DNA from: Dimorphilus gyrociliatus
Taxonomy: Eukaryota > Animalia > Annelida
NCBI GenBank assembly: GCA_904063045.1
Contig: CAJFCJ010000007.1
Span: 3,603,404 to 3,667,403 of the forward strand
Direction of reading: 5' to 3'
Length of the DNA stretch: 64,000 nucleotides
In this document: positions 1 through 64,000 of the stretch, in pieces
Layout: each line of letters opens with the position of its first letter
Position numbering within the stretch: the stretch's first letter is position 1
Program-made: the position numbers and the translations under genes
Notes under the pieces: generated by a model
Told to the model about the DNA's origin: nothing
The model's input: the letters and a program-made list of their open reading frames with translations, nothing else
Database searches by the model: none

Positions 1-609
1 CATCAAATATGATTAGAAATCGATAAAAACAAAGTATATTTAGAAGTAATAATTTACAGATAATAATAATAAAATATATAAATAAAAAAGTAAGAGTAAT
101 ATGTTTGCGAGACGCACTATGGAAGTGAGAGATAACAGACCGACTTTACTTCATTAGCCAGGAAATGGCAGCCCTAAATTCTGTTATGTATCAACTATGC
201 TTTTATCAAGGGCTATTTAGTCGTAAAAAGTTCAACACAGCCAAGTTTGATTTATGAAACTTGTTCAAAGTATTTGACTATCATTTCTCTTGTCGGTTTT
301 GTCTCCTTCTTACTTTATTTTTTAATAATTAATAACGTTGATTTTCAAATATTGTTATCAATCTTGATAATCAATTTAACATAGGCTAACAAATTACACC
401 AGACCACCCAGACAACATTTTTCTACCCCTTAGAACCTTCCAAATCTAGCTTTTTTTCTGTTTTTCTTTCTTTTCTACAGTATCCGACATGTTGAACGAT
501 ATGTAAAGACATACACAGCTGCTATCATAACAGACGAACGTACGCGAGTCCCTTGTTCATACAAGTTCTGTTTAACTAAGATCGATGAGCGTTTTTCACT
601 CATTCGCCC

Positions 610-613
610 CTTT

Positions 614-650
<37 letters not shown>

Positions 651-967
651 GTGGACACCTTAAATTTCTGTTTCGGTTTCTTATTACTTATTATTCTGTA
701 AATTCTTTTCCTTATTAGATTCTTAATGTTTCCTAATTCTATATGTATAATCGACGTAATCGATTTCGTAATCCAAACATACATGTATACACAGCTTTTG
801 TTTCTAATATGTACCTATGTGAATTTAGGCCTTTGTGCCCTTTCTCATTGTGCCCTATATTATACTTTATATAGGTATATAGATTATACTTTTCGTACCC
901 ATTTTCCATTTCTATCCATTAGCAAATGCCTCTATCTGTCTCTCTCACTCTTTCGCTATTCCTCCAC

Positions 968-1005
<38 letters not shown>

Positions 1006-1050
1006 CTCCCCTCTCTTTCTCTCCCCCTCTCTCTCTCTCTCTCTCTCTCG
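610..1050. repeat. Cluster of (CT)n and (CTGT)n microsatellites, probably within a RECK intron
   Basis: (CT)n at ~610-650, (CTGT)n at ~967-1000, (CT)n at ~1025-1050; these explain the low-complexity ORFs 596..784, 726..1097 and 926..1153. Confidence 0.9.
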
Positions 1051-1265
1051 CTCTCAGTCACATACATATATACACACACGCACTACCAAATATTTAATCG
1101 CTACAAACAAGATACTTTCCAAGGCAAACATCCAAAACACGTTTAGTAGCTAGTTAAACTTTTATTATGAAAATGTAAATAATTTTTGAACAGAAAAGAA
1201 AAAGTGTATTTTTTTTTTAATAAAAAAATAATATGTCAAGTTAATTTTATACTTTTGTTTGATAG

Positions 1266-4200
1266 GCAAAATCCAGATTGAATATAGATCCCAAGTGCTT
1301 TCGCGACGAGGATTACAAGCCTTTCGAAGATTGTTTAAAAAGAGGCGAAGGTAAATTATCAGGGGTTGTATGAAAAAATAAATAAAAAAAGAGGGCTAAA
1401 TACGGAGGGAAGAAGAAATATATATATTGGGTTTTTGGGATAGTAGGTGTTTTCTTTAAGAATAATAATATAATGGACTTGGCAAATAGGATCAAAAAAA
1501 TGCTGTAATCAGAGAAGCATCCGAAGAAAATGTAAGCAGATTTGTAAGAGAACGTTCGTCACCCAATATCCGTCCGCTGAAGAACTACTGCAAGTTCAAT
1601 CGTCTTGCGAAGAGAACGTCTCCGATTGCGTCGATCGATTCTTTGTAAACGGACCAAAGCCTATCCAGAATTCGAATTGTAAGTATAAAAATAGCAGAGA
1701 GATATAATTTAGGATATGTAATGGTAGGAAGAGAAGAATAAAAAAAAAGGTGGCAAAAGAGTGAATAAATTGAGATGAGGATATAAGAAAGGCTGATGAA
1801 AGCCTATAAATAAATAATCGTTTTTTATTACCATTATTATTATTAATAATAATAATGTTTTTTATTTATTTAAGGCATTTATTTATTTAATTTTTTACGG
1901 CAGTTAGCGCCTGCTGCGATGAGGGAGAATCGGTCGAATGCCAGCTAAGTTGCAGACGAATTCTATCGACAGTTAACAATCACGAATTAGCCCTGGAAAG
2001 TATTAGTAAAAAATGCGGACCATCGAGCTTTGATGTAAGAATCCCTACCCTTCATAGATTATCTTTATCAATGCATATAAAAAAATAACACCCCTAAACT
2101 GATCAACTTTCAAAATAATATACAGAACAAACTGTGGCTTTGCTTTTATAAGAGAACGGCCAAAAGGAGAGGTTATCAATTGCCTATAGATGGCGCTTTG
2201 CTTCAATGCTGTCAAAAAGCCGAAAGTAAAGATTGCTTGAAACGATGCAGGGAGAATTACGATAAGAATTATTTTAATTTTAACGAATTCGATAGTATAT
2301 GCCTACACGGAACTGAATTGGGTAGGTGTATCGAAAACGTCGAAAGGCCCTGTAGGGGTGGGTGCAAAAAGTTAGAGTTCTGCTCAAATTTCATTGGTAG
2401 ACCCGATGAAAGTTTCCAGAATTGTTCTCCGCGTGGTGATGCGGCTGCTGAACAGATTATGAGGGAATTACTGTCCGGAGGCAATACGGGTAAACCTAAA
2501 AAGATAAACGAGGCCTATGTTAACAGTAAGTTGATATATAACGTTTTCTTTATTATTGTTTTTTCGCTCCTAACTCTATTTTTTCTTCTCCAACCCCGCC
2601 CATATAGTCCTTAAGGGATGCCCTTACGATATACAAAAAGCTACCGTGTGCGCAATGAGTATCAAACCGTGCAAAAGGTATTCACCGTCGGAGAAACTTT
2701 GTAGATACGATTGCAGGAGAATATTGCATGAATGCAGCAGTCGTTCAGGCGAAATGAACATTGAGGCAATGTGCGATCTAGTTTCGCCAACCGACCCGAA
2801 AGAACCTTGTTTTTCTGTACTTAAATATGCAAAAGAGAGTATTTTTACATCTTCTATCTCTCAATATTCAACGTTTACATCGGTCAGTCAACCCTGTTCG
2901 GAACGTACTTGTTCGGAGATTAATGAAATATGCGTATTAAATAAGAGGCATTGTAGAGATTCCAATTGCGACAAGTTTAAATGTCTGAAATCTTGCGGAG
3001 TCGGTCAATCATCAATAATTCAAGTACCTCACAAGTCGTTAGTAAGCATTCCAGATTTTAGCTCGAACAAGGATTGCTGGAGGTTATGCAGCTGTTCGAA
3101 AAACGGTCGATTAGAAGATTGTTCAGAGGCTGTATGTCCGGAAGTCGGCTTTTGTTGGTACAATGGGTCGTCAAGGCGTCACGGCGTCTCTTTTGAGGAT
3201 GATTGTAGGACGTGTGTCTGCTTCGATAAACGAGTTGTTTGTACAGGACAAACATGCCGAAATTACTGTCCCGCTCTTTATAACCCCTATTGCGCGTATA
3301 AAGTGGGTCGAAATTTCGTTAATGAATGCTATGCAAAAAAGGCCGGCTTCGGCAAAAACGAACTCAGAAGAGGACGTTGCGGAACCAAAAATCCGTGTTA
3401 TAATGCCATCTGTGAGACTGTCTATCACAGTAAGTGCATGCCTCAACGCCAAACGTGTTTAACTGAGGTCAATTGCCGTCAGCATCGTTGCGAGGTAATT
3501 GATCCAGTCACCTGCGCCCAAAGTTACAAAGACCCCGTTTGCGATACCAACCAACGCCAACACAATAACATATGCCGGATGTGGGAAAAGAAGGCAAAAT
3601 TATCGCATTTTGGCTCCTGTCACAGGCAATGCATGTCCAACGGAACTGTCTGCGGACAGAATGGGGAAACCTATCCGAGCGAATGCTTAGCCTGGTCTTT
3701 CGGAGTAGCCGTTGATTATCAGGGTAGCTGTCGTGTGATACCTTTTACAGTGGAGGACACCGGAAAGGACCGTTGCGTCGATGTCAGATGCCAGATAACT
3801 GATTGGAAAAATTTTTGCCAACCGATAACACTGCCGGGTTTGTGTTGCCCCGTCTGCGGTGGAACGATAACAGCTATCTATAGTCCAACTGCGGCCGATA
3901 AGGTCGCCCAGGTCAGCGGTTCATACCTGTCAACTTTTAACCTAACACAGATCCTACGTAATCAATTAACTGTAGACGAATGCGAGTTATTCACCTATAT
4001 CAGCCAGGATAATCGCCTTGTATTTACGGTCCTACCAGTTGCTCGACCTTTAACAGCCCTCAGGGCTAAGGCTTGCGTAGGTCAGGCTGTAATGATCGGC
4101 AGTATGCTATCCTCCCGCCATCCTGCATTATATTCCTACGCCGCTATTTCAATTATCATACAAGCGGAGACAAAAACTGCTCAAGTATTCGAATCTGGTC

Positions 4201-4286
4201 AGGCAAATGCACAGTCTGATAAATATCTCCTAGCACTTACAATCATCCTTATAAATAGCCTCTTCACTGTTCAAACAGTATTCTAA
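1266..4286 (+). CDS. RECK: RECK, GPI-anchored cysteine-rich protein with Kazal motifs; 5'-partial, 5 exons: 1266-1350, 1490-1678, 1904-2034, 2126-2489, 2608-4286 (815 aa visible)
   Basis: Spliced translation gives successive CC domains (SKKCCNQRSIRRKCKQIC, SACCDEGESVECQLSCRRIL, DGALLQCCQKAESKDC), the FCSNFIGRPDESFQNC and SIKPC motifs, Kazal-like modules (VCGQNGETYPSEC..AVDYQGSC) and a hydrophobic GPI-type C-terminus. All introns are GT-AG and phase-consistent. Signal peptide and first CC domain were not found in 1-1265 and are presumably upstream of the window. Confidence 0.93.
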
Positions 4287-5002
4287 ATTGAACAAACTTT
4301 TTATTCAATACAAACTAATACATTTGTTCTTTTTTATACTTTGTTCATTTACTGTTTTTTTTTTGGTTTGTTTTTAACCATTTCCAAAGGTGCATATTGT
4401 TGTTTTTTTTTTTGTTGTATATCTTCAATTCTTAACTTAAATGAAACTCTTTTTCTTTTTCAAAACGAAAGTACAATACAAACTTTAACTATCTCTTTTC
4501 TCTTTTATACATACTGTATATAGTATATATACACATTGAATAAGACAAAATACATTGCATAATATTAATAATAAACTGTATTACAAACTTTCTTTATCTA
4601 TTTGTCTTTCTCTATAATTGAATTTTTTATATTGTATGCACTATTATACGCCTTGTTCCCTCAATCATCTCGGATGGAAAGTTATTTTTAGACTTCTCTC
4701 TTCATTCGTTTCCTTCATTCAATTTATTTTTTGAATATTCATTGACAAAACAGATTTTTGTTGATTGTTATAGCAGAATGATTACCAACACCTTGATTAT
4801 TTTTGTTTTAATAGTCTCTAAATAGGAGTTAAATACCCGTATTAACATTATTACGTAATATTTATCTTGTGTTATCGCTAGTCCTTTATTTTTTTTTATC
4901 TTAATTGGTATTTTCTCTTAATTAATTATATTTTAAACATAATAGTTTCTTTCCGACTATAGAGGTATATAGCATGAATACGGTAACCTCTTTCATTGGT
5001 AA

Positions 5003-5018
5003 CAGCGACATCTATCGG
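5003..5018 (-). promoter_or_regulatory. CTCF-like motif (CCGATAGATGTCGCTG on - strand)
   Basis: Resembles the CTCF core CCASYAGRKGGCRS; lies between RECK and the carotenoid oxygenase gene. Motif match only. Confidence 0.4.
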
Positions 5019-7862
5019 TGAAAAAAACCACTTTTTTATATCTTTGAATATAAGATAAAAAATATTTAATAGTATCATCTCAACCTCTTGAAAAACTATT
5101 TAAATAAGATAAAATAATTTATAATTACGCTTCGATATAGAAGGTTAATAAGTACATATTCATATAGAAGATAGTTGGAAAAAAAGATGGCAATAAACAG
5201 GCCTATACTGTATACCTTGAATAAAGAATAGCTTGTCAAAAGAAAGAGTTATATGGCGTCTAACGTGGAAAAGGTCACCTTTGATTTGTTTGGTTTGGTT
5301 ATTTGTATTGCTCGGTTGTGTTATTGACACTAAACCATCGAGACTTGGAAGATTGTGTAGAGACTGTTAATTGAGATAGTCGACAAATTAATTCTATCTA
5401 GTGTTTTTTTTTATAGATTATTAACAGAATATGATAATATATTAATATCGTATGCAATAGTAATAGATCTATAATAGGTTACTCAACAAAATGAAATGTG
5501 CTATAACAATTACAAAATTATTTATTTTAACTAATTGAAATATATTTTTTTTTCCCTTTTCCTTTCATTTACACAAAAGGAGAGAGTAGTTTATCATAAA
5601 TACCCCATTGAATAGGCCTGCAATAAAGAGAATTACAATTTTAATTATTAATAAATAGTATAAAGATAACCATTTAGCTGTGTTATTTTATGTTTATTAT
5701 TTAGAAGGTGTAATGATCAATATAGATTTCAAAAACTAAATAATAGTTGTATTAATAAATATATATATATATACAGTATATACATCATATTGTATTATTC
5801 ATAGATTGTAGGTGTGTATATATGTGTTTATAGGTTTAATTCAAATAGAGTTACATACATATCTGTATTTTTTTTATCTAAATTATATTATTACTATTGT
5901 CCAATAAACCATTCATGCTAATTTCCATTCAAACTAATTAATTATAGTTATTTATTTTTAGCGGAAAACTTTTTCCATCTAGTTTGTCAGTATTTTTTTA
6001 ATTTTATATTAATAGGATTACTATTAGCATTCTTATAATTCTAGCCTTAAGAATTTTTTGTGAGGTAATAACGAAATACAGCACATATAAATGACTAAAG
6101 CTTTTCACTATTAGCTAATGATTTTTTAAATTGCGAATCCTAGTTTTTTTTCTTTTTTAGACAATGTCAAATAGCGAACAATATATTAATTTAATTACTT
6201 CAATTGTTCTTTTTTTTTGTTTAATACTGTAGTTGCCGGTTTGTCTTTCTTTAAACTTTCGTTCTTCGATATGCAGCACATTTACCGTAGGAGGTATTAA
6301 ACATTTTATATTTATATATGAATAAATTTTTTTCGTTTGTATTCTATTTATCATGCCTTTGTTTTTTTATGTTTGCCTTTATACATAAAATGTTTGTCTT
6401 TTGATAGAAGTAGAGATTGAACGAAAATTTACATTATTCAACTTTTATAAGTTTAAATTCTAATCACCAGTTGAAAAGATTTTCTCTTAATAGTTTCTGT
6501 TATTCTAATACGAATTCTGTGTTCGGTCATACGTTTTTCTTTATATAAATTCATCCAATTGGAAATAAAATTGGACTTTTTTTTTCCCTGCAAATTCTTC
6601 AAATAAAGACAGAGAGAGAGGAGGGGAGTGAGAGAGAGGAGGGAAGATATACTGTATATATATATATATATATATATTTCAACGAAATTTTCAAGTTGTT
6701 TTTCTTTCTTCGACTCGACTTCTTCTCTTCCTCCTCTCCATATAATGATGTCAAAACGACTTAATAAGACGAAAGATAATTATTGATATGGATATAATCA
6801 AGTAAAGATGGTTATTATAGAACATTTAATGTTCCTATGGTATATACAACATAGTATAATTGTACCATTAGCACAATTTAAATAGACCTATTTACTATTT
6901 TAATTAATATTATTGCAACCGTTAATTATTGTTCTGACGTAGGAATATAACAACAAAAAAAAAGATAAAAAAAAAAAGTCAAAGGTGTTGTACAACTACT
7001 TTTCCATTCAATCTAAAAAACTTTCTTTCATTATTCATTATAAATTTGATAGTAACAAAATTCTATCCGGCAAAATGACTTGTACAAACCAACGATAATT
7101 GGTATGTCATAAGTTTTACAAACTACTCGAGTAGTTCATTCTATTTATTAATGTATTAGTTTCTTTTCTTTAATTGTATGAAAAATATATTTAGGAGAAT
7201 TGAAAAAGCATTATATAGCCTATACTACTGTAGAAATTAACTTGATGATTGTTAAATAGTACATGTTTAAAGACCAAACCAATTATATCAGTATATCTGA
7301 ATTATCAGTTAATACGTTTTATTAAAGCCTCTTATAATTTTTTTTACAATAGATTAAATGAATATAATCCAAAAAACGATCTATATACACACTATGTCTG
7401 CATATGAAATATCAATACACTCTACAGTACAACATCTATAAATGTATAGATAGTAAATACTCATATACATTTCCTTTTTATTGTACTTTTTTTTTACAGC
7501 TGCATACGTATAGGCTTAAAACGACCAGAATATGACCTTTGTTCTTCTAATTAACAGATTTCAGTTCTTTTATTCTATTAACAATAATAAATCAGTAAGA
7601 ATAAAATTATTACTATTACACGGCAGCCTAGTTATCTTGAGTTTTCAGTATGGTTTTAAAACTTAAAGCCTATGTATATATTAATCCAAAATCATAATAA
7701 TATGGGTGGGTGGTTGATTAGCTTCAACTGTTTTAATTTATGCAAAAAATATGTCATTAATACACTTATAAGCGGTAATAATATTTTAACACGTCAACGT
7801 TAAAATCGAATAAAAGGGATAGGAGGCAATGAAATCTCTTACCTATTTAGTTTATCATCAAA

Positions 7863-9401
7863 ATGTTGAGATTATTATGTTATTATTTTGGTTTATTTTC
7901 TTCAACTCTTCTGTGCGATCCATTTAATTTATGGTTTACGACGAATGATAAAACGTTTCATAATTATGAATTGGAGAGAGTAAAAGGTTTACCGAAATGG
8001 CTAAATGGAACCTACGTTAGAAATGGTCCTGGTAAATTTGAGTATAGTCGTAGAAAATTCGTCCACGCTTTTGACGGTTATGCAAAACTAATGACAATTT
8101 CTATAAGATCTGGAGGAAGTTTGAAATTTTCAACAAGCTTTGTCAAAACTTATTTCTATCGTCATTCTCAAAGAATTGGAGACATAGCCCCTTATCTATT
8201 ATTCGACTATACAACGCCAAAATTTAACAGATTTGACAGACTTCAACAGTTGTTACACGGAATCGACAATGTTAATGTTAACATTCATGCTTGGAAAAAT
8301 GATAGGAATGGAACGTCTTATGTGGCAGTTTCAGATTTTTGGCAAGTCTACGAAATTGATATGACAACACTCGGAACCTTAAAGAGAATAAATGCAAAAA
8401 TTCCTGGTATCGATAATCCATTATATGATTTTATTCCACTTCCGGCAACGTCCCATCCTCTACAAGAAATTGGAACTAATAATTTTATAACTTTCTTATC
8501 GTTGTTTAGCCTTTTTCCCGGTTTGGACAGCAGAATTCAAATAATTCGTATTAAAAGTGTTGAAAAAAGAGAATTAATTTCTTCAATTTCAACTAGTAGA
8601 CTTCCTTATATGCATTCTTTCGCTTTAACAAAATCTTGGGTTATATTATTAGGTCATCCACTTTTCATAAATAAGTTGAAAATTTTAAAGACATCTATTC
8701 CTTTAAAATCAATTGACTGGCGACCGGAATTTGGGACGGAAATCTTTCTAGTTCACTTACCAACTGGAACAATTAGGAGGATGAGGATAGTCAAAGCTGT
8801 CTTCGCGACACATTTCATAAACGCCTATGAAGAAAGCGGTGACATTGTTGCTGATTTTATTACTTATGATAATCCAAAACTCTTTGATATTCTCCTCCTA
8901 AGCATAATACTTGATCCGGTTCAACGGAAAAGTATCTTTGTTAAACCAGTGGTGATGAGATTTCGAATAAATTTAAGAAGAAATACAGTCAATATCCATC
9001 AAATAGGCGATGTAAATTTTGACTTTCCCATAATCAATAAGGATTTTGAAAAGAATTACTATTGTTTTGCATATGGATTAACATTAGATTGGATGAATTC
9101 GACGGCTTCACCGTCTGATTGGGCTGGAATTGGAAAGAATGACTTGTGCGGAAAAGGTCGAAGTATAACTTGGTCCCGTAGATATCATCTTCCGTCTGAA
9201 GTTTGGTTTGAACGAAGACCAGGCTCTGTTTATGAAGACGATGGCGTTCTGATGAGCGTCATTCTTGATACTATACGTCGTACAAGCTATCTGGCTATCT
9301 TAGACGCTAGAACTCTACTTCTTCTGCACGCTATTGATTTTCCCACCTATGTGCCATTCACAATGCACGGAAAATTTTTTTCGCACAAATTTTTTAATTA
9401 G
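7863..9401 (+). CDS. Carotenoid oxygenase family (RPE65/BCO/NinaB-like) protein, intronless, 512 aa
   Basis: Family motifs LPKWLNGTYVRNGPG, HAFDGYA, EDDGVLMSV, PFTMHGKF; four iron-ligand histidines present (TSHP, YMHSF, ATHFINAYE, TMHG). Confidence 0.93.
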   Translation: MLRLLCYYFGLFSSTLLCDPFNLWFTTNDKTFHNYELERVKGLPKWLNGTYVRNGPGKFEYSRRKFVHAFDGYAKLMTISIRSGGSLKFSTSFVKTYFYRHSQRIGDIAPYLLFDYTTPKFNRFDRLQQLLHGIDNVNVNIHAWKNDRNGTSYVAVSDFWQVYEIDMTTLGTLKRINAKIPGIDNPLYDFIPLPATSHPLQEIGTNNFITFLSLFSLFPGLDSRIQIIRIKSVEKRELISSISTSRLPYMHSFALTKSWVILLGHPLFINKLKILKTSIPLKSIDWRPEFGTEIFLVHLPTGTIRRMRIVKAVFATHFINAYEESGDIVADFITYDNPKLFDILLLSIILDPVQRKSIFVKPVVMRFRINLRRNTVNIHQIGDVNFDFPIINKDFEKNYYCFAYGLTLDWMNSTASPSDWAGIGKNDLCGKGRSITWSRRYHLPSEVWFERRPGSVYEDDGVLMSVILDTIRRTSYLAILDARTLLLLHAIDFPTYVPFTMHGKFFSHKFFN

Positions 9402-10024
9402 ACCTTCTTTTATCTATTACGTAATACGCCTTTAACTGTAATTCTTCAAACGTTCGATAATTTAAAATTTTAAAGATACCGGCGTGTCCGCATTTAATAT
9501 TAATTTCTTTAAAAAATATTGTAATCATAAATTTCCCTAGGCACTTTAGAACAAAATTAGTATATTTTAGAAAAAAATTGATGAAAATAAATATAAAAAA
9601 AATGAAAAGAACATTCCACCAATCAGCTATCTCTAAAGGCGTTCGGTGCGAACCGTGTATAAATTTGAAGATGGCCGACTGATTAAAATATTCAATATTT
9701 CTTCTTCGACTTTTCGCTCTCTCTGTCTTTATTAAAAAATCTTGCAACATATATTATAAATTAATGAATTTCTTGAATTTCGTTTGATGTAGCTTGAGAA
9801 GCAAAGCTACGTCTCTTCAACTCGGTAAGTTATCTCGAGATTGCTTATATTTCTCATATTAAATTTAACGTTGTTTAATATTCGTATTTGAACGGTAAAA
9901 ATGCAATAATTTATCAAGTTATTATTCTTGTGATGCACACGCTGAATCAATAAAAATCTATTCTGGATTATAATAATAAAAGTTTGTAAATATTGCACGC
10001 AGCAATGGAAGGGGTGGAACAGTG

Positions 10025-13000
10025 ATGGATTCACCGAGAAACTCGACTTCCCGTTTGGTCAACGTACCGAAAATCGACGGCGGATTTGGCTTCACTTTAC
10101 GCCACTTCGTCGTTTATCCTCAGGTAAACGACCGTCAGCCAACGGCCGGCCTAATTACGCTGTTATTATACGCGGATCATGTGACGCGTAAAGGGTTTAT
10201 TTTGTGTGAAACCGAAGCTAAATTACGTTAGACGAACGCCGCGCGTTCGAGACAAACTAGCTTGTTGTTTTTTTTCTTTCTCATCGTAAACAATTAGTTC
10301 ATTTCCTTTTGATGCGGCTCACAATTTATAACCTTCATTCTGCACCTGCCGCTTCTAAGGGGAAAAAAGGAAATAATGCTTGTTGTCGTTGGTTTTTTAA
10401 TCGGACTAAAATACTACTTAGAAACTCTTTCGAAATGCATTTTGCCTGCATCAGTCGATAAAAAGAAAGAAAAGGGCAAATTCAGAAACAAGTGAATTGT
10501 GCTAGTGACAGTCTAATTGCTTGCCACTGGCAAATTTTCTCTTAAATAGGCATCATTTTCCTCCGACGTTGTTTGTCTGTATTTATTAACTTTCCGTACT
10601 TCTTTTCTGTTGTATATATTTTTCCTGGAGAGAATTACTTACGGTAACCTACTCAATTATCTATTCCAGGATGAACAGCAGAGTTCCTCAGAAATAGACG
10701 GTAAGTTCGCTTTTAATTTTTTTCATCAGAATATATACCATGTAAATTCAAATCTATCTAAAAAAAAATCATCTTGAAATCTATAATCTCTAACACTTAC
10801 TGATTCGTGTTTACTATTCTATTATAAAAATATAAGAATTATATTGGGCTCGAATTTGTCTAACTTATCACTCTTGAGAGGTAGTATCGGAACTCGAGTT
10901 GTATGAGCCTATATATAATAAATTGGTTTTTGAGCCTTTAAAAAAAGTTAATCTGAAGAATTTCTTTCCTATTTTGTGCTGTCTTTATAATTGAAAACTA
11001 GAAAAGAGTACTACCAATACTACAACTACTACTACTACTAGTAGTAGTAGTCGTAGTAGCTGTAGTAGTTGTTGTAGTAGTATTTAAAAGCGTGAATAGA
11101 ACGTTTGCAGGTATATGATATATTGGAATAATCAAGTTGGAGAGCAACTGATAATATTTTATAAGAAGTTAACCTACACTACAAATTAATCATTTGAAAA
11201 TCTCTGTCTCAAATTGCAAAAATATACTCTTACACTTACTAGCACACGACTACAAGTACATTTTCTTTTAAAGAAAACAATTTATTGTTTATAATAACTC
11301 ACAACTGTAAACTTAGACGTATCGATTTACGTAACTAGTTGGAGTACCTAGATAGAAACTGCTGTAAAGTACCGAGTGTAAAAAAATTGTACTTTTTTAC
11401 AGATCCGTCGTGCAGTTCTCCGGCCTCTTCGTTACGTTCTGCTCCCTCTGCGGGCGGTTGGGAAGCGATGGATACTATATTTGTGAAGGAAGTGAGAAGA
11501 AGTGGCGCAGCGGAAAAAGCCGGTTTGCACCAGGGTGACCAAATCGTAGCTGTAAATGGAAAACCCGTGTCGGGGCTAACTTACACGCAAGTCGTAACGC
11601 TTATACAATCTAGGTAAGTTAAGGGTCTATTCGTCAGTGCTCCTATCATTATTGCATATCGCACTTCCGCTATTGTATATCTTATTGTTGGAGATAAGAA
11701 AATTTAGTTTCTATTGACCAACGTACTTATTAAGGCCTTTTGATGTAAGCATAAAAAACTATCGAGAACTTATTAGTGTTTTATTTGATGAAGATTCACA
11801 ATGTTACCTGTTGCACTGGCGACATTCAAAATTGGCTCATTTTTTCACAACAGATACCGGCATATATTGTATGATAATTTAGGAGTTGATGTGATTTTTA
11901 GCATGATGAATTCAATACAATTTTCTGAAATTTTTCAGTGAGAATCAAGTTGATCTAGTCGTTTTACCCCGAGAACATGACGAACTGCAAATGGCGTATA
12001 AAGATTCAGCATATGAACCGGCTGCTGGCGAACCCTATAAGGGTCCACCTCAAGGCATACCTACGCCACCGATTCCTAGTCGTAATGTCACTTCTCGTAC
12101 ACCGTCGTCTTCTAGTGTTGCCAGTGCTTCATCTAGCGAAGAAAGGCTAGTCAATCGACGCGGTTCGGGCGAGGATAAGCCAAAAACGGCTCGTTTACAA
12201 ACACCACCGTACGCCCATCATCCGCCGTACACTCGTTCCTTGACCACTTCACAACTTCCCGTACCTCCACCCACTTTCTCATCCGTCACTGCCCAGTCCG
12301 TCCCCGACATGCATCGACAACGTTCGATTACTGACAGAATGAAGCCCTACGACAGTGTCGACGAGAGTTCATCTTCTCAAAATAAACAAGAACGCCTCCT
12401 AAAATGTGGCGAAAGCGTCGCTACTCGAACGGCTAAATTCGAGAAGTTCACCTCCAAGTCTTCTCCCAAACCGGAAACTGTCCCATTTTATTTTAAAGAC
12501 GGTGATCAGCCAAAAGGCTCTTCTCACCGTCGTCCCCATCGGCCGGCAATTCGGCAGACTTCCTACCTGAATGCGATCAATTCGCCTAATCGAAACTGTA
12601 AGTATATTTCCTAAGCACGTAGACTATATATTTTTTCCATGTTGGCTAATTTTATTTTTTATGCGTCGCTTGCTTCTATTACTACCGATACGAGCATGTC
12701 GGCTATATGTTTTATTTGTGTTCTTTGCTATTGTTGTAGAATGAATAGATTAAGAAGGCTGGTAAGTCTATTCCATGATTTCTTTTTTGCTGCCTATGTA
12801 ATAAGGTAGAATGAGTAGGCTCTCGAAGCCTCTTCGTCCCCAGACTTTTGATACCAATCACTCGCTGCTTTACTTAATCTGTTCACTTCTCTTCGTTTTT
12901 TTTTAATTTAATATTTTTACTATTTTAAATGGTGAGGGACTTTTTAACTTTATTATTATTTATTTCACTGTTAATAACTTTCAGTATACATATATTTTTA

Positions 13001-16000
13001 TATATTATTTCATACATACATATCCTAACTATCATTTTATGCATTAGCTGATCCGACACCATCTTCCGGTTCGGTTCCGAGTGTGCAACCCAGTACTGAA
13101 TTTGGTTTACGGTCAGCTAGTAATATCGCTTTGGCAGGTATGCTAAAGCTTTTTAGTTTTCGCTTTTGAATACTAACTTTAAAATATATCATCAAAAAAA
13201 CATAATAATAAAAAAGACTTTTAGCTGCAAATAATGAAGTCTCCAGATCACTAATTAATTATGACTGTAATATATCAACAGTTATGCAGTCCGAAGCGCA
13301 TTCTGAAGTCTCTACAAGGACACATTTATCAACTGGTTAGTTTATATTCATCTAGTTGTATTATATGTTAATTTATTGGTGCTTTCAGCAGAAGAAAAGG
13401 AATCGAAAATTATCCACCGTACATCTTACATTACGGCCACAGATAAAAATAAAACATCGTCACATAGTTCAACTGAACGTTCTCACTCCGTTGAAGAGCG
13501 GATTGAACGGCCTCAAGATAGCGAAAACAGCAATATTTCATTGTCGCCGCCAGCCTCATCCACGCAAGCGTATGTAAACAATTCTCTTTTGATTGCGCGT
13601 TTTCAGGCGTTCCACTTGGTTAATAAAAACAGACGCGTAGTCTTGGATAGGCTTGAAATTCCCGTGCGTCAAGACAGTGATTCCGGTTCTAATAGTTCTA
13701 GCCCGATATCTATGTCAGCGCCAGTATCACCTCTCTTTGGTCATAGTCTTGTCGAAGCAATGACGTAAGATTACAGCTGCTTGTTTTAGGGGTGATGGTT
13801 AACTCGCATTACTATTTCCAATATTAATCACTCGTATTTTCCATTTGTCTATTTGTGGTGGCGATAAGCGGCTGATACGACTAACTTTTACTACTTCCGG
13901 CATGCGTTACTCTGGCTTTGACTTATGTGCTTTATATAACTATAAATTATCAAATATTATTGTTATATTATTTTCATTCTTGATAAAGTGAAAAAAATTG
14001 ACTAGACATCTTGTGCATTTTTCAATTATTAATATTTCAATTTTTTAAATATGATATATACTAAAGTTTTATTTTACAGAACAACACCCACTAAACCTGG
14101 AAAGAAATTTAGGAATCCTTTCTCTCAGTCAACGGATAAAGTAAGTGATACAGTAAAGAAAATCCCATCGTCTGTCATTTTCGTACAGTTCCTTTTGAAC
14201 GAACATTCTTTTTTTGGTTTTATTTTTTTTTATTTTTTTTACAAGCAGAAACTAATATTTCTAAATAGCTTGTAAAAAAAAGTTTAGCATGAAATTACTA
14301 CATTTTTTGTTGGATTCTGAAGGCTTTCCCCTCATTTTTTACTTTCTTTTTTGATTTCGTAAAGACACCACGCATTATTGAAGAGAGAAGTGATGTTTCA
14401 GTCGCTGCAAATAGCAGCACCGATTTGATTTATGAGGGTCGGTTGCTGTTTAAAGTTGATTTGTTGCCAGATGGAAAGGTAAACTAAACGCTTTTTTTTA
14501 TCCTAATTGTGACGTTTTTTTCACTTTGTTGAATTTTGTTTTATTTAAAAATCGGTATTATAACCATATAGTTTAGATCTTCTATCCAAACAAACAGCAG
14601 TTAATTAAAACAATGAAAGGAAAATGGACTTTTGTAATAAGAATACTTATAATAACCTTTTTGCATTTATTATTATTCAGCGCTCAAGTGATCGTTCTTG
14701 GAAACCGGCTTGGGCGCAAATACGTGGGCAGCTGATGTACTTATTTAAAGAGAAGCCGGAAGAAAGCGAAGTACGTAAATATAAAAAAAGAATAAATATA
14801 CAATTCTCAATTTCATGGCGATGATTCTCAAATTACGGCATTCTTTTTTTAGCCGTCAAGTTCGTCATCACAACCTGAAGAGACACCAATACCCGTTGGT
14901 TCATGTGTTGTTGATATAGCTTATGAATATGTGAAAAAGAGAAGAAATGTTTTACGAGTGACCACAAACGAGGAATCTCAATATCTTATTCAAACTGAAA
15001 CTAAAGAAGAAATGACGAATTGGGCAAAGGCAATAAGCACACAAAACGATGCCGATGAAATGGCAAAAATTGTACAAAAGCGCACAACGTCTCCTCAAGT
15101 GACCCATAAATCCACTTCAAAACCGAAAATGCCAAAAGCTTTAAGCCGTTCCAGAAATCCTGCAGTATCTCTTCCATCTCCATCTGCTAAACAAAAGCGT
15201 CAGCACACGACGGAGAAGGTAGATGATGAACCGCAACGCTCGTGGAAACAGATGGCAAAGAAGTTTACGACAAGAACTCGTCACGGTAGTCAAAGTAACG
15301 TGCCAACCGCCGAACCGACATGTGGGACATTTAATTTACCACTCTCTCGTTGTCCTTGCTCAGACTCTAATCCTGGCGTCCCTATGATAGTTGAAAAGTG
15401 TTGCGAAGCAGTAGAAGAACGTGGTTTAGATACAACGGGAATATATAGAGTGCCCGGAAATAAAGCAGCAGTAAAGATGCTGCAAGAGGAATTGAGTAAG
15501 GCGCCAATTAACTTCAAGTCAATAACCGAAAACGATAAATGGCAAGACGTTCATGTTGTTACGAGTCTTCTAAAAAGTTTTTTTAGGCAACTACCCGATC
15601 CGATAGTGACAAAAGGTAGAGTTTAAGTGAAAATCAAAATAAAGCTTTCTGGCTTCCTTATCGAGCTTCAAGTCAATGTTTCTTTCTTTTACACAGACAC
15701 GTATGATCAATTTATGCAGGCAAACCGATACGATGATAAAAATAGGAGAATGCTGCATTTGAAACGACGTTTGGCTCAACTACCAGATCACAATCGCGAA
15801 ACGTTCCAGTATTTAGCTAGGCATTTATCAAAAGTTGCCGAAAGAGGCGAAGCAAATAAGGTACGATGATAACTTTATAGGTAGTGGGTTTCGCATATGT
15901 TTGTCAACAAATTTTTTTCAATAGATGGATATCAGGAATTTGGCCATTATTTTTGGGCCAACTTTAGTAAGGAGAACAGATGATAGTATGTTATCATTAG

Positions 16001-17098
16001 TTTCGGATATGAGCGACCAGTGCCAGATTGTTCAAAGTGTTATAACACATGTAAGAATAGAAATTTACTTATACGCAATGTATAAATATTTATTTCACAA
16101 TTAACTTTTGAAATTATATTACATAGCATGACTGGTTCTTTGGCTCTTGGGAAAAAGATAGTGAAATACCAGAGGACGAATTTACAAAGGAATCAGTTAA
16201 AGTTAGTGGTATGAATAATCAGGCGCTAATCGAACATGCCGAAGTAATTGAATATGGCGAAAAGAAAAAGAGGAAAGTTAAAAAGGATAAATGGAAGAGT
16301 TGTGACAGTGAACCCCCCACTATAGAAAGAGACGCAGCTTCCGATAGCGGATACAGCGAAAGGAATATAGATAGGGAAATTGAATTACGTAAAGCAGTTA
16401 ATCAGCCGTCCGTTGCGGAAGAAAGCGAAATTCTTGTTAATGTAAAAATTCACGAAGCATACGACGAAAAAAATATGCCACCACCTTTAACTTTAGAAGA
16501 TAGAGAAACTCTGCGCAAGGAGGCAGAAAGAGCAGCTTCACAGTCAGCTACTCATGAACGCCACCTTCGACATCTCGATGAACTTATTGCTCGAACCGAG
16601 AAAGAGATTGAACAGGACGAACACGCGTCTCGCCGAGAAGCTAGGTGTGGATCATTAGACTCCTTAGAACATTACAAGTTTTCTGATGATGACGTTTCTT
16701 CTCTTACTGACCTCTTCTCCAATATGAAACGACCAGGAAGCGACGATTCGGAGGATAGCACAATCGTCGGGCGCCTTATTAATTCAGCAACGGCTGTACG
16801 ACGACGGCGTCAGTACCGTATGGGCGCCAGGCGTCGACATACAGTGGCCGGCGTGATAGAGATGGAAGCGTTCAAGGCAGCTTTGGCGCGCATGTGTCAG
16901 AATGAAAACGTTGAAAAGGAATCGGCCTGGTCGAGATTGAATCCAAAACCTTCCCGTGATCCGACGCCTCGAAATCTACCGTCTTGGTGCAGACAACAGC
17001 GTCAGATGAACAGGCCAAATCAAATACAGAGCCCGACTACCGAATCAGCTGGGCAGACTCCTTTTCCAAGCCATGTTCACTACGAAAGTTCTATCTAA
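10025..17098 (+). CDS. ARHGAP21: Rho GTPase-activating protein 21/23 ortholog (PDZ-PH-RhoGAP), 15 exons: 10025-10123, 10670-10700, 11403-11613, 11939-12597, 13048-13137, 13225-13335, 13389-13569, 13651-13764, 14080-14140, 14365-14478, 14681-14770, 14853-15615, 15697-15860, 15925-16050, 16127-17098 (~1261 aa)
   Basis: Split PDZ domain [13 protein letters not shown]...MDTIFVKEV...[14 protein letters not shown] domain ([29 protein letters not shown]), RhoGAP ([42 protein letters not shown]). Exon lengths sum to a multiple of 3. Exon choice in the low-complexity middle region is less certain. Confidence 0.92.
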
Positions 17099-17236
17099 CC
17101 GTGTTGTGCCTCAGCGTTTACTGCAGTGTTCGATGCAAGAAAGCCCACCACGATAAACCTAATTGTTTTCTTTTTCTTTTCTCGCTCTGTTTCTTTTTCC
17201 AATTTGTATATATAATCCATATATATATGTATATAT

Positions 17237-17254
17237 ATGTATATGTATATGTAC

Positions 17255-17338
<84 letters not shown>

Positions 17339-17363
17339 CCAGTGTATCTGTGGATATATATAA

Positions 17364-17399
<36 letters not shown>

Positions 17400-17445
17400 A
17401 AAGAAAATATGTGTATAAATATAAACCTATGTATACACATAATAT

Positions 17446-17476
<31 letters not shown>
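17237..17476. repeat. (ATGTAT)n hexamer plus (TA)n microsatellites between the convergent ARHGAP21 and reductase 3' ends
   Basis: About 17 ATGTAT units at 17237-17338, then (TA)n at ~17365-17397 and ~17453-17476; explains the MYMY/YIYI/ICIC ORFs. Confidence 0.95.
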
Positions 17477-17477
<1 letters not shown>

Positions 17478-17587
17478 GCGATCATCAATAGACCTGGTCT
17501 TATGCAGACGTCTTTTTGAAGAAGAATTTTATTGTTCGTGAACGTGACATGTTGGTTAAAAATAAGAAAAAAAACACAATAATAATA

Positions 17588-18310
17588 CTAGAAAACGTAA
17601 GGAACTAAACAACTTTTAGGTATATCATAAGGTCTATCAATGACTGTTTGGTTACCAAACATTTTCTTGTAATTGCGTAATTTCAAACGACCCTTAATGG
17701 ATAAGAGGATGATTGTTGTGGCAAGAAAACACCAAGAGGCCATAGTAAAAACAACCAGTGCGAATCCAGACCAACTTAAAATTTCGGAGAGATAATGAGG
17801 GCAAGCGATTAAGCGGAAGACGCGATGATTAGGATACGAACCATCTTCCCAATTATTTTTCGGTATTCGACTTAGGATTATGTGAAAGTAGCAATTGCTC
17901 CCTTCACCAACTAGCCATAGGAGCAACCCGGACATCGTCATGGGCCAGTTGGAAAGATTAAGTACGTATTCTTCGCGATAATGCCGTACAGTTACAGAAC
18001 CTCCGAACCAGAAGCCGAAAAAAGTAAAATATACAAACCATGCAATGGATTTCGTAATCGCTATCTTTTCTCTAAAGTCCTGTAGTAAAAGTACCTCTCC
18101 AAACCTTCTGAGAAAATGAAAAGAGTACAAGGCTATAATTAAACCGATCGCTTTAAGTTCCAAAGGAAAAGGTGGACGATCTGGTGGAACGAGATTACCA
18201 TAAAGAGGCGTTGGCAAATGAAAAATTGAAAAATTGACTGTTAGTAAAAAACTTGCTTCAGCACCAGTATAAGCCAGGGAGAAAACGAGCCGAGAAGATA
18301 AATAGCGCAT
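17588..18310 (-). CDS. 3-oxo-5-alpha-steroid 4-dehydrogenase / TECR-like membrane reductase, intronless, 240 aa
   Basis: Motifs HFLRRFGEVLLLQDF, GEGSNCYFHIILSRI and FRLIACPHYLSEILSWSGF match the Steroid_dh family; several hydrophobic segments; no TECR N-terminal ubiquitin-like domain. Confidence 0.85.
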   Translation of the reverse strand: MRYLSSRLVFSLAYTGAEASFLLTVNFSIFHLPTPLYGNLVPPDRPPFPLELKAIGLIIALYSFHFLRRFGEVLLLQDFREKIAITKSIAWFVYFTFFGFWFGGSVTVRHYREEYVLNLSNWPMTMSGLLLWLVGEGSNCYFHIILSRIPKNNWEDGSYPNHRVFRLIACPHYLSEILSWSGFALVVFTMASWCFLATTIILLSIKGRLKLRNYKKMFGNQTVIDRPYDIPKSCLVPYVF

Positions 18311-18507
18311 TATATATTCTTATATTCTTACTATTACGTATTGAGAAAATGCCGGAAGAGAAGAAAATAGATCCGACTGATTCAATAATAAAACTTGTAG
18401 TCTACTTTAAACAAAGCATAGGTGAACAATATCAAAAAAACGGTTTATTGGTTTTTTTGTTATTATATATGCAATGGATAAGATAAGTAATGATAAAGGC
18501 CTTCACT

Positions 18508-21500
18508 TTAGTCCTTCTTCATCTCTTTCCACTTTTCGGTCCTTTGGCGGATCTTTCTACCTAATTGATCGTATTTTCTTACTAGAAAATAGTCGAGCTC
18601 TTCCTCCCTCTTTTCCCTGAAGAAAAAAAAAGAAACTTAGACCTTCAACTAGGCGGATATAAAACGTGACAACAGTATCCTACTTTTGCACGTAGCCAAA
18701 CTGCGAGACCGGTATATTAGTAGGGGGCATCCTGTCCCCAAAGGGAAATGCGTCTTCCCTTTGTTTAGCCATTGTTGTTGGAGGTTTCGAATCATCTGCT
18801 GCTGCTTTTCGGTTTGTAGGAGGATCTTGCACGGCGGGAAATTGCGCCTTAACCATTTCCATTGTTAAGAAAGACGCGTACGTATCCTCTTCCGGTATAC
18901 TAGTATCCATTGCACCAGTTAAATTCTGAGGTTCTTCAATAACATCTTCAGCGGGCAACTGATCGAGAATGGCTGGAGTTTCTTTTGGAAGGAGGTCATT
19001 TGAAAACGGATCTGTCCAGCGTGGTACCCATACGCTTGTCAGAGTAGGTGTACTAGACAATGATGTTAAACCCTGAGATGGGAATTTCCTCCAGGTCATC
19101 GAACCTTTAATTGTCTCTTTTCTATCTAGGAAAGCCTTTCGAGTTGAATTATGGACGGAATTTGATTCAGCAGTTGGGTAAAGAGGTATAGGACAAAGGT
19201 GGAAGTCGCCGTCCACCTCTGAGTAATTAATGGGTTGTTGTCGAACAAGCATCCCAGGTATTGGATTGAATATATGCATTGGATCGTACCTGGGATTTCG
19301 ACAAATAGTGGATGGTGGTGAAAGAATATCTGCTACGACCTTGGATTCTTCCTCATTTTCCTTATACTCTTCAAGTAATACCTCGTCCTCTTCCTGTTTT
19401 TCCTCTTCAGCAGGAGGCTCAGGTGTGGCTACCAGTGTCACATCAGACTCAGATAAAATAATAACCTCATCTTCTGCACCAGTTCGAAATTGGCGAGTTT
19501 GGTTAGGAGAAACGTAACCTTGACCCACTTCATGAATGTTGTAGGCGGTGTATTGCAGTAGTTTATATTGTTGAGGAACTTTAAGAGGATGATAGGGTAC
19601 TCTTGACTTTACAACGACTTCTGTCTCTTTAACTGGTACAATACCCAGGGAATCTACAGCTAAGTCATCTTTTTGAGTAGGATCAATATATGTTGGAAAA
19701 GATACGGATTTAATATCATCGATAGAAAGTTTTATATCATCATGAATTGTCTTTTTTTCAATTTCTTTCTTATCTCCTACTGCAACTTTACCCGTGTATT
19801 TTCCATCTTTCCAATCGACAAACAAAGTTTGTAAACTTTTTAACTTCTTTTCACACCGTTTCCTTATAAGGATCTGTTGAAGAAGATAAGCATCATATTT
19901 ACTAAAATCATTAGAAATTGTTTCTTAGAACACTTACTTTGCGTGCCGCTTGTTGAAACTTTGATAAAATGGAATGTCTAACTGCCCATGTGTCGTTACT
20001 ATAGACGTCAAAATTTGCGTCTTCAGGTGGCAAACACTTGAAATCTCTTGTATTCCTATTAAACGAACATTTCGTTCTAATTCGACAGTACTCATGGTCC
20101 AAAACTGGATCACCCCTTTCTAGTTTATAAGTACTCCAAGCGTCTCTCCTATCAGTAAGTATATTTAATTTTTGTTCATAGGATAAAGCGTCTTTTCCAA
20201 CGTGAACCTGAAATTAAAGATCTTCATCAGTTATGCATTATGATAATATGCTAAAACTTCATTTTTCCCTAAACAAATCTGTCCTTATTGGTTGATAAAA
20301 AATTGTTTTTGAGCATTAATCTAGTAAACGTGTAAATAACCCAGATAGTGGATGATGATTCGACTATAAAAGGGGTCTGTATGGTTCAGTATGGTACCGT
20401 GAGATTTGGTAAGCAAGTCGCTAAAGAAGAAAATATGTCTGAACATCGTGAATTGCCCGTTGCGAGAGCTCCATCCGGATATCTTTGGGATCTTTGGCCA
20501 AGCCGATCTGACGACTACTTCCATAATAGATGGTTGAATTGGGTTTCGGATTGGGATAGTTTGTTTGGTTCATTGGATGATGAATTTCGTCGAATCAACC
20601 ATGAGTTCAATGATCAATTTAAGAAAACTCATGTTTCCCAATTGGGAGAGCACGAAGAAGAGAATTTACCAGCGAAAGTTGGTTGGAAAGTTGTTGAGAA
20701 CGTCGCCGAAGAAAAGCGAAATGTTCAACTAGATTTACCAGTAAAGAACTTTAAACCAGAAGAACTTTCAGTCAAAGTTAAAGATGGCGCTGTAGTCGTT
20801 CACGCAAGACACAAGCATGAGAAGGAAGGTGAAAGAGTCTATAGAGAATGCGTTCGTAAGTTCGCAATTCCTCAAGATGTCGACGAAAAGAACATTCACT
20901 GTATTCTCCATCACGATGGTATTTTAACAATTCGTGCACCAGCACCACCAGCCATTTGCGATAAGCCTAAAGAAAGAGTTCTGCAAATTGAGCGACAACT
21001 GTCTAAAGATAGCAAAAAGGAAGAAAAGTAAAGAACTCTTTGCTGCGGATGTGTCATTCATGTAAAACCAGAAAAATTTGCTAAAATAAGCTCTGATTTT
21101 CTCCGTTCAATAAAAAAAGAATTTTAAAAAAACAAAAAAAACCAGCCTATTGTCTATTTTACCTGCCATTTAAATTTATTACGCTTTTCCGCTTCGATAT
21201 CCTCCAGTACTAGTTTTTCGAAAGAAGCCTCTTTCATTTGTCGACTAGTTCCTGTTTTAGCTTTGGCGGAAATTGCTAAAAAGAAAAAAAAGAGACCTTT
21301 ATAAAACATGTTTGTCTTTTTGGATAAAGGTCATTTTGGTTCTTTCTTTACCTTGTCTGAGTTCGTTCATGCTTAACTTTCCAGGCTCTTGATTTAATAC
21401 TAAATTGACAGCGTGTACATTGTCTAAATTTTCACCGAATCTTAGACCGTCTCTTTCAACTAGCGTTGTTGCTTGTCTACTTGTCCCTTCGATAACGACT

Positions 21501-22696
21501 TGCGATTTTTCCCTTTTCTTTCGAACTCTTCCCAGAGGTCTTATATCCTCCAAGTCTAAAGGGTTATCCGTATCCATATCGTCGTCCCTAAGAAGACAGA
21601 TAGCATATAGTTTCGTGTATAAGCAACAGGGTTTTATAGAATGGAAATATTTACATGGATGTATCATCATTTAATAAATCACTCTCATAAGTCTCTAGCA
21701 TCTTTTCTCTGCAATCGAAAAATTATTCATCTCTGTTGTTTAATGGGAAAATATGATAAAAGAAAAGTGAACCTTAGTAATCCGGGATTTGCTTTTCCAT
21801 AGACAGTGCAGATTAAGGGTTTGGCGTTAAATTGGGAAACGGTTACTTGTACTTTGATCATAGCAGTTGCAAAATCGATTGGTGAAAATGTAACAGATAT
21901 TTCCTCTCTACTATGTGGAGTGACAACGCCAGACATTGGTTCAACCTTAAAGGCTGAATGATTCTGAAGAACTATAACATGATATTCGAATTCGATAGGG
22001 CAGTTACATTCTAAAGGAATATTCCGTGTTTCACTTTCGCCGATTGGAATGGGTGAGAATCTTACGGTTGATGGAAAATCGACAAGATTAAGGACAGGGT
22101 AGGCGTGTACTGGAATAACCAGATTTTCTTCCCCAGGCGTATGTATCCTGATACAATCATAATAATAGCGCCATTCGTCTGCTTTAAATTCCACTATACA
22201 GTCTAAAGTTAAACCAGGAACTAAGCGATCCTATATAGAAGAGAAAAAATGGAAGAGAATGTTTATTTGAGAGAAAAGAGTATGTTATTACAATCTTCAA
22301 CATACTTTCTTTTGATATTTAATACTGAAATATCGTGTTTGAGGCGGTATAACGTGCATTCGAAGCACATCTGGCGAAATGTTGGCTAATTCCAGAGGTA
22401 AACGGTGAACCTTATTCAATTCGAATCCGGAAAAATGAATTACTGAAGGACGAGCTTGAACAACGTTATTTCTCGACAACTTTGAGTAGATTTCTGATGA
22501 ATTTAAGCCAATTTTTAACCTTTTACACTAATCTCTCGATTATATACTTACTACTCTCTAAAAGATGGTTTGGAACGGGAAATGACTTTCTGGTGTCAAC
22601 TAGCTGCATACTGTCTATCAATAAAGCTTCATTAGTTCTTCCAAACAGATTACTTCGGAAATTCGCTTGAGCATCTTCTAATTTAATTGCAGACAT
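18508..22696 (-). CDS. CFAP221: Cilia- and flagella-associated protein 221 (PCDP1), 9 exons: 22696-22552, 22493-22306, 22230-21773, 21708-21655, 21587-21352, 21275-21163, 20207-19938, 19873-18684, 18616-18508 (~920 aa)
   Basis: VPNHLLESK, QARPSVIHFSGF, HVIPPQTRYF, DEWRYYYDCIRIH, VIPVHAYPV, LECNCPIEFEY, RQMKEASFE...KWQVHVGKD, WRKFPSQGL all match recalled CFAP221 sequence; GT-AG introns phase-consistent. Confidence 0.92.
20365..20371 (+). promoter_or_regulatory. TATA box (TATAAAA) of the nested small HSP gene
   Basis: Canonical TATAAAA 70 nt upstream of the probable HSP20 ATG at 20435. Confidence 0.6.
20435..21031 (+). CDS. Small heat-shock protein (HSP20/alpha-crystallin domain), intronless, ~198 aa, nested antisense in CFAP221 intron 6
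   Basis: Alpha-crystallin domain LPVKNFKPEELSVKVKDGAVVVHARH...RKFAIPQDVD...DGILTIRAP and C-terminal VLQI motif. ATG 20435 lies downstream of the TATA box; the ORF-track start at 20348 is a GTG upstream of it. Confidence 0.92.
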   Translation: MSEHRELPVARAPSGYLWDLWPSRSDDYFHNRWLNWVSDWDSLFGSLDDEFRRINHEFNDQFKKTHVSQLGEHEEENLPAKVGWKVVENVAEEKRNVQLDLPVKNFKPEELSVKVKDGAVVVHARHKHEKEGERVYRECVRKFAIPQDVDEKNIHCILHHDGILTIRAPAPPAICDKPKERVLQIERQLSKDSKKEEK

Positions 22697-22735
22697 TTTT
22701 ACGTAATCCTAAATAGAAATATTGTTATCTACGAC

Positions 22736-22749
22736 TTCGTCATGGAAAC
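22736..22749. promoter_or_regulatory. RFX X-box-like motif (TTCGTCATGGAAAC) upstream of CFAP221
   Basis: Perfect CATGGAAAC half-site 40-53 nt upstream of the CFAP221 ATG; X-boxes are typical of ciliary gene promoters. Confidence 0.5.
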
Positions 22750-23416
22750 TTTAATTGTTTGAAGAGACGAATGAAGTTATTCCGTTTAAAAATCCTTTAA
22801 TATCACAGACAGCATCTATTTTCTGCGCCATTTTGCGCTGACTTGACAACGGAACAAACTCCGCAAAAAATAGTCCGGTAAATAAAATTAATTCGTATGA
22901 TAAAAAGAAATTGATTTGTCAGATTTTACAAGTCAACTATAAATTTTAGAAGATATTAATACATTTCTCCATTGAATAGCTATTTAACTACTTTCTGAAC
23001 TCAAAATGAAAAACTAATATTCATACGCATTAAATTGGTGTTGTCAAGGTAATGTGTCAGAATTGGCGCTTTTTTCGAATATATACCACGGAATTCTTCA
23101 TCAAATTTTTTAAAATGAAAAAAAAACGGCCCATATAATACGTTAATACGTCCTTGAACTCCAATTTATTTCACTACACGATACAATTTTTCAGTATAAA
23201 AAAAAATACAACGAATCATCGGGTACATAAATAAGCGCGACTTTTATTGAAGTTGAAAAAGAAAACGAGATAATATAGGCAACGAGACCGAAAACAAAAG
23301 CCCCCTCTACAATTCACAGGCAAAAATGTATGGATAATTTACAGAGTGACGGTTACTCGTCGCCTTGGAATTATAATAAATGTTATATGCACTTATTCTA
23401 AACTTCGTCGTCCCCC

Positions 23417-24196
<780 letters not shown>

Positions 24197-24464
24197 TTAA
24201 ATTTCCGCCTGAAATAAAATCATAGTTATAAACCATTTGATGATGCTTGAAAGGTGATATATAAATTGACAAATTGATGACTAAACGTCGACATTTGATT
24301 TTTCGATTTGAAACGTAAATAAACGAGCTATTTAATTTTCTAACCTCTTAAATATTAAACCGAATATAAGAGTGAAAATTTTCAGTTAATATCAAATAGA
24401 TGTCGACGATTCCGGCTCTGAAAAAATAATAAAACCGGCTAAATTCACCTTTCTGCAAAGTTCA

Positions 24465-24572
24465 ATAAATATGGCGGACGTGGAAGGACTACCGTTTCAC
24501 ATGCCACGTTGTCAATACCTAGGCAATTGGGATGTTTACAAAAGAAATGCTCAAACCCCTATCACGTGACTA
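24465..24572. promoter_or_regulatory. Probable ARF1 promoter elements: YY1-like AATATGGCGG (24468-24477) and E-box TCACGTGAC (24562-24570)
   Basis: GC-richer island 280-380 nt upstream of the ARF1 ATG; ARF1 has a 5'UTR acceptor at 24208-24210. Motif-level evidence only. Confidence 0.4.
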
Positions 24573-27116
24573 TTTTCCGAACAGTATAGAGGTTTACCTA
24601 ACAAACAGTCGGTACGAAATGGATGTAGAACCTGTAACCTTAAAATAATGCGGGAAATTCAATTTGTAGGAAATTGTAAGATGAGAATTCACACTAATCG
24701 AAGACATTAAAGATGAGTTACACTGGAGAATTTTATCTATTTGAAGAAATAATTTATTAATATAGCAATAAACTATTGTAAAATGCTTATTTTACAATTA
24801 ATAACATATATTACACACATTTTTCATCTGTCCATTATATAGTTCGTGAACAATGATTTGCAATAGGGGAAATACAATATTTACGATAAGAGTTTGTTCA
24901 AAAGCATCTATTTTAAGGGTTATAGAGGAGAGGCTATTGAATATTACTCACATTACCTATTATTAATTCCTCTTTGTTATTAACTGTATATTCCCGTTAT
25001 CGAAGGAACTATTCCTTCAAGGCTATTAAAAAGTCAATGTCTAAACTAAATTTGAAAAAGTACGCAACTCACAAAATATAGGTCACTGTTGACAAAAATA
25101 ACGTATCATTGGTAAATGTTTAACTTACAATTAATTCCGACTATCAACAACGTTTTCAAACAAAAGTATACCTATAAATAAAAGCACATTCAAATTTTTT
25201 CCGTTTTGAACGGGAAGAGGGCGCACAAAAAGGTTTTTTTATACAAATTGAAAAGGTGGTGCCATCTTTCATTCCAATAGTAAATTTCTCACGAAAGAGA
25301 ATTCCATAAAAGAGGCTAAGCTAATTCTATTAACACTATGAAGAGTTCTTTTTAAATTATTCCAAATCTAAATGATTAATAAGTATTCATTATTGAATTA
25401 CATTTGAAAGATTTACTGGAACTGACACTTAGCACCTTCAATACAATAGTCATGAAATGTAATCGAAAAATTAAGAACTACGTTTTATTGGATAATAACT
25501 GTAGAATCAATAGGCTATTTGGTGTTCTTTAAAATCCAAAGCACGAATATAATTAGGTCACTGTCGAAAATAGGGTAATTTATTGTCCACAGAGTGAATT
25601 TTTGAAAAATGTAAACATTTATAGATTGTATATAAAAAATGAATAAATATAATAAAAGTTAACTAAAGAGATATAGAAAAAAATGCATTTTATTAATGTA
25701 AAGATAATGAATAATTATATATGTGTTTTAAGACATTTCTATTCAAGCATATTGAAAGAAAGTGTATTAAAATTGATTATAAATCTATTTATATTCTATT
25801 CTTTTAAATTAAATAGCAAAGTTTTTACTTTACAATGGTAAGAGGTAACTTTTCAAAATATTTTTTTATTGATGATCATAAATAAAAATGTCGGACATAA
25901 AAAAAATAAATAATTATTTTTACTATTGATTACGCAAACTAAATTGCTTATATAACAAAAGATCAACGTAATTATACCTTAATAAAAAATTTGTGTTATT
26001 ACATATATAAAATATAGAAAAAAGATGTTCAGCAATAGATATAAATGCTTAATTGTGTTTTGGTTAGCTACCGTTTAGTTATTAAAGACAGATGGCGTTA
26101 ATAATTATAAAGAATTATTAAAACTCGTAGCTAATTAAACATCAAATGAAAGATTGATAATCATTAACATAGCGATTTATATACAATTGCATAAAAGTTC
26201 TTTAGCCAAAGCCAACTACAGGATCAATAGTTACGAGTTAAATATTAAAGTAGTTCAGTTATAATTTTCAATTTTATTGTTCAACCGGAAATAAATTTAA
26301 ATAATGATTAATTAGAGATATCACTTATCAATTTACTAGCATATCCTTTATTCTCGCCTTTAATTAGAATAATAGATTGATTTTAAAGAGCTTTTTATCT
26401 ATTATGAATCTCTTATACAAAGAATTTATAGTTTTATGTGCTCAATGGCGCCATCTTCCTCTAATAGTACAATGGATACATTGTATCCATCGAATACGGT
26501 TGCTATTGAATTATTTATAATCCTCAGAAAAATGATACAACGTAACCTTGTTCAAATTTTGAAAGGTTACGATATATGTAACTGACGCTTTTCGAAGCGT
26601 TTAATTCTCCTTATCCTTTCCCCCTTTAAACAAACTTTACTATAAATCTCTAAAAAATCTCAATTGTACAATACCAGTAAATAATCCGCCCTTGAAAACA
26701 GAAATACTTGTTAAGAATTGAACTAATCAAAAAGTTACATAATCAAAACAGTATTACGCAATCAGACAAACATAGTGGACGGTGGCACACGAGAAATTTT
26801 AATAACATTTTCGTATCCGGTTACGTAGGATAGGTTTAGAGATAGTTAGTTTTGAGTAACGTCTACAGTTGACATTTAATTAATATTTATGATTTATTTA
26901 AATTAATGTTTATTTGTTTACAAACATTATCAGCGATTGTATCTTTTGAATGGAAGATAATGATTTTGAGATTTTTCAAAATAGAATCTAAATAATCAAA
27001 TTATTTACATTAATACGGTTAGATCTTATCATATTTTGTTATATTTATGTATATATATACATAAAAAGTTAATGGAATAATCTATATTCGTAATCATCTT
27101 TATCACAGTAATAATC

Positions 27117-28449
27117 ATGATGATACATGGTGACGCTAAAGAATATTCTACGTTTAACAAAGACTCTAATAAGAAACTACTCAAAGTGGATTTATGTAAG
27201 AAGGTATGAATAAAAAATTATTGTAATAAACTTATGACGTAATGATGTCACGTTTCATTCTTATCCTTTAATATTGAATGCGATCGTTGAAAGAATAATC
27301 AAAGAGGGGGGAGCGGATTTTACGAAACTACAGCAACTGGTATTCTAGGAACAAGGAGAAAGAGTATGAAATTTAATCCCCTACTTTTGAAGGTTTTCCT
27401 TTCTTTTCTATATCGCTCGCAACCCCCCCTTTCAAAAGTTCACCTTTGTAACCTCTTAACAGGTTGAATTGGGCAAATCGGCTAGGCGTGGATATTCTAA
27501 CTTGCCTGATTCCGATTTTACCTATGGTATAAAGAATAACAAAAGGGATGGAGGAGCGGTAGCAGGTATGGAAATCTTTAAAGAGGGCTTATTCAACTTT
27601 TAAAAGTAATATCACGTGACCCTTTGTAGCGTTAAATTGGTTAAGTCAAAGAAATATAGAAAATTCCCACCACTTCAAACAATTATCAATGCTTAGAGAA
27701 AAGGATTATCATAGATTAAATGTTATGGCTCTAAAAGCAGGAATAACAGATGTCAGAGGTCAAACCCTCTTCCGATCAAGTAATGATTATAGATTACCAG
27801 TCAATAAGCGGAAAAAAACAGTATGTCGTTAAATTTTAATTCTCGTAATAATATCTAATTCATTAATTCCCCTTTTGTTTAGATAGTCAAGTTTGAACCT
27901 AAACCGGAAATACCAGATATAGTTTTCGGAATTCCTGTTCGTCCATCAACACCGATCAAAGAAGTTATCAGTCATCAATTTCAAGATGAATGGATTAAGG
28001 AAAGATCTCGGGAAAGAGAACGCAGAATTCAAGCGATCAAAGAAGCGGTAAAGATTGTTTTGATAAGCTTGAACTTTTTGTCAATAAGGTACCTTATTAT
28101 TTTTATTCTTTGCTTAGAAAGAAAATATGCTAAACATCAAAGAGACTAAAACTACGATTTTAAGAAAGACCGAAAGAGAAACGCCGAAAGGATTATGGAA
28201 GATAAAGAAATTCGAAAGGAATGCCAAAAGTTATTTAGATACTTTTAGGTATTGAAATAGTCTATTTTTTTTAAAAAAAACAAAAAACAATACTAGATAA
28301 TTGATAGTAATAATGGGATTAACCATCTTAGATCTAAAGAGGCACGTATGTTAGCTTTTCCTCAACATTTGAAGGAAAAGTCGATTACGGAACAACTTCC
28401 GCAAAGATGTATAACAAGTTCTGCTTCGGACACGTCCAGGTGTGTATGA
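27117..28449 (+). CDS. CFAP77: Cilia- and flagella-associated protein 77 (C9orf171), 7 exons: 27117-27203, 27294-27392, 27463-27565, 27630-27820, 27883-28047, 28118-28248, 28332-28449 (~297 aa); absent from the ORF track
   Basis: Spliced translation LGTRRKSMKFNPLLLKVELGK, FTYGIKNNKRDGG, DYHRLNVMALKAG, FGIPVRPSTPI, ETKTTILRK, LWKIKKFE..YLDTF matches the recalled CFAP77 motif series; exon lengths sum to 894 nt. Confidence 0.88.
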
Positions 28450-28600
28450 TTACGTAGTTGACAATTAATCCATCACGGATGTAGTAATTAATTTATGTAT
28501 ATAGAAATACACCTACACATTCTATAATATACGTAGAATGAGGCATAAAAATAACCTTTTGTTTTTGTAAATATTAAATATAAAAATATATTAATATGCA

Positions 28601-28615
28601 CACTAGATGTCGCTA
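28601..28615 (+). promoter_or_regulatory. CTCF-like motif CACTAGATGTCGCTA just 3' of CFAP77
   Basis: Close match to the bilaterian CTCF core CACTAGATGGCGC. Confidence 0.55.
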
Positions 28616-31600
28616 GCATTAAAAAAGTTTTTCACACTCTGTTAATTTACGTTACTTTACACTGCAGTGTAGTCTATTTTATAATTGCAGTAGTAATTTC
28701 TAACGATATGTAAAATACAGAATGAAAAAAGAGGCGGGAAAAAACTAAACAATAAGGAATTGGTCTAAATTAATGTTATCTTCAATAGACGATTTCTCTT
28801 GGAGAGATTTATTTGCAGTTATAAAAAAAATTGGAAGAAAGAAAGTTTTTCCGATCCGTATTGGCATTTGTCACGCACGAGTAAATTTTTATGCGACTGC
28901 AATAAAAGAGAAAAGAGGTGGAGAATTGTTTTTTGTGCCAGAAACGGTCGATTGCAGCCATAACTCGGGAAAAACGAGACAGGTCGTTACCTGTAAAAAC
29001 AGCAAACGAAGCGCGAGTTCAATTGCTGTTCACCGGCGCATATCAAGAGCGCACGTGCTGCAGCATTTATTAACTGCGATCATCAATTTTTTGGTAAGAG
29101 ACCGTACACGTTATGGGTAAATAAAGGATAAACGGAATAGGGAAGTGCCTTAAATAGAACAAAAAGGAGGGAGGTCAAATAAACTAGCGTATTGAATTTA
29201 ATCATGACAAAATTCTAAATACATATCAAATTAAGCAACTATAAAGGTTATCAACGGGAAAAAACTCTAGTCGTTGTTTGTCACTCGAAATACAATTACT
29301 CCCTCACTTCCCTCTCTCCGTTCAAACACGTTCAATCATCAGTCAAGTGGGCCCATTGTTGCTTTACAAAATGCTTCATTTAGTAGCAACCGTCTTTTTA
29401 ATTGGAAATAGGTAAGATAAATAAAAAAACATAAAAAGAACTGGTATTAATATTTTAGTTAACAATTGTCCTTGAAGCTCGCATGTAAAGGGTCGCCTTT
29501 GACATTTTTTACACTTATCAAATTTTTAAACGAAAATGAAAACATTTCCTAATATTAACTAACTTTCGAATCATTTTTTTACATATTTATATACTATTTA
29601 ATAAGAAAACGAATATTTAATGTTTCATTCATCGAACGTTTTTAGTTCTTTTTTTTTTTCTTTTTAAAAAAACAAAATTATAATAGTTTATTTTTTTTTT
29701 CCTTTTGTTCTTTTTCTATTTTTCCTCACTTTATTTGAAAAAAAACCAGTCGTAAAGCGGACTTTTCCTGTGTTTGAAATGCGACACTTTTCTTTTTTTT
29801 TTATATAAAACTATTCGATATTCAAAGTTTTCTCTTTTAATTCTTGTTCAATTCATCTCTATTTAGCTTTGTTTAGGCGTTTTTTTTATTATTGTCTTGA
29901 ACGATTTAAAAGATAACGAGAAATAAAGAAGAAAGAAAGAAAGGAAAGAAATGGAAGGAAAGAATAAAACCAAAAATTTGGCGGCAAATACAATTAATTC
30001 CAAAAAGATAATAGAATAAAGAGGTTTTGGCGGGAGTGTCTTTCTTTTTGCATCTTGAAATAATTGAAAAATACCACACAAGGCGACTGATATTTACACA
30101 TAAACGTGAATTCGACTTAAAAGGAGAGATTTTGATCGATAAAATAGAAAGGCACGCGAAATTGGCGTTTTTAAAGGAGAAATTTAAGGGTGTTGAAACT
30201 TGGGAAATCAAGTCGGTTCGTAAATGTCGGCAATTGGTTGTTGTTTAGTGCCTCTGCACGCCATATTTCGTTGCTTTCTAAGAGGTGAATCTAGTTGGGT
30301 ACAGGGTCATTTATTAAAATAAACCATAGAGCAATTTGTAATATAGTAACAGAAATAAACGTGAAATTATTAAAAATGTTCATTAATACTAATTAAACGA
30401 TTGTTTAACCTAAGAAAATGAAATTTTAGTCAATTAATTACGTAATTTTAGTGCTATCCTACTAAAATCCGCCTCTAGCACATTGGGACTGTAATTTTAT
30501 TACTCACTTAGCGTAAGCAGGTGGTGTTTAATTGCAACAATCCTTTATTGATTTTTTTGATGTTTTTTCATAAGATTTCTATCTAGTCGATATACCAATT
30601 CCACTCACGCATCTTGACTTTAACAGTACGTAATAAAAACCTTTCAAATGTAACAACGTCAACCTAATAAATTTGAATATAGATAAGAAAATCATTCATC
30701 CACTTTCCTCCCCTCTTCCCTATGTTTATAAATATTTACTCTTTCCTTCTTCTATAGTCCTAGCTCTTTTGTTCTATGCAACACTTTAATTAGTCTGTCT
30801 GTAGAATAAATGAGAATTTTTTTCATTTAGGAAATTAAATATGAATTAATAAATTAATTAATTTTGAAGATTCTATAATAAAGAATTATTTAACCCTTTA
30901 ATTAAGTTAAATTTTGATATTATTGAGTAAAAGTAAAACAAGATAATTTTCTCTTTTGTTTTCCATCTGTTTGTCCTATTTTGCTTAAGACAATTGGTGC
31001 ATGTCTAATTAGGAAGAAATCTGTCACCCTTACTCGACAAAGTAATAAAAGGATATAAGAAGAAGGAGTAGGAGATGTGTGAGAGACGTCTTTAAGATGT
31101 TTTTGGGGGAGAGGGGCGTTTCCTCATTTTTCTTTTTCTTCTTCTTCTTATAAATCAAATTATTTTCTAAAATAACATTCGATTAGGATGTTTTTAAATG
31201 GACCTGACATTCTACCTTGTTCCATAATTAAACGGATATTTTTCAATAAAAATGTACATAAACTATCGAATTGCGTGACAGAATGGAACTAGTCCATATG
31301 GCGATGAAGACATGTCTAGATCATTCCAGACAGTTTTGCCAGCTTTAATTGCTACTTTCATGTTGGGGAATTGAAGTTGAGTGCTTTTTAATTAGTCGCC
31401 GTTGGACAATTCGTTTGTTACGCTTTGTTAATATTATAACCTTATCTTTTGCTAGTAGTCTTTTCTTATCTTGTCCCTCTCCTCCTTTTTTTTACTCAAC
31501 TGGTAAACCTTAACATCAACATTTTACAGCTTTCCCCAGTTTTGGTATTCTATGGCCACTTTTTTCGAACCCTCTATGAAAAAGAAATGGATGGAAGCGT

Positions 31601-32399
31601 TTCCGCGGAAATCTGTCATTTATTGCTTTATATTGATCTATTAAACATTCACAAGAGCCATAGAGCTACTGTAAGTAACTAATTATGGATTAGTAAAGCG
31701 TAAAACTCAAAAAAAAAGTGACGGCCTAAAAACTTTACTTTATTAAACACTAGAGGTTGCTTTTTTTGTTTTTTACCCGTTTATTATAATTTTTGTACAA
31801 TAAAAATTATCAACTTTATATAACAATATAATTAATTATTGAATACATTTTAATAATTTAATTAGATTAATTATAATTTATTATAATTAAGTCTAATTAG
31901 ACCTATTCTATATTCGTTTTCTTCTTCTTTTCTCTGGCGGAAGACAATAAAAAAATTATATATCAACTTTTGTTATGTATCAAAAGATACTTAATGTAAT
32001 TGATGCATGAACTAGTCTTTTCACATAAAAACACACTAAAAGGCTGACATTTTTAACGCCGTTCATAATTAAGCTCATATTTTTCTATACAATATATAGA
32101 CTATCGAATCGCGTAAATATACATTTGAAACATTTAATTTTGCATTAATCAGGAACGGTTATAGCGTTTTATAAAGTAGCTTTGACATTTTATATTCAGT
32201 TCATAATAGAACAAATACTCTTTTTGTATTTTTTTCAACTTTCTAAAGCTCGTGAAACAAGGAAACGAAGAGTTGTAGGGGGTTGTGGTGGTGGTGGTGG
32301 TGGTGGTATTGGTTATCTATTGATTTTGTATTAAAAAAAAAACGTTACATTGTTAGTTATTGCTTTTGTCCGAAGTGTTTAGTTAAGAAAAAAAGAAAC

Positions 32400-32632
32400 N
32401 NNNNNNNNNNNNNNNNNNNNNNNNNNNNNNNNNNNNNNNNNNNNNNNNNNNNNNNNNNNNNNNNNNNNNNNNNNNNNNNNNNNNNNNNNNNNNNNNNNNN
32501 NNNNNNNNNNNNNNNNNNNNNNNNNNNNNNNNNNNNNNNNNNNNNNNNNNNNNNNNNNNNNNNNNNNNNNNNNNNNNNNNNNNNNNNNNNNNNNNNNNNN
32601 NNNNNNNNNNNNNNNNNNNNNNNNNNNNNNNN
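32400..32632. other. Assembly gap (233 N)
   Basis: Run of N in the sequence. Confidence 1.
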
Positions 32633-34106
32633 GCGCTTTTGAATAAGCTAATAAAAACCCATTGACTAACAAACAATCGTAGACTATGAACTCCGCTTCT
32701 CACCTTTCCACTTGACGGAATAATCAAAATGGCCGATCCGCTCTCGGCTAACAAATCGAAACCGTTCGACATCTGCGAGTATAATTTTTGCTAGGCGATC
32801 GATCGATTGTACGGACAAGTATTTATTCATTAATTCTTTCATTTTTTTCTTCACCCTCTTTCCTATACCTTTTTCATCAATTTTTATTTGGGGCGGTGGA
32901 AGGGAGGGAGGAGGAGGAGGAAAGGGAGGGAATAAAGGTCATTATTATACATTGAGAGTCATATTCTTCATATTTATTCATTTATTTATAAAGAAAAAAG
33001 CTGTCTCCTCCATGTCAAAAGTTATAAATTATGATTTTGGCTTTCCAGCAAATTCATACATGTTCGTACAACCTTCATTTGCCAAGTCACTGCTCAAGAT
33101 AATACCTTTTGCTGTGGATAGTACTACAAACAAGAATATATTAACATCATTTTTTCCCAAAATGAATGATGACGTCTTTCCTATTGCATTTTCTCCTTTC
33201 TTAAGAAATTTATCTAGTTTTCTTCCTTCGCCATCAACCGTTCCAAATCTTCTTTCCTTCAATCCTGTTTTCTTTTCCCTAACTAAAGTGTCATTCATTT
33301 ATAACAAATAAATAATGAATAGATTAAAATTAACGATAGCTTTTTTGATAAAAAAAAGTTCAATAATCAATAATAAATATAATCAATAAATCTGGGATAG
33401 ATAAGTCAATAAAGTTAATGAATTTATGAAATCTTCAAATTTTATTATTAAATACCACTACATAGAATGTTCTATTGTTTTAATTGTATACACTTCATAC
33501 GTCTATTTACATGTTCAGAAATGATAGGCTTTAGTCTATGAATATTTATTAGGACTTCATCACGGTTTTTACGTATTAATGACAGTTTTATCAAGCTACG
33601 CAGAGAGTCGTAGAGTGGACGAGACACCTCAACACGGGTATACGACGTATATCCGCGTATTTATCTCTAATGTATGCATACATACATATATTTTACATAC
33701 AGTATATATATATATATATATATAGATGTACATAGGGTATACCTTACAACAGGTATTCATTGTTTATTGCTTATAAATGAAGAAGATCTATCATTCTTTC
33801 ACTTATAAATATATGAATTTGTTGTTTAATAATAGTCAGAACAATAGGAGGTTTTTTAAGCTAATTCTTGACTTCCGTTTAATGGCATCCCGCCCTATTT
33901 TTTTCAATCAACTACTTTCCCTTTACAATATATATTCAAAAATGCTCAAATAAAAGTTTCAATAGCATCTTATCTTCCATACGCACAGGAACAAATCTAT
34001 AAAGGCGTAGCCACGAATGGTAAAACGCATGGGGCGGAGCCTAACGTGATCGACAACTGCTCCCTTTCTCTCTCAAAAGTCTCTGCAGTCAGTTTCTGAT
34101 TAGAAA

Positions 34107-37100
34107 ATGGACGAGGAAGACCGACGATCCGACAGTGAAGTTTCTAAAGATGAGAAAATAATGACACCTCCCGTTCCTCCAAGAAGGCCTACATTCATGA
34201 TAAGCGATATCTTATCAAGGAAAGAACCGATTAGACGTCCTCGACCTTATGCGTTTACGGATAATCGCATGATAATTGGCGGTGATGACGACGAAGAAAG
34301 CGATTGTAGTGGTAAGTTAAAAAAAATATAGAAAAGAATTAAATAATAATAATAAAAAATAGATATAAAATAAACATCTAGCAATATAAAAATATGAACG
34401 AAAGACATATTTTTTTTTAGAAGAGATCGTAAAATCTTAAAATAATTAAAAAAAAGAAATAAAAGTTTTTCCTTGTTTTTTAAAAAAAAAAAATTAACTT
34501 TTTTTTTTAATAAAACTATTTTCATTAAATTAAAATAGGTTGTAAAAAAAAATTGTTAAATTTATAAATATGAAATTATAAACATACAAAATAGAACTTG
34601 AAATAGAATAACGATTATAGGATTTATGACGACAACTCTAACGATAATTTATTAAGTATATAAAAATACTTTCAATATAAAACATAACAGTATCTTTTAG
34701 CGATAATTTTTAAAAATAATATTATTTTAGCGGATAGAGTTAGACAGCTGGTGAAAATCCGATATATAGGAAGAATTGCTTTAAAAAAAAAAAAATTCCA
34801 AGTAGGCCTATAAAATTGCTTTTTTTAAGGCAGCATAAGAGCAATTTAGTAGAGGCGATAGAGTTTGACTATGTGATATATATGTATGTATGTATAAAAG
34901 AGAGATATTATATATAATTCCACAGTTCAATAGACCAAGATAAAAAAAATATTGAAGCATATATAACATACATGTAAATTAACTATTCATGAAAAAGCGG
35001 TGATTAGATTTATATATCTCGAATAAATTAAAATTCATAGAGTAGAATAGTATTAACCTGTAATAAAAAGTCCATATGATAATAATTTAATGACATTTTA
35101 TAGATTTACACAAGCTGTTCATAATAGTTGAATAGGAATGTATTCAATGAATGGAATATTTAAATTAGATTAATTAATATATAATAACATTATCCTTTTT
35201 TTTATACTTAGTTATAATATTTTATTAAGAAGTACTTAAAAAAATAATCAGTCTTCCTCCGTCCGTTTCATTACCATCCGCTCTCTCACTCTTCCTATCT
35301 TTGATTTTGTTTTTGGTTTATTTTAAATCATTTATTCATTGGGATCTTTATAAATCGTAATAAAAAAAAAGTCAAGAGAACGGAAAAGTTTTAGATTTTC
35401 TTCTTTCTATAATAAAGAAATTAATAAAATATTAAAAAATTTAATTAAAAAAATCAGTCATCGTAAAAAAAAAGAAAAGGAACACAACAACATCAACTGT
35501 GCAATGAAGTGGGCAGAAGAAGTAGGCATTTTTTTCTTTCTATGATTAATTAATTGGGTCATTAGAAGTTGCGTGTCTAAGCAAATTTTCTTCTGATTTC
35601 ATGAATTAATATATGTTGATTTAAGTTTATATTTAGAGTGATTGTCTAATTAATTGATTACCAAAGGAGAAATCTATTAAAAGAAAATGTTGTATTCTTA
35701 TTTAATTATTAAAACAAGTAGAAAAGAAATAATGAGGATAAAGGAAAAGGAAAAAGAAACTAATAGAAGAAATACTATAATGATTTTACCAAATTCTCCT
35801 TTTAAATTAATAATCAGTTCTATTAGAAAACGATTGACTACTATCAGGTAAAGAGTATAGTAGAAAGAAAAATGGGAGGAGTTGCTAGTAATAAGACCTA
35901 GGAGAGTTATTTTGTTAATTTTTATCTATTGAGTAAGCACATTATTTCCGATTCATACGAAATAGCTTGATAATTAAACGCCTAGCAAAAAGCATGAAAA
36001 AGTCGCAGGTGGACAAACAAGAGTCTTTGAAGCGTAAAAACAGCAATTAATCGTTGAAAAGGTGCGAATTCCTAGGCAAAATACAGGTCGCTAGGTGTAT
36101 GTTTAGATTGTATTATGCGGTTTTATTTATATGTTTTCTTTTGTAGAAAATGGCGGTCGGGATGAAACGGAAAATGATTGTGGTTCCATTAAAGCATCTA
36201 ATAAATCGTCGAAGAAGCCTAGAAAGGCCAGAACCGCCTTTACCGATCATCAATTGAACGAATTAGAAGCGAGTTTCTCAAGACAAAAATACCTCAGTGT
36301 TCAAGATCGAATGGAATTGGCATCTAGATTGAATCTCTCCGATACACAAGTCAAAACTTGGTACCAAAATAGAAGGTAAGCCTACAATTTCTTTAAAGTA
36401 ATTTAATATAAAAAATAAGCTACTATGCTAATTTATTATTAACAATCATTATCTTATCATTATTTAAAGCAACTATAGTACCCTTATAGACTAAATATAC
36501 GTCTGTACCGTATATTAGTATATAAACTGCAATATAGCGTGCCTTATTAGCTTATACCTTATTAACTCTTAAGAGAATAATTTATTTAGGAGTAAAAATT
36601 TTTGATATATTGTTCAACATTAGAATTATCAATGTTTAAATATCATTAAATTGTATGTGAGAAATTTGCTTTTTTGTGTTCTATGACGTACTTATACTGC
36701 TTTGAAAAGCGATAAAAAGACTGAATAGTGTCATGATTGTGCCAATCTATACAAGCCGATTTTCGTTGGATTGTATGATCTATATAGAAAAAACACTCTT
36801 CTCAGGCCTTTTTTTTATTGCTATCACCCTTTTCTTTATGTATTTTCTGTCTTATTCTCCAATATAACCTTAGATATCTGTCTATCTATCTATCTTTCTA
36901 TCTATCTGTCTTTCTGAGCATATTATAGTCTTCACTTTACTTTCTCTTCAACAAAAGGAGGCGGGATTGTGTAGTATACGTTTTGTAAACTTTAAGAGGT
37001 AGGAAAGAGGAGAGAGCGAGAGATCGTATACATACATAGATGGAAAAAATAGATGGATAGAGGTTCATATGAAAATTTAATGTAGGAAACTTTCCGCCTC

Positions 37101-37927
37101 TCCTTTCTTTTATTCTTTGATTGTTAAATAAAAAATATCGCCGACTAACTTGTAACAGAATTTATTAAAATGCGTCACATTCATTTTCATTTGTAACGCT
37201 TTTTTTTTATTTCGTATATCTAGTGTATATTTAACATTACAAGGGTGGAAAAAAAAGAGAGGGAGAGACGGCTCTTATTTCAGCATCTCTCGTCAGCCAA
37301 TAAAAAATCGCAGTGTTTCACGCATCGCTAACCGCAATCGGCGTTGCAGTTCAGTGAATTGTTTACGTGACACTTTTGTTGACTAATTTACATATGGGAA
37401 GTACGCCGGAAATTGAAAGAAATTATTTCTAATTGATCGCCATTTTTTCAATTCTTTATTCCTTGACTGAGAGGATGTCATATACAAAAATCCCAGTTGA
37501 GTCGTAAAGCTTTTTGTAAATTTTTGAACGAGCTGTAAAGTGATGCTATTTTTTTTGCCTCATAGGCGTTACCTAAATTTAAAAGCACATTAATTCTTTT
37601 GTACATATATTTCTACTTTTTACCATTTATAGAACAAAATGGAAAAGGCAAACAGCAGTTGGACTGGAACTACTCGCTGAAGCTGGAAATTTAGCTGCTG
37701 TGCAACGTCTAGTTCATTCAAACTCATCTTATTGGTCAGCTTACTTACCCCCTCCAGGTGGAGCTGCTGGAGGAGGAATAATGTCGAATTTGGACGCTCT
37801 TTACTCAAGGGGGACGGCTTGTCCAGCGCCACCTAGGCCATTTATACCCAGATTGTTTATACAAGGCCTACAGCAACACGTCAATCATTTACCTCCCAGT
37901 TTGCCGCATTCCGAATCAAATTCTTGA
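34107..37927 (+). CDS. BarH: BarH-like homeobox protein, paralog A; exons 34107-34311, 36147-36375, 37633-37927 (242 aa)
   Basis: eh1/FIL motif TFMISDIL; homeodomain [60 protein letters not shown] with the Bar-diagnostic WYQNRR, followed by [19 protein letters not shown] at 33998 and a GC box at 34031. Confidence 0.96.
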
Positions 37928-38051
37928 CTCTTTGAACATTGAATTTCTTCTTTTTTTTCATTCTAAAAATCGTCTTGTTTTTTTTTGTCTGCAGCTTACA
38001 ATATAACTTCTGTAAATCATTTAAGTAACAATATTTAAGATGAGAGCAAGA

Positions 38052-38054
<3 letters not shown>

Positions 38055-38089
<35 letters not shown>
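38055..38089. repeat. (GA)n microsatellite; similar tracts at ~42960-42985, ~47441-47472, ~49850-49875, ~52045-52090, ~52300-52320
   Basis: Direct reading of GA dinucleotide runs. Confidence 0.9.
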
Positions 38090-38092
<3 letters not shown>

Positions 38093-39690
38093 ATAAATTT
38101 ATACTTAAAAACACTGTATATAAATTTTTTCATTCTAAAATTAAGTATGAAAGTGAAAAAGAAAATGAAAGATAAAATGAGAAAGGAAGAAAGGAAGAAA
38201 GAAAAAAGAGAGAGAAATTTACACATTTTATTATTTTGTTTGTTTGTTTTTTTTTGTTCACGAAAACAATTGTACTTTCAATAAACGATAATTTATAATC
38301 GTTAATGAGCAGTTTGTCAAATTTATTATTTATTGCTTCTTAATCTATCTTTTCTTCTTCTTCCTCCTCCTCCTCCTCTTCCTCCCCCTTCTCCTCCTAT
38401 TCTTCTTCTTCTTCTTTTGTAAAAATATTATAATAACCATAGAAAGAATATACAAGGGACAAAGGGAGAATATTGTAAGATGCTAAGAGCTTTTCTCTGA
38501 TATAATAGAAGAGGAATAGAAAAGGCGAGAAAATTAGATAAGTGAGGGAAAATGGGCGGAGTTTATAACGGATAGGTTTATTGCGTTTAGAAAGAATATT
38601 GCCCAAACGGAAGCATTTTGAGTGTCAAAACTGACACTTGACCTATAAAAATATCTCTCCGTGCAACTTGAAAATATGCTTTCTTGTAATAGCCGAATAG
38701 AACGCAAAGTAGTAATTATAGGTCACGTGACATTATTGAGGAGGATAAGCACCAAGTGACAAAGAGAATAAAGATAAAAACTGCAGAGTGAGCGAATGTT
38801 TTGAAAGATAATAAAATAAGAGGAGAGATAAAGAAAAGAATGGGAAATAAGACTATTGGAAGAAGAAGAAGAAGAAGAAGAAGAAGAAGAATATGATGAT
38901 GGTGAAAAAAAGGAAAATCTGGAAAAGTAGGCGAAAATTTTATGTTTTCAAAACATGGAATGTAAAACAGTTAAAAATCGCCTTTAAAATTTAATTTCCT
39001 GCCAAACTTGAAATAATCCTATCGATCCATGGAGAAAATTACCTGCCTAACGACGCTAATGTATCAAAGAAAAGCTTGATTTCCGATCAGACGTGATTGC
39101 GCATATTAATCCAAAATCGGGGTGTCAATTTTTTCGACGCTACCCGCGTTTCTCTATATAAACATCGAATTTGCAATGGATTATTAGTGGATTAACAACC
39201 ACCGTCCAACTATTTGTTGATAACTAGCAGGCAGTTTGCCTATGCATAATTTATGCTAATGATTTGCCTGTAAAATTTTTCGGACGAATATTTTTTTGTA
39301 TAGATTTGTATAAATGAGATTTATTTCTCTCTTGTCTAAACTACTTAAGAGTCTTATTTTAAAGAATTAGGCCTACTAGTTTGTAAAAAGAGGAAACCAA
39401 TATCCTACTTAATTATATTCCAATGTGATTTTTAAGTGTATAAAGCTCTACACTTGTAAATTGCCTTTAAATTTACTCAATTCGCCACCTAAATAAGAAG
39501 GATTTATTCTCTTGAAGGTACTCAACAATCTTTACCTATTATGAATCCTAATTAAGATATATAGGGTGGATTAATTTATAGTTATTCCCTCAAAAAATTA
39601 TCGTTTAAGGGCTAGGGCGAAAATTCTCCAATCCCCGGAAAGAGAGGAAGTATATCAGGGAAAAAAAACCACCATTACACAGTAGTACCA

Positions 39691-39705
39691 CCAGTAGGAG
39701 GCGCT
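39691..39705 (+). promoter_or_regulatory. CTCF-like motif CCAGTAGGAGGCGCT between the two BarH genes
   Basis: Matches CCASYAGRKGGCRS except at one position. Confidence 0.5.
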
Positions 39706-41492
39706 CGAAAGCAACGCTAAATGGATGCAAATGGAAGCGATAAAGAGACAAATCACATTCATAGAACAGACAATATTCGATTCGCCCGCGGATAAATAAA
39801 CTTTATTTATCGAACATGGCTGGACTGCGACGTTTTTGCGCGGTTTACTTAATCGAATTGCAGTATTTTCATTTTAAGCTACTGCAAAACATTTCTGCTA
39901 TCTCTTTAAAAACATTGGTAAAAGGTTTATTAAATTATAAAGCAAGTAAAATTCTGCGATTTCCCCCTGCACCGAAATCTATACTCTTTAAGTATGTACT
40001 CGCAGAAATGGAGAACATATAGGCCTAAGGGTATATGCATTCCCTCATTGCGGTCGATGTCTGGTCAACTGCAACGAGTGCGCTAATAGCTCAGCCAACT
40101 GTCGTCAAGAGGCGTCTCTCGCCGTGTAAAGTGACATCTCAAAATGTCGCCGGGGACGAATCGGATTTCCCTACTACTGCAGAGCATTTTGCAGTCGGTC
40201 GCTTTAAATACAGATCGTCTGCATTATTCAACGCCGCTAAGATACGGCGCGACGCCGACGAAAGTGGTGTGAATTTTGGATGAGAGTGACTACTGTAGTT
40301 TTATCCCTCAATAAAACTGTATTGTTTAAACAAAATATCTTACAATCCCAATTGTAATTTATACAACGGTTTACATTGTATATTATATTCTGATGCAGTT
40401 GGGGAATAGACGCTTTTATTGCAGCGTGTAATTTAGATTTGATTTTACATGCTTAATAATTTTTATCGATATTGCGCATAGCATTACAAACTGTTTAGGT
40501 ATTATATGTTTGCCAAGGAACATACAATTAGGAAGGAAGGCAGGATGTGACACTTGCGTGTTTTAGAATTGTTTAACCTAGCCTACAAGCTAATAGGCCT
40601 ATGAAGCGACAACAAATTTATAACAGCCCCGGAATTTATATATACCAAAAGCCGTTAAATAATCGAATATATATATATACAGTATATAGATTTATGTAAT
40701 ATACTTTATATGCACATATATACACACTGTATATATAAATATCGGAGACGCTCCCGAGCGTTTCGTGCAAATTGTCAACAAATATAAAGTGTAAATAAAT
40801 AAGCGCAATAGCGGCGTATAAATGGGCGGCGTTCAGCCAAGCGCGAAGCGGCGTCTCCTCTCGTCAAGTCAATTTTCGAGCCGTCTCCGAACCGAATTAC
40901 AAACAATCGACGCCGCTAACGAGATTTGTTTACCATTTACTGTAAAGTGGCTCTGTTGCCGCTGATATTTAGGAGTATTGCCCATGGTATATTTGTTTAT
41001 TTATTATACTTTTGTCGCAAATAAAGGTCTTTTATATACATATCAATACAAATATACATATATGCATTTAAAAAATATGCATTCTACGATAATTATGATA
41101 GGAATTATAATGCAGAGAAAATATTTCATACCAGTTTCCATATTAAAAAATTTATAGAGCAAGAAGCAAAGAAGAAGAAGAAGGGAAGAAAATATTAACT
41201 TTTTAAACAGGAAACGCTTATAAAAAATAACGTTTGAGTAACGCCTTTTTTTTTTGTTTAAAATAATAAAAACAAAAGAATTAGAGGGAAGAAAGGATAA
41301 TTTTTAATAAAAGAATCATAATTAATGCATGACATAAATATTACGGTTTAAAGGGTAATGGACCTAGGGAAAATGAGAATGAAATATCTCTCCATGATAT
41401 AACTATTAAATATTTATGGCGTTTTGTAAGCTGTTTGGTCGAAATATATTATCGAATATATACTATACATATCCTATATAGATTAGTATATA

Positions 41493-41523
<31 letters not shown>

Positions 41524-42379
41524 CTAAGAGAGAAAATGTATTATATCAATAATAGGATTGAATATATCGCTTTTGCTTTATTTATTTACACTTTATGCTT
41601 GTTGACAGTTCGCACGATCAAGTCAATACTCTAAAGCACACGTATAGATATATACTTAGTTAAAACAGCCAATTAATCTCTCTAATCTCTAATCCATAAT
41701 AGATTATTCCAAAATGGCGTGCTATCCTTTTTTTTAAAAAATATACAATAGATTGGATAGTAAGCAGTAAAACGCCAACCTAATTGTTCACTTTGGACGC
41801 AAATTGTGGAAAAAGTAGCGCAAAGCACGAAATAAACCTATCATACAGTTCCTGTTATATCCATCTTAGTCTTTGTTTAATAGTTTCTCGATGAATGCAT
41901 ACAAAATATTTCGAGCTTATACAACTATGTTTCTATTTCTGGCCATAAATTATTAATAAGTGCAGTATACGGTATTTAAATTTACACACGCGTTACATTT
42001 ACATTTACATATTTAACTATATAAATACACAATATACATCTCATTGTAATCTTCCACTCCCGCTTCTTATTCTCTCTTATCAACTCTTAGTCACTCGAAA
42101 ATATACATACTCGATTCCCCTGTATGCATATATGTATATATAGACTGTATAACGTTGGCGAACTACTTCCAAAATGGGAGGAGTTTAACAAATAGGCGGA
42201 GTCTATTAACTAGCCAATCAAATCTAAGAGTATTCTCCCGACACATCTGCCGTCTTCTTTTATTCAGCGTGTTTTAGCAATTCACCGTCAAACTATCAAC
42301 TTCAAACGCGAAAGCGGAAATCCAAAAGATTTCTCTTTTTATCTTTCTAAAAAGATAAAAATAAAGATAAAGAAAAAAA

Positions 42380-45300
42380 ATGACAGAGAAAATTGAATCG
42401 AAAATCAGAACGAGCTTCTTCATCGACGACATATTAGGAACATCACCATGCCCCGACGAAGATATCAGCGTCTCGGAAGAAGGTACAATTTATTTTACTA
42501 TTGACCTAGATTATAATTTGATAAACAAAATGGCTACCAAAAGTAAACATTGTCATATGGTGGCGCAATTCGATGTTTTTAAAAATTATAAATAGCAACA
42601 AAAAAAAGAATTAAAAGGGTAAAGAGAGTTTGATAACGGAGCAAATTGAAAAGAAACTATATAAATATATATAGAATTTATATATATATATATACTATAT
42701 GTATGAAAAAAAGGTCAAAAAGAACATTTAAAGGGAAAAAGAAATAAAATTTAAATGGGAATGTTTGTACTGCTAAAAATCGACAATAACTTTTTATTTA
42801 TTATATTAAAAAATATCTAGTGAATAATAGCCGTAAAATAGATATTCTTACAAAAAGAACAAACTAAATTTCAGGTAAATTGAAGTAGTAATAGAGAGTG
42901 TGTTTTTTACGACTATTTACGTCAAATAAAAGATTTTAATGTTGATAAAGAGGTAGAAAGAGAGGAGAGAGAGAGAGAGAGAACTCTCTTTTCTTTTTCA
43001 TTGATTTTATTTCCCCTTCTACTATACTTTTCTAAAATTTAAATGTATAAACAACTTACCACAATTCAATATCAATGAAAGAATCAGATTAAAATGTCAA
43101 ATTTTCCTATTCAATAGCCAGGATTGTAGTATGAAAATGTACTTAGTAAAAATTGAATTGATACCAAGTCTGATAAGGGAAGAGAATGAATGAATTGACT
43201 GAATGAATGAATAAAAAAAAAAGATTAATAGTTTTAAAAATATGATGAAAGAGATTAGCGAATTACCTCATTCTTATGAAATGACTTCTAAAAATAACAC
43301 GATTTATAGATTTATATAAGGGATTGGTATGTGTTTTGATAAGATTAATGTTATAAAAATATTCTATTAAAAGTCTTATTTGAAATAAGATGTCACTTTC
43401 AAAGATTTAACACTACTGTTACTCCTCCTACTTGTGCTCTTTTATTAAAATAGTAATGGAAGTGATATGTAATTGAAAACCACACGTGTAAGAGGATTTA
43501 ATCAAGATCTTTTTACGTCATGTGAGATAGAATTGTAATTATTAGGCAATCAAACTAAAATATTATAATAATAAAGGTCAAGCGGGTGCAGATCTTTTAA
43601 AAAAAGACATCTTATCATCTTTAAATTGATAATAGAATGGTCATTAACAATTATTAAAAAAATACATTGTATTATAGATACGAGACAATAAGAAACAAAT
43701 GTTTTATCTCCCATTTAAAGAATAGCAAATCTGGTGATGTATAGCGAGATGTTTACTTTTCACTATTTCTATTATAATAATTGAATAAATAGAGAGAAAA
43801 ACCAAAAATTTTGCATGCATAATTAAGTAAAAATGTCAATCGGACAAGGCAGATCACAGACGATGATAAGCGGTCGAGCAACAGCTGTTGAATACAGACG
43901 CTGTAACATCTGACATGTAATACATTCGAAACGTCACCCTTTATACCAGAGGGCAGATTTCTAAAAAGAAGATAATAACACCCTTTTTCAAACCTTATCG
44001 TATATCTTTATCGGTTGGAACCCGCATGTTCAATTAGTTGAATATTTAAATTGTTAAGAAAGCGAAACTGTATACTATTATATATTCAGTTATTTATTAT
44101 AGTCGGTATAGGAAGTTTAAGAATACCACTCTATATTTTCCCACAATTAGTCTATAAAAATCATACATTATACCCTATTATTTCCCCCTATCTTTTCAGA
44201 AGAGAATTGTTCCCAAACTGCTGGAAGACCTATTAGATGTAAGAAAGCTAGAAAAGCTAGAACCGCCTTCACCGATCATCAATTGAACGAATTAGAAGCG
44301 AGTTTCTCAAGACAAAAATACCTCAGTGTTCAAGATCGAATGGAATTGGCATCTAGATTGAATCTCTCCGATACACAAGTCAAAACTTGGTACCAAAATA
44401 GAAGGTAGGACTTGATCTAATAAATTATTTTCGTATTTTATTCGTTCGAAACTAATTTACAAAGAGAATTATATAAAGAGCGAGCTAAAATTGTAAAAAG
44501 TTTATAATACAAGAGGTGCAAAGTGGCGAAAAGGACAAGCTATGAATGGCAATGAAAAGAATAGAGATTTAGGCAATGATTTGACTAAATAAATAACTTT
44601 ACTATCTCCTATTTTTTCCCATTCACAAACATTATCTTATCAACAAAATAAAAAAGACCTTATACTTTGTACAAGAATCACTTGACTTAATAAGAGAAAA
44701 AGGGGGAGGAATAGAGTTTATCGGCAACTTCTCCATTAAAGTATACATTTAATGGAAGAGTCGTTTGATATATAGAATATTAATCAACAATAGAGGTAAA
44801 ATACGGAGGTGGATACCACTATCTCTTCTAAATACAGTTGTATTTGATGAGTGTTCATTAAATGTTAATTCCGCATTCAGATATGATGTGTGAATAGGAT
44901 TACTTATGAATAAGTAATTTTTTAATTGATGTATTCGTCCTAACCTATATTTTACGCTTAACTATTTATGACAAAATATTGAAATTATTCAATTTTCCAT
45001 TGACCTTTGACACTAGTATTCTCTATTAGTGTCTTGTCGTTTTTCTTTCTCTTTCTCCTCTTCCTTTCTTTGCAGGATTATTTACTATATATTTATTATA
45101 TTAACGATTAGATTTTATTCGACTTATACATAAGAGAGGATTTTAAGGGGAATGAAGACAGAGAGGAGGGAGGTAATAGAGAAGAGGAGAATGTACATAA
45201 ACAAAAAAAGAACCGCTTTAACGAACTGCTACGTACGAACAATAAGTTAATGAATAATTTTATTGAAACGCTACTAAAGTTTTCATGAAAATTACGTAAC

Positions 45301-45720
45301 AATCTTGCAATTATACTTAAACATCAAAGGGAATATTATAACGATTTTAGTTCAATTACAAAGTAGTTGGAACGTTATTATCTTTTTTTTCCTTTATTCA
45401 TTTTATAGATTAGATAACGTTAAATAAAGAACTAAAAAAAATTTGATAATAAATGTCATCATCCGTAAATAAAATTTCGTAATAGAGAAAAGGAAATTAT
45501 TGTAAATTGATGTCATGTTTTTTCATGCAGAACCAAATGGAAGAGACAAACAGCAGTTGGGTTAGAACTATTAGCGGAAGCTGGTAATTTAGCGGCTGTT
45601 CAACGACTCGTTCAAACGAACAACAATTATTGGAATCATTTTTTACCAACTTTCCGCCCATTCCAGCCCATACGATTTTTTCCGCCCCTTATGAACAACT
45701 TTAGCAGACAATCTCATTAG
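42380..45720 (+). CDS. BarH: BarH-like homeobox protein, paralog B; exons 42380-42482, 44200-44404, 45531-45720 (165 aa); exons 2-3 absent from the ORF track
   Basis: eh1 motif SFFIDDIL; near-identical Bar homeodomain (KARKARTAF...WYQNRRTKWKRQ) and [21 protein letters not shown]; same intron phases as paralog A. Confidence 0.95.
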
Positions 45721-47436
45721 TTGTTGAGAAGGAAGAGAAAATATTGGCTATGATTTTTTTTCTCTTCTTCAAGAAAAACATTACTTAAACGAATGAACTG
45801 TAAATATTTTAAAGGCGAAATATATATACTGTATATGCTTTATACACTGTTTATTAAGCTGTATATTCATATTGTCCGTTGTGTATCTCTGTACAGCTTT
45901 CTAAGCATGCGCAATACGAACAAGATTACAAATGATACTAACAAATTACATGCAAATATCACAATAAATGAAAAAAAAGTTGAAGAAATAAGACTATGCA
46001 TAAACGCTATTCTTTACAAATAAATTTGCATATATTAGCATATATATGTATTTATTATACATATACATATATTATATTTTATTGGTAATAATGTTCTGTC
46101 GTGACTGGACGAGCCTAGATATTTTTAAAAAAAGAATTATAGGATGATAAAGAAAATTTAACCTCTTTACTTTAATTTTTCTTTCGAACAAAGACAGTAT
46201 TTATTAAGTTTAAACGCGAGCGTTGCTTATAGTTAATTCATTAGGCTTAATTAATCTAATATAATTCCTACAAACGAAGGGGAAAAAAAGTTGGATAAAG
46301 ATAAATTGATCTTGTTCATGCTAAGACAATCGATTATTAAATATTTTAAAAAATTGATTAATTTCTACTTTCTTAATTATATATAAATATTTTCTTGGTG
46401 TAATTAGTTAATTAGTTAATTAGTTACCTTGATTAACTAAAGTTTTTTATTGATTATTGATTCAAAAATTTTAACATACCTGTTCAATCTTTTGTGCTAT
46501 TTTTAAATACATGCAAAGCATGAATGTGCCCGATATACAATTTTATGTAAATAAACAGAAGGTGAACTAATAGACGCCCCTTTCCTTTATACTTTTGTAA
46601 CGGCCATGCGTTTCTTTCGTCAATTATTCACGACCAATTTGGTATTTGTGCGAGTAAAAATTTTTAGCTCACGCTAAGATCACCACTTGTTACCGTAATT
46701 CTTTATTTTATTTTGCTTCTTCCTCTCTCTCTCTATTTCTCTCTTTATTTTCTACTTACTTACTATACTTCCGGTCTAGACGTATTTCTTTTCAATATTT
46801 CTTATCTATCTTGTTGACATCTAAAACATAATATTTTTCCCACTCTCAATTCAATATACCTTTAAAAAAAGTCACCGCCTTTATCTAGACACAACACTCA
46901 CTGCCCCCTCCCACCAACCACCCCTCCCCCAACCTGTATCTATTTCTTTCCTTACTTAAGCCTTATTTATTTATATATTTATCTAGTAATTATATTTTTC
47001 TAAATAAATTCTTACATTTCCCACGCTTTATAAAATTTCCGCCCACATTATATTGCAGATCGCTCATTCAGATAGTATTGAGTGATTTCAATTTCTTATT
47101 GAATAGTCAGCGTTTAAAGGCGATTTCCTATGCGCGTGAGAACGTCAAAATGGCCGCTTGACGCCCTTAATAATTCAATGGGTGACGGTTCGCGAAATTT
47201 TTAATGATTTTTTACTTTGAATAAAGTTAATTATTTAAGTATTTCAATTGCGCTTTTTGTTTGTTGATAGACTGTATTGATTCATTAATAATTTGCAAAG
47301 ATTTTACACCTTTTTTTATCAATTTCCACCAAGAACACGTTTGTTACAATTGACTGTTTTCATTCTTTTTTTTTCACCCTATCCAAAAGGGAAAAGCGAC
47401 AAATAATGAATTTTTTAAAGGAGAAAGAAAATATAG

Positions 47437-47475
<39 letters not shown>

Positions 47476-48593
47476 GAAAATAAAGAACCTTATAAATATA
47501 TAGGTTATCGAATATCTATTTATACAAGTAATACCTTTATAAAATAAAATATTCTTTGTTTTATTGGAAAAAGACTTTGGGAAAACTTCAAGACAAAATC
47601 TAATTGTTTAATATATACTTGTATATATACCGTATATATATATATACGCTATTTAATCATTATACTATTATTTACAAACTATACAGTTTACATATTATTA
47701 GAGTTTGATGAAAAGAGTAGCTCAGCATTCAATGGAAATTATCTCATATAAAATATGAATGTTTATAGAAAACACTCAAGTTAAAGGTTTATGCTAAATG
47801 AATACGGGTAGAGATATATTCTATTAAGCTTATTGGCAAATCGAACTCTCTCTAATAGCACGTCAAATTGACTAAAATCAGTTATTGAGGAATCTGGTAC
47901 CAGTCTAGAAAAACGAGCTGTATATTGGTGATAGGAGGTAATCCGTTAATATTATTGACGTCTCAATCAGACGGCCATCAACAAGCGATTAACGGTTAAT
48001 AACGACGGTGGCGGGCGTCGATAAGCGTCTTCGGATTGTTTATCGATGGGGTTGCGATAACCGGAAGAGACGCCCCTTGATTGGAAAAATGACGGCATAT
48101 GCGGATTGAGCTATTAAATTTCCACATGACTGGTAAAAATATTCATTGAATAGACGCTTTTATATATATGCATAAAACACGTACGCAGAATGTTTAAAAA
48201 AGATGCTTAAGAAGAAATTCTATACATAAAAATAGTCTATTTGACGATATTGTATGAATAGATTATTACGAGTGAGAGGAATGGCATATTTTATCTTCAT
48301 GTATACAAATATCTGTTTATCTCGAACATCCTATTATGTAATAATAGAGAAGGTACTCAAAACTAGCACCCGCATTCGGTACACTCGTTTATATGAGTGT
48401 GTCCGCGCTTTTCCCTCTTCAATTCTATCTAAGATCTTTTTATGCAATAATTTTGAATTGAATAAGAACTTGAACAGATAAGAAAATTTCGACTATTCAT
48501 AGTAATAAAAGAGAGAATTTAACGTTCCGGTTATAAAGACCGTAAAAATATTTTCATAGTCACGGAAGGATGTCGTTAGGTCGTTGTTTTTCA

Positions 48594-48608
48594 ACAGTAG
48601 GGGGCGTC
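48594..48608 (+). promoter_or_regulatory. CTCF-like motif ACAGTAGGGGGCGTC downstream of BarH-B
   Basis: Matches the CAGTAGGGGGCG CTCF core. Confidence 0.5.
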
Positions 48609-51547
48609 TCGTTTAGTCCAGTAATTTCTTTTTTATAGCACCTTTAGGCAATTTTAACAGTTTCTCTTCCAGCAATTCAAGGCTTCATTTAACAAATCAT
48701 GTCGTAATGCCAACAAAGATTAATTACTTTGTCAATTCAACAAGTTTCGATAACGTCTCCAAGAACTTGATTAATTAGTCTATTGCGTAACAACTAGCCC
48801 TAAGGTTTGGACTTTGCTACTTCAAAGGAGGATTGGAATCTTGGAAAGTAAATAATAAAGATATACTAAGCATCTTTTTGCAAAAATTTCCTATATTATC
48901 CTATACGATTATAATTGATTTGTAATTGGATTATAGAAGCGATTAAAAGGGGGAGGTTGATGTAGAAAGGAGGGGAGGAGAGGGTAAAAAGGTAATTATC
49001 AAATTTTCTACTACTCCCCCTTACCCTCCTACTCTTTGTTTTGGGGCGGGAAAAAATTAATTTTCCCCTTCTTTCAATTAATCAAACAACAGATGCCACA
49101 CTTTTGGAACAAGTTAATTCCTTTATGTTTTTTTTCCACGCTATCAAAAAAGGGGTCGAAATCACGCAAAGTTCTACCCCCAACCGACCTTTACTCCGTT
49201 CGCCGCCGCCCCTTCTTATCCACTCTGCTTAATCCGGTTTTTTGCGATAATAAAAGCAAAGAAAACCGATATTTTCATGCCTAATCAAACTTTTATTGTA
49301 GATTTTAAATATATATATATATATATATATATATCTTAAGCCAATAGATCCTTTATTAATCTTTACGAGGCACATGCGGTATAAATCAGGCCTAACACGA
49401 GATTATTAACAATCGAGTACGTAAGAAGAAGTGATGAAGAATGGGAGAGGAGCAAGAGGAAGCACGACTTGTTTCCCTTTGAATTTTTTATTCAGCCCCT
49501 ACAAACCAGAACGGATTAAGCCTCAGCCAAACTAGCGATTATCCTAATCCCCTTTTGGTTATTACTTATTCGTGCGTAATAACGAATTTATTTACACCTC
49601 TCTTTTTTATAATTTTAAGCTTTCGCGGGTTTTCGACCAAATGGTTCGTTAATCATGCGCTTCTAATTCCTTAAAATAACCGTGTCAGAAGCCTTTTAAT
49701 CTCGATTTTCGTTTTGCTCGCCAAATTTAACCTTTAGTTCTTTCATCTTCATCACACAAAATGTTGTAAAAACTCTTTAATGAGCGTCACGGGCGTCGTT
49801 TTCACTTTACGTCAAGTTCTTTTTATTCTTACAGTTTGGGAGATTGAAAGAAAGAAAGAGAAAGAGAGAGAGAGAAAAAAAACGACTATCTATCTCCTTT
49901 TAGAGTAACTTGATGAATTATGTGCGCGGCGTATCATCTTCAAAGATCCCTTCTAAACGACTCGTATAGTTTTCTTTACTGATAAACATTAAGTAAATTT
50001 GTATATATCAAAGTTATCTCAATGAATTCTCTTTTATTAAGAAAGAGAAGAAGAAGAAGACAAAAGCCTCTCAAATAAAAAGAAAAGCAAAATATAGTAT
50101 AGAATATTCCCAAGAAATTCAAATGAAGTTTAAACAAATAAGCGATTAGAAGAGAGCCTCCATTATCGTATGTTTGACAAATTAATACAAAAAATAAGAC
50201 ACAGGCGCCCTAAAGTCTCCACCCGAAAATCCCGCCTCCTTTGAAACCCGACCGCCCACAACCTAAAAAAGAAATTTTCCGATAGAAACAACTTAACGAA
50301 CAAACTGAAAGAAATAACGGGAAAAGTTAGAGAATAGAGGTGTTTATGTACGTTTGGAAGGGAGGGGGTCGTTTTCAAGTGGAGTGAGGGGGGAGGGGGG
50401 AGGAGGTAAGGCGTAAAAAGGAGTTTTATAGTATAGTTATTGGTAGGAGGGGAGAAGGGCGTTTTTTTATTGCAAATGGATATAATTGTTAGAAATATAA
50501 TCATAATAACGCTGTTTAAAGAGAATCTGAAATCAAAATAAAATCAACGGCTTAACACCTACAGCTTGTTTGGACAGTTGCATTTCGGGAAATTATCCAA
50601 TTTAACCCCCTATTTAGATTTTTTGTTCGGCAAATTTAGAAATAAAAGAGAAAATTTAGACAAAAGAGAAAGAAATAGGGGGGAGAGGGGAAAAATCCGC
50701 CCAAGGGCTTCTTCGATTAACGTTGCCCATATTCGTTGGAATTCTATTACTTTATCCCATAAAAATCCTTTGAAATACGAGGTTTTTTTGGTTAATTAGG
50801 AAGAGGGCAGTCTCCTTTTCTTTCCCTTTACAGTATTTTCGCATATTTTATCCTAGTACAAAAAAGAAAACTTTACTTTTTATTGGATGACGATTTGTTG
50901 GGCCTACTTAATCCGGGTTCGCGCCCCTAACCATTCCAGGATAAGGGATGGGATTCCTTTCTAACCCTTTTTCCTCAAACCAGCTCATGTTTTGAGTATT
51001 AGTCACTAATTCAATCTTAATGCCAGGTTAAATAGGGAATTTAAAAAAAAACAACGATTCGTTTCTTTAAGGCTAGTTTAGATTAAGATTTCCTACTTTT
51101 TTCTCCTTGTTTAAAAAGAACTTTAAGAAATTCCCCATTTTTTTCTCTCTCTCTTCTCCTTTCTTCATTCGCCCGAAAAGACCAGTTTCTCCCCCCAACA
51201 CCCTCCCCCCTTCCTCTATCTCTTTTACAAAAAGAAAATAGAGGTATGGACGTTAACTATTGTTGACAAGAGTTAATCGTAAATAAACAAGCTAGGTAAA
51301 AATCGTCTAAACAAACCGCATTGCCTTTTAAATTCGCACCCGTATCGTTTACAAAATAGATTAAGAGGTTCTTTTATATATATTGTAGACGGTTTCTAGT
51401 GCGATCTATTCTCAGCGTGTGGGAAAATGGGTTTTTTTATGCATATTTAATGAGGTAAATTTAGTGGTCGATTGCTACTTATACACAGTTTTTCCTATCA
51501 AGTTAGCTACTTACAACTGTTACTTAATCATTCTAAGTAAGAAGGAT

Positions 51548-51852
51548 CGCTAGGTGGCAGCACAATCTGACAATAATGACGCCATCTAGTAAATAACTAC
51601 GAAACAAAACAAGATAAAATAAGAAAAGTATATAAATATATATAAATATACTGGAATATTGGATATTAAATATTGTATTATAGTAATATATTTATATAAA
51701 TACAATATATAAGTAATATTTGTCCTGATATTTTTTTAAGTAATGAATTTCTATTAAATTACCATTTGCTTTTCATCTAGTAAATAGTTTCTCAATTAAT
51801 TATTTTAGCTAGGTGTCAGCACAGTACAGTAAACTTATTACTCCATCTGTAG
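51548..51852. promoter_or_regulatory. Cluster of four CTCF-like motifs arranged as two forward/reverse pairs
   Basis: CGCTAGGTGGCAGCAC (51548, +), TTACTAGATGGCGTC (51578-51592, -), GCTAGGTGTCAGCAC (51808, +), CTACAGATGGAGTAA (51838-51852, -). Confidence 0.55.
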
Positions 51853-52043
51853 TTGGAAACATAATTGTTAATATTTTTTACTTAAAAGCACAGACAACAC
51901 ATTTTATAAACGTAAACATTAATATAAATGTATATTGTATGTAAGATATAAAAAGTATATATAGATATGATTAAATTAATGATATTAAATTTTCCATCAA
52001 AATAATTATTGTTATTAAAAAAGTAGATAAAATATAATTGAAG

Positions 52044-52094
<51 letters not shown>

Positions 52095-52585
52095 AGTTAA
52101 TAAAAAAAATATTTAAATACTCCTTTCTTTTCCTCTCCCTCTTCCTCTTTCTATTTGCCTTTCAATTCTCATGCTATTTTTCTTTCTTTATTTCTCTCTG
52201 TGTCTTTATCTTTTATCTTTTGTAATCCTCAGATATATCTTAATTTAAAGGAAAATCTATTAAGCCTAGTAGTTTTTTTTTAATACATAAAGAGAGTTAG
52301 AGAGAGAGAGAGAGAGAGAGCGAGAGAAGAGACAGAGACACTCTATTAAAAATTACTTTTCTCGGAAAAACAAGTAACTCGTTAGTAATATTGAAACTAA
52401 GCGTATATTATTGACTTTGTTAAACAAAGAGTTCGTTGTAATCTGCGGGCAAATAGTTTCGATCGAAGTACATGATGTATGATTCGCCTTGGGAATGCTT
52501 GAGAATACTGAAGTAACATAATGGATATTAAATATTGTTTGCCTTGTTATAGATAAATATCATATATACAATATATATATAAATT

Positions 52586-52616
<31 letters not shown>

Positions 52617-52902
52617 CGTTGTTAATAGATAAACTAAGCATAATAGGACTTTAATAAAGGAATTCTAGAAAGGATGCAAGTAATTAGGCGACGGTACTAT
52701 TGAATAGAATTGGAAAACAAAAATGTGCATCATTTTATAAAAGGAGGCTATTGAAACGCTTCAGGAAACGCTGACAATCAGGGAGGAAGTTGAATTATTT
52801 TTATGTCTAAACAAATTTTTTCTTCTTAAAAATTTTCTATAAAAATAAAATCATAATAGATTGAATAGAAAAAAATCTGTTTTTCTTCCTTCTACCTTTT
52901 AT

Positions 52903-55879
52903 CTATGGGAAAAGATGGATTTCTTTGCAATAGACGCTTTTAACTCTGCCGTTCTCGCTTTCCAAATATTCTAATAAACATGTAACAGGGCCGATATTTA
53001 CTTCTTTGATCTAAAAGGGTAGAAAAGAGAAAAAAAACGGATAAAACGTTACATTGTTGCAATCCAACATAATAATAAAAAAGGAAGGTAACAAAGGCAA
53101 ACCTTTTCGATTTTCTCGAGCTGTTTAGCAGTGCCTTTAAGCTAAAAAGTATTATTTGGAAAATTCATACGCTAATTAATACTTTCATACGTCAGTTAGA
53201 TAATTAATTACGTTAATTAAGGAGAAAAATATTGATAAATATATTATTAATTAATCAAATTATTGATAATTTTTTCATTTATCTATTTCTAATTTTTCTC
53301 CTTATTCTCTCCACTAATAAGATTCCACTTACAAAAACTGTACAATTCACTTCTTCTAAGCTATCGATTTTGATTTGTAGCGTTATATTGCGTTTAGATC
53401 GAGTTTTTTTGCACGACCTACAATGGGGACAGCGTCTCTTGAGCCTGTTTATATCATTATTATTATTACTATATCGAAGAGAAAACTTATTTAATAATAA
53501 TTTGGCTAAAAAGTTGTATTGAAAGAAAGAAGGTTATTTAAATTGACACTCAAGTTGATTTGCTAAGACATAATCACTTACTCATGCTTATTCCTAATAA
53601 CCCGTTCTTTATGGCAGCTTACGCATACTCTAACATTAGCTCTGCAACTACTCTCAATCACATCCTGTATTCTACCTATAAATTATACAACCGTAATTAT
53701 TCGATAATTACCCAATTTATTATTAACAAACCTTCTATGTTCCTTAAACAGAACAACGATACGTTTTCTTCGTTAATATACGGTAGTTGAACGGAGGTAA
53801 CAGTTTTTAGATTTTCGTACAACTCGTTGAAATTACTAGCTAATAAATTATTATCATTCGTATCGAATTCATCTACCATTCTTATTGATGTGTAATCGTC
53901 CGCAGTTAAATAATCTATTATAAAAAAGTAAAAGGATAGATTGAGGGGAGAAGAGAGAAAGAAAGTATTAAATGCATTTTCATTATACAATATTCTAAAA
54001 TTACAAAAAAATCCATTAATTAATTAATATTCAGTAAGAACGTTATTAAAATTAATAATGAATAGTATAGAAAATTATCTCACTAGGCATTTCATGAAAA
54101 GCGTCCATTACTAATACAAAAATTGTCCGATGCTGCTGTTGTTTTTGTTTACAATAAGACTGCACTCTTTCGGATAGCAAAGCCGATGATTTAATTTTAA
54201 GCAATAAATAGGCAAAGTTTGATCCATTTTCTAAAGAGGAATCGTACAAATACCATAAAAGCATCTCTTCTTCGCATTCCTTTTACAATTATTAATAATA
54301 AAAGAGAAGATTGAAAGGAATAAAGGAAATATAAATAAAAATAAATCACAATAATTAAAATAATATAAATATTAAATTAAGGATAAAAAAATAAAAGTAA
54401 AGAAAGTAATTAATTAAATAGATTATTAGTTAATTAATCGTTTTTTTTTATAAAAAAAAACAATAAAAGAAATACCAACCAGAATTTCATTAGAGTATAC
54501 AAGTTTACAAACGAATGATATTCTTTGTCCGAAAGAATCTAAGCAATCTTTCAAAGGGAAGCATTGCCAAACAGGGAATAAGAATGGAAAACTACAACAA
54601 TCTTCTAAAGTCTCCAAATTAGATTCGGGTAAAAAATGAGCCTTATAACATATTATAGGAAAATGATTATTGCGATTTAACAATCTCAAAAGAGAGAAAA
54701 GATCTCTATTCCTGCGAAAGTAGAAAAAGAAAAAAAAATGATGTAAAAGAGAAAATTAGTAACAAGGAAATGAAATAAATATTAAATATCTTATTACTAT
54801 TTTTAAGCTATTTCCTTACTTACGCGCTTTTATAAGGCCGACCAGTAATTCTTATATTGCGGAATTGTATCTTAGAACCAAGTTTTATCCGTAAAATTAT
54901 ATCCCAAAGAGATTTATCTTCTCTATTATTCTGCAACAAGTAATAACACCCGTCCGTCGTTTGAATAATACAATAATATCTTTAAGAAATAAATAATAGA
55001 TTATGTTATTTAGTTTTTTTTCCCTTCAATTATAGAATACTTAAGAAAAATTACGATTTATTGACCTATATTGGCCTTCTTCTTCTCCCTCTTTTGTAAA
55101 TATTCTATGTATTATTGCTGTATAGTATTCGTTTCCCGATTTCCTTCTTTGCGAACTGCTTTCGAGAGGTAATTCGCTTATAACATTAAATTCCGTTACT
55201 GTAAAAATACTGCAATCTTTTAAGGGGATGCAATTCCTAAGGGGGGAAAACAAAAATGAAAGGGTTAAAAGGTCGTCGTTTCTCTTTTTCTTCTCTCTTA
55301 CTTATAGGAAATGATGTTGAGAACTGAACCGGGACGAACTCTCCTTGAGATATCAATAGGAAACCAGAGTGTCGTGTCCGCTTCCTTGGACAATCCAATC
55401 GGTAGAGTTGTACTAAGAATTTGACAAACTGCTTCAACGTGTGGACTCTTTGTTCTTTTGTTTAAAATTTTAACAGTAAATGGTCGCTCGTTTCCCTCTA
55501 AACTTCCTGGCGTATCCGATACTTGAAAAGATAGTTGCATCGATTTCGGCGGTGATTCCGATATAATATAATCGCCGCCTCCACTACACTCCTTTGGTCT
55601 AGGAGTTATTTTATCATCATCATCCTCAACTATTTCTAAGCTGCCAATACCTTGTGTATCATTTATCGTTTGGGTAAGGGGTTCGATAATTGTGAGTTCT
55701 TTTTCATCTTCTTCATTCGACACTGAATACCTAAAGAATGAATCTTCGGTCTTAGAACGCTTCCTTCTTAATTTCTCCGATACGTTTTGTCTGGGAAAAG
55801 CTTCCGCTATTTGAGAAAACCCCGCACCGCCTAATAATTTTGGGCTAACTTTATCGCTTTTTCTTTTCCTATTGCTCAT
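52903..55879 (-). CDS. SPIDR: SPIDR-like DNA repair scaffold protein, 10 exons: 55879-55302, 55236-55066, 54979-54824, 54711-54480, 54279-54084, 53914-53732, 53675-53582, 53468-53333, 53141-53103, 53010-52903 (~630 aa)
   Basis: Ten phase-consistent GT-AG exons form one ORF of 1893 nt. Collinear similarity to recalled human SPIDR: RKRK..GAGF, ISESPPK, FTVKIL..AVCQIL, IIHRIF, CIIQTTDG, DLFSLL, QRISFVCKLVY, C-terminal OB-fold with CVSC...CPHC zinc ligands, ending KEIHL. Orthology needs HMM confirmation. Confidence 0.75.
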
Positions 55880-55990
55880 CTGTCAAAATGTATTACAAAA
55901 CTATTCAAATTATTTCGTTTTATTGACAAATGACAAATAAATTTAATTTAAAAGGATAAAACAAGGATAAAAAATATCAACAATCGGAAA

Positions 55991-58819
55991 TTACGACTGA
56001 TCAGATTGCTTTGTAGTTTTTCGATGTCTAGAATCTGAAAGTTGGGTTAATTTTTTATCAAGTTTCCTCTGCATATGAGCCCTTTTTACAGGATCAGGTT
56101 TTTTACTTGGTACACCGCTTCCACTAAATAATTTTCCGTCGCGAGCTATTTGCTTTCTAGCCTCCCGTTTCGCTATATCACCGCAACCGTGAACTTCCGG
56201 TATATGATGACTCAGACAGAACATTTTGCGACAGAAAGAGCAATGCTGTCCCAAAACTGTTGTATATGCTTTACAACCGGCGAAGAAGCACGTCGTATTC
56301 TCTTTAATAGCTTGTGCAATAAGGGTATCAAAATCTTCTTCCTCTTCCTTTCCGGATCTTTTCTCCTTCTTCTTAGATGTTTTCTTCGGTTTCCGAGGCT
56401 TTTCCTTCTCTGATTTTCGCACGTCAAAAGGCGCCGTATTAGGTTTCGATGCCCGTTCAATCGGGGCACTTATTGCCCTATCTTCTTTAAGTTCTTCCAT
56501 CTCTTTGCCCCCCTTGACATAATCTTCTACAATTTCTGTCAATTTTTTCTTCACGATAACCCGTCTATGGGCTTTTTCACCCTCGCTAAAATGAATTAGG
56601 CCCAGTTTATCAGCAATTTCGTGTACTAATAATCTATCATGAGATGTTAGATCAGTAGAAAATTCTAATGATATCTCTTTTTCGTTATTGGTAAATTTAT
56701 TCAATTGATCTGTAAATCTCTCGGTCCTCGAGGCTATTTCTTCATTTCTATCAACTTTCTCATTTCGATATTCTTTCGCCTTATTTTCGTCATTAGACTT
56801 TATGTCGTTTTTCTTTTTCTTTTGTTTCCCTTTGGTCTGTTTATCCTGCTTTCGAGATAAGGCTTCATTGATAGATTTTGGTCTTTCCGTTTGTATATTG
56901 TCTAAACTTCCATCGTTTAAATAGGTTTGAGCGGTTCTTACTTCTCCGTTGTCTTGTAAATAATTAATCAAAGATGCAAGAAAATCATGATTACTAACTG
57001 TTGCCGTATCGCAAATAATAGCTAAATGTCTCTTAGCTCTTGTAATTGCCACATTTATACGTCGATCTTCGGCTAAAAAGCCAACAATACCTTTATCATT
57101 CGATCTAACAAGCGAAATAATTACAGCTTCTTTCTCTCTCCCTTGAAAACCGTCTACACTTTTTATTTCTAAATTAGAGTATTTTTGAGCCAGACGACAT
57201 CTTAATAATTCAACTTGTAAATTATAGGGTGTTATCACAGCAATTTGATCAGTTTTTAAACCAGAATTTATCAATGTTTCCACGTGCACAGCAACTAAAT
57301 CGGCTTCTCCTTCGTTTCCTTTGGACATTTCTTCCGGTAAATCAAGTTCATTCTGATTACAACCGGCAGTGTCAATAAGTAAAAGAGGAATAATCGTATT
57401 CTCATTCTCCTCAACATCTTTCATATCAGAAAGTAAATGTTCTTTAACTGATTTATCAGCAATTAACTTTGATTTGTAAAGCTGATCAGAGGGCCATCTC
57501 ATTATATCTTCGTGCATTCTATATTGAATATTAAGCATACGCATGCAAGCATCTTGATGTAGACTTAATTGCCTTTCCATAAGTGTCAATTCCAAGCCCT
57601 TCTTAGCGGCTTGTCTGCTAATTATTGTAGGAGGCAACTGCTGATGATCACCAGCCAAAATACACTTTTTGCCGAATAAGAGAGCACTCCAGCAAGCGGG
57701 TTCAATCGCTTGAGAACATTCATCTATAACAACCAAGCCAAAATGATCTTCTTCAAGGCACTTTAGCGGGCCTTCCTGTGTAACTGAAGTAAGGGTAGAC
57801 AAAACTACATCAGTGTTCGACAACAACTCTTTTATGGCTTTCTCCTCTCTTACCCTATACTCTTTTCGGAGTTCTTTGATCTCACTCCATTTTTTCTTTC
57901 CTGATCGTTTGTTTAACGTCTTTTCTATTTCGTCGCGAACATCATTAAGAATGGTGAATCCGTCACTCCTGCGCAACTGAGCATCAATTGAATACTTCTG
58001 AAGATGTGTAAATGATCTGGCAGGATGACCCAAGCGGACGACATTCAATTTGTGGCTGGCTAACCTCTCAACGAGATTATCCACTGCAACATTTGATGGG
58101 GCGCAAGCTAAAACTTTCATCCCACTTTTAACCGCTTGTCGGATGATTTCTATAACTGTTGTAGATTTACCAGTCCCTGGAGGTCCGTGAATGATGGCCA
58201 ATTCTCTCTGACGAAGAGCAAAGTCAACTGCTTCTCTTTGCGAATTATTCAAATTAGAATCCATTATGGAAAAATTTGCATTTTCTCGATAGGGTTCGCC
58301 TAGTTTATCTTCTCCGAATAGAACAGATATTAATCTTGAGCAAAGCCCTCCACTTGGATATTTGTTGAGACGATCTAAAGATTTTTTTAGTCTTTTGTAA
58401 GTGACATCATTGGCTAATTTCATAAGTCTATATTGAGAATCATCGTCTAAATCGTTTACTGAGTGATCTTCATCAAAAGCGACCTGTATCAAATTCGTCG
58501 TAACACGGGTCACCACTCCACTCACTAGAGTGTCATTAGTAGGGTTATTTGACAGCTGTAATCCCACTATATCACCGGATGATAGTGAATGAGAAGGTAA
58601 ATTGTTTCCTGCCCAAAATGGTTCAAAATGACAAACAATCCGGCCGTATAAGCCACTACTTTTGGCTGATAAACGTAATTTAAGGACACAAACTCCTTTT
58701 TTTTCGAGCTCTTTTACTGAATATTGCTGTTGGCATACTTTGTTTTCGTCTATTTCAGCTTTTCGCTCTATTTCTAAGAGTTCTAAATGTTTATGAACAA
58801 ATTCTTCTACAGATTGCAT
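55991..58819 (-). CDS. IGHMBP2: IGHMBP2 (SMUBP-2) SF1 helicase with R3H and AN1 zinc finger, intronless, ~942 aa
   Basis: Walker A IIHGPPGTGKS, DECSQA, ILAGDHQQLPP, QYRMH, VDGFQGREKE, RRINVAITRAKRH; R3H (HDRLLVHEIADKLGLIH); AN1 finger (CSFCRKMFCLSHHIPEVHGC). First ATG at 58819. Confidence 0.97.
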   Translation of the reverse strand: MQSVEEFVHKHLELLEIERKAEIDENKVCQQQYSVKELEKKGVCVLKLRLSAKSSGLYGRIVCHFEPFWAGNNLPSHSLSSGDIVGLQLSNNPTNDTLVSGVVTRVTTNLIQVAFDEDHSVNDLDDDSQYRLMKLANDVTYKRLKKSLDRLNKYPSGGLCSRLISVLFGEDKLGEPYRENANFSIMDSNLNNSQREAVDFALRQRELAIIHGPPGTGKSTTVIEIIRQAVKSGMKVLACAPSNVAVDNLVERLASHKLNVVRLGHPARSFTHLQKYSIDAQLRRSDGFTILNDVRDEIEKTLNKRSGKKKWSEIKELRKEYRVREEKAIKELLSNTDVVLSTLTSVTQEGPLKCLEEDHFGLVVIDECSQAIEPACWSALLFGKKCILAGDHQQLPPTIISRQAAKKGLELTLMERQLSLHQDACMRMLNIQYRMHEDIMRWPSDQLYKSKLIADKSVKEHLLSDMKDVEENENTIIPLLLIDTAGCNQNELDLPEEMSKGNEGEADLVAVHVETLINSGLKTDQIAVITPYNLQVELLRCRLAQKYSNLEIKSVDGFQGREKEAVIISLVRSNDKGIVGFLAEDRRINVAITRAKRHLAIICDTATVSNHDFLASLINYLQDNGEVRTAQTYLNDGSLDNIQTERPKSINEALSRKQDKQTKGKQKKKKNDIKSNDENKAKEYRNEKVDRNEEIASRTERFTDQLNKFTNNEKEISLEFSTDLTSHDRLLVHEIADKLGLIHFSEGEKAHRRVIVKKKLTEIVEDYVKGGKEMEELKEDRAISAPIERASKPNTAPFDVRKSEKEKPRKPKKTSKKKEKRSGKEEEEDFDTLIAQAIKENTTCFFAGCKAYTTVLGQHCSFCRKMFCLSHHIPEVHGCGDIAKREARKQIARDGKLFSGSGVPSKKPDPVKRAHMQRKLDKKLTQLSDSRHRKTTKQSDQS

Positions 58820-59137
58820 CTTGTTGACCAACAGATAAACGAAAGCAAAGAACTGATCGAATTACATTAGCGCGGTTTTATCCACTCAAATGATTAACAA
58901 ATAGTTTATATAAAAGAACAGTTTAAAAGATCTAACCTATTATTTTTTCAAATAAGTAATTTTATTCCTTTATTGTAAAATGAATACTTGTACTCCTTAA
59001 TACAGATTGGTATGGAAGAAGTTCAAAGAGCACACAATATCGCCCAAGGTATCCACTAGAGAAAACCTTATTCGAATTCGAGAGAGCAGTGTCCATTTCA
59101 GTCATGTGATATCTTGCAATGCTTTTACTTACGAGAA
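58820..59137. promoter_or_regulatory. Compact head-to-head (bidirectional) promoter region of IGHMBP2 and DTNBP1
   Basis: Divergent start codons only 318 nt apart. Confidence 0.65.
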
Positions 59138-60180
59138 ATGAACCTGTTTGATAAAGTGAAAGATAGGCTTCTAAATGTTAAATATGAATTATCAGCTAGG
59201 TAATAGATTCATCAATCACTTTATTTTTGAGGTAATTCATTGATTATCTACAGTCACCTAGACCTAAATTCGACTAAAGATCGCACGTTCTTTTCGACTG
59301 GTCAAAAGACTATCAATTACAATGCTGGAGCTGATCTATTCGAACGGTTGGTAAATAGTAATTATATACTGCAATCGCGGCGTGTTTATTTTGACCGTTT
59401 TCGATTTAAGCTATCACAACGACTGGGAAGCAATTCATAAACGAACCGAAGAAAGCGTTCGGTCAGCTGAGACGATAGAAAAGCAAATAAACCAAGTTTG
59501 CGATATTGTTAAACTTGAATATACAGCTGTAGACAATCTATATACTGAATTAAACGTTTTGCCTGAACTGAATGAACAATTATCCGCAAGTGTTGACCTT
59601 GCAAAAAGCTTATGCATAACGCTTCGATCTGTAGAAGCTTCTTTAAATAAATTAGAAAATATCTGCGAGGAAGAGGAATTGATGAAAAATAAACAGCTGC
59701 ACAGACAAAGATTGGATTCATATAAACGTAAAAAATACCAGCAGTTAGAGCGGTCCAAGTCAATGGTTAGTTCAAAGGATAAATTATATATCATTTATAA
59801 TAAATTATAACCCGCAGTTGGCAACGAGACACGCAAAAATCGTCAAAGAACACGAAAAGCGTCAAATGAAAGTATTGAAAGAACGACAGGAAGAGTACGG
59901 CTTAGCTTTTGAGGAGCAAATACGCCAATATCAACAGTACGGAAACGCGTATGGTCGGTTGTTAGACTATTTCAAAAACTTTTTCTTTTACAATTTTCCT
60001 TTTATATATTTTATAATTTATGTAGAAACGTCATTGTCTGGACATCAATTGACAGTGGACGTTGGGGATATTTGTCCGGAAGATGATACAGAAGCACTTA
60101 ATGAATTCCTAGCATCAACAGAAGAACAAGCCTCAACAATAGTCTCAGAAGAGAAATTAGAAAGCGATGATGATACTTGA
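59138..60180 (+). CDS. DTNBP1: Dysbindin (BLOC-1 subunit), 5 exons: 59138-59199, 59254-59346, 59411-59765, 59818-59953, 60026-60180 (~266 aa)
   Basis: KVKDRLLNV, YNAGADLFERYHNDWEAIH, coiled coil, LKERQEEYGLAFEEQIRQY and DTEALNEFL match the dysbindin motif order. Confidence 0.88.
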
Positions 60181-60774
60181 AAATTCCATGATAACAATAA
60201 TCAATCCAGCAATAAAAAGAACAAATTATTCCTTAATTTTGTAACTATGTATTCAAACAAACGATCTGTACAATTTGTTTTTTGTTTTAATAACCATCGA
60301 ACACAACATGTTTTTTTTTTTTGAACATCTTAATAGCTATCTGTACAAGCAATTTATCAAGATACATGGGAATGTTTAACTGTAGAGGGTAAAATTCTGT
60401 AAGCTTATATAATACGATCGATATGAGCTTATTAGTTATTATCGTGTAAATTCAATACATACTATTATAAATATATAAATTTTCGTACATATATATATAT
60501 AAATATATATATTCATATATAGTATGTTCATTGTATAAGGATTATATAAACTATACACAAACATTGTATATTTCCCTCTTAAAAAAAAGAAAAAAAAAGA
60601 AATCGTTTTCTGCAGTAGCGTTAGTCTCCGCAGAAACGTCTCTTTGTTGGGTATTATAAATGTATTGTCCGTTTTGCTGTTCATAACGCAATCAATTGTT
60701 CTGAGCATGATGTTCTTTTCAAAACTGTTCTCGATCGTCGTGTTCTTTGTAATATACATGTAAAAGGTTTGTTC

Positions 60775-63250
60775 CTATTTGACAGAAGTTTGATTTTGAC
60801 GAGCCACCCACTGCGTAAAAACATCGCTAGAGGGATTAAAAAAAAGAAGAAAGTAATTAATGTATAATTAATGTAATGAGCGAATCTTATTACGCTTACC
60901 GGCAATGCGTTGCGACGCATTCGTTGCTACAATAGTCTCTGTCCCAAGCAGGATCATGTATAGCTCCATTTTTACATCCTTGTCGGACACACATTAGTTC
61001 GCCAGATGGCATAACTGTTTGTTCCCCATAGGCCTGAGGACTCGGTAAAGGGCTGGCGATCGACGGCGTTGATAGATAAGTTGTGGAAACTGGCGGTGGA
61101 CTGCCGTCGGCGCTGCTCCCACTACTTACTCCCGACCATGACTCTCCTTCCAAAGGACCCTGATAAAAGTAGAGAAGAGTGAGATGTTATTGGAGCATAT
61201 GAAGGCAATAGTAAAGAAATAAAGAGTTAAAAATGCCCTCAGGCATCCGTTCGAAAAATTTCACGCACCAGTACGACATGAAAGAAGAGACAAGCCTCTT
61301 CAAACAATTCTTATTGCAAAGTTACAAAGAGGTACAGAGACGGCGATTCATTCTCGCATTACCCAGATAAAGTACTGCGGAAAAGGCGCTCAAAAATCAA
61401 AAACTCACCTTCGATACTAAGCTGGCTCTGTACGCAGCTAATTGTTTCAGGTATTCTTTCTTGGCAGTTTCCGTTCTTTTTCTGTACATCTGAAAGAATA
61501 AAAATTTGTATATAGGTCAGGAGAGTAACGCGCATCGTTTCAATAAAGTCATCCTTTTTGCACAATTATCATCAAAGTGACAAAGAAAATTGTATAGAGA
61601 TCAAACACTAACCGCTTTGCTATCGGCATCCAAATCCTCCCACATATGAGCGACTAGTTTTGAAACTTCGCCGAATGACATGTTAGGATTTCGAGTTTTA
61701 ATAGACGCTTGAGAATCTCTGAAGAAAAGCGCGTAAGCCGAAACGGGTCTGAAAGAATAAAAGACAAATGTATGCAAAAGATGGTAGCGTATTTTATATA
61801 GAAGAATATAAATATGCGAGAATGCAGAGTCCGTATATAATAACTGTCACGTCCGTAAATTGACTCAGTTCGATGATAAAGTGTTCCATGAATGTTATTT
61901 CGTGCCCTACTTTAGTCTGCAACAAGCTTCGATAGTATCGATCGGACGCGGGATGCTTACTTTTGCGGTTCGTTTGGATCTCGTTTCTTCCTCTTCTTAC
62001 TCGCCGTTTTCACTTTATTCTTTACCACAATACTAGTCGTTGTTCCACGTCTGTGCACCGCGGCAACACCCTGTTGCATCTGTTTGCATAATCAGTCTAA
62101 TTAGGTTTGCATATTTATAGATAAATTTTTCTCTTTCTTATTTTTTCATAAATAATGATTATTTTTACTAAGATTAATAATTTGACGTTCAGAAGCTAAA
62201 CAAAGAGAGAAGAGCGCTACTGTAGTGTACTTAATTTACGGCTAGCCTACGGCAACACTCCAATCAAGCGTGATTAACATCATTTTAAACATCCCTTTTA
62301 CTTTACTCTCTTCATCTAAATGCAGTGTACCATGTCAGTGTACACACAAATATACTAGTGTGTACAGTGACTTGTCTATTATTGTATACACACGCGCTCA
62401 CTGTTCCTTGCGGTTGTTTGTTACGCAATATAAGGAATAAATAGGCGTCGGTTCAAAGAAGACGATCGCTCATCCTGACCGTCAGATGTCGGATAAACGT
62501 CGTGTTCTTTGATATGACAAAAATTCATTAAATATGCACAACACAATATCTTTATAAAGACAGCTTAGAAGGATATAGTATATATTACTACATATTTATT
62601 TATACACAATGCTTATTAACACTGTTTATATAGATTATTTTTATTGTTTATTATTATAAACAATATGTATTTCTCATGGAAATTTGTGTTAAATTGAAAT
62701 AACAACCGCATTTGATTAACTTAATATCTATTATGTCAAAGGGTTTTTTTATCATATATAAGCACATTAAATCTATGGCTGTAGGTAGATATAAATATGA
62801 ATACAAATACATAAAGTAAATCAATTTCTTGTTTTATATATATAAAACCTGGCTGGATAAGAGAGTTCTTGGAAAAAGAAAACACTTTTACGCACATACA
62901 CGCACACATATATTCTATCTATATATATATATTAAGATATAATATGTACAATAGTGGTAAGAATTGCTTACTTGCGACATTTGTGGATGAATTCCGTCGT
63001 TGTGTTCATTTATTGAGCCAGTTGCTGGGGATACGCCGACGTTAGGTCCTGTAGCTACTTGATCAGTACAGTAACCAGAGTTCAGCGGAACTTGTATATG
63101 GGTATGTTGACAATCCACAGTCGAATTGTCCGTCATAATATCAGGAATGTCGAGGTTGGCGGGCGGAAATTGCGGGGTGCAGTCTGACTGCAACAACTCT
63201 TCCAAAGACCCATACGGTGGCAGATCTTCCACCTGAACTACGGCGTTCAT
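60775..63250 (-). CDS. TOX: TOX-family HMG-box protein, 6 exons: 63250-62972, 62079-61961, 61748-61613, 61489-61409, 61159-60900, 60826-60775 (~308 aa; an upstream exon is likely)
   Basis: [44 protein letters not shown]...[16 protein letters not shown] and C-terminal [30 protein letters not shown] are TOX signatures. A splice acceptor directly precedes ATG 63250. Confidence 0.92.
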
Positions 63251-63802
63251 CTGTTGTTATATAAAAAAAAGAGGAATGAAAGAGATAGAAGAGAGAAAAA
63301 AAGAGCAATTAATCTGAATGTTTTCTCTACAAATTAAATTCCTCGTGCCGACAATAAATCTGGCGCCGAGCCTGTTTTTTTTAGGACACTTTTTATGGCA
63401 ACTATACGTTTATATATAAACTAATAAATACATAAATAAATATTGAATAAATCTGTAATATGTTAAGTTTTATTTGTTATGATAATCAGAAGCGTGTTAG
63501 GAGATGATTAACCTAATTAAATACGAAGTCGACTGAAAGAATTCGCGTGCGTCTAAAATAGAGAAGGCAAAGGAAAATTTTTTTCCTATTTAATCACGCC
63601 AGCCGTCGCCGATCGATAATCAATCAATTTATAAAGCCACTTCGATAATCCTTTAACAACTAGAAAACAGTAATGGAATTTAACGGAGATAATCCGAATA
63701 GAAAATATTTTTAGTGGAACGTTCCGCATATATATTTTATAGGCGCGCGCAATTTGTCAAACAATAATAAAAAGGTCGTGAGACCGACCAGATGTATAAA
63801 TC

Positions 63803-63852
<50 letters not shown>

Positions 63853-64000
63853 CAGTATATTCATAAGCTTATATTCCAATATACTCTATTTTCAAATATA
63901 TATTTATATGTATATATATATATAGTTATTAAACATGATATTATTTCATTAGTATATTAAATTTATCGCCTTTACTAGCATTTACTATTTATATATACAT

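Follow-up and report, generated by a model that had tools for sequence, protein, structure and literature searches.

Results

Two BarH/BARHL genes in direct tandem

The window, i.e. the whole stretch of 64,000 nucleotides of the Dimorphilus gyrociliatus genome analysed here, carries two BarH paralogs, designated A and B, on the same strand and contig. In the predicted gene models both are complete, with three exons, equal intron phases and GT-AG splice sites, and they stand in direct tandem at a spacing of 8029 nt (≈8 kb from start to start). Paralog A encodes a product of 242 amino acids that retains the conserved BARHL tail, and paralog B one of 165 amino acids with a short, derived tail. 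Both genes are intact and under constraint. The sole N gap of the window (positions 32400 to 32632) lies outside the pair, with none between the genes. An inverted repeat of 40 nt between the genes was considered as a repeated transposon and proved not to be one. The exons are as follows.

34107 to 34311, forward strand: BarH paralog A, exon 1; ATG, eh1/FIL-type motif FMISDIL, donor G/GTAAGT, phase 1
36147 to 36375, forward strand: BarH paralog A, exon 2; linker and homeodomain positions 1-53, codon 53 split, phase 2; Pfam Homeodomain (PF00046), E = 1.3e-20
37633 to 37927, forward strand: BarH paralog A, exon 3; homeodomain end, BARHL motif, conserved BARHL C-terminal tail, stop
42380 to 42482, forward strand: BarH paralog B, exon 1; ATG, eh1/FIL-type motif FFIDDIL, donor AAG/GTACAA, phase 1; 34 residues
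44200 to 44404, forward strand: BarH paralog B, exon 2; linker and homeodomain positions 1-53; Pfam Homeodomain (PF00046), E = 9.4e-21
45531 to 45720, forward strand: BarH paralog B, exon 3; homeodomain end, BARHL motif, short derived tail, stop

A and B are tandem paralogs of the BarH/BARHL class. The PF00046 matches of both second exons cover profile positions 1 to 51, the remainder of the homeodomain being supplied by exon 3. Bar proteins characteristically have Tyr in place of Phe at position 49 of the homeodomain (WYQNRR), and so do A and B, which both read VKTWYQNRR, and likewise every BarH database match. The N-terminal FIL/eh1-type repression motifs in exon 1 were judged by inspection, and the post-homeodomain BARHL motif shows no variation among A, B and 10 further lophotrochozoan proteins. 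Protein database searches, run exon by exon, retrieved as the nearest relatives proteins annotated as BarH-like or as Homeobox protein B-H1/B-H2. For paralog A, the portion encoded by exon 3 showed 53-66% identity over approximately 91% of its length to barH-like 1/2 proteins of Haliotis, Bulinus and Biomphalaria; with a best match of 66%, the search revealed no close relative of this exon. The C-terminal BARHL tail of B is a degenerate, shortened remnant. For exon 2, the best matches were 82-92% identical and no protein with the derived homeodomain residues of the worm was found. Beyond A and B, the best homeobox match within the worm genome itself reached only 66% identity, and there is no further BarH member.

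An identical tract within exon 2

Comparison of the two loci by blastn (word size 7) revealed alignable blocks in exon 2 and exon 3 only; introns, exon 1 and spacer gave no alignment of A with B. Within exon 2 lies a maximal exact match of 137 nt, composed of 134 coding nucleotides and the GTA of the splice donor, and bounded by a mismatch directly beyond each end (T/C at 36241/44270 and A/G at 36379/44408). It is the sole long repeat of the window that is not of low complexity, and these are the only two copies of it in the 77.9-Mb assembly.

36242 to 36378, forward strand: identical tract, copy A; homeodomain positions 9-53 and donor GTA
44271 to 44407, forward strand: identical tract, copy B; homeodomain positions 9-53 and donor GTA
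36212 to 36241, forward strand: 5' homologous flank in A, compared with 44241 to 44270 in B; 4 synonymous differences and 1 replacement difference
37634 to 37714 in A, compared with 45532 to 45612 in B, forward strand: exon 3 block of 27 codons encoding the same protein; 12 codons differ synonymously

A preliminary description of this DNA had claimed base-for-base identity of the two stretches, an abrupt stop at their ends, the absence of an evident alignment of exon 1 and the introns, and an exon 3 in which the first 27 full codons specify the same residues with 12 synonymous differences. All of this was reproduced exactly. Its count of about 44 synonymous positions held as to the lack of differences, and was refined to 43 degenerate codons, or approximately 26 synonymous sites by the Nei-Gojobori method.

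Silent sites in the tract and in its flanks

As flanks we used the homologous coding sequence around the tract, i.e. the 10 codons upstream (4 synonymous changes and one replacement, P/A) and the 27 codons of exon 3. The 45 codons of the tract contained no difference (Sd = 0 over S = 26), whereas the flanks, which amount to 37 codons only, gave Sd = 17 over S = 27.8, corresponding to pS = 0.61, dS = 1.26 and dN = 0.024. Given the pS of the flanks, the probability of finding no difference in the tract is P = 2e-11; the hypergeometric P was 2.4e-7, and a location-free permutation of runs gave P = 5e-6, which together exclude chance identity. On the 5' side, divergence leaps from 0% to approximately 17% within 30 nt, with no gradient. 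GC3 values (tract 0.34, flanks 0.30) gave no signal of GC-biased conversion.

Discussion

Alternatives to gene conversion

Zero silent divergence in the tract with near saturation on both sides is a signature of gene conversion and not of purifying selection on the protein. A constraint acting on the nucleotides themselves would be another matter: an overlapping function such as an RNA structure, a shared small-RNA target, an exonic enhancer or a splicing code might have fixed all silent sites of the tract since the duplication. The tract does fall where the protein is most conserved, and some homeobox genes are known to be constrained at synonymous sites, but several lines of evidence render this explanation very improbable. 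The RNA fold of the tract is no better than that of shuffled sequences (z = -0.19), no Rfam family was found in it, and the equally conserved protein segments flanking it are saturated at silent sites. Three sub-threshold microRNA-like matches lay outside the tract, in DNA rich in AT and GA, and were attributed to chance. A metagenome scan yielded 80 BarH exon 2 loci of other animals, which served only as controls; it contained no dinophilid-like sequence, identity not exceeding 92% for the protein or, over the tract, 80% for the nucleotides. The 82 BarH exon 2 sequences of other animals that we compared with the tract were 69% identical to it at the median and 80% at most, which makes a deep constraint at the nucleotide level unlikely; among codons specifying the same residue, only 32% (median) and at most 59% were identical to those of the tract. 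Silent changes do accumulate in this stretch, since closely related loci in other animals differed by 3 of its 132 nt at an intron divergence of 7-8%. A head-to-head BarH pair of another animal was only 80% identical in the tract region. We know of no precedent for perfect constraint on approximately 43 consecutive degenerate codons.

An artefact of assembly or polishing, by which the consensus of one copy was overwritten by reads of the other or the stretch was mis-joined, is also hard to credit. The published D. gyrociliatus assembly of approximately 78 Mb is based on PacBio data, was polished with Quiver and Pilon, and also involved HaploMerger2 and SSPACE (Dimorphilus genome paper); reads wholly within a shared stretch can mis-map. 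However, if the copies differed at ≈20% of bases, as their flanks do, mis-mapping would be expected neither of long reads that extend into the unique introns nor of short reads of 100-150 nt, so that polishing could have erased a few differences at most and not have created the tract. Moreover, the genes are not separated by an assembly gap, and the limits of the tract coincide with a codon and with the end of the exon, not with a feature on the scale of contigs or reads. Least credible of all is a recent duplication followed by rapid divergence everywhere but in the homeobox, for which no conversion would be necessary. In its favour, derived exon 3 residues are common to A and B, which shows the duplication to be lineage-specific rather than one of ancient animal origin. 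The age given in the preliminary description, which had called the duplication old, thus stands as regards the flank dS of ≈1.3 and the unalignable introns, but not in the sense of an ancient animal duplication. A recent origin would nevertheless need the neutral sites of the introns, of exon 3 and of the 30 nt directly upstream to have become saturated while the 26 silent sites between them stayed unchanged, for which P = 2e-11 applies, and it is already contradicted by the contrast in silent sites within a single exon.

Probable short-tract conversion between diverged paralogs

We therefore consider it very probable that the identity stems from gene conversion over a short tract, which stayed within the largest block of homology of these old tandem paralogs. 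The preliminary description had argued that purifying selection cannot account for the identity and had placed gene conversion in the homeobox exon only; a dS of 0 in the tract against ≈1.3 in the flanks supports both points. Identity in the tract is significantly above what the silent divergence of the flanks predicts, its ends are sharp, and donor and recipient lie close together and evolve independently outside it.

By this account, a duplication would have given rise to two BarH/BARHL genes, whose silent sites, introns and non-domain coding sequence then diverged to saturation. One gene would later have received a stretch of at most 137 nt of exon 2 from the other through non-reciprocal gene conversion at the DNA level, presumably when a break in one copy was repaired with the other copy as template. 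The converted stretch would comprise homeodomain positions 9-53 and end at the first bases of the intron, where its 3' limit is set by the end of homology. Copying mediated by cDNA was rejected, since exon 3 was not homogenised and remains diverged. Conversion may have been recurrent, with exon 2, the longest uninterrupted block of homology, staying an "identity island" and the shorter exon 3 block, isolated by an intron, escaping homogenisation. Absence of differences at 26 silent sites sets an upper bound of ≈0.1 on dS, compared to ≈1.3 in the flanks, and the last conversion would thus have occurred late, probably within approximately the latest tenth of the divergence time of the paralogs. 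The gradient-free jump on the 5' side fits better with one recent event than with many events of variable ends; a single event between sequences only ≈80% identical is, however, mechanistically hard.

It is rather unlikely that conversion was more than a passive by-product, i.e. that a transfer from B to A brought derived homeodomain residues into A, or that selection maintained the island. The homeodomain carries unusual residues at positions 15, 18, 21 and 37 that are absent from the 82 BarH sequences of other animals. If the transfer did run from B to A, a fast-evolving short paralog would have converted the conservative BARHL orthologue, the ancestral gene; if selection was involved, converted alleles would have been favoured such that the two genes keep an exactly equal DNA-binding domain.

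Relation to other homeobox gene pairs

The Drosophila genes BarH1 and BarH2 are neighbouring duplicates. A and B resemble them, as well as vertebrate BARHL1 and BARHL2, in Tyr49 of the homeodomain, the FIL/eh1 motifs and the post-homeodomain motif; the duplication in the worm is independent of both, since A and B have derived residues in common. In the literature searched we found no link of BarH1/BarH2 to concerted evolution, and neither BarH nor gene conversion is mentioned in the Dimorphilus genome paper and its supplements.

The closest parallel is found in another annelid. In Capitella teleta, Dlxa and Dlxb are closely linked homeobox duplicates that are highly diverged in the remainder of their sequence (McDougall et al. 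2011, PMC3199776). Upstream of the homeobox intron, the two homeoboxes have identical nucleotide sequences, with a GENECONV tract of ≈150 bp that ends just inside the intron, and the authors speak of a "mosaic" conversion that affects the best-conserved part only (PMC3199776). Linkage of diverged homeobox duplicates, a similar tract size and an end just within the intron are thus common to both cases. They differ in gene family (BarH here, Dlx there) and in arrangement, the pair described here being a direct tandem and the Capitella Dlx genes inverted tail-to-tail. Furthermore, the 3' part of the Capitella Dlx homeobox shows only 3 differences, whereas the silent sites of exon 3 are saturated here (12 of 27 codons). 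Concerted evolution of tandem homeobox paralogs has also been described for hexapod engrailed/invected (Peel, Telford and Akam 2006, ref. 49 in PMC3199776). Conserved coding sequence is reportedly homogenised within lineages there as well, so that the homeobox misdates the duplication; those genes belong to arthropods and to another homeobox class, and the case was made by phylogenetic incongruence over many species, that of the BarH pair from the sequence of one genome.

Conversion between homeobox gene pairs is already known, and the BarH pair is probably an added case that involves no new mechanism. With it, BarH would join Dlx and engrailed/invected among the homeobox families in which conversion occurs, and provide a small, clean and statistically strong example of mosaic concerted evolution in a pair of developmental transcription factors. 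The homeobox alone would date the duplication as brand new, whereas silent sites in the rest of the genes are saturated, which calls for caution in homeobox phylogenies and in the dating of paralogs in compact genomes.

Results

Genes A and B, two neighbouring BarH/BARHL homeobox paralogs in direct tandem 8 kb apart, are complete three-exon genes with GT-AG at every splice site and the same intron phases (1, then 2).

34107-34311, 36147-36375, 37633-37927, + strand: exons 1, 2 and 3 of gene A (protein of 242 aa)
42380-42482, 44200-44404, 45531-45720, + strand: exons 1, 2 and 3 of gene B (protein of 165 aa)
36242-36378, + strand: identical tract, copy in A (137 nt)
44271-44407, + strand: identical tract, copy in B (137 nt)

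Exon 2 of either gene matched the Pfam Homeodomain model (E about 1e-20), with Tyr at homeodomain position 49, the Bar-class hallmark, and both third exons carry the BARHL-specific 19-residue continuation. Protein word searches run exon by exon returned BarH-like, B-H1, B-H2 and barH-like 1/2 as named relatives, and an eh1/FIL-type motif was found in exon 1 (FMISDIL in A, FFIDDIL in B). On the N-terminal side B is the shorter protein too, its first exon supplying 34 residues compared with 68 in A. Along about 91% of its length, exon 3 of A was 53-66% identical to the BARHL tails of molluscs and annelids. It has kept the whole of the conserved BARHL C-terminal tail, which includes SNLDALY and a 15-residue stretch (37634-37924), whereas B has lost about 29 residues and retains a degenerate 12-residue remnant (45532-45717). 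Because the tail is full in A and degenerate in B, A is the BARHL orthologue that has stayed conservative, and B is a short, derived paralog. A and B are the only BarH genes of the worm genome, in which the homeobox ranking next is 66% identical.

A 233-N scaffold gap (32400-32632) separates gene A from the next gene upstream. In the A-B spacer, an inverted repeat of 40 nt, 90% complementary (40763-40802 / 41578-41617), brackets 775 nt; this unit occurs once in the genome and was thus rejected as a repeated MITE.

The identity of the two homeobox segments reported in the preliminary description was confirmed as a maximal exact match of 137 nt, bordered by mismatches on the left (T/C at 36241/44270) and on the right (A/G at 36379/44408). 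In a search of the whole assembly (77.9 Mb, 349 contigs), which placed the window at 3603404-3667403 of its contig, the sequence occurred at these two places only, and it is the sole long non-microsatellite repeat within the 64-kb window. Since the gap is the only N run in the window and lies upstream of both genes, the two copies stand on one uninterrupted sequence.

A gap-free alignment of the A and B coding sequences runs from KK(P/A)RKARTAF across the homeodomain into exon 3. Silent divergence was computed by segment, as the preliminary description had proposed.

Differences between A and B by coding segment
5' flank: 10 codons; 4 synonymous and 1 replacement difference
Tract, including the split Arg53 codon: 45 codons; no difference; S = 26 silent sites, Sd = 0
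Exon 3 block: 27 codons; protein identical, 12 codons synonymously different
Both flanks pooled: 37 codons; Sd = 17 over S = 27.8; pS 0.61, dS about 1.26, dN 0.024

The counts for exon 3 reproduce those first described. At the pS of the flanks, a tract free of differences has a probability of about 2e-11; the hypergeometric chance that none of the 16 differing codons is among the 43 degenerate codons of the tract is 2.4e-7, and the longest identical run gave P = 5e-6 in a location-free permutation. GC3 showed no shift between tract (0.34) and flanks (0.30). Sensitive blastn of the A locus against the B locus gave alignments in two blocks only, one in exon 2 and one in exon 3, consistent with the earlier remark that exon 1 and the introns show no evident alignment. 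The very low flank dN/dS shows both genes to be under purifying selection, and B was thus rejected as a pseudogene.

As a control, 80 loci with a BarH exon 2 from other animals were collected from metagenome contigs, yielding 82 exon 2 sequences. Two BarH-type homeoboxes of a metagenome animal lie head-to-head, about 2.1 kb apart (contig L009:1029-3415; also L016, L019, L052), with 80% nucleotide and 86% protein identity over the tract stretch; they represent an independent BarH duplication without homogenisation.

Constraint at the nucleotide level, through a structured RNA or deep conservation, could in principle fix the silent sites of the tract, and we consider it very improbable. Shuffled versions of the tract fold as well as the tract itself (z = -0.19), and a comparison with Rfam gave no matching family. 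Nucleotide identity to the tract among the 82 control sequences was 69% in the median and at most 80%, and codons for the same residue were identical to those of the tract in only 32% (median). Close allele or orthologue pairs of other animals differed at 3 positions in the same 132 nt at 7-8% intron divergence, and the head-to-head pair, at four loci, reaches only 80%. Silent sites of this stretch are thus free to change elsewhere; a constraint particular to this worm's lineage may still act. There is similarly little chance that polishing or assembly made the copies identical. The published assembly (~78 Mb, PacBio) was polished with Quiver and Pilon, which could erase one or two differences but not turn about 20% divergence into identity, because long reads anchor in the unique introns and short reads map uniquely. 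Silent sites at a distance of 1 to 30 nt from the tract are saturated, which excludes a recent duplication without conversion.

In the non-identical exon 3, A and B share a derived 10-residue stretch and an extra residue before YW, where 10 other lophotrochozoan BARHL sequences read GNYAAVQRML..N-PYW. Because these derived states are shared, the duplication is specific to the worm's lineage. It is nevertheless old enough for silent sites to have become saturated; its proposed old age holds, with this restriction. Inside the tract (36242-36375), both worm homeodomains have E15, A18, S21 and R37, where nearly all other sampled animal BarH have T/S/C, K/Q, E and K. The worm BarH DNA-binding domain is unusually derived for the family; the four residues may predate the duplication or may have been spread by conversion.

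Discussion

Non-reciprocal copying at the DNA level, i.e. gene conversion, between the direct tandem genes A and B is the best explanation we can infer for a tract without silent change beside saturated sites, and supports the original proposal of conversion confined to the homeobox exon. The 3' end of the tract lies where homology stops, at the intron. Copying through a cDNA intermediate was rejected because exon 3 is not homogenised. Non-crossover tracts usually span a range that includes lengths of up to 137 nt, and mismatches strongly inhibit ectopic repair. For the latter reason we favour repeated homogenisation of exon 2, which at about 165 nt is the longest stretch of unbroken homology, in the time after the duplication, although a single recent event would fit the abrupt 5' boundary equally well. 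With 0/26 silent sites changed, the last conversion would fall roughly within the latest tenth of the A/B divergence time. The exon 3 block (about 100 nt), set apart by introns of 1257 and 1126 nt that share no homology, would have escaped earlier, resembling the sequence-dependent 'escape from conversion' of Walsh 1987 as cited in PMC3199776.

The closest precedent is gene conversion between Dlxa and Dlxb in another annelid, Capitella (PMC3199776), and the same article cites conversion in hexapod engrailed/invected. No link of BarH1/BarH2 to concerted evolution was found in the literature searched, and neither the article describing the Dimorphilus genome nor its supplements refer to BarH or to gene conversion. 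The A/B tract represents a statistically strong and tidy case of an already known process, gene conversion between paralogs.
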